The notes under the pieces: generated by a model
Seen by the model: only the letters and a program-made list of their open reading frames with translations
Database searches by the model: none
Told to the model about the DNA's origin: nothing
Part shown: positions 1 through 64,000 of the stretch, in pieces
Position numbering within the stretch: the stretch's first letter is position 1
Layout of the letters: the number at the start of each line of letters is the position of its first letter
Origin: Marsupella aquatica
Lineage: Eukaryota; Plantae; Marchantiophyta
Direction: 5' to 3'
DNA: 64,000 nucleotides
NCBI GenBank assembly: GCA_973895155.1
Contig: OZ316894.1
Coordinates: 16,954,463 to 17,018,462, forward strand
Translations under genes and position numbers: made by a program

Positions 1-1611
1 TCGCACTATTGTCATTGTGACCATGTTGTTTTTTGTGTGACAATACCCGTGCAATGCACCAAAATGTAGAGGTAATAATTTTCAGGTGACAATTGTCACA
101 GCGGTCGTTGCGGCCATGTGCATGTTGTTGTTGGTGCAAACAATACTGTCCTGTGCATGATATAAAATTGCTGAGGTGAGACAAAGAATTGCACGTGACA
201 ATTTTTGTGACCATGTGCTCATTAGTGCAACAATCCCACCAATGATTCAGATTAAAAAAATTGAGGAGAGGCAAAGAATTGCAAATGAGGCGATGAATTG
301 TTGTTGTTCTGGCTATATCATCTATGCAATCATGTTTGTGATGCCAAAGTGTTATGATTTTGGTTAGATGGTTGTTGTTGTGAAAATGTTATTAATCATT
401 TTGGTTGTGTTGTCAGTTGTTGTTGTGAATGTATTCTGTTGGGGAGGGTGAGGACAAGAATGTGGGGAATGGGTGACAATGACCACACAGGAAGAGTCCA
501 AGCAGGGTCGCCAAATAGGAGAGAGATTGTTTTCATTAATTAATTTATTTCTCTGCTGTTTTGTTTTTTGAATATTTTAATTTTAGTCACATTTTCCTCT
601 TTGTCTCATGGTGAGCAGGAGTTGGGAAGCTTGGGCAAGCAGGCGATGGAGGACAGGTGTATGCATGAATTTGATGGTGAAGAAAAAAACATGTTTTGGT
701 GAACGGTTTGGATTTGCTTCTAGCTGCCTTTTCTCTTTTTGTACGCAAACCATCCCCCATTTTTTACGGTATTGTTTATTATAGTGTTTGATGCAAAGTA
801 AACCTTGACAACAAAGCAAAGTTTATTACAAAAGATCTGTTAATCCATGGATAAGTAGTTTTTTGAACTGATAATTGAGCCCAAGCCCTCTACTAGTTCA
901 ATTAGTTGGGTTGGCTGGTTTTACTTACTTAGTGCTACTGCTCGTTGTTTGATCCCCAAACCACACCTACCTGCTCTCTCACCTTGCAATGGTTGCCTAC
1001 CTCATTTCAATTCACATAAGTAATTGTTCAAATCATTCATTTTCTGACAAATAATCACTTCAACCTCAGTTAGCTTGGATTGTGAGTACTAATCCCACAA
1101 GAGGCTGTTTATCTAAAAGCATAGAAACCACCTGTTTATCCAAAGGCATAGAACCACGGACCATGTGCACAGCCAAATTTTGACTTTCATCCATCCCTAT
1201 ACCATCATAGACTAATGAAATGGAAAACTTGGAATACCCCTTAGCTTGCCACTGTCCATTTTCAAAAAGCTGGTGTATCCAGGTCACCAAAATTATTCAA
1301 CAATGTTTCTTTACAAAATAGAAAATATGAGCTCTTTTGTTGTCGCACAAGTGCTGGGACAGTGACCATTTAACACAAGTTTCCCTTAGTCCTTTAATAT
1401 ACTAGTCTTAATACAACACGGAATTCATTTATCACCAGATCCTTTTTGTTCTCTCATCTAGTGGGGCTAGCAAATTCCAAGTCTCTAATGGCAGATTCCA
1501 CATGTCGTATGCTACTAGCGCGTCTATGGTATCTACTGAGGTATCTACACCTGCGTACTCGGGCATTCTGCAGAAATATCAACTTTTCCTCACACAGATT
1601 CTTGCAATTTT

Positions 1612-1827
1612 TTAACCACACCTACACCTGCCTGTATAAAAGGGCTCCATTCCCTGCCCAGCAGTAGCGCATTCCTCTCCTGTGGTGAGTAGTGTAATGA
1701 CGGAAAAATTGGAGCCCAAGCCCCTGTCCTGCACAAGTCCATTCCTAGTGAAACTGAAAATGTGCATTGTATGTTGAGAGTTACGGGCTAGTAACCTGAA
1801 GCTCTTCTGGAGGTAGTTGTGGTTTAA
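1612..1827 (-). mobile_element. Tourist/PIF-Harbinger-like MITE, family A, older copy
   Basis: Ends read TTAACCACACCT...AGTTGTGGTTTAA (imperfect TIR, TTA/TAA-type ends). The reverse complement aligns with the 43215-43428 element (shared TTAAACCACA, CCCGTA(A/G)CTCTCA, AATGGACT, TTTTATA and GGCAGGTGT). Confidence 0.6.
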
Positions 1828-2997
1828 GATAAACTTAGATAGAATAAAATCTGAGAATCTATATCCTCACTCCCAAATTCAGGGACGCTTCCATCCAACT
1901 ATAAAGTTGCAGCAATGGAAAGTTGCGTTTTAGGATCTATGCTTGAGAGTGGAGTCTCTAGACCGCTTTCATGTAACTATACAGATACGATGGAAAGCTA
2001 CTATTTAGGACCTATGGTAGAGAGTGAAATCTCGAGACAGGGACCCTGCGTATGTCTGAAGTTGGGGGTATGAGTGGAAATAGTGGATTGGGGCAAGTCT
2101 CTCTCATATGGCACAGCGGGCCAAATTTGTCCTCACCTCTATTTACAATCTAGTCTATGTAAAAGAGACAACAGAGAACTGACAGGATGTGGAGCGGTAG
2201 TCTGTTAGCTCAGAGTGGAAAGCAACAAGGAGAAGGCATGCTTGCAAAGCCACAATGGCATTCCCCCTTGTTTGCCAGGCCATAACATTTCTTCTCTCTT
2301 GCTGGACATTGAGTTTATAACAATGGCCCTTGCTGCACAGTTGTGCTCGATCTGAATGGAGCAAACAAAGGAAAAACAAACTTTACGCACGTCAATGGAT
2401 TGAGAAGTAATTGTGTACAGATTTTATTATTTTTCTGCCTTCTCGTTGAAGAGACACGACAGAAAAACTTAGAAATGTTCTCCGATCCACAACGCAGGGG
2501 AGAGAGAGCTGAAACTTAAGACCTGAACTCCGCGCGGAGATCCGAGACATTTGAAAAGCAAAAGACATGAGCTCCTTAACAGAAAAACAGCGAACACTTC
2601 AAACAACGACATGTGGTGAGTTCAATGACTTACACAAGCGGCATTTTACATGACTAAAACTATCCGGAGACCACTCAAGGTAATGACATGTGGTGACTAC
2701 ACATCCTAACACCTGGGGCATTTAATATGAGTAAACAAGTAACCGGAGAACTCTAAACGAAAGATAGCAGTCCATCACAAAGAGAAGACAGAGTATCCTG
2801 TCACAACAATCCATGAACCACAGAAGAATGTTCTCCACTAGGGTCCCTTGACAGGCATCCTCTTCAAGTTCTCTCAACAACGCTCACATGTCTCCGACGA
2901 GATGCATGTTTGAGAATTGTTTCTCAACCTAGCAGGGCATTTCAGAAGCTGTGGCACGGTGGAGCTTTTCAAATTCCGGTGAGCAGCCAAACCAACG

Positions 2998-4860
2998 CTA
3001 CGCCCTTCCTTTGGCAGGTATTTTTGTAGCTGCACTTTCTGAAACCTTTCCAGCGGGACCATCCAAAGAAGTTTTTCGCGGTCCATTTGTTGTACCAGTG
3101 CTTTCCACATCTTTTTCCAACGTTGGTTAAAACTGCTCAACAAAGAAAACAAAATTTAAATCTTAAAAATGTCGATCACAGTGCAACAGCTCGATCTGTT
3201 ACCAACAAAGAGAGATAGATATACTTAGAAAAGGAAAGAAAGCTTGAGCAGAAGACCTGGTCGATAACGTTGCGACGAATCTGCGCTGTCATTTCGGTAG
3301 AAAGGTTGTAAACCTTCCAACTCGTAATAAAAAGTCGATCTCGGTACCGTAACCTCATTATTCCACTGCTTGTTGTTAATAATTCGAGGCTTTCAAATGC
3401 TCTTTCCAGAGATTGTCTGGTTGAGTGAGGACAACTGTCTCCTGAGACGGAGTTGTTACCTTTGCTTCAACATCCTTTTGGTGAATTTCATGAAGTGCGG
3501 ATATCAGATTAGACAGGAACAAGACCTACAAAAGAGTCACCCAAACTGGCATATGTTGGACACTTCTCAGGCAGTAGCTCGCTCGGTCGACCAGTAGTCT
3601 CTGATGCTGGAGTATTCGGCTCGCGACCAGTATTCGGTTCGGGAGCAAAGACAGTTTTAAAGTCAGTACTCTGTTCTGCAACACAGCGCATCCCTGGTCA
3701 AAGTAGGATCTATATTGGCCTGTACTTGACAGTTTTGCAGATGCAATAGCTTGGCAAAAACATAAAGAATGATTGTTCACCATATGAAACCAATCAGAAA
3801 TATTCACATTTCCTACACTACAACTATTTGTATCAATATATTCCCCTTAGTTTCCTTCTTCGCTTGTGACTAAAGAAGAAAAGTAATCATCTTTAGTATG
3901 TCATCCATCGTCAGCTCAGAATACTCCAGCATCAGAGACTGGAGATTTATTTGCTTCTAACGCACGTCGGCGGTCACTATAAATACGGTCTCGCTAGCTG
4001 TTCAGAACTTCATCATACTCAAAGAGCTGCTTTCAGATGTGAAAGAAGTAATTTTCGACTTTCTTTGGGCTTCATCAAGAGCACGTACTAGCATCTTTGA
4101 CTCGTAGGCCTTCACCCTGCACGCACTCATTAAACCTTGCAACACATATGCTCTGTCCTTAGAAACAAAAATGACAAGCACGTTCTTGGGGCATTAAGGC
4201 ATATTATCAAATAGAGGCATCGGTGTCAATGCAGACAACACTCCTAGGCACTTTTACAACTGCAAAGATACACCGCAGAATTGTTTTGAAGGAGACTTGT
4301 ATCCGATCACCATATCCGGAATACGTTCTCATTCAGAGGAGAACTTCCGGGATGACCCTGTCTCCCACGAAGATAGACAACCAAAATTTGCTGAAATACA
4401 TGCCTGAAGCATTTGGTGCTGATAACACTCAATCTATGCATCAGTCATCATTGGTTTAACAAACATAAGTGTCACTTGATGGTGTGGAACTACATGACCC
4501 GAGAAACAGAAGTGCCTTATCAAAAGAACTAATCAACAAGATATACGCGATACTGTAATTTGTGGACTGTTTTGGAGGTTTGAGTTGGTACTTGGTTGTC
4601 AATGAGGCACGGCTCAACGTCTTTCAGTACCAACAACATGAAGCCCACCAGACGCAACAAGGTGGATACAGGTGGTTGAACACGTCGAAGATACAAATCA
4701 GAACTGGACAAGTCTTCTTTCTTGATCTTGAAATGCGACCACCATGTTGAGCATCTTAGTATTTTCCTTTCTTCTTCCCTACATGACTTCGAATAGCTCC
4801 AAGTGCCTCTCGAAGCTGGAGTATCATAGGATCTTCTGTGGGAGGAAACTGCTAAGGACG
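2998..4860 (-). pseudogene. SECA1: Plastid preprotein translocase SecA1 pseudogene (3' half; introns retained; stops and frameshifts). May extend to ~5700
   Basis: Colinear SecA motifs read on the - strand: PTEDPMILQLREALGAI (~4800-4850); GGLHVVGTER*..IDNQ (~4590-4650); LRGRQGHPGSS..ENVFRI/GDRIQ (~4300-4375); ESKMLVRALDEAQRK..*KQLFEYDEVLNS*RDRIYSDRRRALE..QSLMLEYSELTMDDILK (~3890-4115); ANIDP; DNLWKEHLKA; ELEG/YNLSTEMTAQIRRNVI; last exon F*PTLEKD...GRA* ends at TAG 2998-3000. Confidence 0.88.
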
Positions 4861-5417
4861 AAAGGTCTATCCCTTTCTCATATACAGTAGGAATGTACGA
4901 CCATGAATTGCAAACAGAGTGTCGTTTCTTCAAAACTTTGTTACATACGTTGTATTTGACAGACTCATGGATAACCCTCTGTTTTTTTATGGTAATCAAT
5001 GCTGATCTTGCCGCCCACAGAACTGTATTAAGTTCTCATATCTTGTTGGATTGCCTTGTGTTTTAGGTAAGCATGGGAGACTCAAGCTGGTTTCACGTCT
5101 TCAAACTCGGACAAGGCCCTTAATGCTGCAGAATTGAAGTTCAATAATACTGTTGCATTTGGAAAAACTGTAGTTGTTGCTAGTATTGGTTGATTGTAGC
5201 CAATTACAGCCTAACTGCTTTTGCGGAATGAGTTGTTTTATCTCTGATTCTTCTGCACCCTGCACCTACCGCATTATCACGAGGCCAGTCGTGATTTTGC
5301 CTCAAGCGACGCTGTGGTGTATGTGAAATGCAGCTTTAAGTCTCAATTGTTGAGATATGGCTTGCTTCTCGTAGTCTCCAATGCTGAATAGCTTCCCGTG
5401 CAATCTGCTTGCGGAAC

Positions 5418-5570
5418 ATCTTCAAATGGGTTTGCCTCTGTGGGCCATGGCTCATCCAAAGTGGCTCGGTGCTACAGTCTCGTGGACGCGAACTTATCTT
5501 TAAATGGGTTTCTCTACGTGGGCCATGGCTCATCCAAAGTGGCTCGGGGTTACATTCTCGTGGACGCGAA
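5418..5570. repeat. Two-copy ~79-bp tandem repeat
   Basis: ATCTT(C/T)AAATGGGTTT...GTGGGCCATGGCTCATCCAAAGTGGCTCGG...TCTCGTGGACGCGAA starts at ~5418 and ~5497. Confidence 0.85.
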
Positions 5571-6959
5571 AACGAGAGCAAGTTCATTCTACTTTAGTAC
5601 TTTCTCGTAGACGACAGGCAAAGACCAAGCGCCTTCCACCCACGAGGGTGTGCATCCTGAGCGTTGACCATTATTTATCCAGCAGCTGTCCATCTCAAGC
5701 GAAACCTACAGTAATAAAGCAGATTGGAACTTAAGAAAGCGCTGTGATAGCTTCGTCAGGTGATGGCCAGGTGGTGATTAGCTCGCTCAGGCGATTCGCC
5801 GCCTGCCCAATACCTGGCACCTAGATTTCGCAAGGTCAAAATGAAGGGCAGAGGCTGGTACGTGATTATGTCCCTTGGGTACGGGACACCTTTACCGCCA
5901 GCTCGCCACTGGATTGATTATTAGCTCATCCGACCTGCACTCTTCCTATTTCCCAACACTGCAGTCAGAATTTGGAGTCGCAGTTATGATTGTTGGCGAA
6001 GGAGTACGAATCGCGCTGTAGATTGTGGATAACAAGTGAACAATATTCCCTGAAAGTCAACAGAGTCTTGTCCAGGGCACGATATTGGTAACGCACAATT
6101 TCGTTGGGCGAGATTCACCGAGATTCAAAGAAGCCTACAGTTACTTGTCTGAGTACGAAAGACAGTTGGGCTGGAGATGCTTGGAGATGCTCAAGTACAG
6201 TAGTGTCTGGACATTCTAGAAATGCCGACCTCATACCACTTTTAGCTGTGTTCCCTCCTGCCCATCGTAAAGCACCACAGTAGGGTCTGCCTCAGCTACA
6301 GTTCCAACAGTTGGTATTAGGCACACACAAAACGAAGCATCGTCTGCCCCAGCCAGAGTTTAGTGGACTACCAATTTTGAGTGAGAACGCTCAATGTATC
6401 GAGTGCAGGTTCTACGATCTAACGTCAGACAATTCATGAAAAATCTGTCAACGGTGGACCACATATTTTGCGTTCAATTTCGAGGGTGGCGGGTGTTCTG
6501 ACGTGACGCGAGAAACAATGAGTAATCTGCCAACAGATGCAACAGTTGGAGATTCGGCCAGATTTCCTTTGTCCTCTCTTCCCTATCTGATCGTGGGACG
6601 AGACTTTTTTCCTTGATCATGGAGTGACGGAGTCTTTATCTATACGGTACATTTGTGACAATCTCGAAATGACATTACACGTGTAAGTATTTATCGTGTT
6701 TGAATCCTAGATCACATGGATCCTCTTTTGCCTTGGGAACTCAAATTTATATCCGTAAAATTATAGGATGCGGTAGGGAGACGTCACTGACCAATTCCCA
6801 AGGGCCCACGTTTTAGATGAGCTAGCAAGAAAATGATGTCACGTTAAAAAGGTGGTGTCCCATCACTCCATGTACCTTACTAGTTTACTGGCCCGAATGC
6901 AATGCATATGCAGGGAAGGTATCCCTACCCAGACGGCAATTCGTGGACCTGCATATGTC

Positions 6960-7230
6960 GAAAATTAGTGCCTATGGTTTCACGCTAATGGTGAGATGAT
7001 TATCCAATAAATTACTGCCTATGGTTTCACTCTATTGACTAAATCAGTACCGGATAAGTTAGTGCATATGCCTTCACTCGATTGACTAAGTCATTATCAT
7101 TACCAGATATATTAGTGCCTATGGCTTCACGAGTAAGTCATCAACAAATAAATTAGTGCTATGGCTTCACGAGTAAATCATCACTTGATAAATAAGTGCC
7201 TGTTGCTTCACGACTTCACGAGTAAGTCAT
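6960..7230. repeat. Degenerate ~40-50-bp minisatellite
   Basis: About six variants of ATTAGTGCCTATGG(T/C)TTCAC. Confidence 0.7.
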
Positions 7231-8694
7231 GAAAATAATAAATTTAGATCATCAATCATAGTCATAAATTTAGATTTTCTGTAAAATGAAACTTCGACCC
7301 TGGCTTGAATGGAAAACACGATTTTCAGTTGACAACATTTCAACGGAGACCTGCGGTTGCAGACTTGAGATGAACACAATTTCGATCTATAAAACTTGAG
7401 ATTTTCTGTAAAATGAAACTTCGGGAATGGAGACCTGTGGTGGTAGAGTTGTGATTTACCGAACCGTTTAACTACTCATGAACTGTGTGCACCTTTTTCT
7501 TGGACGCGGATTTTGGACCACTAAACACACATGGTGAGAAATCGTCTCCGGTGGGCAATGACAAGCGCAAAGGCACAACAGCAGAGGTGACACGCAAAAA
7601 GAGCCACAGAACAAGGGCTCAAGGCTCAAGGCTCAAGAGCTACCCCTGATTGCCACGTAATGTAGATCGCCTTTGTTGCCAAGCAAGTCGGCAATCCTTG
7701 CATGCCCAAAACACCCACGCCAACACGTTTGGGCCGAAAAGTACTGTACATTACAGTCCACAACTCAACACCGTGGAAGCAGGTCCTTCCAGCCATGCCT
7801 CCCTCAACGTGAAGCCCATGTAGACAAGTCAACTAACGCCATCGCCTTTTGTCTGGACTCTGTAGGTCGATCCTTGAAATTACTTTTAGAAGCAGAAAAA
7901 GCCTTATCCAAAACCAAAATAATGATCTCAAGCCGAATATCGAATGCCCGATATCGAACAGAGAATCCACCATCAAGTATGCAAGAAAGCCGACAGTCAG
8001 TCTCATCAATGGTGCGGATAGGGCAAGACAAGTGAATATTGTTTACTGCAAGTTCGAAATCAGGGGCCGACATTGATATCGTACACAGAGATGGCCTGCT
8101 CCAGACCAGGAATTCTCTGAAAGTGACCCAGCCCATTGGTACTCTTCCGTGAGAGATCTCGATGATTACAGTACAGTAGCTCCTTCGTGCACCTACTTTT
8201 CAGTGTACCTTTGCTACAATTTGGCATTTCGGTCCAAATATTGGAAGGTGGTGATATCTGGCAAACTAACTACAACCAGAATCAAAAAAATTATATCTGC
8301 ATGGTCCATGATCAAACCATATCTCAACAATTAATGTGCCCCTGCCTTCAAGTGTAGAAAATATATACCCAGACTTTGGTCTGATGTAAGAACTTCCGTG
8401 GCTCGCCTTAGGGACTTCTTAGAAGGAATTCTTGAATAAGTTGTCCTCAACTAGTATCGCTGAATTTGTGCAGCACTCCTTCACGTGCCACACAAGATTT
8501 ACCTGCTATTGTCGGGCGGCTCCACACCACATATGAGTCCTTATGTCACAAGATGTTTCGAAGATGATGCGTGACGCTCAATGCTCATCAGGTGCCTCAC
8601 CTGTGCTGAAGTTACAGCCTAGATGATGCCATTTCTTAGTGTACATGGTGCCAATTACGAGTTGTGCACTCCTTGGCTCATTCGACCAAAAAGC

Positions 8695-11600
8695 CTACCT
8701 TCCGGAACTTTGCTCAAGGCCTCTCTTCGAGAGACTCGATGCAGTCCGCTGCATCTCTTTGCGACACCGTTGAAAAATGTTATCATACAAAATGTCGAAC
8801 TTAACACCTGCTCTATCCCTATCTATAATAAAGGTAATATGATCGGCTTCAATTACTTCATAATACCTGCATGCCAAAACAATGCCCCGCGTATAATCAG
8901 CACTAGGTCCGACTTCACTTGCGGCCTGTAGAAAATGCTAAAATGTAGTACTTTATCTCCACTTCCGAATTTGGTCACGCAACTGCCCAAGCAGATATTT
9001 GTTCCACGTTGATCATGCTTAAACATTCGACATCCAAAATAATACTCACCAGATCCCCGGTTTTGCAACATGTCCATCTTTGATGAGGTCCGGTCCCCAC
9101 CGCTGATTAGGATGAGGTGTAGGAAGAGCAGGGAAGAGCTGAGATATCGTGTTCAAAGCGCCATCATTATCTTTCCACTCTTCGTCTCTGTACATTGGTT
9201 TCAGAAGGGACAATTTTAGATTAGGTCTCAAGCACATTTCTTGAGTTAATACACCCGTACTGAAACGACCAAGTTCATCTAGATCAGCTTTCATGACCCA
9301 TACGAATGCAAGAAGAGGCATTACTAAGCTGATTTGACCTAAGCACCAACAACAGTCCTTCGACATCGGCTTACTGAGATGTCCGCACCTGTAACCCTCA
9401 TAGGGAGGAGTTTTAAACTTCCAGAGGCAGATTTGCCAGGACCTTAGAAAAAGCAACGGGTGGATTCCCCCGAAAAAGCTTGGAACAGTCCAACCCCAAA
9501 GCTTTATGGTCTTCTTCGTTGCGTGACTGCAAGATCAACATCAGGATAGAAATGAATCAAATATTGTTCGCTCCTTTTCCAAGAACACACTTCCTCCATC
9601 ACGATCTGCTTGGCAATTTTCTTGTCCTGTAGTTTTTTCTAATTAATCAGAAACAGCCTAGCCAATTGACGAGCCCTACTCGCAATCCACCTGGAATCTC
9701 TTCCATTCACTTCCAATTCAAATCTCTGCAGTGCTATCTACCAGTTTAATCATGGTGGATTACCTGAAGTAATAAGTGTTGGGATAAGTTTTCACTCTGG
9801 AGTTGAACTTGATAGCTGAATGAATGCTCAAGTCAGGTAAAATCCAATTCGAATATGCAAATGGGCCCGTCTGGCCCATCAATAAGCTAATCAAGCCTCT
9901 GAAGCCAATCTTCCGCCTGCTCAAATTGTAGTGATCAAATCCAAAAGAATAGTATTGTTTCAATGCTGGAATGTCCAGCCACTCGTACACGAGAACGCCC
10001 ACACGCAATATTTGTAGCAAGCACAACGTCTGCAGTTTCCGGCCATCATCCTCGCTGCAAGAGTAACCACTTGATGTCAGGTGCTGCATTGGAGATATCC
10101 GAATTCGAGTGCGAAGACAAAATTAAAAAACAAAGCCGAACATCACCACGATAAAGTCTCGCAGAACAGGAATCCAGAGGAAGTCACAACGCCCAAGAAA
10201 TGCCAGATCCGTTGGTCAAATTAAAATACAACCGATAACCTTTCATTATCACACTAAAATGCATCACGCAAAACCTATCTTGACCAATTATAGTATATGC
10301 GCACTGACCTAACACCGTCCATGTGAACCCTAGTAGTTCCATTGAGGGCACCAGATAGTGACGTTATACTCAAAATCCAATCTTCGTTGGTATTTAAATA
10401 GCCTGGAAATCCCTGCCACGCACACAATCATGTGCCCGTCAGAGACTCTCGACAAACGCTTGGAAACAAAGGCCTGGAGAAGCCTGCGACGCACGCAGGT
10501 GCTCGTCAGAGACTCTCGACAAACTCTTTTGTTTGAATGGAAAATAATGCCAACGGCCATCACAGCGCGGGAAGGACGGGAACACACTGTAGTCACTTTG
10601 GACAGAAAATTACCTGTTCAGCTAACAACTGTTGCAAGCAACGAGAAACCTGGACACCGATGGAGTGTCCAACAATATGAATCGGGTGATTCTCGTTCCA
10701 TTCGGGATAGTGTCCTGCAATCATGCCATGAAATGTAGATGCCAATCAGCTCCCCTGTCCCGCAGTCTCGTTTGGAAACTCTTCGTAACCAAGATACTAG
10801 GCAATTCGAGAACATGTGCCTAATCATACTCGCATAAATAAAAGGATCTATCTAGATTTGCCCTCCTCTCTTCTGTCCCGCCCCCTAAAATCCAGTGGTC
10901 ACGGGGAGGACAGTTCGGCACGGGTCGCTCGTCTGGGTGAAGCACTCGTATTAGTACTCGTAGCAGAAGTAACTGCTCGTCAAGGAAAATCAACCTATAC
11001 AACTTGGACAGCGATCAAGAGGTCATTTCCAAGCCTGAAGGAAGCTTGCTTCTTACCTTGTGCGTACGTCCGGCCAAAACGCGAGTGGCCATGATGTTGG
11101 GCACGCATACCATAGTCGACGGTCCCTCCCTTCAGATAATAAAATAGGTCGACGGCCCTGGAGGCAAACGACAGTGCACACGCTATGAGCTTCTTTCTTT
11201 CCCTTACTCGAATAAGCGAGCATCCTGTATCACTATGGGCATGCCCCACGAAAAGATGACTATATTGTGGGCCAGGAAGTTGATGAAGTTAGGCACAGTC
11301 CCATCACAGAGACAAATGGAGAAACCATCCAAACGACCTACCGAAGGCACGGACTGTTCCAACTGTAGTAACTCACATAATCTTGCTTCATGTACTTCCC
11401 TGCGATGGATTTTAACTCTTACCGGTCATGAATACTGGTCAAGGGGCCAAGATCAGGAACTAGAACTTTATCATCCTTCAGTTCTGCGCCGGCCCAGTAA
11501 GAGAGACGTCCAAATTTCTGAATAAACGCAAGCAGGTTCCAAGGTTAACGGTTGCCTACAAGAGAGACGCCACACCTAAGTACTTCCGGGGGACATGCGG

Positions 11601-12149
11601 ACGAAGTGAGGTCGAAATATTGCACCAAACATAAAAATCTGTGTTCGAATTTATCTTCGAACGGATGAGAAAGAAGCTCGCTATCCTCGATCATACTAGC
11701 TGACAAGGGATCGATAACCATCCAATGCAAGTAAGGTGAAGTATGTCCTCAGACATAGCAGTCCATAAATCAAACACGAAAACATTTGCCGGTGGATGGA
11801 GAGAGTCTCGTACCCCTTTTCCAAAACCAAATATGCCATGAACCATCACGATTGGAGCCTTAGTGTGAACATCCAAAGAAGAGATTGCCGAGGCACTCTT
11901 ATTCCGATCGAGCGCAGAAGAGTCGCTCGACAATTCTACTGTGTTCCCGTCTACAGCCGGAAATCCTCCAGAAACCAAAAGGGGCATCACCTTGCCGGAT
12001 CTTTTGAGCTTCTCCTCCGTCAGGAATCCGACAATGTCCAGGAGAATCACCGTGGCACTCATCCATATTGCATATATGGCGTGAACTAATATGCTAGCGC
12101 ATAACTCCACCATTGTGACAAGTATGTACAGTTGCAAGCGGATTGCCAT
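8695..12149 (-). CDS. Alpha/beta-hydrolase triacylglycerol lipase-like protein (At1g10740-like), 9 exons, ~491 aa
   Basis: Exons 12149-11814, 11517-11423, 11157-11057, 10714-10614, 10412-10309, 10054-9764, 9526-9389, 9187-9050, 8866-8695; all GT-AG, total 1476 nt in frame. Motifs PIVMVHGIFGFG, VPDLGPLTSIHDRA, GHSIG nucleophile elbow, LSGALNGTT, DNDGALN and EADH. An alternative in-frame ATG lies at 12173. Confidence 0.93.
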
Positions 12150-12699
12150 TCTGTTTCTCAGGTTCTGCAACATTCCAGCAAGACCCACACTCCGTCCTCG
12201 AGCTATACAACAGAATTTTTGTTCGACAGGAGTCGAACACTGCGAATTGGAGGGTGGACGCTATTCCCAGCCCGGCCTCCCCTGCTTGCCACTGAGTCCT
12301 CCACTGAGTCCTCCCTTCAATGGAAACGCGCTGGAAGGGCGGAGCGATAATCAGACCTGCCAATCTGAAGAAGATGCTCCGTGACACGAGCAATGGCCGA
12401 CAGCATAGCACAGCGCAGAGCAGGAAGGCACGCCAAGTAAGAGAAGTAAAGGGAAAAAGAATGAGACGAGAATGAAAGGCCAGCAGGAAGCGGGCGAGCG
12501 GAGCGCCTCCAGAGCATCACACTCGCTCCCTCGCTGTTATGAACAAGATGCCCCACACACGGGACAAGCAGGGTCGCAGGGAGTGGTCATGCCCCAACCA
12601 AGGATGAGAAGATGCCGCCGGGAAACATCTGTTCGCTTGCTCTCAAAGCAGCAGAAGGTCACTCTACTGCTCACTGTCGCTCGTCGATCATTCTATTCT

Positions 12700-12735
12700 T
12701 CTCTGCTCTGCTCTGCTCTCTCTCTCTCTCTCTCA
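12700..12735. repeat. (CTCTG)n/(CT)n microsatellite in the putative lipase 5' leader
   Basis: CTCTGCTCTGCTCTGCTCTCTCTCTCTCTCTCTC. Confidence 0.85.
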
Positions 12736-15700
12736 GCTCCGATGGGACCAGCACTATCACAGACTGGATCACAGGAGAGTTCGGACCAGCGTCAACGAAA
12801 AGACGGAACTACTGTAGGAGCCAGCGCATCCAAACTTCCACCTGGGGCACGGCAGTCCTGCCCCGTGTGGTCTACAGTGGTCGCAAGCCGGGCCCTCAAG
12901 CTCGATGGACTTCTAGCGTACACCATCACAAGCAAACCAGGAGACCGATTCGAGCTGCTTAAAAAATGCCTGTTCCCCTCCTCCTCCACCTCCTCCACTT
13001 CCTCGAGGAAACACCCCCACAAAGCAACTGTACAGAGAACGACAAATTATCGGCTAGACCGTGAATCATTCCTCCAATAGTCCAATGCGCACACAGAATG
13101 TCAAATCCACCGCGCAGAAAAACAGAAAAGTACCGACCGAAAGTAGCTCACGCATTAATTAACGGAAGTCACCGACTCACCGGTCCAGTCCTCCTCTGCT
13201 GCTCTGCAGCTTGGGAAATTCGGGTAGAAGTACCGGCATGAAACGCTTCCAATTAGGTACACGGTACTTTTGTACGTTGGGGCTCTTGCCCCATATCTCG
13301 ATTTGCTGGCCGTCCTGCCAGAGGGACACAGGCGGAGGACTGGAGGAGAGTGGTGGCGATGGTGGTGGAGAGGTGCGCAATAATAATAATAAATTCACTG
13401 CGGTGGAGGTGGTTGCGGACTCCTGGCGCTGACCAGAATGATGGTGCGCACGAAACGGACTTCTCTTCAATGCTGTCCACAATTCCATATTCCACTCCCT
13501 CTTTCCAGAATTCCATATTCCCTCCTCATCAGGAGACTCGTCACTCGTCAGCGACGACACTTTCGAATTGCCTCGTCTCCCTTCGCCGGCGGTCTCCCGT
13601 TCGGACTTCGGAGACCGTTGCTTCGAAGGATCCGCCATAGCTGATCCGCCATCGCGTCGATGATTTCCCCTGCTTCTCAAACTGACACCAGTTGTTGTAG
13701 ATTTTGAAACCGGTACATTGTCGTTTTGTTTGGTGATAAATAATTTTATTGTCATCTGAATCCGCGTATGAAAGGTAAATTTTCAACAGACCAAAAAATA
13801 TATATATATATTTAAAATGCTTTTGACTCTCAAGCAGCGAACAAATTCGAGGGGTATATGCTGCGAAATAGTCTACCCCATAGGTCCCCAAGGCAATTTT
13901 GCTACAAATAAGATTCTGTACATATAATTTTACTTGGTTGCCTTGAAATCCAAAGTAGATCCATCAAAGAAGATTCTGTACATATAATTTATTTTTTTGC
14001 CTTGAAACCAAAAGTAATCCATCCAACAACATAGTATAGACCGCCAACTCCTGAAGCATGCACTTGTAGGTCACAAGGGGGTCATAGGGATCCAAGAGAG
14101 ACCTAGACCAGGAGGGACAGAAGGTTGAACCAGAACCCCAAAGCTGACCAGTCAAGGCACCAGTCAAGACCTAAAGACAAACCAGGACTCCCACCACTAC
14201 ACCCCACTCACACACACATACCCTCCACAACCCTTGCATGTGGACGTGAACCCTGTGACCTCTCAGATATAGGCCTATACTCTGGCCAATTGACCAAAGC
14301 CAATTGGTTTGTACATATGATGTTTTTTGTTGATATCTACTTGCATGGTCCATTGTGTGTTTCCCACCATAGTCCACTGCATCAGAGCATGCCATATGTG
14401 CATGTGGGGTATGGGTGTTCCATGCAGTTGTGGGGTTCAACTGCAATGCTGCCATGTTTCTTTTGAGAGAGAGGGGGGCTCCGCCTTATCCTGATTAGAT
14501 ATAGTCTATTGAGTGGAAGCCAAATTTTCTAGTGTTGAGACCAAACACAACGGAGGATAGCGGTTGTCAGAGACAGAGACCTAATAACCATTGCGGGTGG
14601 GATTCTGGACAACTCCAATATAAATACAATTTCATGTCTGAATCACCTTGTGTCAAACAGATATGCTAATAATATTTTTTCGAGTTACCAAAATTAATTT
14701 CTGATAGTTAGATCTTGGTAGGTTTAAGGAATATTGCCAGATTTTTTGCCAATTGCAGACAAAAACAACAACTAAAAGACAGCTGGACCTAGCACTTGAA
14801 GAGTGCCCACCTTGGTTAGTTTTTCTAGAGAAGGCCATGGGTGGGCCAGATGCTGATGAATTTCAAGTTGCCAGATGTAATCTCAGTCACCCATGATAAA
14901 GACCAAAGAGGAGTGATCAACTTGTTAAACCCTCTTTCTGAACTTTCATTACAAGCCATAATCTCTTACTATGGAAATCTCACACCAGCCTGGTGGCGAG
15001 ATCCCTAAATTGTATTTTATTTTACGAGTACACAGCTCCTCCTGAGCATAGCATGGTTGCGAGATGCTCAAATGAATGAACAAAGTTTCTAAAAGTTGTG
15101 ACTTGGGTTTATGCTCAGTAACACATCCCGTTTTGAGGGACTACCTGATTTGAAAATGAACATTCACTGACTGGGGAATGTGGATGATAACCCATCCCCT
15201 TTAGAAGTTTATGGACTACACATTTTCCAGCTTGTAAATAGAAGTCCATTTATTTGAACACCCATCTTGGATATGGTACATTGTAGGAAGTAAACAAATT
15301 TGTGTTTGTCCTTCTAACCACTTGAGAATAAATTGTGGATGCAAGATTTGCAGAGCACCATAAACTCCTGTAGGGAATGTTTCTTTGGTACCTGCCTTAA
15401 GAATTTGGGGCATGACCCTGCAGGTGAGGCCACAAAACCCCAATGTCAGCCTGGCCTGGGGATCCACATATTTAGACTTTCAAAAAATCATTTGGGCCTT
15501 TATGCTCAGTAACTCATTCTCAGCGGACAGCTGGGGCGTAATAAACTGTAAACCCCTTGGCTAACCACCCTTGGTTCTAGCCCATTATCCGCAAGTGGGG
15601 ATGGATGACCCCACCCTGTCTAGCAAGTCTTAGAGGATATCATTTTCATTCCTCTTGGGACTTTTGACATGCTCTAAAGAGTGGGTTTAGGGATGGGTTA

Positions 15701-16988
15701 CCCTACCCTTTGTAGAAGAGTATTGGAGGATGTTATTTTCCATTCCTCTTGGGGCTTTGACATGCATTATAGATTGGGTGCTTTCGTATAACTTACTATT
15801 CTCCTCAAGGTGTATTTCATTTACTGACAAAACAGGTACAGTACTTCAACTAGTGGGTTTGCAAGGGGCAAGTGTGGCAAGTCATACGGTGCATCATTCT
15901 CTCTAGATATGCCACAATGGGACACTTAACCTTCTTGAAGTACAAGGTCATTAAGATGTCAAATTCTCTACGGCTTCCTAGAGTACTACATTCAATGATT
16001 TGTAAATCGGTACACTGTAGTTGTCATCAACGTGAATGCACGTAGGGGTCTCAAACGTATAGTTTGATCGACCTTAGCTTAGAAAATGTTATGCACCACC
16101 AAAATATATGATCTATAATTTTTTTCGTGATCTATAACTTTTTGTCATAAAGATTGGTCATATGCCATGACCATAGTCACTGTACAAGCTACTGTAGTGA
16201 AGAAAAATTCAATTAACATAACCCTGTAAAAAAGCTGTGGTCATTTGTTTATAGCCAAAAGCCTCCATTTGTTATAACCAAATCCCTATCCAGCTTTGAA
16301 ATGCTCTCTATTAAGTTTAATAGTATTACAAACATCTACACACGTTCGGGTTCTCCATGAGCTTTCATCTACGTTAAAGCTTGATATGGTGAGGCTTGAA
16401 GTACATATGTAATTGATCACTCTGGCTGTTTTTATATTGATTACTGAAGCAAATCACTTACTGTGAGTTTAGCAATCGACTATCATCTTGCCATTATTTT
16501 TTTGTGTTCGCTTGCAGGATGAAAGTAATCCTTTCTGCAGCCAAGTTGCTGGATTTACTCACTATAGTTTAGAAAAGCTGACAAGCGACCATATATGAAC
16601 CAATGGGCTTGTATAGATGTATCTCCTTGCATCTCTCTTTTCCCATACATATCTTGTTCGGTCCATTTCTATTGCTCCTCTCCAACACTCACTACATTCT
16701 CAGGTCACACTGCAAAAATAATGTTCATTATTTATACTACAAATATTGAGGTCATTAAAATAAGGATTTGTTCTAGATTTATTCTCTATCCAACGGTTTA
16801 TTTCGGACTATCACATCAGGGGTCTCAAAGTTTTTTCACTTGGCTGAGTTTATCGTAACTACAATCTGAGTGATATATAAGTTTCAAACCCGACTACAGT
16901 ATCAGGAAAATCTGAGAGCTAACATATCCCCTATGTGTAAGAAACTGACTCCCAGGCTTGCATGTTACGCCTGCTGGGGGTGTGGAGA

Positions 16989-17311
16989 CTGCTTCACGAT
17001 CTCAACCAGAGTTTCACGCATCTGGTTAAGCGAATCTGTGTCAATGCAAGACAGTTCTGTTGGAGCAGAATGAGACAACTTCGAGTTCCCTGCTTCACGA
17101 CCTCAACCAGAGTTTCACGAATCAATGTCAATGCAACACAATTCTGTTGGAGCAGAATGAGACAACTTCGAGTCCACTGCTTCACGACCTCAACCAGAGT
17201 TTCACGAATCTATGTCAATACAAGACAGTTAGGTTGGAGCAGAATGAGACAACTTCGAGTTCACTGCATCACGCCCTCAACCAGAGTTTCACAAATCTGT
17301 GTCAATGCAAG
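16989..17311. repeat. 87-bp tandem repeat, ~3.5 copies
   Basis: CTGCTTCACGACCTCAACCAGAGTTTCACGAATC...GTTGGAGCAGAATGAGACAACTTCGAGT at ~16989, 17090, 17177 and 17264 (the first unit is longer). Confidence 0.9.
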
Positions 17312-18449
17312 AGTTGCAGTTACTGTTTTTCTGGCTTCACAGTAGTGATCATCCATCATTTCACCCAGTCCCTTGACATATAACTCTAATGATGAAGTGC
17401 AGCGTACCAAGATTCTCCAGAAGTAGAGGTGAGATTCTGAGAAATTTAGAAAGTCGAGGCAAAGTGAAGAAACAGCTAGGAGCTGCTAGTTCTCGGAGTT
17501 GCTAGTGATAGTCGGGGAGATCATTGATCTGAGATGAAGTGTTAGCTTTGCTGAAATGACCATATTGTCCAGTCTCCTTTATTTGACAATGTCATCACAT
17601 TAGACCTCTGGCGGAACTACATTCAGTCAGTAAAGCTCACTATTTCTCACCAACGAAAGGCCAATGAAGAGTAGCCACGGTACAATACATCCGAGCTGCC
17701 TTAGATAGAATCCACTTAAGTGGGAATAAAAAATATGCGAACATGCTACAGAGGACATGAAAGAGCAATTATCAAAATCACCAGATACAATACGCATCTG
17801 ATTTGCACGAGGCAGGCAGCCAATTCCTCTTGGCAATCTTTTACGAAATATCAAACTCCGTTCATTGGAAACCGTGTCCTGCTAACTTCTCAAACCATTC
17901 TTTCTTCTACAGGCCATGGCGACACAACAGCCCCAACCTCTTCTACCCTATCTTACAACCTTTTGGGGTTAACCCAATTAAATAGCATGAGCATACATAA
18001 CCAATTAGTCTGAGAGAAGCAGGAGACAAAACTCCCTCCCAACGATTGGCCACCTTGCTCATGGTGATCATCTGTACACGTTGAAGATTCGGCTAGAAAG
18101 CCCTGCAGCAATTCTTCAGTGACGGAGAATAAGGCTACATCGAGGACTGGACCTTGTTGACACAAGCTTGCCGATCTGCAGGTGCTAGCTGTCTGCATCA
18201 TTTGGCCGGGCTCCTCAGTTGAGTAAGTGGGGTGCTAGCGTTGTCAGCAAGTGAATTGTTTTTGACTCGCTGAATACACTAGCAGGCTTCGATGGTGGAT
18301 AAAAATTTCAGATCTGCAGGTGGTAGCCCCTTCCACCGCATACGTTCTCTGCTTTGGAATATTGAGATGAACGTCAACGAAGCAATTTTGTCCTAGTCCT
18401 TTTCACTAAAATACACAGGGCACAGTCCCGACAATGCTTCCAAAACATA

Positions 18450-20346
18450 TCATACACAGCATGTGTCCGTTGAGTTTTGATGATAGGATGGGGACGCGCC
18501 GAGGAGCCGAGGACCCTCGTTGCCATTTGGCCATCTCAATCCCCTTGCAATGTCTCTCTTCCAGAATATTCTTGAAACCAATGACGAGAAGAACGACTTC
18601 ACGTAAACACTTGCAGTAGTGAGCATTTCACTGCAAGGAGAACCACAAGAAATGTCAGTAAACTGAAACGCCTGTAGGGCAAATGTTTTTCGCAAAAAGG
18701 TCCAAAACCTTCAAAGCTTACAAACTGCTCTGCAAAATTCACTCAGCGCAACGGTGCATACAAAATAGTCCGTCAACATCCAGCTACAACTTGGACGATC
18801 ATATACACATGAAGGTGTTTCAATTACACTGCAGAGCAAGGAGAGCGCCCCCCATTCACAAAGTAAATGTAAAGATAGGAATCGTAATGGCGTCCGTTTA
18901 TGAAATAAAAATTGCGCAGCTTCCGCATGCACTGGAATCCGTTCTTCTTGTAGAAATAAATGGCAGAATTGTTGTAAGAGATGACGTGTAAGTAAACAGC
19001 TCTGCAAGTTGGAAGACTGGTCGCGTGTTGAATAACTTTACCGACCAGAGCAGATGCTGCCAAACCAGGTGATATCATTGTCAGAGCACAATCACATGCA
19101 AGAAATTAGTGTACATATCTTGGCCAAGACCTTTGTGAGACAAACCACAGTGGAAGGACATTGCCACCTTTCTTCAAGTGCAAAGGAGTACATTCAAAGC
19201 AGTAATTATCTAAGATCACAATAGCTGTGTCGAGATTTCGAAGTTAGCCTAAAACGAAGCCATTCAATGACGATCGACAACCAAAGCCTAGAAAACTAAG
19301 CGCTTTGGTTATAAAAGCTCTCAGAAAGCAGAAAAACCATTAAGAGGCTCATGAGGACATACCAATACCAAGGTTCCGATATTGCTTGATTACACCCAAG
19401 GTCAGGATATACACGAGGGTACGGTCTGAGTTCAGTAACTCACATCCCAGCATATCCACTTCCTGAGAAACATCAAAAAATCTGAATTTTAAATCTCATG
19501 AAAATTTGTGCCGACCTAATGTACATTGAGTTTGAATTTACTTGATGCTTTTAGATCCCTCCACTTCATTCCTTATTTAATGATTGGACCGAGTGTGGGT
19601 CTCTGAGTGTTCATGGAAAGGGAAAAAGGACTTACTTCAATGTCATCGGCAGCAACAACGCGAGCCGTGATAAAGCCAATGAGCTCATCGCATTGCTCAT
19701 TGGGTCTGTTACTATCAACTGCCGCCCACGAGACAATGCCATTGCCGTGAACAGCGTTGACAAAAAACTCTAACTCGTACCTGCTACAGGCGTTGGGAGT
19801 AAGAACTTCATTGAAGTTGCCTTGGGGCTAACCATAATTGATTCTCACATTTTCCAATCAGCATACATGTTTCTAGTGATACATCTCCTGATGTAAAACC
19901 GGGTGGAATTGCTCCAGAATGCAACAGTTTCCATTGAATATGAAATACACCTTTGGTATGACGCAGGATCTCCAAAAGAAACGGGAGAACATGGTTATCC
20001 GTCGATTCCCAGTGGTACAAAAAAGGACTCAGCGTGCAAAAATAAGTGCATGCACGTACTTGATAGGGAAGAAAGCTTCGTGAACATCTTGTAAGACCTC
20101 TAAGTCGAATGGACTGATAGGCCGGTAGGCGATAGCTGTCGGGCGTGTGACGGTGGTAACTTCGGGCGCTGAAGTTGAGGGAGCGGGACTGGCAGAGTCT
20201 GATACTGGTAACGATGGGCCGGGAGCTAGTGCATGACTGGCCACAACACCGATACCATTATGACCTTTCTGCGATAGTTGCTGTTTAATTTGGAAGTATT
20301 GATGATGCATGTGACGTTGGCCAATACCCTGTTCTCCAAAACCCAT
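18450..20346 (-). CDS. NAA60: GNAT N-alpha-acetyltransferase 60 (NAA60/NatF; MCC1-like), 5 exons, ~313 aa
   Basis: Exons 20346-20060, 19780-19636, 19462-19363, 19056-18828, 18630-18450 (942 nt, GT-AG). Motifs YRPI..DLEVL...FFPIKY, VSWAAVD, LVYILTLGVIKQYRNLGIA, AVYLHVISYNNSAIYFY, FYFINGRHYDSY, NGGRSPCS, then an amphipathic C-terminal helix. The start codon is uncertain. Confidence 0.93.
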
Positions 20347-22749
20347 ATCAACGCCCAGCACAATTTTGGAGACACAATCAGTACCGTGCTTATTGAACCT
20401 CACATACGGACGATGGTGGCGAGCCAACAACGCAAGGTATAAGTCAACAGGGTCTGGTCTGGTCAATCAAACCTAAACTTACGACAATCAACTATGGGGA
20501 AGACTATACTCCTGGACTTACAAGTTTACAGGGCCGGAATCATCGAAATGGCTCACGAAATTTGCAAGAACTGCTTACTTACGACATACCAACAAAATTG
20601 TTCAACCTGACTATGTTCCCATTATGCTATCTCAGCGCCTTCACAGACAAGACGTCTGTGTCAGTAATTACAGTACCTCGCTAGAGCTGCGAAGGGTCAA
20701 ACCAGAGTGACTTCCATTGCAAGCGATAAACTCAATCCATTCACCCAATCCATTCACTCAATTCATTCATCCAATCATTCACTGACCGATCAATCAATCC
20801 ATCCGAAACATCCCGGCAATCAAACGAGAGCAACTTCTACCATGCCTTCACTCTCTCTACATTTCACTCAATCATTCGAATCAGTCGCCCATCCAAACAG
20901 TCTCCTTCTGGAACTCTCGGGGAAAGGGGACAAGCAAGGTCCGGACCTGGTGTCCTGCATCCATGAGCGGCACCATCCATGGAATTGTACTGAGCTGCTG
21001 CTTCGATTGCAGAAGTACCGCAACGCCCACAAAGCTCCGTCACCGCAACCATGCGTAAAAAACGAGAGTTGGAAAACAAGCATAGCAAAGCGAAGGAGAG
21101 GAGACCAGAAAAGAAAGAGTGGAAGGACAAGGAAAGGAAAAGAAAAGAGTCAATACGACAATATAAATAATACCTTGCCATTTGTTTTTTCGAATAGGAT
21201 AATGTCCTGACCAGAAAAGCAAGAGTGGAAGGACAAGGAAAGGAAAAGAAAGAGTCAATATGACAATATAATTAGTTCGTGGACCCCCTATTAACAGAAA
21301 GCTTCACACTACATCAACTCCTTGAACTCCTGAAAGTCCACTTTCCCATTACAGTATGGACTCCCTTGATCATCTGCTGACACTTCTTATAACTATGTCC
21401 TTCTTTCATGCCCAGGCTCTTCAACACCATCTGCACATAGACAAGGCCCTTACTGAACCCTGCTAAGCTTGCTTCTCTTTCGTTCACTTGTGCCTCATGC
21501 GTTGGATAATCTAACAGTAGCGAGAGGCATCACCGAGTTAGGAACTGCAATGATGACGCCATGGAAAGGAGTGTTGAGTGATCAACATAGAATCATGTCC
21601 ACTTCTTCCTTCGTAGCAACAGAAGGTTGAGAAAATTGTCACAATTACTTTGTCATCAGATCAACTTGCCGAGAGAGATTTAGTTATTATTCAATTGAAA
21701 CACAATTCAGAATGTGGGTGGGCAGCAGTTACTCAGGGTAAAAAACAGAAGGTGGGCCTCCTACTAATTGAACAATCTGTTACCTAGGGTCAATAAAACG
21801 GGTATTTTTCAAACATTTTTATGTCAAGGTTTACGGCATGGCGTCCTCAATTTTACCAAAATCAGATGCGCTCCAAATAGGTAAAATCCACAGACACGAA
21901 TGTTGAAGCAATTTTATTTTGTAAACCAATCCGTACCTGTTTATAGCGCATCTTGATGACATGGCGCGTTGTGGAGTCTCAAATTTTGGAAGGGACCTCT
22001 AGTGGGGTCCGTAAATAATACCTTGCCATTTGTTTTTTCGAATAGGATAATGTCCTGGTTAAAGTGCATGATGAGATATAATGCCCTGTAAAACGAGGGC
22101 CGTAGCCCAAGTTATTCTCATAATGCCGGTAACTAGGAGATTAATGTATGTAAAAACTTGAGTGATCTTTTGATAACAAAGAAGAAAAAGTGAATCTCTA
22201 AATAGACAATCCAAGTGAAAGAGCCTACAATTGGCCAAAGTCATGAAAGAAGTTTAAAAAAAATCTTGTGATTTTGATACAAATTATTATGTTATTTCAT
22301 TTGGTAACACTATATTTGGGTTTAACCTTTGCTATTTTTGTGATACTTCACATAATGCCCTCTTCCAAAGAAGGGAGGTTGTATGGCAAATTAATGCACT
22401 CAAAAATACAAAGAGAAAAATCACAAAAGTTTTTATACATAATAGGGGGCCTCAAACCTTTGGGTCTGCAAAAACAATCCTGGCCCGAAAGCACCAATTT
22501 CCATCTGTGTTCATGAGTGTACTGATAATTTGGTGTCGCCCACTTTAGTTTTGGGAAAACAAACTTGACCATGACTGAAGGCAAAACGCAGAGGTTTGAG
22601 AAACTATGGAGAAAAACCCACGCCCAAAACTATCACATTCTGTCAAGAGTCACGAGGGTGCAGACAAGTATTTTTGTGTCCGCCACTTTTTTCTCAGGAA
22701 TCCCTTGCTGACTGGGACCGGAGGCAGAAACGCAAGGTTGGAGATGCCC

Positions 22750-23175
22750 TAATTCATACATTTTCATTGTTTTTTTCCTATTTGTCACAACTTTATTATT
22801 TTCCTTTATTGGTTAAGGAAATTAACTTGGGTTAGCTTTTTCACATCCAATGGCTGTAATAGCACGCAATTTTGTGATCAAACAGCCCAGTTCTCCCTCA
22901 AGGTGACTTTGACCACCCTTGGGTCAGGTGATTGAGGGGTGGGTCTTGTCTTCCCATCCTACACTGAGGCTCTGTCCAAGCCCAGCCTGCCACAATGCAC
23001 AATCTCGCCCTCTGTCCTAAAAAGGGTGGTCAAAGTCACCTTGAGGGCAATCAGAGTCATTTGATCACGAAACTAAGTGCAATGAGAGTTAATCCGCATT
23101 AATTTTCTTAACCCACAACGGAAAATGGCGGCATTGTAATAAAAAGAAAAAATTCAATGACAGGGTATGTATTAT
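22750..23175. mobile_element. Foldback/MITE-like element with long inverted arms
   Basis: Perfect 26-bp IR CCCTCAAGGTGACTTTGACCACCCTT (22895-22920) and AAGGGTGGTCAAAGTCACCTTGAGGG (23022-23047). Imperfect pairing continues outward (TTTGTGATCAAA/TTTGATCACGAAA; GGTTAAGGAAATTAA/TTAATTTTCTTAACC). Confidence 0.7.
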
Positions 23176-24685
23176 GCCAAAAAAATAGTGACATTGCAGT
23201 AAATTCCAGATAAAACTAACTGAAGGGCCAGATAAAGTACAATGAAGGACAAACAATATGGGTCCGGACACATTAACTTCTAAACAAGTGAGCCAAGGAC
23301 AACCCCAAAAACTTAGAAAGAGAAAAAAACTACACAAGAAAGAGCTACCACTGCCATAGTGGGATGAGCTAATGATCTACATCAAGAGTTGTAACTAAGT
23401 TTCCAAGGGGGACCTAGATGTCCTCTAAGGGGGAAAGCCCTTGCAAAGGCACACTAGTGCCCACCACAAGGATCAACAACGATAGATGGCTTGAGCTTGA
23501 GCACGTTGTAGCATCACAGAAATCCGCTGACAAAAATGTGTGGTCAAAATGGACAGCGGTGGTCCAATGGAAAACGTCCATTCGTGAATGCGGTGAGCTT
23601 CCTGCAAAGGAGCCCAGCACATAGGCACAACAAGGAGTCACACAGGCCAAGTATCTATATTTCAAACTGCCAAAACACAAAAGGCGCTCAACCGGGAGAT
23701 AGAATTTCCACAGGCGAGCTACCCAATCAAAGGGGATGCAACCAAAGAGCCACATGAATAAGTCTTGGGGACCCTGGAAAAAGTGCACCACAACAAAAGC
23801 CAAGAACAAAGTCATCTTGTATATCATAATGTACTCAGGGCATTTCTTGATATAATGCCACAATAAGACTACTAGAGGCCAAATGATTTTGTATGTAGTA
23901 AAATAGTGTTTACATGCAGATTGTGGGATATTATGCCCCTAAAAGTGTGAGCTTCAGTTTGCTTTTTGAGGGGTTATTATTGCCCATAATGCTCTGATAA
24001 GGAGACCCTGATACACTTAAGAGCCTATTAGAGATTTTAGTTTTTACTATTTCAGTAAAAGTAGAGGAGAAGTGATCCTAATGTGGGCTTCTTCTCCATG
24101 AGTGCCCTGAAATGTACAAAGAGGGTAAAAATCACCAAGGGCATTAAATATATTGTAACTCCTTGGTTATGAAGCATTGTTTACCATATTAAGGCCCTTG
24201 AAACATAAGTGCATTAGCTCAAGTTTTTTAGGGGTTATTATTTCTCAAAATGCACTTGTAAATGAGCATTAATGCACTTAAAGCCTAAGATATTTTTAAT
24301 GTTAACCATGGTAAAATTACATGAGAAATTTCAGAATTTCCTGATACGCATCTGGACCGTGCCAATAGACACCTTTGTAAATCTAGAAGTTCTGCAAAAA
24401 TTCCACATCTTCATTAAATAACTGATCATTGGAAATTTTAAATCTAAGGATACCCATTTGTCACATTTCAAACTGACTCCTTGAGTGTGGTTAATCATTT
24501 CCCCCCAACTCAATCAAATGCTCCAAAACATTTGACAGGTAGAGGAAAGTCAGGGAATTCTTTGCTTAAATTTTGAGCTCAAACTGGATTCTAAATAGTG
24601 AGCTAAAAATATAACTCTAAGCCTATCTTTATTGAGCCAATTTTACCTACATTGATCTTACAAAAAACTTTTAGATTTTGAGTAA

Positions 24686-25651
24686 TGTTGTAACCCAAAG
24701 GTTAGGTCAACATCCAACCCTAGTTAGGGGATTAAGGTAGTTACTATAACTACCACTACATGTATACCTAGAGTGGTGTTAGTGAACCCCCATGAATGGA
24801 TGAATCCGGATTATTGGTGGACTTAACATTTTCTCTCCTAAGAATGATGTCCGCCTCTCAACACGTTATCAGCACATAGCTCTCCACAAGCAACTTTCTT
24901 TGAGAAAAAGACCACATTTACATTTATTAAATGTTCATAGATTTAACACATTTTTATTTCTTGATGGCATAGGAGAAGAATACGTTGAGAAATAGATTTC
25001 CTGTTCTTAGAGCACTGCTAATTGAAGGAGCAAGGAATGAAGGATTTGCTTTTTGAGCAATACTACTTTCAAAGGGTCCAACTTGTCTTATGCACTAGGA
25101 ACGAGAGAAACTACTTAAGAGAATGGCAGAAGGCGCAACACCAAGGACAAAAATCTCAATTGCAAAACTTCCTAAGCTATCTGCGGCAGAGCACGGCAGG
25201 CGATATAAGCTCTTGCTTTTCACTGGAGGCAACCGAGGAGATAAGGTTACATTGGCTTCATCACGGACTACATTGCCAGCCCTGATTATATACAACATGC
25301 ATCACTGCTAACCTTAGCTAAGTCCTAACCTGAGTTAGCCTAATTGTGGTTAGCCATAGAGTCACAAGACTAAGAATAATATTCAACATGGATACCATGT
25401 ACTACATTGATCTATCATTTATGGTTATATGTTAACCCTAGTGTAGTTGCATTATCTATGATAAAACAACCAAGGGGGAGTGTTGTAACCCAAAGGTTAT
25501 GTCAACATCTAACCCTGGTCAGGGGATTAAGGTAGTTACTCTAACTACCACTACATGTATACCTAGAGTGGTATTCCCCATGAATGGATGAATCCGTATT
25601 ATTGGTGGACTTAACATTTTCTCTCCTAAAAATTATGTCCACCTCTCAACA
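24686..25651 (+). mobile_element. TRIM: non-autonomous miniature LTR retrotransposon (966 bp)
   Basis: 5' LTR 24686-24863 and 3' LTR 25481-25651, both TGTTG...CAACA. PBS-like CGTTATCAGCAC at 24864-24875, PPT AAGGGGGAG directly before the 3' LTR, 5-bp TSD AGTAA (24681-24685 and 25652-25656). No gag/pol ORF. Confidence 0.93.
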
Positions 25652-27739
25652 AGTAAGCCAAATTTAGACAACATATTTTTAGCTAGGCTAATTTTTCTCT
25701 AAGCCAATTCCTACTAAGCCAATGTCAATTTCCAATTTCAGGCAATCTTTGTGCATTTTTGAATGTCATTTTTACTGGATGGGATTGTAATGGTAGTACA
25801 CTTTGGTTAAATCATAGGAGTAATGGATCTTGGATTTGAGAATTTACAATGGGAGGATATAACCTATTTTTGAATCATTGCAAAAGACTCTTACACTAAA
25901 ACAAAACCCTTAAAGTATGAGCGCAAGGCCCAAATAGTCAATTTGGATATTTTGTAATTCACCAAAATACATCAAAAACCAATGTAAGTGATTGTAACAA
26001 ATGCACATCCATGCACACAATTTAAATTTGCCCAAAATAACACAATTTTATATTTCAATTTCATAATATTCTAATTCTTAAAGTTCTGATGTCAACCAAA
26101 ACTTGAGAACCAAGTACTATAACACAAATTGACTAAATCCCGAGATGCTACTGTCAAAACTCACACCATTCCTAAATAGTTTTCCTGAACCCTTAGAGAA
26201 CTACAAATCTAACTCTCTAAAGTCCTATCTCTTGTCTCTCATCCCCACTCCTCAAGCTCCATTACCTCAGTTTCCAATAATCTACTTAGGTTCACCAATA
26301 TAGTCCTCTTGAGTCTTGTGAAGGTCCTCCTAAGTACTCTTCTCTTCTCGTTCAACTATCCTTTCCCATCCTCCTCACTCTCATATTACCCAATTCGGCC
26401 CAAAAGCATAGTGTACCACAAATACGTTTGCTACAGAGTGACTCAAGTGATGCAAGTAAGCAGTCCCTGTTCAATGCTGTCCACCAAATTAAAGATTGCC
26501 CCTTTAAAAACGCTAGATTTCCTTGTGGCAATATTAACTACCTTGCAATGTCTATCAATAACCTTTTAATATAGCTAAAACAGTCCAAAAGAAAAGTTTT
26601 CAAAGAGATGAGCAAGGTGCTTCATGAATTCATGAGAAAACCTTCACCATCCCCAAAGGACGCATGAATTTGTGACTCTAATTTCCAAAGAGAAACTATT
26701 CATAAATTCATGACTCTCATTTCCTAAGAGAGGAGCAGTGCTTCATGGATTGATGAAACATTGTCACCCTGTCCAAAAGACTTCTGAATTCTAGACTGAT
26801 TTCAAAAGAGAGGAGCCAAGTGTTTAATGAATTCATGAAGTAATTTACCCTCTCCTTACTCATGAATTCCTGAGTCTCTTCCACTTCTCTTGCGTGTGAG
26901 AAAAAACACCTATACCCCAAAATATGAAAATTTCTGAAAATAGAATTGTGTAAATGGATACCAAATATATCCATTAGGTTAGTTTGTCTTGGAGGCAAAA
27001 ACTAATTGAAGAGAATTGTTCAGATTTTTTTGGAGTTTTCTTTGGAGTTCTTATCAACACGGTTTATTAGTCATCAATTGTGCCTTCTATTTTAATTTAA
27101 CTAGATTCAAGTTTGGCATACACTTATGATTTTTTTCTAAATTAATTCAAGGGCAGATTTATGAAACCCCACAGAAAGGGAACAGTCAGTCACAATATTT
27201 GAACCTAAGACCTAAGATTCACTACACAAGTGAGCTAGCAGACAACCCTGCCTCTTTGGGCATGAAACACTTAGGATTATTACACTATAGAGTGAAGTTG
27301 GTGACACAAGTTTGCTTCAGGTGGAACTAGAAAGGGTCTGATGACCACCAAAGATCTATAAGACATTTATTTACGGATATCCATTAGAGGTCCCTGACAA
27401 ACTCTCTGTCACAGGTTGTGCCACATCAGCATAACCAGCCACAAACATGAAAGACCATATTTTTTATAGTAACAAAAGCGCACATTCATGTTTGTGGCAA
27501 AAGCAACATAATTTTTGGGGCGCCATGCTTTAAGTATTAAGCATAATTAAACCGGATTGCAAAGGAAGAGATGTCATTTAGTAAAATAAAGTTACCATTC
27601 TGATATTTGTCAATTAATGATATATCAGTGTTTTACATCAAAATGCTTGTATTTTTTAATTGTTTGCAAGTTAAAAAAAACCAGTTGATAGACGTGTACA
27701 TAGTTAGAACCCTTTTGGCTCCACATTGTAAAACTAAAT

Positions 27740-28840
27740 AGTTAATCTCCTTAGTACTTGATAAAATCTGGCAATGATTCATTGGAAAGCTCAAGATCAA
27801 GATTTAGAAACTCATGACATCTTTAGTACTATCTTGATAAAATCTCTCAATGTCACTTTCATTGGAAAGAGTAAAATTAGAAACTCATCATCTCCTTAGT
27901 ACTTGACAAAATCTATCAATGTTAGGTTCATTGGAAAGCTAGATAAATTTGGATACTCATGATCTCTCTAATTCTTGACAAATGATCCCAATGTCACATA
28001 TTAGAAAGCTAGAGAGATTGAAAACCTAATGATTTCTTTAGTACTGTGACAAAATCTGACATGATATTTATCAATGTCGAACTCAATGTTGGAAAGCTAA
28101 AAGAATTCATGAACTCATGATCAAAATTTCTTATTGTCACACTCATTGGATAAGAAGAGAAATTAAAAAATTCATTTGGAACTTGACAAAATTTGTCAAT
28201 TTGAGGCTCATTGGAAACAATTTCTTGATTAAGAGATGTCACAATCTTCACTGTCGCAAATTTAGCCGTTGCAAATTGATTTCTTTGATTTTGTCACCAT
28301 CAATTGTCCACAACGCTTGCTTCCCAGCTTGAATTGATTGCGTCCCTCCAGTCTTCAACTAAAGCTCACTTTGAACACAAGTTGACGCCAATGCAACCTC
28401 TATGTTGAAGAAACAATTATTGGCCTCCCCCTCACACCATAGCTTTCTTAAATAAAAAAAACTACAAAACCTTTATGTGAAGTGATGTTCGCCCATTTTG
28501 TGCATTCTTTCCACCAAAACGGCAAGCGCTCTTTTGCCACCAGCTGAGTGTTATCCTCCAGTCTGTCTTGTGGAGGTAATGCTAAACGTAACTCACAAAC
28601 GATCAATCAAGAATGGTAGAAACACGATTTCTCCAATGTGTAAGCGAAAACCGTCAAAAAACTCAATTCCTCCACATTCAATCTTCCATTCGATAAACCA
28701 GAGGGATCATCTCAACGACATTGATCTCTTTTGTATGAGCATACACCAAGACCATCGGGAGACTCAAAACCATCGGTTACAGCCCTTGCTAAAAATTGAT
28801 TTCACTTCATCACACACACATTCCTTGGATGAACATAGGG
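27740..28840 (+). repeat. ~1-kb dispersed repeat, copy 1, with ~70-bp internal subrepeats; TE-derived
   Basis: Colinear with 42070-43100 (e.g. AAAAGAATTCATGAACTCATGATCAAAATTTCTTATTGTCACACTCATTGGA; GAATGGTAGAAACACGATTTCTCCAATGTGT). Confidence 0.85.
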
Positions 28841-30411
28841 GTCCATTGATTAATTCATTCAATTCCATTTACAAGAAACTTTCATTTATTTGAATTTGCA
28901 TTAGAAAACATTGTCTCCCTCTTGTATATGGATTAGTTGTGGTGATCACAACGTAAGAGGGTAAAAATAAACAATTATATATTAATGCTCATTGCTTATG
29001 TCATGCAGGAGGAAACTTCTTTGACAACCATTTCAGATTGAGGATGACACCAATGTTTGCCCAACCTATGATGAGTCATGAGGCAACATTCATAATCTTC
29101 AGTACCCTTGTTCAGCAAGGAGTTGCATATTAGTGTTCATTCTAAATTGCACATCAGTGATGAATGAGTCATGTTGCTAACACTACAATGTCACACATTT
29201 GGAGCTGCAATCTGAAAGATTTTATGGGTCTGGCTATCTACTTAATCATTATCTAAAGAATCTGAGGTAACTCACGTAGGTAGATTTTAATATCACCCTT
29301 TTGGTAATTTAACTTTTCCTTGTGTTTTGTTAAAACTTGGTTGTCAAATTTGTGTGAAGGTACGGAGTGCTATCTTAAATTTCTCAAAGAAGTTGAAACA
29401 ATAAATCTATTCTAGACTTCATTCTTAAAGGGGCCAAATTCCAAATTGTAGAGACATATGAGATGCTTTTGTTCATGTTGGCATACATCATGCATTTCTA
29501 ATGAGTAAGCACTAGAGGTATGTAGATGAAGATAGGAAAGGAGAACTAGTTCCCTTGGTGTATGAATTTAATCTGAAATTGCTTGACTTTTGTTTGTTCT
29601 TGATTGTGATGATTACCAGATGATTACCATTCACATACAGTAATGTGTCTCCATATTGGTTGTACTCATGCAACCACTTTGGTTTCATGGTTTTTGACTG
29701 GACATTGCTCACCATTCCTACACCTTGAGGGAAAAAAAAATAGCCAAACTTTTGTCAAAAGTTCAAAATTAAAAGTGTAATGACAATACAGTATCTTCTT
29801 ACATACTAGTTTTAAAGATGAATAAAACTTAGACTGGCTTTACAAGAAAAAACATACGATCAAATCTTCCTAGCATACATCAAGTCTTCCTTCTCAAACC
29901 CAACAAGTACAAATCACCATTTTGACATTATTCATTGGGACCCACCAATTGCTATGTAGGCTTTGGGAATACTAGGACTGAAGTGAGCACTAGATACAGT
30001 CTACGCTTTGGCTTCTTGTAAGTTCTTTGGGTTGTAAGTTCTTTGTAATCCAAAGCTGGCTTGTGCAATATTTGTAACTGTTCCTGTAGAACCTTATTTA
30101 TGGCCAATAAATTGTTGCATGTTGCAGTGTCACAATTTGAAACGTGACACATCTATTGGCAATGTGTGAGCTGATAATAGACTACCAACCTTGATGTCAG
30201 ACAAACATCTGAGACCCTGATTACTCAAACATGGCCTGGAGCCAGACAAGAAAACTTACTATTCTAGAGCAAGCTCAGTTACAATGCAACAGATTTGCAC
30301 ACAAATTGAAAAATGGTAATGAAATTGCAAGTGACCAATATTCACCACTTGGTCACCTCTTACAAATTTTGTGAAGTGCAAGGATAGAGCACTCCTTATA
30401 TTTTATTAACC

Positions 30412-31113
30412 ATAGGTTGTCTCTACAATGATTGATAAAATGTCTTGAGACAATCTTCAAGACAACCTGTTGTTTTTCTGCCACTTGAGGTCACTAAGAA
30501 GCATTTAGGCATTACTTGTCTGAAAGACTTATTAAAAAAAACTCAGAGATGAAGGCTAATAAGAGCAATAGGTTGTCTCTACAATGATTGATAAAATGCC
30601 TTGAGACAATCTTCAAGACAACCTGTTATTTTTCTGCCACTTGAGGTCACTAAGAAGCATTTAGGCATGACTTGTCTGAAAGACTTATTAAAAAAAACTC
30701 AGAGATGAAGGCTGATAAGAGCAATAGGTTGTCTCTACAATGATTGATAAAATGCCTTGAGACAATCTTCAAGACAACCTGTTATTTTTCTGCCACTTGA
30801 GGTCACTAAGAAGCATTTTGGCATAACTTATCTGAAAGACTTATTAAAAAAACTCGGAGATGAAGGCTGATAAGAGCAATAGGTTGTCTCTACAATGATT
30901 GATAAAATGCCTTGAGACAATCTTCAAGACAACCTGTTATTTTTCTGCCACTTGAGGTCACTAAGAAGCATTTTGGCATAACTTATCTGAAAGACTTATT
31001 AAAAAAACTCAGAGATGAAGGATAATAAGAGCAAGGTCACTAAGAAGCATTTTGGCATTACTTGTCTGAAAGACTTATTAACAAAAAACTCAGAGATGAA
31101 GGCTAATAAAAGC
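30412..31113. repeat. 155-156-bp tandem repeat, 4 full units plus 1 half unit
   Basis: Near-identical units start with ATAGGTTGTCTCTACAATGATTG at 30412, 30568, 30724 and 30879; a truncated unit starts at ~31035. Confidence 0.95.
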
Positions 31114-31759
31114 GTAGGAGCTTTGAGTCCGTATCCCACCAGAGGATATTCATGCGCTCCAATTGATTGGCAGCCCCGCCAAATGGCGTGTTACCCAAAA
31201 TTCTTCACAGACAATGAAGAAAAAAAAAATAGCACTCTGCGTTGGTGAGAAGACTCGGTTCTCAAAAAAAATTGTAGAAAGAACCTGCTGTCAGTGTTCC
31301 CCCATGTCATCCGTTGTACACCTCCCAAAATTAGGCAAGAGTAAAAAGTGATTTAATTTCACTCCCCAATTTGAAAACGAGGACTCTCTACCTGCATACC
31401 ACATTTTCAGAATTATTCAGAAAGGGCTGAGTTCAGCTTTGAGCTGTTACTAGCATTTTAAGTAACAAAGGAGAGCACTTAAAAAAACTTCCTGTCTGTC
31501 ATTGCTGATATCAACTCACTAACTATTCAATACAACTCTGACAGACAGCAGTCTAGAGTCTAGAGTACTATGACCAATTTAAAGCTAAAAGACAAATTAT
31601 TTCACAGTACACCTTCCCATCTCCCAAAGCACCCCAAGATGTTATTACGATATAGGGTAACAATAGGAACCAGAATGTGCACATGAGTAACAGATCAAAA
31701 AATACCTGTGTCTGATGAATAGTCTATTCAGACTAAAGATAAGCTGGAGCTCCTGGACC

Positions 31760-34700
31760 TCAGGGTGTTGCTCCCTTGCGCTGTCTTTTGCCAAACAAAG
31801 TTTCTGTGGTTACAAGGGTGTCCTTCTTGTTTAAAAAAGGGCTGCTCTGAGCCAGTGATCTTGTTTTGTCTTTGAGGTTTGCGACTGATTGTACATATCG
31901 GTGCAATCGCCAGAGTGTTGCTGGCTCCTGAAAATAGACATCAAAGAATTAGGAAATACCAAGACGAGAAGAAAACGTCAAGATAAAATTCTTTTCCCAC
32001 ATACTTACCAAGGCCTGTAAGATAATTGTGTTTCATACGACTAGCTATTTAAATGAACCCATCCTATTCGATCGCTTCTCAGTAGTAAATTATCATAACT
32101 GATCGTCAAATCACATGTATTTGTAATAAAATTGGATTTCCAAAACCGACTAGACCAAAAAATGATCGCACCTGAGCATCAATGTCAACCTCCACCTCAT
32201 CAGCAGAGGCGTTGAAGCCCGGATTCTTCTGAGCAATAATCTGGATGACCCTCTGTAGATTGTCTGGTTGCAGCCGGCCTAGGCTATGCCCCAATTGTCT
32301 TTTCTCTTCAATTGACATGGCCCTGCAAATCGTACAAAACAAACTCAATTTTGAGCGATCAACCAGGTTACTTGACTTGAGAACTTCTGCAACAAGCAGT
32401 AGAGATAGCAATTCCGAAGTTGTACAACAAATGAACGTCACCTGCATCTTGGAGTGGCCTTCCGCTTCAATTCTTCAAGAGATTTATCCAGTTCCTCAAG
32501 CTGCAACATATAAAAAGCCAATAAACTTACTTTGTGAATAAAGACTACCAACAAAATTTCCTGACTTCACGGCCTTTCTTAATAAGAATCACGACACATA
32601 TTGATTTTGAAATGCGTTTATGTTTCCAATACCCTTCGCCTAGAACACTGACAAACATAAGCTCCAACTTTAGATAACAACTACCTCGCGGCCGGCATCT
32701 TGTGCCAGTTTTTCGATGGCTGTTTCCTCCGCTGCCTGCAAGGCTGCTGCTTCCATTGCATTGGCCTCTCTGTCTTCTTGCTTCCTCTTTAAATCCTGAT
32801 ATTTGGCCACATGTTAATGGACACCCACGAACCAGTATCCTAAAAATAACTAACCAAGGAGAATCCCATAATGGACGAAATGTGGCTTGAAGCAAAACCT
32901 AGGTAGCTATCATCAACGAAGACGAAATCTGCTAGTACGGAGACAAACCTCTTCCTGCAATTTTGGCTCTAAAACAGCCTTCCACTTTTCTTCGAACTTT
33001 TCAGAAAGGGTTTTTGCCATGATGTGCACATCTGAGCCGTCTGGATTGTATTTCATTGCATTGCTGAAGACTAGTCTGATATCAACACAAATTTCCTGAA
33101 CATGCTTGTAGCCCGTCCCGTCCTTGGAATCCATGCGATCCCGTATTGTTCCCAGATCCATCGGTTTCTTGATTATCTACAAGCAGTACGCAGTAAACCT
33201 CAAATAAGTTAGAAGACGTAACAAAGAGCAAGGCACATTCATACACACGTGAACTTAAGAATCTACGAAGTCCATTGACGATGATTCTATTCTAAGAAAT
33301 ATAGTCAAGGCGAAAGTCTACCATCCATAGACCCCACGACCTTAATCCAGTAAAAACAGTCATCCATTACAGATCGACTTGACATTCATACATACGTGAA
33401 CTCAAGAATCTACGAAGTCCATTGACGATGATTCTATTCTAAGAAATCTATTCATGGCGAAAGTCTGCCATCCATAGACCCCACGACCTTGATCCAGTAA
33501 AAACAGTCATCCATTACAGATCGACTTGAAGATCTAGCAAATACAGAACGAGGATGAGGGATCCAACTTTTCCATGAACCAGAACCGAACATGCTTATCG
33601 AATGAAAAGCTGATAAGCTTTTCACTTAAAAGATAAACGATAGCCATCCATCGACCTGCCCTTCAGCAGTTTGAAGAGACTGTACTTATTATTCCGACTT
33701 TGAGGATAGAAAGATGACCTCATGGTAGTCATTCAAGTTGAGGGCATGCACATCCACTGGCTCCATAAAAGGCCAAGCCCACTTGTGTTGTGTAATCTGA
33801 AAAGACCAATTCAATCTGTTAGAAAATACTACTGAGATGAACACAAGTCGTTCGCAGCTAATTCCCAAACTCATCACCTTTAGGAGTTGCTGCCAGATCC
33901 CAGACCCCAGACCCCAATCCTAATACCGTGGAATTGTATCCACCGAACTAAGAGCTGAATGGCAAAATGGTCCAGAAGCATACCTGTCTAAGAACTGTAC
34001 CCAACTGGCGCATAAGTTCTGCCATGCGTTTCGCTCGGGCAATGTCACGGCGCGAAGCGTCGAGTTGTTGTTGCTTCTTGTTACCAACTCCGGCCTTTTC
34101 TTTGTCCCGATCTTTAGTGCTCACCACAGGTTTGGTACTCGGGCTTTTAGCTTTCCACAAAAATGCGCGCTTGCGGTTCACATCGGTAACCAGCCGTTCC
34201 ATCTGTTCACGGTAAAACTGGCAAGAAATTGTATACAAGGGTTCGATTCGAGCAACCAAGAACACTCAGCTTCAAAATGAGAAACGAGCGCTGAAGACTT
34301 ATTATCTAAAGTTGACCATTAATCTTCGAGATTCTTTAACGCAAACACTAGCTCACTATCGGAGAGCTTGAGAAGCTAACTTACTTCCAACCTAGGTAGT
34401 AACAAATATAAATACTGACAGTCCGGACGTTCCCTCCACGAAATACATCGCAACGGTTTTCTAGATATAAAGCTTACTATTATTTGTCTGGCAAACATCA
34501 CTGGTTCCCCGTCACAATCCAACAGGCACAGGCAGTGATAAAGTAGAATTAGGGCTTTGAGCGCAACTTCAACTCTAAGGAATGAAACGAAGAGACCGAA
34601 TAGTTGTCCAGAGGAAGGTGCTCAGGAACTTCTCTCTACAGAACCACCATTTTTGATTGTACAATTACAGTCTGCAAGGAATGGAGATGTGCCTCCTCAC

Positions 34701-35445
34701 TTTCAAAATAGAAAATAGACTAAATCGTCTGAAGAGCTTGGATCGGTGCACTGCTGCAGCAGCAGTTCCAGTCGTGCTTCCCCGTGAGACTACCCAGGGC
34801 GGTGTCTTGCTCAATTTAGCCGCATTACAGCTGAACTTCTGACCCGACGTTGTGGAGAGCTCCGGCCAGATGATAGGAAAGAAAGATACGCAAATACCGT
34901 TGCTTTATGACAATGTAGAGAGAGTTATGTATTTGGAAAGTCAAAATGTAGACTATTCCAAGCAAGCTGCACATCATCATCAAATTTGCTAGACCAAACA
35001 CACCGCCCACCGTTCAAAACTAGTAATCCTTTTGTATAGGATAAGAGGAGCAGAGCAGAACAGAGCAGGGAAGGCGAGAGAGTAAAGTTACCTCCTCGAC
35101 CTTCGAAGTGATGTCCAGAACTTGTTGTTTCAAGCTCATCTCGAGTTCTTCGTCCTCCATGACGGAATAATCCTTCCCTGTAGCTGGAGGCATCGGCGCC
35201 TTCTCTGCGCCCCCTCCACCTCCTTCCTTGGCTTCCGAAGAATTGTTCGTTCTAGTAGGCCCGGAAGGTTTTTCTCCGCCTGCTCCTCCTCCTCTGCCCC
35301 CCATTGCCGCCGCAACAACCACTTTATCACCCTCTTCCCCTCTACGGATCTGAAGCACGCTGTCAGTTCCGCCTCTACTCTCAATCGCGTCGCCTCCTAA
35401 CCCTGGTCCTGCTACTCCTCTAACTGCTGCTATCCCTTCTTGCAT
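31760..35445 (-). CDS. GTE1: Bromodomain and extra-terminal (BET/GTE1-GTE6/IMB1-like) transcription regulator, 8 exons, ~455 aa
   Basis: Exons 35445-35092, 34202-33984, 33796-33719, 33176-32949, 32795-32685, 32500-32442, 32322-32172, 31927-31760 (1368 nt, GT-AG). Bromodomain QHKWAWPFMEPVDV..DY.EIIKKPMDLGTI...LVFSNAMKYN; ET domain MSIEEKRQLG...EVEVDIDAQEPATLWRL. Confidence 0.92.
33235..33528. repeat. ~148-bp tandem duplication in GTE1 intron 3
   Basis: ACATTCATACA...AAGAATCTACGAAGTCCATTGACGATG...CAGATCGACTTG occurs twice with few substitutions. Confidence 0.9.
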
Positions 35446-35882
35446 CACTCCTCATTTGTCTCCAAGAGAAACCAAACAAACCTTCAGCGGAACCCCAACG
35501 CGAAACTCCATCAAGAACCAAATACGTCTTTCACGGCTCACCCTGCGTCACGGGGGTAGTAGACGGGCGCGGGGAGTAGTAGCGTGTCTTGCCGTTCGAA
35601 ATGTTACCAACCTTAGGCACCTACAAACGACGAGAATCACAGCCAGTGGTCACTTCACACTAAAGACCGTCCGAACTACAGTAAACCTCAAACTTCAGCC
35701 AAACGGCAGTCAGTCGCTCTCTCATGGAGTAGGCCGCCGTGACCACCAACAGAGCTGATAGGAAGTCAGATAGGAAGTCAGCGCAGAGCAGAGCAGAGTA
35801 TATTCATCACCCTCAGTAATAACGAGCGACACAATCACACAGAAATGACAAATTGACACTCAAGCTTCGCGTCGATTTGTCA

Positions 35883-36506
35883 TCACCCGACATCGGCGTT
35901 CTTTCCCAATTCCGACATCGTTTTGAACGAACGAACACCGATGAATGCTGCACGAGTGCTCGGGAACCAGCGGAACGACCAACAACTCACCCCACATCGG
36001 CGTTCTTTCCCAATTCCCACATCGTTTTGAACGAACGAACACCGATGATGCTGCACGAGTGCTCGGTAACCAGCGGAACGACCAACAACTCACCCGACAT
36101 CGGCGTTCTTTCCCAATTCCCACATCGTTTTGAACGAACGAAAACCGATGAATGCTGCACGAGTGCTCAGGAACCAGCGGAACGACCAACAACTCACCCG
36201 ACATCGGCGTTCTTTCCCAATTCCCACATCGTTTTGAACGAACGAACACCGATGAATGCTGCACGAGTGCTCGGGAACCAGCGGAACGACCAACAACTCA
36301 CCCGACATCGGCGTTCTTTCCCAATTCCCACATCGTTTTGAACGAACGAACACCGATGAATGCTGCACGAGTGCTCGGGAATCAGCGGAACGACCAACAA
36401 CTCACCCGACATCGACGTTCTTTCCCAATTCCCACATCGTTTTGAACGAACGAACACCGATGAATGCTGCACGAGTGCTCGGGAACCAGCGGAACAACCA
36501 ACAACT
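35883..36506. repeat. 104-bp tandem array (6 copies) inside a larger degenerate compound repeat (~35715-37040) upstream of GTE1
   Basis: Unit TCACCCGACATCGGCGTTCTTTCCCAATTCCCACATCGTTTTGAACGAACGAACACCGATGAATGCTGCACGAGTGCTCGGGAACCAGCGGAACGACCAACAAC at ~35883, 35987, 36090, 36194, 36298 and 36402; diverged units at ~36650 and ~36930. Confidence 0.95.
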
Positions 36507-37266
36507 CTCTCTCTCATGGAGTAGGGCGCCGTGAACACCAAGAGAGCCGATAGGAAGTCAGCGCAGAGGATAATCATCACCCTCACTAATAAGAAGCGAC
36601 ACACTCAAAAATTACCAAATGACACGCAACCTTCTCGTTGAGGAGTCATCACCCGACATCCGCAGTCTTTGCCAATTCCCACACCGTTTTGAACGAACTA
36701 ACACCGACGAATGCTGCTCGAGCAGAGAATAATCATCACCCTCAATAGTAAGGAGCGACACAATCACACAAAGATGACAAATGACATGCAAGCTTCGCGT
36801 CGAGGAGTCATCACCCGACAACCCCGACATCCAGAATGCTGCTCGAGCAGAAGATAATCATTACTGTTAAAAGCGACACAATCACACAAAGATGACCAAA
36901 TGACATTGCAAGCTTCGCGTCGAGGAGTCATCACCCGTCATCCCCGTTCTTTACCAATTTCCGCATCGCTTTGAAGCAACGAACACCGATGAATGCTCGG
37001 CAGCCAGCGAAACGACCAACAAGCGAAAAACCATGGAGAAGGGAATCACGCAGTGTTGCCGATTACACTACGCTCCCGGTCTATCATCGGCTCTACTCTA
37101 TTCTCATTAGCTGCTGTGCTCTTCTCACCTGCAACAGATACTCGATTCGCTTCACGTCAACCGTCCACTCCACTGCACGCCGAATTCTGCGATCACAGAT
37201 TCACAAGGTATTCACCACTCACTCACCATTCACCTCCTGACGCAAACTCAAACTCAAACTCAGCTG

Positions 37267-37430
37267 AAGATCGCTCCTCCCTTTCTTCGACGCAATCAGC
37301 AGTCGCGTGACAGAATGGCAGAAGATCGCTCCTCCCTTTCTTCGACGCAATCAGCAGTCGCGTGACAGAATGGCAGAGGATCGCTCCTCCGTTTCTACGA
37401 CGCAATCAGCAGGCGCGTGACAGAATGGCA
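37267..37430. repeat. ~55-bp tandem repeat, 3 copies
   Basis: GATCGCTCCTCCCTTTCTTCGACGCAATCAGCAGTCGCGTGACAGAATGGCA repeated three times. Confidence 0.9.
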
Positions 37431-37664
37431 GCACCAATTTACAGAATTCGCCAGCGAGCTGACGAGCTGTCTGTCAATTCGAGTTGCAGTGTGCGAAACT
37501 GTGATAACGATAGAAAGAGAAGGACTTTTATGAGGTACGTCAATCCTCCAGGCATTGGCATGCGGAAAAAGAGATGAGTAGAGCTGTAGTGAGTTTGGCT
37601 CTCCACTCTACGCCAGTATATACCACGTACGGAGATTGTTAACCTTTCATTTCGAGAGAGATAT

Positions 37665-37825
37665 GCTTAATAGACCCCCTTCTGGAAAAAGCTTGCTTAA
37701 TCGACCCCCTCCATATTTTTCCCCAATCTGGACCTTTGATGGACCTTTCAATCTCAGATCTGGACCATTGATGGACCTCAGGGGGTCGACCAAGTAACAA
37801 GTTTCATTTTGGGGGTTAATTAAGA
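37665..37825. mobile_element. Possible small MITE with imperfect TIRs
   Basis: Left CTTAATAGACCCCC...CTTAATCGACCCCC and right GGGGGTCGACCAAG...GGGGGTTAATTAAG are inverted-complementary. Confidence 0.45.
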
Positions 37826-38741
37826 AAATTCCAAACTTAGTTTCTAGCCTATTGATTAGCCATCATATTAGTGAAAATATAATAGAGTTTTTTATTAATC
37901 TGTTCCCAAACTACCTTACTACCCTATATAAGTGACGTGTCCCTCAAACAAAAATAATTGTCAACCTGTCTCTCATTTCATACTTAGGTTAACAAAATTA
38001 ATTATCAATGCGTCCCTCATTTCATACTTAGGTCACTATTAGCTCACATATGGTATCTTGTTGCCATTGGCAAGTCACTATTGGTTAGCCTTAACCCTCC
38101 ACCAAACCCCTCGGCCAAGGGAGTTTTGATTTTGTCTACTCAACCCTGGAAGCGACAAAATATCTGGGATTGAATTTAAGCCCAAGGTCATTGAAGAAAA
38201 CTTTCTGGAACTCAGTGGAACCATCCGTCCCTTTCATGGTTGGACCAATTAGATTTTTCTTCCAACCAGAGCTCCCTGCTGTGGGTGACCCTATCAGGAC
38301 CCTTCGCATAAATTTTGCAAAAAATAAAGTTACACTAGTGGAGTTATGGCAGTTTTATTTAGTTTTCAAAAATGGCTCAGAAAGTTTAAATATGAGGATT
38401 CACTCTTCCATATTTGAAAGGTCTAGTCCCCTTTGCATATGTTATTTTTTTAATTAGCTAATTTCATAAACATTTGGTTGGTTATAACCAATCAAACTAA
38501 GTAGTTCTTATCTAGTAGGTAAGATTTGATTTAGGGGAGTGTTTTCACATATCTTCTTTTTGGGCGTCTCTCTTAAGGATAAGAGGTAGTAAACCCCAAG
38601 TCACACTTTGAACATTTCATTTTCTCATTGAGTGAGCATCAAGTGAGTTGAAAGAAATTGATGTCATTTCCTATTTTTATTGTGATTGAGGAAATAGAAC
38701 AAATTTAGAAATCATTTGGTGTTATGAAATGTTAATATAAG

Positions 38742-39959
38742 CTAGTGTGTGCCCATGATTTGGAGGAAGATCAAATTGTTCTGACTTGCAACATAGGAGA
38801 TTCATCAGTGCGAAAATCAAATTTGCAAAAACATCAAAAGAAGAAATCTCAAGGAGATAAAAAAAGAAGATAATTCAAGTATCTTAGTACCCCATGAATC
38901 CAAAAATGAGTCTTGGCTCATCCATTGAATTCTTCTAAATTCATAGAGATGGTCTATTTTGGTATTGAATTTGGCATAAGTGTGATGAAGTGTGGTTGTA
39001 CCAATGTTAGCTTATAACACTAGCCTTTGAGATGAAGTGGTGATGATTAAAATATACGAGCCCTTTGTTACAATTATTCATCTCTGTTCACTATTTTTAC
39101 ACCATTTTGTTTTTTATTTCTTTATAGTATTATTTGTTGCTCCTGGACGTGGATGTTGCCCACATTATGACTGTAGGGATTAAGTACTCAAAACCAGCTT
39201 AAAACATGGAAAGTCTGTAAATGTCCCTCCAACTTGAGAGATGTTGGCTTAAAACTCACAAAGCGTGTTAAAACCATCCATTTTTAACCAAAACAAAATC
39301 AAGTTAAGTAGTAAGATTGTCATTTTTCCTTTATCACCCTTGCTAGTACTACACTCATTTTGGCAGCACTTACGGGGAGTGACTAAGGTCAGAAGACTTG
39401 TGGAGGAAATGGATGCCATGATTGAGACTTTGACTGTAATTGGCAAATATGGTCTCGAATATGGTGCCAACTAGGGGATTCAAAGAAGAGAGTTCAATTA
39501 GAAAGTTAGGAAGGAGAACGCCCACATCCCTTCTTGTTTGAAGACCTGTCTTATTATCAAGAAGTTGAAGAATTTTTAACATATATTTGTATAGAGCAGT
39601 GGAAGGTTTATGGAGAGAATTTCACTAGAAATTCAATGTGTTGAAAGAAGTAGACAATAGATGGAGTGTTGATTAGAGAAAGGAGAGTCTTATCTATTAT
39701 CTTGAGAGAGAGGGCCAGCATGATCAATGTTGATGTTACCACCAATGCCTGAAGCCATGTAGGAGAGGATTGTCCTTCTCACGTAGGCTATTGCAATGTC
39801 ATTATGTGTTTATGTGTACCTTGGCCACAAAATTAATAATCAAACGGTTACAAAAAATTAAACAAATGATCTAACGACTGTCATTCATTCCCGCCCAAAA
39901 TGCACTTTGTAACGGGACGAAGGACTAAAATGAGCGGGATTCAATATTATAGATGTAGA
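38742..39959 (-). mobile_element. Possible non-autonomous Helitron on the - strand
   Basis: The - strand reads A|TCTACATCTATAATATTG from 39959, typical of a Helitron 5' end. A candidate 3' end CATGGGCACACACTAG lies at ~38742 but its hairpin is weak. Confidence 0.35.
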
Positions 39960-41399
39960 TGGGTCAACTTAAGGAATAATGGAGTCCTTAACAATTGAGC
40001 CATGAGAGTACCTGAACATCAAAAATTGTATCCAAGTAAATCTCAGATTGGTTAGAATCCCATGACCATAGATTGTCCGATCTTTACAAACCTGGAATTA
40101 CAATTATGACAGACAATAAATGTCATGCAGGGTTAAGCTTGCCAAAAGATAGGAGCTACAAAAATCTATAAGAACCATGCGCAATTAGAAATATACATTT
40201 ATTGGAGTGATCTAATTAAAAATTAAAAAACATAAATGGCAAAAGACTCTTATATACACTCATACATCAAAAATATTCTCCAATTTATACATCTATCTCT
40301 TATAACTAAGCAAATGAATATTAAATATTCTCAGAATTTACTTCTATAATATGCAATGGGGCCCAACAGAACTTTAGTCTGCTTACAAAATTGAAAATGG
40401 AGGGAATGAACCTAAGCCGTCATATTATTTCTAACTTTTTTGTGTACTCTTGGATTCATTGACCAGGACTGTCAAAGATATACTTCTCTTTATAGTAGAA
40501 TAGAATACAAACTACATGAGATGATTCTACATTCTTGTGTGACATCATCTAAAATGTGTCTTGCTCATTTATTAAATTACACACATCCCAACCATAAACA
40601 TTTGGGGCATGTCAAAGTTTTTGGATTTTGCATAGACTATGCTCATGAAAGTACATCTCCAAACAATAATTGTCAGTGAGGGACAATTGGGGTTGTAGTG
40701 TATCTATTACTCTCCCATGAATACCCTTGAGATGTAAAGCCACAAGGAGGGAAGAGGGGAGAGGGTTGGTTCCAGAAGATAAAGGGAAAAATACACAAGG
40801 AGGGAAACGGGAAAGGGGAGAGGGTTGGTTCCAGAAGATAAAGGAAAAATACACAAAGAGGGAAACAGGAAAATGATAAAGGGGATAATACTTTTGCCAG
40901 CCAAGAGTTTTTTGTGCATAAAAATACTTATTTATCAAAAAATTGAACATTAAAACAAAAAGTGTTTCCCTCCTTGACATTGTTGTCTTGCCTCAACATC
41001 TTTGTCTTGCTTACGCCTTGACATTTTCACTGGCTTCTACATTCTTGCCTTGCCTTGACATCTTTCCTTTGCCTCTATATCATTGCCTCGCCTCAAATTC
41101 TTTTGTGTAAAGCATGGGCATCAGGCTATCACACAATCACGTATCTCATCCATTTATGGACATCATCTGCTAATAGTCTCAAGATTGGGCCGAATTTAAC
41201 CTCAACCGTTCAATGGAAAATAATTTTTTTGTTGACCCTTGATCTGCAAAACTCCATTAATAGCTTTGGATACGATCTCCTCTAACTTCCTTTCCGGGTT
41301 CCTTTCGGTATGTTGGGTTTCTCTCACTTTGCCTTTTGTGTATGTCTTTTCGCTTATATTTCCTTTTATTTATGAACATTGCCTTTCTCTGTAATTATT

Positions 41400-42040
41400 T
41401 GTCTTTTGCCTCACTTTGACCTTGCTTGACCTCTTTCCCTCCCCTCGACATCTTGCCATCACCTGGACATCTTTGCTTCTCCTCGATATCTGGCCCTTGC
41501 CTGGACATCTTTGCATCTCCTTGACATCTTGCCCTTGCCTCGACATCTTCGCATCTCCTTAACATTTTTGCCTCTCCTTGACATCTTTCCCTCCCCTTGA
41601 CATCTTGTCCTCGCCTGGACATCTTTGTCTCTCCTCGACATTTTTGTCTCTCCTCAACATCTTGCCCTTGCCTGGACATCTTTGCCTCTCCTTGACATCT
41701 CTCCCTCCTCTCTACATCTTGCCCTCTCCTGGACATCTTTGCCTCTCCTTGACATCTTGCCCTCGCCTCAACATCTTTGCATCTCCTTGCGGGTCTCCTC
41801 GACATCTTACCCTCTCCTTGACATTTTTGTCTCTCCTCGACATCTTGCCCTCGCCTCAACATCTTTGCCTCTCCTTGACATCTTGCCCTCGCTTGTACAT
41901 CTTTGCCTCTCCTCAACATCTGGCCCTTGCCTCGACATCTTTGCATCTCCTTGACATCTTACCCTCTTCTTGATATCTTTGTCTCTCCTTGACATCTTGC
42001 CCTTGCCTCAACATCTTGCCCCACCTCACTCAACATCTTT
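41400..42040. repeat. ~19-20-bp minisatellite (GACATCTT core), ~30 units
   Basis: Alternating CTTGACATCTTTGCCTCTC and CCTCGACATCTTGCCCTTG type units; related units at ~40970-41090. Confidence 0.92.
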
Positions 42041-42069
42041 CATGCAACGCACGGGCATGGGGCTAGTAC

Positions 42070-43100
42070 CTCGTTAGTAATGTCTTGATAAAATCTCTCA
42101 ATGTCACATTCATTGGAAACTAAACTAGAGCAAAATTAGAAACTCATCATTTCCTTAGTACTTGACAAAATCTATCAATGTTAAGTTCATTGGAAAGCTA
42201 GAGAAATTAAGATACTCATGATCTCTCTACTTCTTGACGAATACTTCCAATGTCACACAGTAGAAAACTAGAGAGATTGGAAACCTCATGATCTCTTTAG
42301 TACCGTGACAAAATGTGACATAAAATTTGTCAATCTCGGACTCAATGTTGAAAAGTTAAAAGAATTCATGAACTCATGATCAAAATTTCTTATTGTCACA
42401 CTCATTGGAAAGACAAAGATATTCAAAAACTCATATGGTACTTGACAAAAATTGTCAATCCGAGGCTCATTGGAAACCCTTTCTCTATTAAGAGACATCA
42501 AAATCCCGTCACCGTCACAAACTTAGCCATTGCAAATTGATTTCTTTGATTACGTTGTCATTGCTTGTCCGCAACGCTTGCTTCTTGACTTGAATTGTTC
42601 GCGTCCCTCCAGGCTCCAACGAGCTCACTCTGAACATAGGCTGACACCAAAAGCAACCTCTGTGTCAAAGAAACAATGGTTGGTCTCCCCCTCACACAAT
42701 AGTTTTCTTAAATTAAAAAAACTACAAAACCTGTATGTGAAGTGATGGCTCGTCCATTTTGTGCATTCTTCCCACCAAAATGACAAGCACCCTTTTGCCA
42801 ACAGCTGAGTGATGTTCTCTGGTCTATCTTGTGGGGGTAATGTTCAATGTAACTCACAAACAATCAATAAGGAATGGTAGAAACACGATTTCTCCAATGT
42901 GTGAGAAAACCAAAACATTCTTACACATTCAACCTTTGGTTTGATGAACCAAAGAGATCATCTCAACCAGATCGATATCTTCTATCTTTTCAAACGTTCT
43001 CTTTGGTATGAGCACACACCAAGATCATCGGGAGACTCAAAACCATTGATTACCACCTTGAAAAAAGTTGATTTCACTTTATCACACACATTCGACATGG
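42070..43100 (+). repeat. ~1-kb dispersed repeat, copy 2
   Basis: Direct-orientation homolog of 27740-28840; the spurious - strand ORFs at 28009 and 42286 align over their length. Confidence 0.85.
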
Positions 43101-43214
43101 GGGTACACGGAGTAATTATTTGCAGTGGCATGGGGCTAGTACATGTTTATAAAATATGGATATTTAAATTGGACTATCTTGAACAAAGAGACATAACATC
43201 ATAAGGAAACACCC

Positions 43215-43428
43215 TTAAACCACACCTGCCCCTATAAAGGGCTACGGGTAACCCGTAGCTCTCATTTTGAAGAGTACAAGTTCAGAAATGGACTTTGAGT
43301 TCCACAAAAGGTGTTGACTGCAAAAGCTTTTTTTTGGCAAATACTCCACAAAAGGTGCTAATGTTCCACCTTTTATGGTGAGTAGTGAGCCATGGAATGA
43401 GACTTTTATAGTGGCAGGTGTGGTTTAA
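43215..43428 (+). mobile_element. Tourist/PIF-Harbinger-like MITE, family A (214 bp)
   Basis: 24-bp IR TTAAACCACACCTGCCCCTATAAA and TTTATAGTGGCAGGTGTGGTTTAA (1 mismatch), with TTA/TAA-type ends. Confidence 0.8.
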
Positions 43429-43982
43429 TGCACCTAACACACCGTGAGTCCAAAGTTGGAGCCCTTTCCACTCAGTCCATAGTACTCAGGGCTAATCAAA
43501 AGAAACAATGGGCCACATCGTGTAACGCCACCCTTCTTAGTCCAGCCAGCTTTGCAGATGGCAGTTTCGAATTAATTTCCGTCTGATTTTGTCTTTGGAA
43601 AGTTCATCGGAGAACCTGAAGGATCTCATCAATCAATCCTCGTGTAAACTTCTGCAAGATGTTTACATTTGCATCTGGCGCTTTGCCATTTTCACCTAAT
43701 TTGGTCGCACCACTGTAGTAGTGTAGTGTCCTCAGGCGTGCCGAGCAGAGCCAAGGAGAGCCGAGGAGCGTTACTTAGCCTGCTAGACTCTTGAGGTGTG
43801 TTCTTTTCGAAGTGAACTCAATTGGGTTGTTTTCTTGGCATCAGGGCGTTTTTTTGGACTTGAAAGGCATCTGTGCGTTCTGTGCTGAAGTACTTTTGTC
43901 CAATTTGGGTCTGGCAGTCGTGGACGACCCAAGCCTGAGGTTACTGTCGAAGGAGATCACTTGCTTTAAGTTGCGTCGTCTT

Positions 43983-44090
43983 CATTGAAAGTAAGTATTC
44001 GTTCTTGGAGCTATGAGAACAGAACGTTAGTGGGGTGCCACCATTGAAAGTAAGTATTCGTTCTTGGAGCTATCAGAACAGAACGTTAGT
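43983..44090. repeat. 59-bp-period tandem duplication of a 5'-UTR splice donor
   Basis: CATTGAAA|GTAAGTATTCGTTCTTGGAGCTAT(G/C)AGAACAGAACGTTAGT occurs twice. Confidence 0.85.
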
Positions 44091-44765
44091 CATGTGCCAC
44101 CGTTGAAATAGCCATCTCTGTGTATTTTGCTATGGGCGAAACACAACTTGAAGTTCATTTAGAATGCTTCTCCGGCCACCGCACCTTAACAACATGACAA
44201 TAAGTAGGAGGAGTTCTGAAATACCAACATATGTTAGATGTAAATCGTTTACCTCGATGAAGGAGTGTGATGCTTGCCTGCAGTTTGTGATCAGAGGGCT
44301 TTGGAGATAGTTTGGAGCTCTGGAATGCCAAGTTCTGCAGCATGTCCAGTGTCGTACAAGTAACACACTTACGTTTGCATCTGCCAACTGTAGCTCTAAT
44401 TTCTAGGTGAAACTCGTAATTAGAAATTAGAGCTCTGGAATGCCAAGTTCTAATTTCGAGATGAAATTTCAATGATACTCAACGCTTTAAAAGTAACCTA
44501 ATTCAATTGTCTCATTTCCGTCCAGACTTTATGTACCGAAGTTATTGAGTGAGAAGACTCCACCCATGCAACGAATATCGGAACATGTATTCTTTCTTAT
44601 ACCCTGGCTAGGTTGCGTGCTGATTTGCGGTGGATGGGGTCAATGTCTAATTCGCAGACTGCGGTCAATTGACTGTAGGACGAAGAGTTCCAGCGTCAGA
44701 AGGCGGAGTACTTCTTGAAATCGTTGAGGGATTCGAAGTTTGAGTCATCGAGGGATTCGGAATTG

Positions 44766-46641
44766 ATGGCCTCACAAAAACTGTGGTTGAGAACTCTGCC
44801 GCTGCTGGTGTTCCTCCTTGTGCTCCCGATTCCTCTTTGTCGTGGGAAGTACGACAGACATGTTGTATCGGTGAGTTTTCATTACTTCGACAGCTCCAAC
44901 CAAAGCGTATTAGTTCGGCTGATAATTCTTAGCAAAGGCATTGCTTAAGTTTGGGGTAGAACAGTTTGCCTGGTGCGATATTTTCTATGTCGTGAAGTCT
45001 CCTGCGTTACTTCAAGGTTGCGAGATTTTGAGTCTACTACTGCTTGGGCACGCTGACAATTATCAATGATTCCGCACAAAGCTTTACCTTGGTACACTAT
45101 TTGGGATGCAGATACATACCACCCCAAATTTCATTTCTAGACCGTATTCTGCACAGCTGGAAAATAATTATCTTGAATCATTGAAGGAAAGAAAACCCAT
45201 CAGAGTAATCGTACAAGTTGAAAAGGATTAACCAAGGTCTGCAATGTCCAGAGTGAGGGCCCCCTGCTTGTGTGGCAGGCAAATGACATTCGAGAACTCT
45301 CTGCGGCCAGTGCTAGGGGGAGTGGGTACTGATGGAATGTGTTCAAACCTGCTTTTTGTAGGATAAAGATATGACGAGGAGGAAAGAGGTCTGCTATATT
45401 GATATTGACAAGTATGTTGTATATAATTCTCAACTGTGTCCTTAAGGGCACTCGCGGCATGTGCAAGTCAAGGGATATAAACCTTTTTTTCGCTCCATCA
45501 GAAATCTTCTCCTGTTTCGTTGTGTAGTTTCTGAAAGATTAGAAATTGGAGTTATTAAAAGTATGCAATTATAGCTTTATAAGCTGAGAAAATAGAATTG
45601 TAGCGGTCGACATTGCGATGAGCGTTGCAAATTGTGTCATTCACAGGCTTAGAAATCCTTTCGATCTACTGTCACTAGACTAGTGATCCATTTTACACTT
45701 ATTCACGTAGGTATCTCCCTATTTTCTGGCTTGTCAAATCTATCTTTCGTCTGTGATGGTGTTCCCGTATATCTTATGGAGGGTGAAGAATATTTTAACT
45801 TCTGTACTTCTGTTTCTATTTCTGTTTCTGTCATATGAGTCTCCCCTATTTAATTACGAATCTCTTACACAAGTTTTTAGTTATCTCAAGCGTAGGCATG
45901 GCTAGTAAGTGTAAAAATGGCAGGATATAATTATATTCTGGATGTGCCTTCCATGAATTGAATGAGTAAGCAAAATTCTTACCGTTTCTTTGTGATGGCA
46001 GTGGGTTATGGGGTAGAAGTTGTCGATCTTCTTGGACTGCAAAAGAGAACTGTGCTCTCCGATGTGTTTCACCTACATGCTATAATAGGATCTATGGCGA
46101 AGACCCTGTACATATTCTGCTCTTTGTTCAGTTCGAAAGTTTGGCAGAAGATGTGCATGTCGTTTTCAGAAAGCCTTTACTTGAAGCTACGCTGTACTAC
46201 AGATATCAGTAAAACTGCTTGGTTTGTACTCCTACAGAAAGTTCGGTGTTGAGGATCAACCGGTATGAAATAGTTTGTAGAATGTCGGGCAGAGTTGCAA
46301 AGTGGCATGTCCACAAGCCTATTGTGGAACCGGTTGCAAATATTGACTAACAAAATTGGTTTTGTCTGTAGCTTGAGGAGGGAGAAGTTGACTTTAGAAG
46401 GGGGCGAGAGTATCGAAATTGTTTACGGAGGTTTGTTGTAACTTTCAATCTGTTCCCGCATCATCTTTTGTAAACATTTGTTAATGTAGCCTTGCATGCA
46501 TAGTACAATTGTAGTAGTCCGTAATCTTGCATTTTGCAATAGTATTGTCATTCCGGGTTCTTCCCATCTTCCTGACTCAGCTTTTCACTCACGTTCTTCG
46601 ACTTCAGGGAACTCCTGAGCGAGGCAAAGGCCGTGAAGTGA
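44766..46641 (+). CDS. Putative small secreted peptide precursor, 3 coding exons, 65 aa
   Basis: Exons 44766-44870 (donor GTGAG), 46372-46430 (branch point GACTAAC, acceptor TGTAG) and 46608-46641 (acceptor TTCAG, TGA) join in frame to MASQKLWLRTLPLLVFLLVLPIPLCRGKYDRHVVSLEEGEVDFRRGREYRNCLRRELLSEAKAVK. Signal-peptide-like N-terminus; a leader exon with donor lies near 43990. Confidence 0.55.
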
Positions 46642-47255
46642 GACCTTCTCCCTCAATGACGAGATCGGCAATTACTTTTAACACGTTCAGCTAGGGAAAC
46701 TCTTCTAATTGATAGTGAATCTGAGGAGATTGTAAATACGATGCAATAATTAATTGTGGAGACTCATATCTAACTAGAAGACTTTCCGTAGTCAGTAGTA
46801 TTACAATACGCTAGCGATGAACAGAATTGGAGGCTTTCACAGGTCCTTCTGCTTTTCTCCATCACACATCCACAAGGGATGGAGATGCTCCCTCACTTTG
46901 AGCGCTTATCTTTCATTATCAATCTACCCTTGTAATCATTTGCCAATGCAAGTCAAGTTGCAAGTTGGATGCAAGAAGCTTATCAGACCATGCGTCTCAG
47001 AGTGTCCTGGTTATTGCTATGAGTAATCAGTCCAATATAGAGCACATTGAAAGATTCAATAGAAGTTAAGTTGGGTTGGGCGTTCACCAAGCTGCGCTTG
47101 CATTGTCCAAGATTCTTTCTGTACGCTTTACTGACACAACCAATAGGTAATTTCTATGTATGTTGTCATTCTCGATTGTTCTAACATCTGAGAGTGTAGA
47201 GAGCAGAAAGCGTCTAGGAGATGTCTAGTGAACTGGCATTGCTTTTCAACCAGTT

Positions 47256-48253
47256 TTATATGACAGCGCAATTTGCTAACCATGATTTGGAAAGGTGTCC
47301 AAGGCATTCTGATTCTCCCATAGAACGTGGATTTAATACGCGCAAAATTTCATGATTTGTTCCGAGATCAACGATCGATGTTTTAACTTTCAAGACATCT
47401 TCCCCACGTAAACATTGAGTCTGTGGGCTTTCAGCCATCCTATAGACATTGAATTTAGCTACATACTAGATTCCACTCACCGTCCCTGTGGATAGCCTCT
47501 AAGGTAGGGACCAAGATGATAGATATGAAAAAATGAACTTCGGGTTCTAGGTTTTTTCAGATTGACGGATTCATTTGCGTGCTGGAAGTAAAGTGAAAAA
47601 GTTTGGTAAAGAAATTTATAGAAATATATTGCACTGACATACAATGAGTTCGTCCGCCACAAGCAAGGCTAATTCAGTTAATCGAACGGTTTGCTGGAAT
47701 TTTCTGTGCATCTACTAGGGAGTGTTTCCGATACCCAGATGGGTAAACTCCGAGGGAGATGGCTTGTGGAGTTTTGGATGATAATTTCTTATAGCGCTAG
47801 GCTCGGAATTGGTGCCAACGTGATAGCTGTCGCTGTACTATCAGCGTTGTCAAACGGAGGTGTACTTTCCGACGCTTGAAATTTTGCGTCGGGTCTCATC
47901 TCCTGGATGTACTACTTCTTAAGTGGTGCGAGGATGGGCGTCTGGAACTTTTTATGCATAGATTGTCATGCTTGATTTCCAGGCTCTCTTGTTCCATATT
48001 CTCGTGCATAATTTTCAAGTTCTCAACCGCCGAAGCTAAAGCCTTCGAGTTCATTCCAATGTCGTTTTGGAGACGTAGCCTTTTCCTTCGATTTCGTCGA
48101 TAATTTGAAAGGATTTCCTACAGCCATCGCCTCATATGTGTAAGTCGTCTCTCAGGCAGAGGAATTGAGCAGGACTCTTATTCTAATGGCAACGTTTACC
48201 AATTCCGAAAGGCCATTGCCAATGATTGCAGACACTGCGCCGGATTCAACCAT
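47256..48253 (-). pseudogene. Possible decayed NLR fragment (CC/RPW8-like N-terminus and start of NB-ARC)
   Basis: Frameshifted pieces: MVESGAVSAIIGNGLSELVNVAIRI; CLRDDL; FQIIDEIEGK; KALASAVENLKIMHE; EDVLKVKTSIVDLGTNHEILRVL..MG, followed by a disrupted P-loop-like stretch. Resemblance judged by eye only. Confidence 0.3.
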
Positions 48254-48710
48254 AGCCGCGCTCTCCTCGATTCGCGATGACCTTCTCGAATATTTTCCCA
48301 CCCATTACCGTATATACAATCCAGCCCAACCTGCCCATTTACAATAAGTGGCAGCGATTCTATCGAGGGTGTCTGTCAAGAGAAGGAAGCTGTGAGCTCC
48401 CAGGCGTGCGAGGACTCCTGGTTGCTCGTCAAATTTCGACTCCTTGCAGCAATGTCTGTTTGATTTGAGAAAGCTAGCTTTGCCTGATTTCGTTCATGGA
48501 AGAGACTTGTCCCTAACGATCGGGAAGATAGACAAGCCCAGGCAAAGACCAAGATTTTGTATTGCCTCTCCATCAGAGTGTCGCCTCTCCATCAGAGTGT
48601 CGCCTCTCCACCAGAGTGTCCTCAATTCTCCCAATACTGTGTCCAGAAGCGGTAAAGAGTCGACAATCACGGCAGGGGAAAGCTACAGATCATAACAAGT
48701 GATTCACTAA

Positions 48711-50273
48711 TTATATCGAACGGCTTCGGGGGGTTTCCGCTTGTCCGTCTAGCTCCGACGAGGCCATCGCCATATCAGGTCGACCGTTTCCTTCTCCTGG
48801 CAAACCATCCTCTGACTCCTCCATCTCTTTCAACATCTTTCTCACCCCTTCCAGATGCTTGCCCACCGGTTCCCACAGCAAATCCTCCTGAAACATATCC
48901 GGAGCACTCATCCCATCCTTCCCTTGACAGAATCCCGCACAAGCCAGGAGTATAGGCTGCATGAGAACAGTTGGCAGGGGTAGCATGTCGCGCAGGGAAA
49001 ATATCACGTCTCGGCTCGTCCAAAACCGCTTGACGTGGGAGACGTACCCCGAGAAATTCCCGTGGGATCGCCACGGAACGAGCAGCATGCCTGGCAAGAA
49101 TTGGCGACGAGCGCCTTGGCGGGGGACGACGATCGAGCTACTACTTTCCATGGTGGGATCCGTAATACAACGCGCTAGGTCTGGTGTTCCTGCGAAGAGA
49201 TGAATGCCGCTCGTCGCGCGCGGATTGCATTCGATGGAGACGAGGCGGCCGTTATGGGTCTCCACAAAGTCGAATGCGAGCTGACCTGAAACTCCTGGGT
49301 GTGCGGCGACGATCTTCTCAACGTATGCGCGGATGCGTGGGTGTTCTACAGATTCGAAGTAGACGCACGAGCTGTCATCAAGTGTGTCTTTCACGGGGTA
49401 GACGGCATGCGCCCGGAGCTGGCCGTCGCGGATGATGGAGTAGCTGCAGTATCTCGATCCTGTGAGCCACTCCTGCGCAGTGTAGTGGATTTCGTCAGAA
49501 ATGGCCAATTCAGTTGCGCTCGGGAGCGGCTCTTCTGGTTTCAGGTGAAAGATGTTGCCTGAGGCGCGGCCAAACACCGGCTTCAACGCCCATTCCCTCG
49601 TGAGATCTAACATTCGAACGTCATTCATGCTGCGGCAGAGATAAGCTTCCGGGTAGTCGAGGCCGAGGCGTTTCAACAACCGGTTCATCTGCCACTTATC
49701 ATGCAGGCGGATGAGAGCACCGAAAGGTGGCGCAAATAGCCTGTCCAGGATGTCGCGGTCGTCGCATTCCGCAAGATGAAAAATCTCCTCGTGCAGCGGA
49801 ATGATCAGGTCAATCTGCTGGGCTTTGACTGTATTCTTCACGGCGGCGATGTATCCAGCGGCATTGTCACTCGGCGCAGGGACCCCGAAGCTCTTCTTCA
49901 CAGCCTTAGATGCCTTGCAAGCGTGAAAGTTCATAGGGTCGACTACGAAGATGGTATGCCCGGCCAGCTTGAGCTGCCGGGCCAGATCAATTGCCACGGG
50001 GAATCGTCCGTTCGAAAGGAGGATGTTGAGGGAACGGACACCCTGCGGCGTTTCTTTCTCCGTCTTCATTCTCTCGTTACATCGAGGAGTTGGGCTCTCG
50101 TGGAAAGGACGGATGGCAGAATTACTTCCAAGACTCTGGTTATTGTGATCAAGATATAAAAGGCTGGCCAGCAGAGGAGTCGGGGATTTCCATATGCACC
50201 TCGTCAGCGGCCCCACATACTCCGAGGATGATCGGCGAGACAGCCGTGTGATGATGTTTCTGAATCCATTCAT
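48711..50273 (-). CDS. Intronless ATP-grasp ligase-like protein of fungal/bacterial type (MysC-related clan), 520 aa, with a presequence-like N-terminal extension
   Basis: Single uninterrupted ORF, visibly more GC-rich than its flanks. Pre-ATP-grasp ILLSNGRFPVAIDLARQL..AGH...IDLIIPLHEE; ATP-grasp motifs LHDKW, ALKPVFGRAS, QEWLTG..YCSYS, GQLAFDFV and IECNPRATSG. Confidence 0.88.
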   Translation of the reverse strand: MNGFRNIITRLSRRSSSEYVGPLTRCIWKSPTPLLASLLYLDHNNQSLGSNSAIRPFHESPTPRCNERMKTEKETPQGVRSLNILLSNGRFPVAIDLARQLKLAGHTIFVVDPMNFHACKASKAVKKSFGVPAPSDNAAGYIAAVKNTVKAQQIDLIIPLHEEIFHLAECDDRDILDRLFAPPFGALIRLHDKWQMNRLLKRLGLDYPEAYLCRSMNDVRMLDLTREWALKPVFGRASGNIFHLKPEEPLPSATELAISDEIHYTAQEWLTGSRYCSYSIIRDGQLRAHAVYPVKDTLDDSSCVYFESVEHPRIRAYVEKIVAAHPGVSGQLAFDFVETHNGRLVSIECNPRATSGIHLFAGTPDLARCITDPTMESSSSIVVPRQGARRQFLPGMLLVPWRSHGNFSGYVSHVKRFWTSRDVIFSLRDMLPLPTVLMQPILLACAGFCQGKDGMSAPDMFQEDLLWEPVGKHLEGVRKMLKEMEESEDGLPGEGNGRPDMAMASSELDGQAETPRSRSI

Positions 50274-50439
50274 TTTGTTGCTCTCGAAGTACCTGCCCGA
50301 CGATCATCCTACACCCACAGATAAAAACCCATCGAAAGAGCCTTCCCCGGTGGAATCCACAATCCAGAGTACGGCGGTGACATCTCTCTGTGCATGCACT
50401 ACAAATGGTATCTCCACCTCCAAACACCGGGGATCGCCT

Positions 50440-50650
50440 TCCGGCACAACGTGTGCCATCCTCAATTGTTTCGCACATGACAAGTGCCATCCTCGATTCC
50501 TCGTTTACCCGCTCTAGTTTCCGATCCTCTTTCCAGGAAATTGAGCATGACAAGTGCCGTCTTCAATTCCTCACAACGCGCTCCAGTTTCCCCATCCTCT
50601 TTCCAGGCAATTGAACTTGACAAGTGCCATCCTCAGGTCCTCGTAATGTG
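50440..50650. repeat. Degenerate ~70-bp repeat upstream of the ATP-grasp gene
   Basis: GACAAGTGCC(A/G)TC(C/T)TC recurs at ~50479, 50549 and 50619, with CGCTC.AGTTTCC.ATCCTCTTTCCAGG in the first two units. Confidence 0.75.
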
Positions 50651-51009
50651 ATCTCTGATCCTTCATCGAGGAACGGAGATGACATGGAGCATCGAGAACT
50701 TGTACACATGGCGACAAAAGCGTGGACTTGAATCTGTCGGCCGCACTTTTCTCGTTGTCGAATTTTCCGGGTACACATTGTGCACCTGCCCAGAAAATCC
50801 CAGTTCCCACATACCTCCGGTTTTTCTTTAGGAGTTTGGTATTTTGCCATCCGGAGAGTGTCATCAAGAGCTCATGATTGTGCAGAACTAAATGACGGAT
50901 TGTGGGCAAAGCTGTTGTGGACGGAAGCTTCTCGTGGTAGTCGCAATAGGGCGTCTCAAATTTGGGCTTTGGGCCGAAGTTATTGATTTATGGTCCAACC
51001 CTGATCTCT

Positions 51010-51380
51010 GGTTATGGGACCTAGACCATTTTAGAAAACAAGGGGAGGTAGTATTGACCAAAAGGCAGGGGTTCTGGCCAATAAACCATTTCAAAGAAGG
51101 GGAAGTACAGTAGCATGAATGGTTGTGGGATCCAGTTCAGTTTAGAAAACAAGGGGAGGTACATAAGGCAGGGGTTTTTAAAGATGGGGAAGTAGCATTG
51201 ATGATTATGGGACCCAACTAACCATTTCAATAAACCAGGGGAGGTTGCATTGACTTGCCCCTGTAGGCAGGGGCTGACACGGGTTATGGCCAGTTAACCA
51301 ATATAAAAAAAAGGGAAGTAACATTGACCTACCCCATAAGGCAGAGGGTATAGGTCCCATAACCATTTTAAAACGAAGCA
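51010..51380. repeat. Degenerate tandem repeat
   Basis: Recurrent AACCATTT, AAAACAAGGGGAGGTA, GGGGAAGTA and AGGCAGGGG blocks. Confidence 0.65.
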
Positions 51381-52179
51381 TGTGCCCGATTGACACATCA
51401 GGCCCAGAGCTCACTTGCCTTCAAGTGCAGATTTCCCAATTTGTGCCAGAAGTTACAAGAAAATGATGAAGGTTCTTGGTTTGGTGTTGAGTCCTTATGG
51501 GAGCCAAAGATGACTCCCATAACTTCTGTGCAAGTCCCCATCACTTACAATAAGATGTTAGCCTAGTATCGTCAAGTTTTGAGATGCCTTCATTAAGAAA
51601 ACCTCGTTTCAGGGAGATCACACTACCAATGGGCAGTGACCCAATAAAGGGGAGGAAGACACAATTCCACTGGGAGAGGCCCAAGGAAGGACAGGAAACC
51701 AGCAGCTTTCCAAAAACAACGTGTTCAAGGAAAAGGTTTTAGGGTTTTATAAAAATTAAAAAAAAGGAAGGAGAGGAAAACTTCATGTAGATCAAAGAGC
51801 CAAAAAGCCCAAGAATCCCTTGAATTCAAATGTTTGATATGGTTTGCAACTTATCCTTGCAATAGGATGCTCCAATGGAACTCAAGGTTTACTAGTATGC
51901 TTGGACAGACTTTGTAACAGGGCAACAATGTCCAAACTTCAACTTAAAAATTTTCTTGGAAAGCACATCTTATACTAGAAGCATCTTTCTCCAATCCTGA
52001 GGGTTTTGATTATAGAATATTTTAGGTACCTACTGGGACAGGTACCCATTTTTAAAGTCAACAGTATATAGCAATCTGGCTACCTCAAAAGCACTCTCAG
52101 CCCTCATTGGATAATTTTCCTGGCGACAGTCCATTAAAATCTTGAGAACCCAGCAACTAACCCTCTATTGCATAATCCC

Positions 52180-52405
52180 TTACAGATTTTAATTACTTTG
52201 TCACTAAAGATGTTCTAATTCATAATACTGTCATTGTTCTTTTTGTATTTATAAAAATGCCAGGGTTTTGTATACAGATGACAAGTTTACCAAAGTAACC
52301 AAGGAAACTACATACTGAAATTGTTGTATTTTTGTAAATACAAAAAAATAGTGGTAGTATTGTGAATTCAACCATCTTTAATGGCAATGTACTTAAAAGG
52401 TGTAA
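52180..52405. mobile_element. AT-rich foldback MITE with ~80-bp inverted arms
   Basis: TTACAGATTTTAATTACTTTGTCACTAAAGATG...TTTTTGTATTTATAAAAAT pairs imperfectly with ATTTTTGTAAATACAAAAA...CATCTTTAATGGCAATGTACTTAAAAGGTGTAA. Confidence 0.7.
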
Positions 52406-52551
52406 TCTCTTATCTAGTAACCAAAAACCTGAAAACCCAATAGCATATAGTGAATGGGTTGGACCTGAACTTTTGCATTTTGTTTACTCAGTTTAGTCTG
52501 GTGAAACACTTCTTACAACCCAATAGTGTTGGACGTGGTGTTGGAGATGCT

Positions 52552-52713
52552 CTTAAAACCGCCACTAGCCATGACAAAAACCTGGATCCACCAGGTTTTA
52601 CCATTAATAGTCATTTTCCTGAATTTATGGAGCAAGCTCAGGAGTGAAGTGGATATGGAAAAAGAAGGAAATGTTGGACACTTCCCTTTATATATGGCTA
52701 GTGGCGGCTTAAG
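52552..52713 (+). mobile_element. Tourist-like MITE, family B
   Basis: TIR CTTAAAACCGCCACTAGCCAT and ATGGCTAGTGGCGGCTTAAG. It abuts a PIF/Tourist-type end, TTGGAGATGCTCTTA (52541-52555). Confidence 0.7.
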
Positions 52714-54825
52714 ATTAGAAAGCCTGACTGCCCGAGGATTGCTCAGGCCCACTGTTGTTTCCCCACCCCTTGCCTCACCCCAAAAACTTTCCACTGCCAA
52801 GAGTCATAACCTAGAGGCTTCACTCTAGACCATAGGCTCCATAGTGTAGCTTTCTATCGCAAAACTATTAGTAAGATTTGTAGACTGAAATGTAAATGAT
52901 GAGTGTGGATTATCATCTTTTGAGTTGGACTTCTCCTTGACAGTCCTACAACTCAAGACCCACTTTGCTAATTAAAAAGGAGTTTGGGAAATCATTTTGC
53001 CAAATCCAAAGACATTTGAAAACATTATGAGTGCCAAAGGCAAGAGATTTCAATATGTCCTCAACTCGGTTAGGGAGCTATGATGTAAATACAGGCTAGA
53101 AATGGACACTTGGAAGGATTCAATGAGAAGCCAAAGCCTATATTTGGTTGCATGCTTAGAAGTGGAGTGAATGTAAGTCATACAGGTATGTGATTAGAGT
53201 GGACTAAGCAGGCCCTTGAAGCACAGCGTTTCTTTGACTTGCTATGTTTATAACTAAAATGGGCATAATTCCTACATGTATGAACCACTGTGGGCCTATA
53301 TTGGTCTAGCTGAGTGCAAGGCCAGTAACCCAAAGGTCTGTGGTTCTTTCCCAATGGCATCTGTGTCTTTCACTTCCATCATAGATTAGGATTGTTATTA
53401 ATCCACAGGACTTATTTAGCATTGTATTCTTATGATATGGTACTCAGCAAGGCATGCCAAAGTTGTCCCTGCCCATCTTGAGCTCTATTTCTGATCTTGC
53501 ATCATGCATAGCCTGCTGGGTGGTCTTGAATGGACCTCTTCAAGGACCCCCATGTTTGACACTTCAATGCTAAGTAAAGCTTTCATTTTGAGGAAAGAAT
53601 AATTAAATCATATATGTGTGGGATACAAATTTAGGCCCTTGATGGTGGTGGGCTTGGTTTGCCAAGTTTCTTTATGGTAGTTGATTGGTTTTATCATATT
53701 AATGTGTATTTTTTATTTACACGCTAGGTCATAACCCAGAGTGCTTTTAAGATTTACCAACTACACTGACCCAAGGTAGAGCATAATTATGGTATTTGCC
53801 AGATGACCCCACCCGGGATAGTTGCAGCTCGCCACCACGTCCAACTACCTTAGTGCTTGGTTGTGCTTGGTTACATTGCGCACCAACAGCAAACAACAGG
53901 TATTTTGAGTGGTAAAAATATGGCCAGTGCCTTGTGCAAGAAAGAAAAAGGTGATTGTGTAAATAGTAATGCTACAAGACAAAGGAATACAAACTCTACT
54001 GCATTAGTGCAACTGGTTTTGATTTTTTTGGTAGTTGAGCTATTTAGAAAACCTCCTGGAAAATTGAATCACACACTTACTCTAGAGTGTCTACAATCAC
54101 TACTGTAACTTTGACTCTACAGTACTTTGTGAATCACTTACAGTTGGCTCTCTCTAAGTGCACACTCCCGAGAATAAGCTTTTGATATGCACTTATGTAG
54201 GGTTTGTGCTGTCATCAGTGCAAAAACTTGGAATTTGCATGCATCAATAAGAGTGCACAGGTGCCTTGACATGCAATGGGCCTTCTGTTAGTTGGCATTC
54301 TCTTGACCTTCTTCCTGGCTTGTACATCTTTGCCCTAAATGAGATCCCCTACCCAGAAGTGCAAAATGTTTGCTCTACCTAGAAATGACATGTGCTTATT
54401 GTAACTGTAAGTCAAGGAATAGTGTGATTTGCCTCACTTATACAGGGTTTCACTCACACGGGTGCGTTCAGTGCAGCCTCATTGAACTATCAAAAAATGC
54501 AAAAAGATTTCAAAATGGTTGGCGAAGTAATGGATGGAACTGCCTTGCAATTATCCAAGTTTGCACTAATGGAGTGTGCAGTTATCAAGAGCTGACTGCA
54601 ACCTGGCTGGGCCACAATGCCCTTAGGTTTTGCACGTTCTCAAATCCCCATCTCTTACTCATAAGGGTTCATAACACTTATGGAGGGTTTACGCTCTTAT
54701 ATTTGCATTTAGTGCAGCCCAAATAAGTGGAAATGGTCGGGAAACACAAGGGATAACGGGACGCCTTGCAATTGTCCAAGATTTGCTGCACTTATAGAGA
54801 GCTCACTGTAACCTGCGAAACGCTT

Positions 54826-54878
54826 TTAGGGTTTACAGGGTCCCCAACTCCGCAGCCGCGAAACTGTCCAAACCCTAG
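54826..54878 (+). promoter_or_regulatory. Telo-box elements in the RPS26 promoter
   Basis: TTAGGGTTT (54826-54834) and AAACCCTAG (54870-54878) lie just upstream of a pyrimidine-rich leader. Telo-boxes are typical of plant ribosomal-protein genes. Confidence 0.6.
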
Positions 54879-55043
54879 AGCCTCTCGCTCACTGCGCACA
54901 CACAGCGTCTTGACGCGATCGAGGTTCTCTCTCCTCCTCTTTGGTTTCGCTCGTTGCCCACCTCGAGGAGCACCAAGAGAAGCGTATCGAGGACATCAGG
55001 CTGTCGAGCTCAATTCGCTGCTGCTGTAGCGGAATCGGCAATC

Positions 55044-55822
55044 ATGACGGTAAAGCGCAGAAACGGAGGTCGCAACAAGCATGGCCGCGGTCATGTCAAC
55101 CCCATCCGCTGCTCCAACTGCGGTCGCTGCGTCCCCAAGGTTTGGATTCGATTCGTCCCGTCCTTACCCGTTCTTGTGCGCTTCTGTGGTTGTGAGGTAT
55201 GTCGTATTTCGTCGAGTTGAGAATGCGAGTGGGGGGACTGGAATGAACACTCTTGGAACGGCCATAGAAACCGTGTGATGTTTACACAGGGAAAGGGGGC
55301 TGTGTGATGGCGTGTGCAGGATAAGGCTGTGAAGCGGTTTTTGGTTCGTAACATTGTGGAACAAGCGGCAGTCAGAGATGTGCAGGAGGCTTGCGTCTAT
55401 GACGGTACTACATCCTTGATTTCGTCTCCCCTTACGTCTATTACCCTTGAGATTGAATTCTGGAGCGTTTCTACCCAAATTTTCACCCTATGCCTGTGGG
55501 TTTGTTTCCAGGATATACTCTGCCCAAGCTTTACGCTAAGATGCAGTACTGCGTTTCCTGTGCCATTCATTCTCACGTAGTTCGTGTGAGATCTCGCGAA
55601 GCACGCCGCATCCGTGAGCCCCCTCAGCGGTTCCGCCGCAAGGTAAGTTTCCACTTGGATGACTCCCAAATTGCGTAGCCGTACTGACATTGACGTAGAT
55701 TGCTCTTCAGAGTTTACTTCAGCACATCTTGACGATCGGCATTTGTTTTGGTGAAACAGGATGACACACCTGCCCGCCCAGCTCCAGGAGCTAAACCTGG
55801 AGGTCAAACCGGCGGTCGATGA
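55044..55822 (+). CDS. RPS26: 40S ribosomal protein S26 (eS26), 4 exons, 124 aa
   Basis: Exons 55044-55139, 55320-55404, 55512-55642 and 55760-55822: [53 protein letters not shown]...[43 protein letters not shown]. Confidence 0.97.
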
Positions 55823-57469
55823 AGTTGAAGATTAATTTTGTAGACCAGAAGGCCATCAGGGTCGTTTATTTTAGGTCACGGTTGTGGTCGAAGTCGGAGT
55901 CGAAAGACTATCATTGGAGGTGGTGATATAGGCAGCATCCAGTGCGTAGTGGTATTTCACCAAAGTCTAGCCTTCGTCACGGTGTCCCCCGGATTGATAA
56001 AAACGCGTTCTATTACGGAATCTAAGTTTGGTCTTGTTCTGATGCATGGCCTTTTCGCCCTAGTTCGGGGATTTTGAATTGAGAAGGAGTTCATCCTTGC
56101 ATGCACAGGATGAAACGCTTGGCTGCAGGTGGACCATCAGACAGGATTTAGTCCTACGAAACTCCGATGTTGCCTGAATTTAAGACATGGTTGATTCGTG
56201 ATGTTGAATGGACACCATCAGTGGCTAATTTATCTTCGCGCATAGTTCATATATTTGTTTAGGATCAATGCACGTGGAAAAGTGTGCTCGAGTTATGGGA
56301 AGATTTTCACTACAATCAGCAGCTATCAATGGACAGAGATCTGTTTTTACTTCACTTCGGCCCAACAGGTATACGATGCGCTCGATTTGTTATCCGAACT
56401 TGGTTGCAACTCACTCAATGAAAACTTCCTGAATTCGCTGAGTGATTAGGCAAGTATTGTATGTGAATAGTTTCCAACCATTCAGGCCAGCGTTACTGTT
56501 GGTTGTTGGATCAAGATCTACATGATTCTCTGCTGCCACTTTCTTTAATGATTCTAAATTTGAGGGCCGATTCTCACTGTTCCGAAAGGCTCTCCAGTTC
56601 AGCAGTTCGCCTGCGCGTCTCACCTTTACTTCCCTATGAAGGGTGGTGTTATATATACCTGGAAAATGTTCATTTCCAATCTCTGCCGCGCAATCAAAGT
56701 TTGTTTGACCGAAGTTGTAAATTTGCGAACTTATTCAAAGACCCGTTTCATCCCGCAGATGCATAATTCTCTATGTTCGTAAATCTGGATTGAGTGTGGC
56801 CATTCCTTAGGTTCAGACAAACCGTTTCATGTGTATAACCTCAGGTCAAAAGCACTCTGCTCTCTGATTTTGGGGTTTGTTTAGTACCTGTAGTCCTAGG
56901 GAGATATACTGGCGTGGTTGCTGGGGTTTTCCAGGAAGAGCAGTTGCGCAGACTACTTATGGATTGCATGGCCTACATCTCCAGAGTAGTGTGCTTCTGC
57001 ATACACTGGCTTAAGAATGTCGACATTCCAAAGTTTTCTTTGGAATTTACGTAACACTCGTGAAGAAGTGTCGACACAAGTCCAAATTTCATAAACTGTG
57101 GAAACCGCTCCTGTTAACTCAAATAAACTATATGGGGAGGCTCTAAAAAATTGATCAATCCTGCAATCAACCGTCCTGCAGGTAAGTCACGAAACGGAGG
57201 GGCGGTTTAGCAATGAGCTCGAGTAGGTACGATCACCCCCTCACACAGGTAAGTCGTGAAACTGAGGGTGCCTTAGCAAAGAGCTCGAGTGGCCACGCAA
57301 AGATCGCTCTAAGCTGCCAATGCCATGACCAGTGACCGCAGACATGTTATTGCGAGTCACGCAGCTGCCATGGCCTGCACCGCTGCCCCAACACTATTGA
57401 TATTCTGGTCCTCTTGTTTGTTGTCAACAACGAGAGAATTTTGGCATTTCATCTGACTCAATTCTGTTT

Positions 57470-57608
57470 TTAATCCACCACTGGGTCACATAATTGGAGA
57501 CTTCTCCCTTTTTCACATTTCTCTCCTCTACCATGAGACTTTGCTCCACAATTTCAGGTGAAACCTGGTGGATCCATCCAGGTTTTGTCATGGACAGTGG
57601 CGCTTGAA
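57470..57608 (-). mobile_element. Tourist-like MITE, family B, diverged inverted copy
   Basis: The reverse complement shares GCCACT.CCATGACAAAA(A)CCTGGAT..CCACCAGGTTT and CCTGAA.TT.TGGAGCAA with 52552-52713. Confidence 0.6.
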
Positions 57609-59595
57609 TTACAAATATGAGCTCAGTCGAACAGAGTCAAACAAAGAATTAGAATGCATCAAGCAACAGTGATGTCTAGTTATATCACACTTATCTGTCT
57701 TAGGTAAATATAGGAGCTCAGTTGAACAAAGATTTAATCCACACTTCTCAGTCTCGGCGTCACAGAGCTTCCATTTCTATCCTTCTCCAGTCCACCATTG
57801 TCAGGTGCTCCTCACTTGCACTCAGCTCCACCTCTCTTACAGCAAGAAGTACTGTAGGTCTCGTTCACCAAATTGTCTAGTTTGAACTCAGGCTGAAGCA
57901 CCTCCTGGAGGCCTTGTTGCAGTTTGAGCATGTATTCTAAGTGTGAGTCATGTGAATTGTTGACACTGAGTTCTAATGTTACCTCACCCTGAATTCAAGT
58001 GAAACTAATGGTAGACTGACCCAGGATTGACTACCTTACTGAAAACTCTACTGATAACAAAAAGTGTATTAGACAAGAGCTAGAATTAGAGCTAGAGAAC
58101 CACAGGTTTGTTTACCTTATGTTGGTGCCTTTCAGCAAATTTCCAGCTGGTAAAATGAGCACTGAACAACGTTGTACGTTTCCTTCACCTGTGCAGGACA
58201 GCCTCACCATTCATGGATTCCTCTTGAGCTTTGAGCTTATCAAGTCTTCCACCTAGATCAAGTATCATTCTTCGCTAATGATCTCTGAACTGACCAAGCA
58301 GCCAAGACCAAAAGTGACACATCAATTCCCAGCCCCGCCCACCAGCTTCCAATTAGGATTGGGAAGACTCAAAGCAGAATTTCACATACTTCGGTGACAT
58401 CAAATTTGTCCACTTTTAATGGTTCTCATTGATTTGAAAGTTCTAAACTGCCCCTTCAGACTTTTAATTTAAACAAGGGTACAAGGGCCCAAATGCATTA
58501 AACCAGAACTCTCCAAAGGGATAGAAGTAGTACAGGGCCAAGTCTCTGCAGTAGAATGGGGACCGAAGAGACAAAGAGTAGAACCTCCTACAACGAGGTT
58601 AACACCAATGGAACCTGAGAGTAATCAGGTTGGTTATTAAAAATAAATAAATTTAAACAAAATAATTTCAGGATGGTTACTAGTGATGGCCACTAGGGCC
58701 CGAGTTTGATCAAAAATAGAACGATCAGCATCTCTAACTGGGGATCTTTAACAGTAGTTCAAACTATTTGAGTTCACACGATTTGAAGTTGGGGAATGTT
58801 ACTCTAAATTAAGATTCGTACTAAAATTCAAGGCATGAGTTCTTTCATCATATTACAAACTATGATACTCGATAGAATGTTCAGCCTTGCTTTCAGATTT
58901 ACTCACCCTCATCAGAGCTACAATGGGCATCCTCAAATAATTAGAAAGGGCCGATCCCATGCTCATCATTGAATCAGTTTCTCCAAATTCTCTTGTTCAG
59001 CTTTCTGGAGCTTTGTGACTCTTCAAACAAAGTGCTCTCAGTGTGCATCTGACCCTGATCTTTTGCTTACATCTTACTCCTTCCACAATTTAAAGACAAC
59101 TATAAAATAGAGTGAAAACACACCAAACAGTGTGACAACACATAAGTAGTGCAACACAGTACACAGTCTTGAATTGGTGTGACCCCACCTAACTTAGTAA
59201 GACTTCAATACTTGTAGTCTGTTCGTGTTGTGAGGAAAAACGTACTCACAGTACCTGCTTTACTAGCAAACCCAGGCCCTAGCTAGCCAAAACTTGGTTT
59301 CAAACATCTTAACTTTTGTGTCATTTTTTAAGAAAAACAATTTTGAGACTCCTCTTTTGGGCAGCAAACTCCCTAGTTTTAGAAATGCAAAAGTCAGCCT
59401 AAATTAAAAGGTATTACGCAACTAGATTCTATTGTTTGTGACCAATATTGCTAATGTGGCTCAACGTGGAGTGAGGGATATTGGAACAAGCTTCCCATGG
59501 GGATCATAAAAGTTACTTTCTATGACTTGCTAGCAAAAATCATTGTCTGCTCAGATCATACAATATCTAGTGAGAGATGAAGCTAGGAAATATTG

Positions 59596-60105
59596 TGCTG
59601 AAATGGTCACCAGAAGTGATCTACAGTCAAGACCAGCCAGCAGTCTCAAAGCAATGGCTCTGATGACATCTCAGTCTAGACTTGTCAAAGTACACTCATC
59701 CTTGTAAAGCCCCTTTAAAGAAGTACTGCTCATTCTTGTATATCCCCCTCAGATATCATTCTAGTGCTGAAATGGTCATCTGAGCCATTATTTTAAGACT
59801 CCTGCCCATTCTGAGGGAGATATACAAGAATGGGCAGGAGTCTTAAAGTAATTGCTCAGATGACATATCTCAGTCTACACTTGTCAGAGTATGCTCGTCC
59901 TTGTAAAGCCCCTTAATTAAGTACTGCTTGTTCTTGTAACTCCACCTAAGTATCATTCTTCTACAGCTGGTTCTTGTCAATCCCCCTAAGTATCTTTCTT
60001 CTAACACTTGTTCTTGTAATACCCCCTAAGTAGTCCCTCTAATGAAGTACAGCTCGTTCTTGTAAATTCACCTAGTGTCATTCTTGTAAAATCTTCCCTA
60101 AGTAG
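59596..60105. repeat. Compound tandem duplication/minisatellite containing a 38-bp near-perfect hairpin (59775-59864)
   Basis: Duplicated GTGCTGAAATGGTCA...TCTCAGTCTA.ACTTGTCA...CCTTGTAAAGCCCC, followed by several TTCTTGT..TCCCCCTAAGTA-type units. Confidence 0.8.
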
Positions 60106-63100
60106 CTTAAAGTGGTTGAAGCCGCTTGAAATTCAGAACAACAAAGCACGCTATCTCGAAAGAAGGTGGTGAAGGAGATGATGGCTATGGTGCAAAGAAG
60201 AACTCAATGCAGAGAACAAGGGAGGGGAGGGAGATCCGAGTAAAAGGAAATCAACGGGGCGAAACAAATTCTGGCAGGCCTTCACAAAATGTTTGTAAGC
60301 TTTACCACCTTCTCCATCTGGCTTTGTGAGCGAGAGAGTCCCACAGAGAGTTGAACAAACGAGCTGAGAGCAAAAATGCAATTTGGTTGAAAGGCGGAGG
60401 TAGCATTTTTGTGAGAGAAAATGATCCAATTTGGGGAGACAATGAAACCAAGGGGATGCAAGTGGCCTCAAGTTCACTTGCTCCACCTCGGCAAGTGCTT
60501 TAATTAGTTCATTTGACGCACTGCTCAGGAGCCCTAGTTTGGGGATCGAGAAGAGGGATGAATTTTTGATGCACAGTCTGGTGATAGAAATGAAGAGAGA
60601 ATCTGCTTTGACACCCCCTAGTCTAGTCAGGACATGAAGACGTAGCACATTGTTGGTAAATGAAAGCCTTCCATCGTCCCATCCCGGTGAGTTTGGAGGT
60701 AGTAAGAGGGGAAAGGACAGGAGGGAGGGAGAATTTGAGATTATCACATCACTGAGCTTGTCAGTTTGTCCAGCGTAATGCATTGTAGCTTACACATGCT
60801 CTCTAGTGAATCCAACTTAGAATTGGAATGATTTGAGGATGAGGTTAGAAAATCCTATGGTTCAGTTGAGGATGGTGGGGGCTTTCAGTCAAATTAGGGT
60901 TTACATTTGTACATCATGTTCTGAGTGCCATGGTTGACTCTCACCCTTGCCAAGGCAGTAAACTTTGTCCTTTGCTAGCATTTATTAGACCAAAAGCCAG
61001 CTTTGAAACTTACAGGAGCCTCAAAGGAGACATGGAACTTTGCGAACCCAAGTACAAGGATTATTCTAGACCATGTGGTAAAGGAAGGGTAGCGAATGCT
61101 GCCTTGTGGCCAAGATAAAACAAGTGGGGACGTTCAGAACAATTTCCACAGGATAAATTTGCAATTTGGTGACAATGAGGTTCACTCAAAGAACATTAGA
61201 TAAATAAAGAAGTATCTTGTAAGGCCATTTCGGATCTCTTGGCAATTGAAGTTAGACTCTCTTCACTGTCAACCTCCTGTCAAACTAAGACACACTAGCA
61301 GTACTCACTACATCATTACTTGTCTAAGGCTCTCTAAGTGAACCTATGACTCTCCTTGAGACATTGTATCATGTGCACGTACGAACAGTCAACGAAATGA
61401 AAATTCTTAAAACTTCTGACTTCAGGCTTGGAGGTAAGTTTATGAATTCTTACTTAGTTCATAGTTTGTAGTCACCAATTCATACTTGATTGAAATTAAG
61501 ATTTCAAATTTTCTGGGATACATCAGGAGAGGAAACAGGAAGTCCAGACAAGACAGAATGTTAAGAAATGACGTATATTGACAATGACGTTTAACCACCT
61601 AAGCATTTACAACATGAGAGTTTTGCTCAGAAACATCCTTTTACACGATTAGTATCAAACCTTATGGCTTGTTATGCATAGTTTTTCAATGTTCTTGTTT
61701 CATATTTGTAAGTGTGTTGGTTTTGGCATTTCTTTGCAAGAGTTCACGGACTCATGATTTTCCAGATACTCGAGCATCCAATTCGCATTTGGACAATGCA
61801 ATTTGGACGCTTCAATGTTGGGCAACATATGAATACCCCATATGCCTCAAGTGGGTCAAGTGGAAATGTGAAGGGTCAGCAAGTCGCTTTGAAGCTCAAC
61901 CCTGAATTCTACCTGTGGCGAGGTGCACCTTTTAAAGTTTTCCATGATGTTCCATCTCTGAGAAAGGTTTCTTGGATCAAGTTTTTAATGTAGGCCATAG
62001 GTCAAATGCAGTTTGATGCAAAAATATTCATTTGGAGCATCAAGTAACACCTGACTTTGGTTCAACATTCCTCATTTTAGCGCCACTTGTAGTCTAGAGA
62101 ACATCAATGATACTCTATATAGTATCCATTCCATACGCTACCAAGCCAAAATGAGGCTAGAGAGACACCAGTGCCGCTTTCTTTCTCTCTTCTTAGAGGC
62201 GGGTCTAGTATAATACATGTGTTATAATTAGTCTTGGTAAGTCAAACCTATTTATGGTTCCACAAGGAGGTTAAACTAAAATTAGTTTATTGACCCCTTG
62301 GTCATGTAAGTTTGATGTTATTCAACAACTAAGTTAGAACACATATTAAAGAATTGCATATTGAAATAGGTTTGAATATGAAGATGATAGGAAAAAATGA
62401 GTAGATTATTCATGGAAAAAGTGCATGTATAACATACCCTCTCAGGATGTTGACTATCAAAAATCTTAGGAACCATATGTCATCCAAAATATGTATTTTT
62501 GAGAGAAATTAACTAAATTTTTATAAAGCATAACAGACTAAAAAAGATATTATAAAATCATATTTATAAAATTTTCTCTAATATATATTTTTATAAAATA
62601 AAACATTTTATTATTATTGAAAATAGAGAATATTTTTGGATTTATTTTTTATAAAATAGGTCTATTCATATTAGGCTAGAATTGCAAGTGGTACCCCAAA
62701 ATATACACTTAGTTAACCCCCTCCCCCCGAGCATACCTTTGGTGCTCCTATGTCCATAGAGTTTATGCAAATCCGGATGCAAATTGCTATAGAAGGCCAA
62801 AGGGTTTTTTAATTACATTCTTTTGGTATATCTTTCTCCATAATAGTCAAAGTGTTTCTTATGTTCCCTTGGTGTTTCTTTTTCCATAGTAACCAAATGA
62901 TTTCTTATGTTGCCTTGGTAAATAGTACAATAGTTGAATAGTTTCTTTCTAACTATGGCTATTTTTCAAATTTCAATTGTTTATACAGTTACAAGGTCTA
63001 ACTGTTTCTCTTTGACTTGTTTCAAACACACATAGTCTTGTTTAGTGCTTTTGGCATAACAAACTATTCTTATTTGTGACCAATAGTGCTGATGTGGCTG

Positions 63101-64000
63101 CACGTGCTTCCAAGGATTTTGGAATAAAATTCCCATGGGGATCCGTAAAAAACTGTATAATATGCAAAATTGCTAATCAGTTGATTTTCACCAGATAGAA
63201 ATCTCATTTCTTAAGATGTACTCTCACACCATACTTCCCATTATACTAAATGTTTTTGATAATAAAAACGCAAAGTCACTAGGATGACATGTCAGGCTTG
63301 CTTTGCTTTTATGCTCAGTCTACATCTTGATTGTACTTGACTTGTAGGTGTTTCTATGGAGACACTTTTAAATGAGACAGAAGCATACACCTAGATTAGA
63401 AATTGTTGGGTACAGTGCATTCCAAAGATTGTAGAATTCAATGAATTCTATTGCAATGTAGATGAAGTGTGCATGGACAAGTCATCTATATTTTGACAAG
63501 TCATCAGTCTTGCAACCGAATCTATTAATTAGTGGCTCAAGAATTGGCATAAGTATACAATCCAACCAATTTGTATTGTGTCTGTCATATTCCTATCGTA
63601 AGCAATGTACTATATTAATTAATGTATTGGATGTGATTTTGCAGAACTTCTGACACAAGAAGTGGCGATGGCAGCAAGAAAAGCTCTGAGGACGATTTAT
63701 ATTTCTGTCATGCTTCATGGAAATATACATGAAGATAACATTTTGGTTGTGGAAAGTGGTGTTTGAACTCTTGATTTTGAGTCCCACACCACTTTCAACA
63801 ACAAGAATGTTATCGTCATGTATGTCTCCATTCAAGTTATAGGAAGTTCCCACAACCAGAATAATCCACACCAGCACCGCAGAATGTATAAGAGAGCCTG
63901 AGCAATTGGAAGACATCATCTTGAAGAACACTCCAATGAAAACATCAACTGAATTTTTTTACAAAAAGATACTATTTTTTTATTAGGTTTGTACCTTAGC

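What the first reader, a model, noticed from the sequence alone, without database searches (positions are those of the whole stretch)
48711..50273. Intronless microbial-type ATP-grasp ligase in a plant genome, apparently fitted with an organellar presequence (candidate domesticated horizontal transfer)
Seen: a 520-aa intron-free, GC-richer ORF lying among intron-rich plant genes, with intact ATP-grasp motifs (LKP, QEW, FDFV, IECNPR). Established knowledge: the GRxPVAxDLAR...PxxEE...NPRATSG signature is typical of bacterial and fungal stand-alone ATP-grasp ligases. That family is related to the mycosporine enzyme MysC and, as I recall, occurs in bacterial KAS-III/MBL/F390-synthetase-like clusters. 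It is not a standard seed-plant enzyme. Seen: the first ~68 aa (before a second Met at 50069) are R/S/L-rich and acid-poor (MNGFRNIITRLSRRSSS...AIRPFHES), like a mitochondrial presequence. Inference: a transferred amide/imine-forming ligase retargeted to an organelle, possibly with two isoforms, making an unknown metabolite. No partner mys genes are present in this window.
Basis: partly seen in the sequence, partly recalled or inferred. Interest (0 to 1): 0.8.

Follow-up and report, generated by a model that had tools for sequence, protein, structure and literature searches.

The report
Fungal ligase adopted by leafy liverworts
A plant genome, likely a leafy liverwort's, holds an intact intron-free gene for a predicted ATP-using ligase of unknown product that likely came from a fungus and was then duplicated; this copy has changed residues in its predicted substrate region and an N-terminal extension, also seen in one relative, that likely directs it to an organelle.

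Summary
The ORF is real: 520 aa, no intron, full ATP-grasp fold predicted, catalytic-type residues intact, and joined to a spliced neighbouring gene in one contig. Its closest named relatives are Calypogeia fissa proteins (77-78% and 62-65%), then fungi (43-56%), then bacteria (up to 38%). Plant copies form one clade (100/99-100) with two paralogs, A and B, inside a 100/100 clade of mostly fungi. The tree alone does not prove nesting (AU p 0.124). However, all 6 full-length plant rows share a derived valine with exactly 7 of 122 other eukaryote rows, a clade that includes the lichen fungus Watsoniomyces. This copy is paralog B: it has lost two near-invariant aromatic residues and gained a 3-residue insertion. 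Its 68-aa extension aligns with the 71-aa extension of an unnamed clade-B relative (0 of 116 controls score as well), but C. fissa copies are annotated without one, so targeting is about even odds. It is related to MysC (25%) but is not a MysC and has no mys neighbours. Fungus-to-bryophyte transfer is a well-known kind of event; the enzyme family is uncharacterised. Interest 0.5.

The parts
48711..50273 (-). Long ORF, 520 aa, ATP-grasp ligase of plant paralog clade B
50070..50273 (-). N-terminal extension, residues 1-68; basic, acid-poor first 20 residues with a predicted helix at 4-13; candidate organellar presequence
   Evidence: aligns with the 71-aa extension of P0224/P0276
50067..50069 (-). 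Second in-frame ATG (Met69), equivalent to the start of the C. fissa P0122 protein and of clade A proteins
48807..50039 (-). Folded core, residues 79-489: three-part ATP-grasp fold plus C-terminal helical region that carries the clade-B changes
48711..48806 (-). Unconserved, low-confidence acidic tail, residues 490-520, and stop codon
50149..50307 (-). Out-of-frame upstream ORF (52 codons) that overlaps ATG1 and ends before ATG2; further out-of-frame ATGs at 50332, 50383, 50395
   Evidence: role untested
48631..50445 (-). Stretch covered by two contigs, about 9% diverged, of run X1 from another organism (a run with spliced contigs elsewhere): likely transcript span of the ortholog
44710..46430 (+). 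Flanking intron-bearing DUF4787 gene (end approximate), on the same 8178-base contig of run X2 as the ORF
55044..55850 (+). Flanking RPS26 gene with three spliced GT..AG introns (end approximate)

Best explanation
This is an intact chromosomal gene of a plant, likely a leafy liverwort, for a predicted ATP-dependent carbon-nitrogen ligase that was likely acquired from an ascomycete fungus, duplicated in the plant lineage, and in this copy likely given a new substrate preference and an organelle-targeting N-terminus. Shown: the open frame, its linkage to a spliced neighbour, the two plant paralog clades A and B, the intact nucleotide- and metal-binding type residues, the clade-B substitutions, and a similar extension in one relative. 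Inferred history: a bacterial stand-alone form (nearest sampled: Chlamydiae/Legionellales-type genomes) entered microbial eukaryotes, spread in fungi, and passed once, without introns, from a fungus near the Watsoniomyces (Lichinomycetes) clade to a liverwort ancestor (about 0.85 for a fungal donor, 0.55 for that clade). Inferred chemistry: Mg-ATP phosphorylates an acidic oxygen of a small molecule and an amino-acid amine displaces the phosphate. I favour the MysC-type variant, an enol of a 1,3-dicarbonyl turned into an enaminone conjugate (about 0.4), over a plain amide (about 0.35), because MysC is the only characterised family-level relative found and most bacterial homologs sit beside a KAS III, which makes beta-keto compounds. 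Inferred cell biology: ATG1 gives a form imported into mitochondria or plastids and ATG2 a cytosolic form (about 0.55 that the extension is translated and targets).
For: Linkage: one X2 contig spans 44044-52221 with 0 differences at the depth of its neighbours; X5, another organism and study, covers the whole ORF in one contig with 32 differences. Relatives: of 120 listed hits, 55 carry an organism name: 2 Calypogeia fissa, 52 fungi, 1 amoebozoan, no other plant or alga. Trees: plant clade 100/99 within a 100/100 eukaryote clade; same in 180 rows; plants plus two unnamed protist-like rows rejected, AU p 0.031. Derived character: V399 in 6 of 6 plant rows and 7 of 122 other eukaryote rows, all 7 in the Watsoniomyces clade; W in 108; Y/F in 31 of 40 bacteria; that clade is the ML sister of plants. 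Enzyme: fold Z 23.7 over 305 residues to ATP-grasp enzymes; K193, K231, D335, E348, N350, R352 kept. Clade-B change: F121 (123 of 128 eukaryote rows) to A; Y446 (122 of 128) to A/C; 3-residue insertion near 435. Extension: global score 37.5 to P0224's extension, reached by 0 of 5000 shuffles and 0 of 116 control ORFs (best 17.5); both keep the second Met. Expression hint: X1 has spliced joints at both neighbours and contigs over 48631-50445. KAS III beside 57 of 80 bacterial genome loci. MysC mechanism: PMC10666671, passages.
Against: The base of the eukaryote clade is unresolved; plants as sister to all other eukaryote rows is not rejected (AU p 0.124); the plant-Watsoniomyces branch has only 47/86 support, only 1 of its 7 rows is named, and that record is a metagenome-assembled genome. 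65 of the 120 listed hits are unnamed and 256 weaker hits were not shown. All four C. fissa proteins and P0003 start at or after Met2; their upstream DNA could not be read. The local-alignment test of the extension is weaker (p 0.012); P0224/P0276 are one cluster and stop at 184 aa, so may be a broken gene. An in-frame ATG 60 or more codons upstream arises at 2.4-3.6% of random window positions. Four out-of-frame ATGs lie in the X1-covered leader. X1's contig over 49409-50445 has 9 gap letters, net -7, at places not shown; one could break the extension's frame. Of 29 codons with X1 differences that were shown (a partial list), 9 are synonymous and 20 not: weak constraint. The 13 bacterial loci nearest the eukaryotes lack KAS III, and the 10 fungal-type loci scanned show no conserved cluster, so the substrate argument is indirect.
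Confidence: 0.55

Rival explanations
1. The transfer from a fungus is right but the protein starts at Met69 and is cytosolic; the upstream frame is open leader sequence, shared with P0224 only because leader DNA is inherited.
For: C. fissa B proteins and all clade A proteins start at or after Met2; only 11 of 230 proteins with the start motif have over 35 residues before it; out-of-frame upstream ATGs; 68 open codons have about 15% chance at local composition; the X1 contig has a net -7 gap somewhere in 49409-50445.
Against: Extension of nearly the same length, same start and similar first 18 residues in a relative whose core differs by 22%; both pass a presequence-like filter that 4 of 116 controls pass (filter set after seeing the sequences); ATG1 has an A-rich context.
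Confidence: 0.35
2. The gene is an ancient eukaryotic gene inherited vertically and lost in most plants and algae.
For: AU test does not reject plants as sister to all other eukaryote rows (p 0.124); the family also occurs in an amoebozoan and unnamed protist-like rows; some green algae have a MysC-related ATP-grasp (PMC7826186, section 9; not compared here).
Against: No named alga, moss, Marchantia or vascular plant among 55 named hits; plant-fungal identity up to 56% with short internal branches; derived V399 shared with one fungal clade.
Confidence: 0.06
3. It is a plant MysC making a mycosporine sunscreen from 4-deoxygadusol.
For: Best NCBIfam model is PRK06849, which the Nostoc MysC passes; shared motifs.
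Against: 254.7 bits against a cut-off of 406; 25% identity to MysC against 54% to a fungal and 37% to a chlamydial homolog; no MysA/B/D match in the window or in 164 other loci.
Confidence: 0.07
4. Paralog B is a redundant copy under relaxed selection, drifting toward loss, and its substitutions reflect decay.
For: 20 of 29 shown codon differences to the X1 ortholog are non-synonymous (partial list); near-invariant aromatics lost; P0224/P0276 are truncated.
Against: Frame and catalytic-type residues intact in the window, both C. fissa copies and the X5 contig's length; window-C. fissa identity in clade B (79%) equals that within clade A (78%); the same replacements are kept across species.
Confidence: 0.12
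5. The ORF is fungal contamination assembled into the plant scaffold.
For: Higher GC than the flanks; fungal-type sequence.
Against: Single contig to a spliced neighbour at equal depth; near-identical copy in a second organism and study; orthologs on 12-67 Mb contigs of C. fissa.
Confidence: 0.01

Closest known systems
MysC, mycosporine-glycine synthase (NCBIfam PRK06849 / NF005315; Nostoc sp. HK-01 plasmid copy, locus L005; mechanism in PMC10666671, passages)
   Same: Best family model; same ATP-grasp motifs and domain order.
   Different: 25% identity, below the model's cut-off, separate clade, no mysA/B/D neighbours; substrate unknown.
Uncharacterised fungal stand-alone ATP-grasp proteins (Pfam PF02655; Watsoniomyces, Tuber, Botryobasidium, Aspergillus, chytrids)
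   Same: 43-56% identity over the whole core, open single frame, same clade.
   Different: Plant clade B has F121A, Y446A/C, a 3-residue insertion and, in two lineages, a basic N-terminal extension.
Bacterial KAS III (PRK07204) - ATP-grasp - OleD-like reductase - MBL hydrolase - F390-synthetase-like (TIGR02304) - GNAT cluster
   Same: Its ATP-grasp is a 28-37% identical homolog; cluster seen in most of 80 genome loci.
   Different: None of the partners lies in the window or beside the fungal-type loci; the bacteria nearest to eukaryotes are stand-alone or have the GNAT only.
Fungus-to-bryophyte gene transfers (fruit-body lectins, NAS, EUPF; PMC12513842 passages, PMC11906373 passages, PMC12454661 abstract)
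   Same: Short, intron-poor fungal-type gene fixed among plant genes in a bryophyte lineage.
   Different: Here the family has no known function in any organism, and one paralog likely gained an organellar address.
L-amino acid ligases (PDB 3vot, 4wd3), PylC (4ffl), PurD and PurK
   Same: Same fold, Foldseek E about 1e-13, Z 21-24.
   Different: 10-18% identity; rows are tied in Z, so no function carries over.

Membership tests
ATP-grasp superfamily | Three-part ATP-grasp fold | tested here: met
   AlphaFold2 model pTM 0.71; Z 23.7, rmsd 3.2 over 305 residues; Pfam PF02655 above cut-off
ATP-grasp superfamily | Conserved lysines for nucleotide and acidic/Asn metal ligands (roles recalled from the family, not from a call) | tested here: met
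   K193, K231, E268, D335, E348, N350, R352 present and conserved
ATP-grasp superfamily | ATP-dependent ligation activity | not testable with these tools
   needs an assay
MysC (PRK06849 equivalog) | Score above the curated cut-off of 406 bits | tested here: not met
   254.7 bits; Nostoc MysC 560
MysC (PRK06849 equivalog) | Clustered with mysA and mysB | tested here: not met
   No tblastn match in the window or 164 other loci; the rest of the genome was not available
MysC (PRK06849 equivalog) | Converts 4-deoxygadusol and glycine to mycosporine-glycine | not testable with these tools
   needs an assay
Bacterial KAS III/MBL/F390 cluster ATP-grasp | Partner genes adjacent | tested here: not met
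   No partner match in the 64-kb window at E 1e-5
Fungus-to-plant horizontal transfer | Physically integrated among host genes | tested here: met
Fungus-to-plant horizontal transfer | Closest non-plant relatives fungal; absent from other plant lineages | tested here: met
   52 of 53 named non-plant hits are fungi, no other named plant in the best 120 of 376; unnamed and unlisted hits limit this
Fungus-to-plant horizontal transfer | Statistically supported nesting inside fungi | tested here: inconclusive
   ML trees nest it, AU p 0.124; shared derived V399 favours nesting
Organellar presequence | Basic, acid-poor, Ser/Thr-rich first 20-30 residues with an amphipathic helix | tested here: met
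   simple filter, no trained predictor available
Organellar presequence | Conserved in orthologs | tested here: inconclusive
   present in P0224/P0276, not annotated in C. fissa P0002/P0122
Organellar presequence | Translated from ATG1, imported and cleaved | not testable with these tools
   needs footprints, GFP fusion or import assay

The most novel reading that the evidence does not exclude
A MysC-like enaminone-forming ligase taken from a lichen-type ascomycete was duplicated in leafy liverworts; one copy rebuilt its substrate pocket and gained an organellar presequence with a two-start switch, creating an undescribed amino-acid-conjugation reaction inside liverwort mitochondria or plastids, and offering the first handle on an enzyme family spread through fungi and chlamydia-like bacteria with no known reaction.
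Probability: 0.2. Interest if true: 0.75.

Novelty: new variant of a known kind. Interest (0 to 1): 0.5.

Why it matters
It would be a compact case of how a foreign enzyme is domesticated: transfer, duplication, change of the predicted substrate region and a new subcellular address, with paralog A as the built-in ancestral control. The family occurs in chytrids, Dikarya, an amoebozoan and many bacteria, and none of my ten literature searches turned up a characterised member closer than MysC, so an A/B/fungal enzyme comparison could reveal a new reaction and a new liverwort metabolite. The kind of event, a fungal gene in a bryophyte, is common, which caps the surprise.

Tried and rejected
No whole genome is held for the window, so paralog number, mys genes and cluster partners elsewhere in the genome were not searched. 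No RNA holder is on record for the stretch; X1 is a guess by the tool, though it shows spliced joints. The first metagenome scan with the clade-B alignment confirmed no locus, so the DNA behind P0224 was not obtained; the second returned fungal-type, protist-like and bacterial loci, none at plant-clade identity. Two searches for short relatives of the extension found only fungal-type fragments and missed P0224 itself, so they are insensitive. The extension had no match in PDB sequences at E 10 and no usable Atlas hit; its source is unknown. Sequence search of PDB with the whole protein gave nothing, and with the profile only weak ATP-grasp hits. Retroposition as the cause of intron absence was rejected. 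A conserved fungal gene cluster was looked for in 10 loci (89 ORFs of 150 aa or more) and not found. A conserved neighbour of the chlamydia-type genes was looked for in 91 of 167 ORFs from 24 loci: mostly unrelated genes, in some loci two unannotated ORFs plus the GNAT. Literature: searches returned 0 papers; others returned listings with nothing on this gene. Iyer 2009 (PMC3268129) is not held. The HGT tables of PMC12513842 are too large to read and may already list this family; three supplements of PMC11906373 hold no ATP-grasp term, one was unreadable. PMC12632600, PMC12419801 and PMC12235509 (passages) concern other ATP-grasp families or MysC clusters. Earlier-finding look-ups by sequence, place and words found nothing on this gene.

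Full report
Observation. The finding's coordinates hold one open frame on the minus strand, 50273 to 48711, 520 residues, with a second in-frame ATG at 50069. It lies in the most GC-rich 1-kb bin of the window (56.8%). Pfam calls ATP-grasp_3 above its cut-off; the best NCBIfam model is PRK06849 at 254.7 bits, below its cut-off of 406. An AlphaFold2 model from a 19-row alignment is confident over most of residues 79-489 and low-confidence over 1-74 and 492-520, with a helix at 4-13. It matches ATP-grasp enzymes throughout (Foldseek E about 1e-13; Z 21-24) at 10-18% identity, with no single enzyme standing out. K193, K231, D335, E348, N350 and R352 are present; four of them are invariant in all 128 eukaryote and 40 bacterial rows aligned. 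That these bind nucleotide and metal is recalled family knowledge.

Is it in the plant genome? Yes. One contig of run X2 spans 44044-52221 with no difference and the depth of its neighbours, joining the ORF to a DUF4787 gene whose introns are spliced out in run X1. X2 may be the window's own source. Its exon scores highest against entries I recall as plant ribosomes. Runs X4 and X5, another organism and study, hold the ORF at about 1-2% difference, X5 in one contig. Orthologs lie on 12-67 Mb contigs of Calypogeia fissa, a leafy liverwort. The host is therefore likely a leafy liverwort; two unchecked earlier notes on this genome say the same. Run X1, from a third organism, has GT..AG joints at both neighbours and two contigs about 9% diverged over 48631-50445. 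That suggests the ortholog is transcribed, leader included, but an intronless gene cannot show splicing and the tool only guesses that the run is RNA.

Relatives. Of 376 hits the best 120 were listed; 55 carry an organism name: 2 C. fissa (77% and 65%), 52 fungi (chytrids, Basidiomycota, Ascomycota; 43-56%; assignment of genera to fungi is mine from knowledge, except Watsoniomyces) and the amoebozoan Planoprotostelium. No other plant or alga is named. Bacterial homologs reach 28-38%. A 180-row FastTree and a 52-row IQ-TREE mixture tree agree: plant sequences are one clade (100/99) of two paralogs, A (P0003, P0004, P0123) and B (window, P0002, P0122, fragment P0224; fragments P0199 and P0226 on its stem), inside a 100/100 eukaryote clade whose nearest bacteria are Chlamydiae- and Legionellales-type (the smaller trees use 52 and 42 of the 180 rows, chosen by me to cover each group, fragments left out). 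Diverged contigs whose loose ends read like the clade-A start occur in X3 and X4, and X1 holds three paralogs (my reading of tables 7 and 8).

Direction of transfer. The base of the eukaryote clade is a polytomy, and a tree with plants sister to all other eukaryote rows is not rejected (AU p 0.124). Plants grouped with two unnamed protist-like rows is rejected (p 0.031). A character argument adds weight: at residue 399, 108 of 122 non-plant eukaryote rows have W and 31 of 40 bacteria Y or F, whereas all 6 full-length plant rows have V in a V-P-x-x-S-H motif, as do exactly 7 other rows, a 100/100 clade that contains Watsoniomyces obsoletus (Lichinomycetes). That clade is the ML sister of the plants when bacteria are left out, with weak support (47/86). 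Only one of its seven rows is named, from a metagenome-assembled genome. I put a fungal donor at about 0.85 and this clade at about 0.55. Intron absence needs no special explanation: 15 of 15 full-length eukaryote-type loci checked are open from the first motif to CNPR.

What changed in this copy. Clade A keeps the fungal consensus. Clade B replaces F121 (F in 123 of 128 eukaryote rows) by A and Y446 (122 of 128) by A or C, and inserts three residues near 435. Whether these line the substrate pocket is inferred from their position in the N-terminal and C-terminal parts, not measured. Against a tidy story, the 29 codons with X1 differences that the tool displayed are 9 synonymous and 20 non-synonymous; the list is partial and some rows overlap a paralog contig, but it shows no strong constraint.

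The N-terminal extension. My first reading was an open leader, since C. fissa proteins, P0003 and nearly all fungi start near Met69 (11 of 230 proteins have over 35 residues before the first motif). The representative search changed this: P0224 and its cluster mate P0276, unnamed JGI proteins 78% identical in the core, carry a 71-residue extension before their own second Met. It aligns end to end with the window's (score 37.5; 0 of 5000 shuffles; local test p 0.012; best of 116 control ORFs 17.5). Both are basic and acid-poor with a mildly hydrophobic stretch near 27-43, and pass a simple filter that 4 of 116 controls pass; I set that filter after seeing the sequences. PMC12531127 (passages) reports that positive charge in the first 20 residues drives mitochondrial import in Marchantia and that added serines shift a protein toward the plastid, so 5-7 Ser/Thr here leave the organelle open. 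Against: one lineage only; P0224/P0276 stop at 184 residues (intron or break, DNA not available); an upstream in-frame ATG arises by chance at 2.4-3.6% of positions; four out-of-frame ATGs lie in the likely leader, one opening a frame that overlaps ATG1 and ends before ATG2; and X1's contig has 9 gap letters, net -7, at places not shown. About 0.55 that the extension is a working presequence.

Likely reaction. But the 13 loci nearest to the eukaryotes have none of the first four and one has the GNAT, and fungal-type loci show no conserved cluster, so the eukaryotic form likely works alone on host metabolites. The Nostoc MysC passes PRK06849 (560 bits) and is 25% identical to the window protein; no MysA, MysB or MysD match lies in the window or 164 other loci. 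MysC phosphorylates the C3 hydroxyl of 4-deoxygadusol and replaces it with glycine (PMC10666671, passages). I therefore favour ATP-driven conjugation of an amino acid to an enolisable 1,3-dicarbonyl (about 0.4) over a plain amide bond (about 0.35). This is inference; no substrate is identified.

Novelty. PMC12513842 (passages) counts 1,809 horizontally acquired families in streptophytes, 229 per bryophyte on average, typically short and intron-poor; its tables could not be read and may list this one. Ten literature searches found no account of this gene or of a characterised member of its fungal family. PMC7826186 (passages, section 9) describes a MysC-related ATP-grasp in algal mycosporine clusters; I did not obtain those sequences. 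Verdict: a real, likely fungal-derived, duplicated and diverged liverwort enzyme with a plausible new address; a variant of a known kind, interest 0.5.

Noticed in passing
window 44710-46430 (+): Small intron-bearing gene with a DUF4787 domain, spliced in run X1, convergent with the ligase gene.
   Followed up: partly
window 48593-48732 and 50252-50620: Run X5 (and X4) show two haplotypes of similar depth in the flanks, one identical to the window and one with 13-base deletions, as from an allopolyploid or mixed sample.
   Followed up: no
window 42000-43430, 52187-52800, 57498-57576: High-copy repeats with depth 50 to over 1000 times the flanks and opposite-strand joints between 52591-52605 and 57558-57563; likely small transposons.
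   Followed up: no
window 41428-42021, 35883-36507, 30412-31034, 17031-17312: Tandem arrays: 19 bp x 31.6, 104 bp x 6.0, 156 bp x 4.0, 87 bp x 3.2.
   Followed up: no
window 50475-50644 and 48564-48620: A 70-bp unit x 2.4 just upstream of the likely transcript start and a 19-bp unit x 3 just downstream of the stop.
   Followed up: no
L028 7448-10517, L031, L035, L040, L046, L047, L094: Chlamydia-type loci place the ATP-grasp gene near two ORFs without Pfam match and the cluster-type GNAT: a possible minimal module.
   Followed up: partly
L006 4457-5455, L012 7692-8909, protein P0040: An Abhydrolase_3 gene is adjacent in 2 of 10 fungal-type loci and fused in a Morchella gene model; L008 has an adjacent lactonase-type MBL gene.
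   Followed up: partly
trees: The fungal gene tree conflicts with taxonomy (Schizophyllum with Orbilia; Saitoella with Planoprotostelium and unnamed rows), suggesting further transfers among eukaryotes.
   Followed up: no
proteins P0199, P0224, P0226: Plant-clade fragments from JGI contigs begin or end abruptly with unrelated residues, which may mark introns gained in other bryophyte lineages; their DNA was not obtained.
   Followed up: partly
L119, L131, L164 at 11280: Some Paenibacillus clusters hold a second ATP-grasp ORF of this family after the F390-like gene.
   Followed up: no
L029 7220-8200: A sterol-methyltransferase-like gene lies next to the ATP-grasp gene on a 599-kb metagenome contig.
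   Followed up: no
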